A DNA stretch of 64,000 nt, from the NCBI RefSeq assembly GCF_058153355.1, contig NZ_CM177019.1; one strand, given 5' to 3'. Under the pieces are notes generated by a model. That model saw nothing but the letters and a program-made list of their open reading frames with translations, did no database searches and had not been told where the DNA came from. The position numbers and the translations under genes were made by a program. This document shows, piece after piece, positions 1 through 64,000 of the stretch; the stretch's first letter is position 1, and every line of letters begins with the position of its first letter.

Positions 1-36380: not shown

Positions 36381-36548
36381 AAAACCTCTGTATTACAGAA
36401 ATAAAATAACCTGGAAAAGTAGCCTGAGCGTCCAGACACTACCGGGGATAGGAAAAGAATCTCTGATATGGCATTGAGATAATGCACATTCTTAGTGAAG
36501 AAGAAGTGAAGTACTATAAAAAATCGCTCATATCCCAGGAAATAAGCA

Positions 36549-36578
36549 CAAAAAAAGGTGCGCCAGGAGACGCACCAG
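36549..36578 (-). terminator. intrinsic terminator after malM
   Basis: Minus-strand hairpin ggtgcgtctcctggcgcacc followed by T7. Confidence 0.75.
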
Positions 36579-36608
36579 TTGTTGCAAAATCAGCACTGTG
36601 GGGCGTAA

Positions 36609-37529
36609 TTACCCCTTGCCTTTTACACTGCTGATAAAGGTGGAACGGGCAGATGTCGACCCCAGGCGTTCAGCTTCATCAAGCAGTTTTAACGCCTTAT
36701 CAACATCACCTTTCGCGACAGCGTTTTTAATCGCGGTATTAAAATAACTTTCCGTGTCGTTGAGCATCGGCTCGCTTTTCTTCACCGGTGCCGGAGCGGG
36801 TGCGGCCACTGCTGGTGCCGTCGTGTTGCCTACCGTAACCGGAGCAGGCGCGGAAGAACCAAATAGAGGCCCCACCAACACGCTGGAACTGGAGTTCGTT
36901 TTCACTTTCAGTTTCAGTAAGCCATCGGTGGTATGACGAGCAACCGGATCGGGAATATCCGGGATCGAGTTACCGACGCCTTTGGCATAGGCTTTTGCCG
37001 GGTCGAGCAGTTGGGTCGTCTGCTGGAGATCTTTTTCCGTGGTAAAGACCAGAACATAAAGTTTTTGCTGCCCCAACGCCGGTGTCAGGCGCATAACACC
37101 TTCCAGCCGATCTGCACTCATCACGCCTGGTTCCTGGTAGGTGAAATAACTGCTGGGGAAGAAGGCTGATGGGGTCATGATCTGATCAAGAATCAGCACG
37201 TTCGGCGCAAATACGCTGGTTTGTTTGTTCACTTCGCTGGTCAGCGTTAGTGTCAGTTCGCCAATGTTTGCCGGGACGCTGTACGCAGCAACCGGACCAC
37301 TGATGCCGGGGACGTTGAGTTGTTGGCCGCCGGTCGCCAGTTGGGTGGTCTGGGTTTTCGATTGATCGACCGGTGTCCAGGTGAGTTGTTGCAGCGCGGC
37401 AGATGGAATGGCTGGCGCGTCGCTGGTGTTTTGCGGTACGTAGTTAACATCGGCAAGGCTAATTCCAGGCGCGCTTGCCAGCAACCCTGCTGATAAACAG
37501 AGGGCGATGAGACTTTTATTCATTTTCAT
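36609..37529 (-). CDS. malM: maltose-regulon periplasmic protein
   Basis: 306-aa from ATG 37529 (MKMNKSLIALCLSAGLLASAPGISLA signal peptide). Confidence 0.9.
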   Translation of the reverse strand: MKMNKSLIALCLSAGLLASAPGISLADVNYVPQNTSDAPAIPSAALQQLTWTPVDQSKTQTTQLATGGQQLNVPGISGPVAAYSVPANIGELTLTLTSEVNKQTSVFAPNVLILDQIMTPSAFFPSSYFTYQEPGVMSADRLEGVMRLTPALGQQKLYVLVFTTEKDLQQTTQLLDPAKAYAKGVGNSIPDIPDPVARHTTDGLLKLKVKTNSSSSVLVGPLFGSSAPAPVTVGNTTAPAVAAPAPAPVKKSEPMLNDTESYFNTAIKNAVAKGDVDKALKLLDEAERLGSTSARSTFISSVKGKG

Positions 37530-37636
37530 TGTTTTCACCTCAAAATCTGGAGTTCAGCGGTAGCCAGGCAATAGCGCGCCAAACCCGATAATCAGAGGGG
37601 CTTTCGCCCCTTTCAGATAATGACAACCTGTTTTTA

Positions 37637-37670
37637 TGCCGGAAGCGGCGCGAACGCCTTATCCGGCCCA
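37637..37670. repeat. REP element between lamB and malM
   Basis: tgccggaagcggcgcgaacgccttatccggccca. Confidence 0.65.
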
Positions 37671-37680
37671 GGTTTTGCTA

Positions 37681-39051
<1,371 letters not shown>

Positions 39052-39092
39052 TCACATCACCTGTGACAGGCTTTGTGTGTTTTGTGGGGTGC

Positions 39093-40208
39093 TTAAACGC
39101 CCGGCTCCTTATGCAGTCGACGACATGCAGTGCCATCCTCACGGAACAGATGGCAACGCTCTGGCGGCAGGCCGATAGCGAATGTGGCACCTTCTTCTAC
39201 CAACACCACGTCGTTCTGGCGGTACACCAGGTTTTGACGAATGGAAGGGATCTGGATATGGATTTGAGTTTCGTTGCCGAGCTGCTCGACGACCTGAACT
39301 TCACCCTCAAGGATGACGTCAGCGATATCACTCGGCAGTAGATGTTCCGGGCGAATACCCAGCGACATATTGGCTCCAACCTGGACATCACGGCTTTCAA
39401 CCGGCAGCCAGACTTGCTGACGATTCGGCATCGGCAGTTCCACCTGCACTTGATCGATTGCGGTGGCGGTCACTTTTACCGGCAGGAAGTTCATCTTTGG
39501 CGAACCGATGAATCCGGCGACAAAGCGGTCTGCCGGATAGTGGTACAGCTCCAGCGGTTTCCCAACCTGCGCCACGCGATCGGCGTCCAGCACCACGATT
39601 TTGTCGGCCAGCGTCATCGCTTCGACCTGATCGTGGGTGACGTAAATCATCGTGCGGCCCAGGCGTTTATGCAGGCGGGAGATTTCGATACGCATTTGCA
39701 CACGCAGTGCGGCATCAAGGTTGGAGAGCGGTTCATCGAGCAAAAATACGCTTGGCTCGGCCACCAGCGTACGGCCAATCGCCACACGCTGACGCTGACC
39801 ACCAGAGAGCGCTTTCGGTTTGCGATCCAGCAAATGCGCCAGTTGCAGCACTTCCGCCACCTGGTTAACGCGTTGGTTAATCACCTCTTTTTTCGCGCCT
39901 GCCAGTTTCAGGCCAAATGACATGTTTTCTGCTACTGACAGGTGGGGATAGAGCGCGTAAGACTGGAACACCATACCAACGCCGCGTTCTGCTGGCGGAG
40001 TGTCATTCATCCGTTTCTCACCGATGAACAGGTCGCCGCTGGTGATCGTCTCAAGCCCGGCAATCATGCGCAGTAAAGTCGATTTTCCGCAGCCAGACGG
40101 CCCGACAAACACCACGAATTCACCTTCATGGATGTCGAGATTGATATCTTTCGATACCACGACCTCGCCCCAGGCTTTCGTTACATTTTGCAGCTGTACG
40201 CTCGCCAT
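39093..40208 (-). CDS. malK: maltose ABC transporter ATP-binding subunit
   Basis: 371-aa ORF, Walker [18 protein letters not shown] signature, C-terminal regulatory domain. Confidence 0.97.
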
Positions 40209-41763
<1,555 letters not shown>

Positions 41764-41773
41764 TGCAGTGAAA

Positions 41774-41890
<117 letters not shown>

Positions 41891-41916
41891 TCTGTCCTGG
41901 AATGAGGAAGAACCCC

Positions 41917-43461
41917 ATGGATGTCATTAAAAAGAAACATTGGTGGCAAAGCGACGCGCTGAAATGGTCAGTGTTAGGTCTGCTCGGCCTGCTGGTGGGT
42001 TACCTTGTTGTTTTAATGTACGCACAAGGGGAATACCTGTTCGCCATTACCACGCTGATATTGAGTTCAGCGGGGCTCTATATTTTCGCCAATCGTAAAG
42101 CCTACGCCTGGCGCTATGTCTATCCGGGAATGGCTGGGATGGGGCTATTCGTCCTTTTCCCTCTGGTCTGCACCATCGCCATTGCCTTCACCAACTACAG
42201 CAGCACTAACCAGCTGACTTTTGAACGTGCGCAGGAAGTGTTGTTAGATCGCTCCTGGCAAGCAGGCAAAACCTATAACTTTGGTCTTTACCCGGCGGGC
42301 GATGAGTGGCAACTGGCGATCAGCGACGGCGAAACTGGCAAAAATTACCTCTCCGACGCGTTTAAATTTGGCGGCGAGCAAAAACTGCAACTAAAAGAAA
42401 CAGCCGCCCAGCCTGAAGGCGAGCGCGCGAATCTGCGTGTGATTACCCAGAATCGTCAGGCACTGAGTGACATTACTGCCATTCTGCCGGATGGTAACAA
42501 AGTGATGATGAGCTCCCTGCGCCAGTTTTCTGGCACGCAGCCGCTCTACACACTCGACGGTGACGGCACGCTGACGAATAACCAGAGCGGTGTGAAATAT
42601 CGGCCGAATAACCAAATTGGTTTTTACCAGTCCATTACCGCCGACGGCAACTGGGGCGATGAAAAGTTAAGCCCCGGTTACACCGTGACCACCGGCTGGA
42701 AAAACTTTACCCGCGTCTTCACCGACGAAGGCATTCAGAAACCGTTCCTCGCCATTTTCGTCTGGACCGTGGTGTTCTCGCTAATCACCGTCTTTTTAAC
42801 AGTGGCAGTCGGCATGGTTCTGGCGTGTCTGGTGCAGTGGGAAGCGTTGCGCGGCAAAGCGGTCTATCGTGTCCTGCTGATTCTGCCCTACGCGGTGCCA
42901 TCGTTTATTTCAATCTTGATTTTCAAAGGGTTGTTTAACCAGAGCTTCGGTGAAATCAACATGATGTTGAGCGCGCTATTTGGCGTGAAGCCTGCCTGGT
43001 TTAGCGATCCGACCACTGCCCGCACGATGCTGATTATCGTCAACACCTGGCTGGGTTATCCGTACATGATGATCCTCTGCATGGGCTTGTTGAAAGCGAT
43101 TCCGGACGATCTGTATGAAGCCTCAGCAATGGATGGCGCAGGTCCATTCCAGAACTTCTTTAAAATTACGCTGCCGCTGCTGATTAAACCGCTCACACCG
43201 CTAATGATCGCCAGCTTCGCCTTTAACTTTAACAACTTCGTGCTGATTCAACTGTTAACTAACGGCGGCCCGGATCGTCTTGGCACTACCACGCCAGCCG
43301 GTTATACCGACCTGCTCGTTAACTACACCTACCGCATCGCCTTTGAAGGCGGCGGTGGTCAGGACTTCGGTCTGGCGGCGGCAATTGCCACGCTGATCTT
43401 CCTGCTGGTGGGTGCGCTGGCGATCGTCAACCTGAAAGCCACGCGAATGAAGTTTGATTAA
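41917..43461 (+). CDS. malF: maltose ABC transporter permease
   Basis: 514-aa from ATG 41917 ([17 protein letters not shown]...); large periplasmic loop, EAA motif region. Confidence 0.92.
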
Positions 43462-43475
43462 GGGAGATAACAAAA

Positions 43476-44366
43476 ATGGCAATGGTCCAACCGAAATCGC
43501 AAAAAGCACGTTTGTTTATTACTCATCTGCTACTGCTACTTTTTATCGCGGCGATTATGTTCCCGCTGCTGATGGTCGTCGCTATCTCTCTGCGTCAGGG
43601 GAACTTCGCGACTGGTAGCCTGATCCCGGAACAAATCTCCTGGGATCACTGGAAACTGGCGTTAGGTTTTAGCGTTGAACAGGCTGATGGGCGCATTACG
43701 CCACCGCCGTTCCCGGTACTGCTGTGGCTGTGGAACTCAGTAAAGGTCGCCGGAATTTCCGCGATTGGCATTGTTGCGCTATCCACCACCTGCGCCTACG
43801 CTTTCGCCCGTATGCGCTTTCCTGGTAAAGCGACACTGCTGAAAGGCATGCTGATTTTCCAGATGTTCCCGGCGGTGCTTTCACTGGTAGCGTTGTATGC
43901 GTTATTTGATCGTTTGGGTGAGTACATTCCATTCATCGGCCTGAATACTCACGGCGGCGTAATCTTCGCGTACCTGGGGGGGATTGCGCTGCATGTCTGG
44001 ACCATCAAAGGCTATTTCGAAACCATCGACAGTTCGCTGGAAGAAGCGGCGGCGCTGGATGGTGCAACACCGTGGCAGGCCTTCCGCCTTGTCCTGTTGC
44101 CGCTGTCAGTGCCGATTCTGGCGGTGGTGTTCATCCTGTCGTTTATCGCTGCCATTACTGAAGTTCCGGTCGCGTCGTTGTTACTGCGTGACGTAAACAG
44201 CTACACCCTGGCCGTGGGAATGCAGCAATACCTCAACCCGCAAAACTACCTGTGGGGTGACTTTGCCGCCGCTGCCGTGATGTCTGCATTACCGATCACC
44301 ATCGTCTTCTTGCTGGCTCAACGCTGGCTGGTCAACGGACTGACGGCAGGTGGTGTGAAAGGTTAA
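43476..44366 (+). CDS. malG: maltose ABC transporter permease
   Basis: 296-aa [35 protein letters not shown]... Confidence 0.95.
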
Positions 44367-44436
44367 AGATGTTGTTCTGCCAATGTTATGCCGCTACACC
44401 CTCAACTTACGTTATCCCAACTTGTGACTGTTATTC

Positions 44437-44461
44437 GGCGCTCTATGGAGCGCCTTTTTTT
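44437..44461 (+). terminator. intrinsic terminator after malG, overlapping the psiE stop codon
   Basis: ggcgctctatggagcgcc hairpin + T7. Confidence 0.75.
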
Positions 44462-44870
44462 ACTCCCGCTTCAGCCGTTTCGAATTACACAGCCATAAGG
44501 TGATCACCAGTAGCAGGATCGCTGCCGAGTAGATCAACACATCCAGTGGTGATTTATGATCGACGATGATCAAGCGCACAATGGCGGTGATCCCGATATA
44601 GACAAAGTAACGCAAGGGAAAGTGAAAACCGGACTGAAAGTACTTCACAATCAACGCGATAAATTCGAAATAGAGAAAGTAAACCACCAGCCCTTCCACC
44701 AGCTCATATTTGCTGGCTTGTTCTGGCGCGAACAGCACATCAGCCAGATGCACCGTTTCTTTGCCGAGGAAGACAACCAAAATCAGGCCGAGGCACAACA
44801 GGCCAAGATTGAGTACGGTCTGCAAAATGGTGGAGATAAACTCCACGCGCGGACGAGAGAGTGACGTCAT
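44460..44870 (-). CDS. psiE: phosphate-starvation-inducible membrane protein
   Basis: 136-aa from ATG 44870 ([25 protein letters not shown]...). Confidence 0.85.
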
Positions 44871-44983
44871 AGCAGTACCTCCTTCACAATGGCGAGGTTC
44901 CTGTATAACGTAAAAATGTGACGGAGATCTATATTTTTTGTGTATGTTTTGTTCAGATCGATTAAATGGGCATCTCCCAACCA

Positions 44984-45058
44984 ACGCCGGATGCGGCGTG
45001 AACGCCTTATCCGTCCTACCCGTAGGCCGGATAAGCCGCGCCTAGCGGCGCATCCGGC
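44984..45058. repeat. REP elements upstream of psiE
   Basis: gccggatgcggcgtgaacgccttatccgtcctac / gtaggccggataagccgcgcctagcggcgcatccggc. Confidence 0.7.
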
Positions 45059-45159
45059 AAGACAAACCGCACCATAGCCTCTAATGCAAAAATCACCCAT
45101 TCAGGTGATTCCCAGCCACCAGCAATGCGCGAAAAATCGACAATGTTCCTCTGGAACAA

Positions 45160-45438
45160 ATGAAACGTAACCTGATAAAGGTGGTAAAAATGAAGCCTTA
45201 TTTTGCTGCTTTGATGTTATCAGTCTCTGTCCTTCCTGCTTATGCTGGTCCGCTCGGTACTGCTGATAAAGCCGACTTACCGCAAAGCGGTGTCTCCAGC
45301 CCAATGATGGCCCAGTCGCTCAGGCAACCAGACCTGCAACCAATATCGACGGACAGGAAAACAGAATGTTTTCGCCTTTACACACCAGATCGCAAACCGG
45401 GGGTGAACTGCGTTCCTGATGGCTCGACAGGCCATTAA
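45160..45438 (+). CDS. yjbT: small putative periplasmic protein
   Basis: 92-aa ORF with signal-peptide-like N-terminus (KPYFAALMLSVSVLPAYA). Confidence 0.5.
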   Translation: MKRNLIKVVKMKPYFAALMLSVSVLPAYAGPLGTADKADLPQSGVSSPMMAQSLRQPDLQPISTDRKTECFRLYTPDRKPGVNCVPDGSTGH

Positions 45439-45484
45439 GAATGAAGGTGCCAGTGAGTGCGAAAACTGGCACCTTTCCTCTAAC

Positions 45485-47581
45485 TTAGCGGAAATTGACG
45501 CTTCGGTCGCTGGTCATGTCATACAACTGGAACTTACGCCCAAGTTGCTGACCACCGTCACGCGTCAGCGGCGTCCAGCCAATTGCCGCTCGGCTACGAG
45601 TCGGGCCAGACGAGAAGAGATCCAACGGTACAGAGATATACACGCCTTTGGTGAAGTCCCCTTCGCCGTACTCCTCTTTCGAAACATTCGTGATCGTGGC
45701 ATACCCACCCACTACCACGCCGCTATCAAAGCGTTTGGCGATTTCCAGCGTGCCGCCTTTATCCCCTGCCAGATATTGCCCGACGCTGGCTTTCACTAAC
45801 ACATCCTGAGCGAAAGATGGCGTCCAGTAGGCGGTCAGATGTCCGGTTTTCACGCTGTAATCGGTGAATTTCATCATATCTTTCGCGCTACGCCAGTCGC
45901 GCTGTTTAACGTAGTTAGCATCCAGACCAAACGCCCAGTTGCTATCCAGCGGGCGATACAACACCTCTGCCCCCACGCCGCCAAACATGGTTTCGAGATA
46001 ACCACCGTAGACCTGACCGTAGAAGCCGTTGCCCAGATGCTGGAAGTAGTTGGCTTGCAGGTTATTCACATAGACATCATTCTGCACATACTCACGCACA
46101 TGGGTACGAACGCGCGGTAAGTGCGAGTCCTGCGGTGGATTGGTGTAATTAAACTTGTCGTAATTGTTCGCCAGGTTAGCAAACAGGCTACCGGTGGTCA
46201 GCAGATGGTCCGTCAGCCACAAATCCGCCGTTCCCATCACGCCCAACTGGTACATGTAAAAGTTTTCCGGGCCACCGACCGACTGGTTCAGCACCGGATC
46301 GATATGGAAATCAAAGCGCGATTTGTCGATATACCAGCCCTGTTCGGTGGATGCAGGAACTACCGGCTCGACGCGTTTTTGCGCCAGCGTCGTTTCGTGG
46401 CCCAACGACTCTCCGGCAAGATGATTTTTCAGGCTGGCTACATCGGTTTCCGTCGTCACCTGCGGCATGTTAAGGCGATTTTCTGTAACGCGGATCGTCT
46501 TGATCCCCTCCGGCAGATCGTTCATCACGATCCGATTAGCACGGATGATCCCTTCACGCGAATCACGATATTTCACCTGCTCACCGGTGACGTACAGCGT
46601 ATCGCCTTTCGTCTGGATCTGCGGATCGGCCAGTCCGGCGTTGTATTTCAACAGCGTTAACTGATTCGCCACCACCGAATGCTGCAAAATGGCATCCTGT
46701 GGTTGCGGTTGATATTGCGGACGGGCGTTATCGTTGTAGGACGGCCGTAGATCGTTAAAGTTGGTGCGAAGCGTGACGCCAAACATAAAGGTGTTACCCC
46801 GTTCATAGCTAAGATTAACGTCGGCCCAATCGGTAACGCGATAAATCGCCCCGACGTTAAACTTACTTTTTTGCTCCAGCTTCCCGGCAAAATCCTGCTG
46901 ATAATTATTGCCTTCATACTCCAGTTTCAGACGCAGCGGCTGCCAAGGCGTCTGGTATTCCACGCCGCCAAACAGTGAGGCCGGACCGTGGAACATCTGG
47001 CTGCCGTCGATAGATCCCGCTTGTTTGTAGCTGTTATCGCGATAGCAATATTTGTCACTGGCTGAACAGAGCGGATTTTTCACGTTACCGCTGGTGCCCA
47101 GATATCCCCAGCCCAGGCCGAGCGTAAAATCGAATGGCCCCCAGGCTTTGCTGGCGACAAGATATTCCGCATCGAACAGCCCCGTACCGCCGATATCCCG
47201 CGCACCAACCGCCACCTGTGGCAGCCAGTAACTCTCTTCCCATAAACGCAGTTTGAGATCGAAGGCTTTATCTTTATACGTTTGATCACCAGAGAACGCT
47301 TCGACGCTGCTGTACTGCCGAGTGCGCACGTCGGTATAACGCAGCGTTGTTTCCAACCACGGGAAGAGTTGCACCGAAGCAGAGTAATAACGGTACTGAT
47401 CGTTATCGCGATAGTTCAGACTCAACTCCCCTTCCCGCGCCATGCGCGCGGTAGGTGTTTGTAATAATCCTACACCACCGAAATCCGATTGCGACGGACC
47501 AATAGGCGCAGGATATGTTTCGCCGTAGCAAGCCGTGCTAATGCCCAGCGCCAGTAAACTAAGCAGATGTCTTTTTTTCAT
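45485..47581 (-). CDS. yjbH: outer-membrane lipoprotein-like protein of yjbEFGH exopolysaccharide operon
   Basis: 698-aa ORF with signal peptide [20 protein letters not shown]; last gene of yjbEFGH. Confidence 0.85.
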
Positions 47582-48318
47582 TATTGCGGTATCCGCTGCG
47601 TCAGAGTCTGAAGAATGTCAGCGTTAAGGGCATCAGGCGTCTCACTCCAGACGGAGTCCGCGAGGCCAACATAAATAATGCTGCCGGGCATCGGCTCTAC
47701 GTGACGCTTGTTCCAGTAAGCCACCGGTGCTTTTTGCGTGCGTCCATCCGGATAAACGACCCACGCGTAGCTGCGATCCGCGCCGCTAAGCAGACTTTGC
47801 CCGGAGAGATAGCTCGCCACGTCGCGACCTGGAGTGAATGGCTGATTGCCAGGGCGGCTGATAAGCCCGAACAACGTGACCGTGGACGGCGGTGGTCCGA
47901 CCCACAGCGTGTAGTTGCCCTGCAACGGCGGGTTACCGCGTTCGGCAACGCGCACGATATCAGGATCAAGATTGATTTTTTGTCTGCCCGTCACCTTCAA
48001 CGCCTGAATTTGCTGGCGTAAGGCGTTAATGGCGGCGGCATCGTCGGTGCTGGATTCTGAGGCCAGTTCTGCCAGCCTTTTCAGCAACGCCTGCTGCTGC
48101 CGTAATGCCGCCGCCGTTGCCAGCTCTTCGCTAATCACCGCTCCGGGCCACCAACTGTTTGCCAGCCGCGGTTGGCCTACCAGATCAATTAAATGCTCTG
48201 CGCCTGTCAGCGTTTTGGCCTCATTGCTGCCATTACTGAACACTTTGACGGTGCCTGCCGCAAAGACCGATGACGCTCCCACGCTCATAATCAACGCAGC
48301 AATAGTTTGTTTAATCAT
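47581..48318 (-). CDS. yjbG: yjbEFGH operon periplasmic protein
   Basis: 245-aa from ATG 48318 ([20 protein letters not shown] signal peptide); overlaps yjbF and yjbH ends. Confidence 0.8.
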
Positions 48319-48953
48319 TGTTTTGCCGCCTTGATGAGAGTGGTTTTCACCGGGAAATAATCCGCGCCGAGATACTGTTCCGACTGGCGAATTTGCCCTT
48401 CGCTGTCGATCCAATAGCGGTTATGCCAGCGTGCCTGGTCGGTGGAGACTTCTTCGTCCAGCACACGAACCGGAGTTTCATCGCTACCGACTTTGACGGT
48501 ATCGGTGCCATCCCATTTGAAAACCGAGCGTGCGGTGGCGTAGCGCACCTGCTGGTACTCGGTCCAGCCCATCGTGCGCGTCCAGGTTGCGCCATCAACA
48601 ATTTGTGCGGGTTTTATCAGCGGGTCGGCGGCAAGGTTATTCACTTCAATCAGGTTGTCGCCGCCAAGCAAAGTCTTCACCAGACGACCATGTTGTGTGA
48701 CGAGAGTGGCTTGATCCTGAGTAACCCATTTTTGTTGTCCGTCTTCAGCGAAGGCCAGCACCACAAACAACTGCGGCCCGCCATTAAGCTGCATGTACTG
48801 GCTGGCATAGGGCATATTTTGAATATCATCGTCCGTCAGCTGTACGCCTGGCGTACCGAACAGACTGTCCCACAGTGAATTGCCCAGCTCTTTAGTCGTG
48901 GCTGAACAGGCCTGTAATAGCAGGCAGATAAGAATGAGTGCAGGTCGCTTCAC
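48315..48953 (-). CDS. yjbF: yjbEFGH operon lipoprotein
   Basis: 212-aa from GTG 48953 (KRPALILICLLLQACSATT lipobox). Confidence 0.75.
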   Translation of the reverse strand: MKRPALILICLLLQACSATTKELGNSLWDSLFGTPGVQLTDDDIQNMPYASQYMQLNGGPQLFVVLAFAEDGQQKWVTQDQATLVTQHGRLVKTLLGGDNLIEVNNLAADPLIKPAQIVDGATWTRTMGWTEYQQVRYATARSVFKWDGTDTVKVGSDETPVRVLDEEVSTDQARWHNRYWIDSEGQIRQSEQYLGADYFPVKTTLIKAAKQ

Positions 48954-49067
48954 GACTCTTCTCCAGAGGGGCAGAATAACCACACCGGAGTGTGGTTATG
49001 GTTAATCCCCGTCATACTTCAAGCCACAGATGCGGTGACTCGAATTATTTTGGGGATACATACTTTA

Positions 49068-49310
49068 TTACTGGGTACTGGTGGTTGTGGTTGTTGTGGT
49101 CCCGGTATTAGAACCATCACCGCCACCGGTTGCCGCGAGCGCGACACCCACCGCCGAACTTACGGTGCTGACGCTGGTCGCGGAGGAACTACCCGCCGAA
49201 ACCGACGTTGCTGCCGACCCTGCTGCTTCGCCCACCTGTACAGGTGCAGCCCACGCAGAAGTCGCCGCAAGCGCAGATATGGCAAAAATGCCATACAGAA
49301 CTTTTTTCAT
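49068..49310 (-). CDS. yjbE: small secreted Ser/Thr/Ala-rich protein, first gene of yjbEFGH
   Basis: 80-aa [24 protein letters not shown]...[10 protein letters not shown]. Confidence 0.8.
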
Positions 49311-49613
49311 AACAATTTCCCTTCATTGAATGAATGGAGATTTACCCAAAAACATTTCGGGCGGGATCGAGTATACACAACTAAAGCATGCGAATTACGG
49401 CGTGGGGAATTAGTGATGGGGTTTTAAGATAATTGGAATGAATATCAAATATAAGTTTCAACTTATATATAAATAATATTTAAAATCGAAAATTTAAAAC
49501 AAAATCAAAAATAATTAACCTACGTATTTTCCGAAATCAATCATGATTAAAAATCTATTTTAGGATTAACCTCACGGTATGATTTTCGTTAAATCACAGA
49601 CAAGGGGATTTAT

Positions 49614-49650
49614 CTGATAAAACAATGCCGACTTATAGTCGGCATTGTTA
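49614..49650 (-). terminator. intrinsic terminator downstream of pgi
   Basis: aacaatgccgactataagtcggcattgtt hairpin with U-tract on minus strand. Confidence 0.7.
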
Positions 49651-49716
49651 TTAAGGTTATTTAATCAATCCTGCTATGTATTAATTGCCGAATATGATGT
49701 ACATATCGGCATCGAC

Positions 49717-49797
<81 letters not shown>

Positions 49798-49825
49798 TAT
49801 CATCGGCATCAAGCTCGCTCGATGA

Positions 49826-51475
49826 TTAACCGCGCCACGCTTTATAGCGGTTAATCAGACCATTGGTCGAGCTATCGTGGCTGCTGATTTCTTTATCATC
49901 TTTCAGCTCTGGCAGAATACGGTTCGCCAGCTGTTTACCCAGCTCCACGCCCCACTGGTCGAAGGTGAAGATGTTCAGGATCACGCCCTGAGTAAAGATT
50001 TTGTGCTCATACAGCGCAATCAACGCACCCAGGCTGAACGGAGTGATTTCGCGCAGCAGGATAGAGTTGGTTGGGCGGTTACCTTCGAACACTTTGAATG
50101 GTACCACGTAGTCAAGCGTTGCCGGATCTTTACCCTGATCGCGATATTCCTGCTCAACCACTTCGCGGGATTTACCAAACGCCAGCGCTTCGGTCTGAGC
50201 GAAGAAGTTAGACAGCAGTTTCTGGTGATGATCAGAGAGCGGGTTATGGGTGATAGCCGGGGCGATGAAATCGCACGGCACCATCTTCGTACCCTGGTGG
50301 ATCAGCTGGTAGAACGCGTGCTGACCGTTCGTGCCAGGTTCACCCCAGATAATCGGGCCAGTCTGGTAATCCACAACGTTACCGTTACGGTCAACATACT
50401 TACCGTTGGACTCCATATTGCCCTGCTGGAAGTACGCTGCAAAACGGTGCATATACTGGTCGTACGGCAGAATCGCTTCAGTTTCCGCGCCAAAGAAATT
50501 GTTGTACCAGATGCCAATCAGCGCCAGCAGTACAGGCAGGTTTTTCTCTGCAGGCGTGGTGGAGAAATGCTTGTCCATCGCGTGTGCGCCAGAAAGCAGT
50601 TCAACGAAGTTATCAAAGCCGATGGAGAGAACAATCGACAAGCCAATCGCTGACCATAAAGAGTAACGACCGCCGACCCAGTCCCAGAACTCGAACATGT
50701 TGGCGGTATCAATACCAAACTCACCAACGGCTTTGGCATTGGTTGAGAGCGCAGCAAAGTGTTTCGCAACGTGTTTCTCATCACCTGCCGCTTTCAGGAA
50801 CCAGTCACGCGCGCTATGGGCGTTGGTCATGGTTTCCTGAGTGGTGAAGGTTTTAGATGCTACCAGGAACAGCGTGGTTTCCGGGTTCACTTTTTTCAGC
50901 ACTTCCGCGATGTGAGTCCCATCGACGTTAGAAACAAAGTGCATGTTCAGGTGATTTTTGTACGGACGCAGTGCTTCAGTCACCATGTATGGGCCGAGGT
51001 CAGAACCGCCGATCCCGATGTTCACTACGTCAGTGATTGCTTTGCCGGTATAGCCTTTCCACTCACCAGAAATAATCGCTTCCGAGAAGGTTTTCATCTT
51101 CTCCAGCACCGCGTTGACTTCCGGCATAACATCTTTGCCATCAACCAGAATCGGGGTATTGCTACGGTTACGCAGCGCTACGTGCAGAACAGCGCGGTTT
51201 TCGGTGCGGTTGATCTTCTCGCCAGAGAACATCGACTTAATCGCGCCAGCTAAATCACACTCTTTCGCCAGATCCTGTAATTTCGCCAGCGTCTCTTCAG
51301 TGATGCGGTTTTTGGAGTAATCCACCAGCATCTGATCGTCGAAGGTTGCGGAGAACTTAGAAAAACGATCGCCGTCTTTAGCAAAAAGATCGGCGATCGT
51401 AACGTCTTTCATTTCATCGAAGTGTTTCTGTAGTGCCTGCCAGGCCGCGGTCTGCGTTGGATTGATGTTTTTCAT
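49826..51475 (-). CDS. pgi: glucose-6-phosphate isomerase
   Basis: 549-aa from ATG 51475 ([19 protein letters not shown]...). Confidence 0.97.
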
Positions 51476-51717
51476 TAGCAATACTCTTCTGATTTTGAGA
51501 ATTGTGACTTTGGAAGATTGTAGCGCCAGTCACAGAAAAATGTGATGGTTTTAGTGCCGTTAGCGTAATGTTGAGTGTAAACCCTTAGCGCAGTGAAGCA
51601 TTTATTAGCTGAACTACTGACCGCCAGGAGTGGATGAAAAATCCGCATGACCCCATCGTTGACAACCGCCCCGCTCAACCTTTATTTATAAATGTACTAC
51701 CTGCGCTAGCGCAGGCC

Positions 51718-51995
51718 AGAAGAGGCGCGTTGCCCAAGTAACGGTGTTGGAGGAGCCAGTCCTGTGATAACACCTGAGGGGGTGCATCGCCGAGGTGATT
51801 GAACGGCTGGCCACGTTCATCATCGGCTACAGGGGCTGAATCCCCTGGGTTGTCACCAGAAGCGTTCGCAGTCGGGCGTTTCGCAAGTGGTGGAGCACTT
51901 CTGGGTGAAAATAGTAGCGAAGTATCGCTCTGCGCCCACCCGTCTTCCGCTCTTCCCTTGTGCCAAGGCTGAAAATGGATCCCCTGACACGAGGT
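51718..51995 (+). promoter_or_regulatory. lysC leader containing a lysine riboswitch (L-box)
   Basis: Long 5' leader beginning aagaggcgcgttgcc (L-box-like 5' motif), multiple complementary segments, ends at lysC RBS; -35 ttgaca near 51659. Confidence 0.7.
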
Positions 51996-51999
51996 AGTT

Positions 52000-64000: not shown

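Follow-up and report, generated by a model that had tools for sequence, protein, structure and literature searches.

In Escherichia coli K-12 the xylE gene lies between malG and psiE. In the DNA analysed here, a stretch of 64,000 nucleotides of contig NZ_CM177019.1 (hereafter the window), malG and psiE are direct convergent neighbours. The question is whether xylE was lost from this place, was moved to another one, or had never been there. XylE is a low-affinity D-xylose/H+ symporter of the MFS sugar porter type, and XylFGH is the high-affinity ABC system for the same sugar.

The gap had been pointed out in an earlier note, which gave the K-12 gene order with moderate certainty. That order proved right, as the MG1655 annotation reads yjbH-yjbT-psiE-xylE-MalH-malG-malF. 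The open reading frame coordinates likewise agree with convergent genes 93 bp apart (spacer 44367-44459). A tblastn search with K-12 XylE gave no match in the whole 64-kb window at E<=1e-3. Thus the absence of xylE between the two genes stands, and the locus is the xylE-less haplotype that is common in E. coli.

The features of the locus and of other regions that differ from K-12 are collected in Table 1. malG is the last gene of malEFG: it is preceded by malE and malF, and the RefSeq genomes that match it give the gene this name. psiE starts with ATG at 44870 and ends with a stop codon at 44460-44462, and its product is 99% identical to K-12 PsiE. The genes yjbT, yjbH and yjbG come next after psiE.

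Table 1. Positions of features in the window, with the basis of each assignment
Feature	Position	Strand	Basis
malG, maltose ABC transporter permease	43476-44366	+	ORF list; 296 aa; 100% protein identity to K-12 MalG
MalH, malG 3'UTR-derived Hfq-dependent sRNA	44359-44461	+	Last 8 nt of malG, whole spacer and terminator; K-12 homology
Intrinsic terminator of malEFG/MalH	44437-44461	+	Terminator scan; 7-bp stem, 4-nt loop, T7
Breakpoint relative to K-12	44457-44461		TTTTT aligning to both ends of the K-12-specific 1,792-bp xylE cassette (BLAST)
psiE, phosphate-starvation-inducible inner-membrane protein	44460-44870	-	ORF list; 136 aa; Pfam PsiE E=2.4e-22
IS110-family transposase ORF	33348-34523	+	Pfam DEDD_Tnp_IS110, Transposase_20
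SopA-like pentapeptide-repeat protein	34992-36380	-	Adjoins the IS110 insertion; yjbI is a pseudogene in K-12
Zeta-toxin family protein	53488-54423	+	lysC-yjbD island
RlaP/pol-beta-type nucleotidyltransferase	54456-55256	-	lysC-yjbD island
SPFH/Band-7 (slipin) protein	55253-56380	-	lysC-yjbD island

The single intrinsic terminator described in the earlier note was recovered by the terminator scan as the sole terminator-like site in the spacer. It consists of the hairpin GGCGCTC-TATG-GAGCGCC (44437-44454), with six GC pairs among the seven, followed by TTTTTTT (44455-44461). The psiE stop codon reads TTA in reverse complement (44460-44462), and its TT is the end of this T-run; the overlap with psiE claimed before is thus real. 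The hairpin is contained in the minimum free energy fold. All seven pairs are retained in every one of 26 aligned enterobacterial sequences (182 cells, 100% paired), and at two of them compensatory changes of both bases (C-G to G-C; U-A to C-G) occur in seven of the 26 sequences. When the register is slid by one to three columns, just 33-61% of the cells are paired, and none of 500 shuffles reached the covariation score of the stem. Because the stem is conserved and carries compensatory changes, a chance match can be dismissed. Downstream of the hairpin on the minus strand stands GAATAACAG instead of a T-run, and the scan gives no terminator on this strand.

The K-12 annotation places a non-coding RNA gene, malH (b4807), at 4242531-4242633, with an 8-nt overlap with malG and with its end at the operon terminator. 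Window positions 44359-44461 correspond to K-12 4242633-4242531, and the colinear alignment runs up to K-12 4242531, that is, to window position 44461. The two sequences agree in 100 of 103 nucleotides. The substitutions at 44444 and 44446 fall in the terminator loop; the G to A change at 44396 is the sole one in the body of the RNA and is common to E. whittamii and Escherichia sp. E1V33. Little or no variation is seen among the 26 enterobacterial sequences in the terminator and in the blocks GCCnCT..CCTC and TGTGACTGT. The MalH sequences of K-12 and CFT073 are the same. An Rfam search of 43000-46000 at E<=1 returned nothing for MalH; Rfam has no MalH family.

In K-12, MalH is an RNA of about 104 nt that spans the malG stop codon and ends at the Rho-independent terminator of the operon; it is released by RNase E processing and binds Hfq (PMC8081044). 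It was described as an Hfq-associated degradation intermediate, with ompC, ompA and MicA as targets (Iosub et al. 2020, PMC8081044). The candidate in the window resembles it in position (the start lies 8 nt inside malG), length, near-identical sequence and terminator hairpin. On the basis of the K-12 annotation, the sequence identity and the published description (PMC8081044), the 93-bp spacer is assigned as the body of the MalH sRNA, not as empty intergenic DNA, and an annotation of this genome should read MalH sRNA here instead of plain intergenic sequence. The difference from K-12 is that in the window haplotype the 3' end of the sRNA directly abuts a convergent coding sequence.

The breakpoint was located by BLAST of the window against K-12 4,219,000-4,300,000, which yields a series of colinear blocks. 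One block ends at window 44461 (K-12 4242531), and the following one begins at window 44457 (K-12 4240738), so that five bases, TTTTT, are common to both. The flanking genes, their order and orientation, and MalH with its terminator are the same in MG1655 as in the window, but MG1655 has an extra 1,792 bp between MalH and psiE. This K-12-only segment, 4240739-4242530, comprises 276 bp of an AT-rich xylE upstream region (34% GC), the xylE gene itself (1,476 bp), and 40 bp that hold the terminator of the gene. It is flanked by T-runs, T7 and T5, and in K-12 it is the T5 run of the xylE terminator, rather than the T-run of MalH, that overlaps the psiE stop codon. The spacer of the window contains no xylE coding sequence, remnant or scar: K-12 MalH accounts for all of its 93 bp, with psiE adjoining directly.

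The haplotype of the window is frequent. Junction queries of 1 kb and of 261 bp each found an uninterrupted malG-psiE junction in 1,786 of 5,426 complete E. coli genomes, where a junction was scored as contiguous at >=80% coverage of the query. In the other genomes the match to the junction query breaks at query position 162, which is window position 44461. K-12 xylE was found in 3,638 of the 5,426 genomes, with a median copy number of 1 (maximum 2) and in nearly all cases on the chromosome. As 1,786 and 3,638 add up to 5,424 of 5,426, the two states complement each other almost completely. CFT073 (B2) and PCN033 belong to the strains without xylE, and both have the contiguous junction, the 93-bp spacer and T7 followed directly by ACTCCC, all as in the window. 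The gene is present in K-12, BL21(DE3), O157:H7, O111:H8, O22:H8 and O26. The strain-level difference in gene content proposed in the earlier note is real with respect to K-12, but it is not peculiar to this strain, since 1,786 of the 5,426 genomes are alike.

Less than 80% of xylE is covered in 14 of the 3,638 genomes that carry it. Independent inactivations were observed in xylE-positive strains: in 675SK2 (NZ_CP027701.1) the gene is interrupted by an IS1 insertion, and in TOE17 (NZ_CP069093.1) 17% of it is left.

The xylE-less junction is a common presence/absence polymorphism, already known from the literature. In the genome paper of EAEC 042, xylE was reported absent and XylFGH present, with xylose metabolism and growth below those of MG1655 (Chaudhuri et al. 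2010, PMC2808357); EAEC 042 is likened to the window by this published description, which covers the absence of xylE, the retention of XylFGH and the reduced xylose metabolism. In a phylogenomic study of 2019 xylE was among the transporters enriched in the B1A sublineage (PMC6896753). Salmonella is reported to be without xylE (PMC11610547). To the known absence the present analysis adds the identity of the spacer as MalH, the position of the breakpoint in the terminator T-run, and the probably derived state of K-12, which is considered below.

The window itself looks like a part of a deep-branching, sparsely sampled lineage of E. coli, judging from the sequence comparisons that follow. Its identity to K-12 is only 92-96.7% throughout the colinear blocks. 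Against A, B1, B2, D and E strains, the identity of malG and of psiE is about 96%, compared with 98-99.5% among these strains. For CFT073 and PCN033, whose mutual identity is 98-99%, the identity to the window is 96.1% in malG and 96.6-96.8% in psiE. At the junction, identity of >=99% was found in just 17-18 of the 5,426 complete genomes, the best being R32_14_1F (from a goat) and 2013C-4282. In the neighbour-joining tree of malG the window and the near-identical R32_14_1F lie outside all the A, B1, B2, D and E strains sampled, and in the psiE tree both fall among other Escherichia species; the phylogroups in these comparisons are those of a handful of named strains, not of a tree of all genomes. 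In R32_14_1F, the nearest complete genome, iclR stands directly beside aceK and there is no arpA. No firm phylogroup was assigned to the window, as it ends inside metH, short of the arpA site, and its identity to K-12 is as low as given above.

The distribution of the two states outside E. coli bears on which of them is older. A scan of contigs with PsiE gave 80 species loci, of which 76 hold both psiE and a complete malG; no locus from Salmonella, Shigella, E. fergusonii or the E. coli representative is among the 80. xylE is absent between the two genes in 67 of the 76. Explicit enumeration showed exactly the arrangement of the window, a hairpin with a T-run overlapping the psiE stop codon, in 51 of these 67 loci, which come from more than 15 genera. 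Four of the 51 are Escherichia (E. albertii, E. whittamii, sp. E1V33 and MOD1-EC7003), with spacers of 92-94 bp that are near-identical to that of the window. The others include Enterobacter, Citrobacter koseri, Leclercia, Lelliottia, Silvania, Trabulsiella and Pluralibacter, as well as Klebsiella, Raoultella, Kosakonia, Buttiauxella and Cedecea. In Klebsiella, Raoultella and Kosakonia a repeat-like insert of about 100 bp was observed between the malG stop codon and the MalH core.

xylE lies between malG and psiE in the remaining nine of the 76 loci, namely in eight species of the Citrobacter freundii complex and in Klebsiella oxytoca. In these nine loci and in K-12 the cassette begins directly after a MalH-type terminator and ends with its own terminator adjoining the psiE stop codon. 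Its upstream region, gene and terminator are homologous in E. coli, the eight C. freundii-complex species and K. oxytoca, and the junctions are alike. Since all three parts are homologous and the junctions are the same, this comparison points to a single origin of the xylE cassette. Between E. coli and Citrobacter or K. oxytoca the divergence of xylE (82-85% nucleotide identity) is equal to that of the flanking malG, psiE and yjbH. Dating of the cassette by divergence was thus given up: as xylE is as diverged as its flanks, the value does not discriminate between insertion with subsequent transfer and vertical descent with loss. Nor was a tract of foreign recombination found beside the cassette in xylE-positive E. 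coli, where MalH does not differ between K-12 and CFT073 and identity in the flanks is 98-99.5%. The route by which the cassette entered E. coli is not visible, because its immediate flanks show no foreign tract.

One locus of the Citrobacter group does carry a scar. In Citrobacter braakii ATCC 51113 (L022, 4409-4796) the 382-bp spacer is what a deletion within the xylE cassette has left behind: after MalH and its terminator come some 110 bp from the region upstream of xylE and a piece from the 3' end of the gene, and the terminator of xylE then adjoins psiE. Other cargo was found in the same malG-psiE slot. Enterobacteriaceae bacterium RIT691 has a gene for a LysR-type regulator and one for a HAD-family hydrolase there (L058, 4397-6086), and Pseudescherichia vulneris has a gene for a Nudix-like hydrolase (L036, 4166-4630).

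The most trivial explanation of the contiguous junction is an assembly or sequencing artefact that collapsed the region. Its probability is negligible: complete assemblies of 1,786 genomes show the same junction independently, as do other species, and the window is colinear with K-12 on both sides to the last base. It is also very improbable that xylE is present in this strain at another place. The direct search for the gene covered only the 64-kb window, which holds no XylE-like sequence, and a copy farther away would have escaped it. However, all 17 genomes that are >=99% identical to the window at the junction have a contiguous junction, and 5,424 of 5,426 genomes are explained by either the junction (1,786) or xylE (3,638), which has a median of one copy and is almost always chromosomal. 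The complementary counts therefore indicate that in genomes with a contiguous junction xylE has not simply been relocated. Both explanations were rejected, relocation on the complementary genome counts and the artefact on the recurrence of the junction in independent assemblies.

A more serious, yet still unlikely, alternative is secondary loss. Here an xylE-positive ancestor would have lost the gene by a clean deletion between the T-runs (5-7 bp of microhomology) or by homologous replacement with an xylE-less Escherichia allele. As TTTTT is found at both ends of the K-12 cassette, the product of a precise excision would have the very sequence of the window. The absence of a scar is thus no strict proof against loss, because deletion between the T-runs regenerates the same junction. 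The divergence of xylE between genera, equal to that of the flanking core genes, also fits old vertical presence followed by many losses, and xylE is known to have been inactivated independently in xylE-positive strains (675SK2 and TOE17, and the 14 genomes with coverage below 80%). On the other hand, loss would require many identical precise deletions, given 51 xylE-less species in more than 15 genera and among them four other Escherichia, whereas the one demonstrable deletion, that of C. braakii, is imprecise and left 382 bp behind. Moreover, in the malG tree the lineage of the window lies outside the sampled E. coli phylogroups, and the representatives of B2 and D are without xylE as well.

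The preferred reading is primary absence: with good but not full confidence, we infer from this distribution that the window never acquired xylE and has kept the ancestral enterobacterial arrangement, so that the direction of the event would be gain elsewhere, not loss here. Because other Escherichia and more than 15 other genera share the xylE-less junction, absent is probably not the same as deleted. The same comparison suggests that the xylE-less junction is probably ancestral and the K-12 state derived. K-12 should not be taken as the ancestral reference for this locus, and the K-12 lineage more likely gained the seemingly missing gene by insertion.

A course of events consistent with primary absence can be proposed. 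The malEFG operon ends in a 3' UTR that is at the same time MalH, with a terminator so close to the convergent psiE gene that its T-run supplies two bases of the stop codon. The xylE of K-12 is a self-contained cassette of 1.8 kb, in which the gene comes together with an AT-rich promoter region and a terminator, and an old insertion would have placed this cassette exactly between the T-run of the MalH terminator and the psiE stop codon. It is now found in only a part of E. coli (among the strains sampled, those of A, B1 and E), in the C. freundii complex and in K. oxytoca.

As a tentative extension, for which the odds are somewhat unfavourable, Enterobacteriaceae may long and repeatedly have used the place directly after the MalH terminator, where psiE has its stop codon, as a slot for cargo. 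The xylE cassette would then be a single ancient insertion whose presence or absence is a trans-species polymorphism of E. coli, the C. freundii complex and K. oxytoca; homologous exchange through the highly conserved flanks, malG and psiE, would hand it on or take it out. If so, the choice of cargo would set which terminator abuts psiE and lies downstream of MalH.

Without xylE the strain is expected to have no low-affinity proton-coupled uptake of xylose, but it could still use the sugar by way of XylFGH. Altered uptake with retained use of xylose is expected in an xylE-less strain, in line with what was reported for EAEC 042 (PMC2808357). The xylFGH locus is far outside the window. A metabolic model of the strain should omit low-affinity xylose/H+ symport and assign xylose uptake to XylFGH, if it is encoded elsewhere in the genome. 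The practical value of the observation is small, and it does not advance an open question.

Several other differences from K-12 were observed in the window. Between lysC and yjbD there is an island of 3.4 kb (53350-56778) that is absent from K-12, which has 122 bp instead. It has three genes (Table 1) and may be a toxin or defence module. At the yjbI locus an insertion of 1.7 kb relative to K-12 was found at 33270-34987; it carries the IS110-family transposase ORF of Table 1, and the blocks on its two sides share 9 bp in their K-12 coordinates. Near yjbS, in the tyrB-aphA interval, about 200 bp (16832-17033) stand in place of about 975 bp of K-12, and in the yjbM area about 510 bp (24041-24550) have no megablast match to K-12. 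Finally, two REP-like palindromic units lie upstream of psiE, between psiE and yjbT (44970-45079), and correspond to sub-threshold matches to Rfam naRNA4 (E=0.003 and 0.06).
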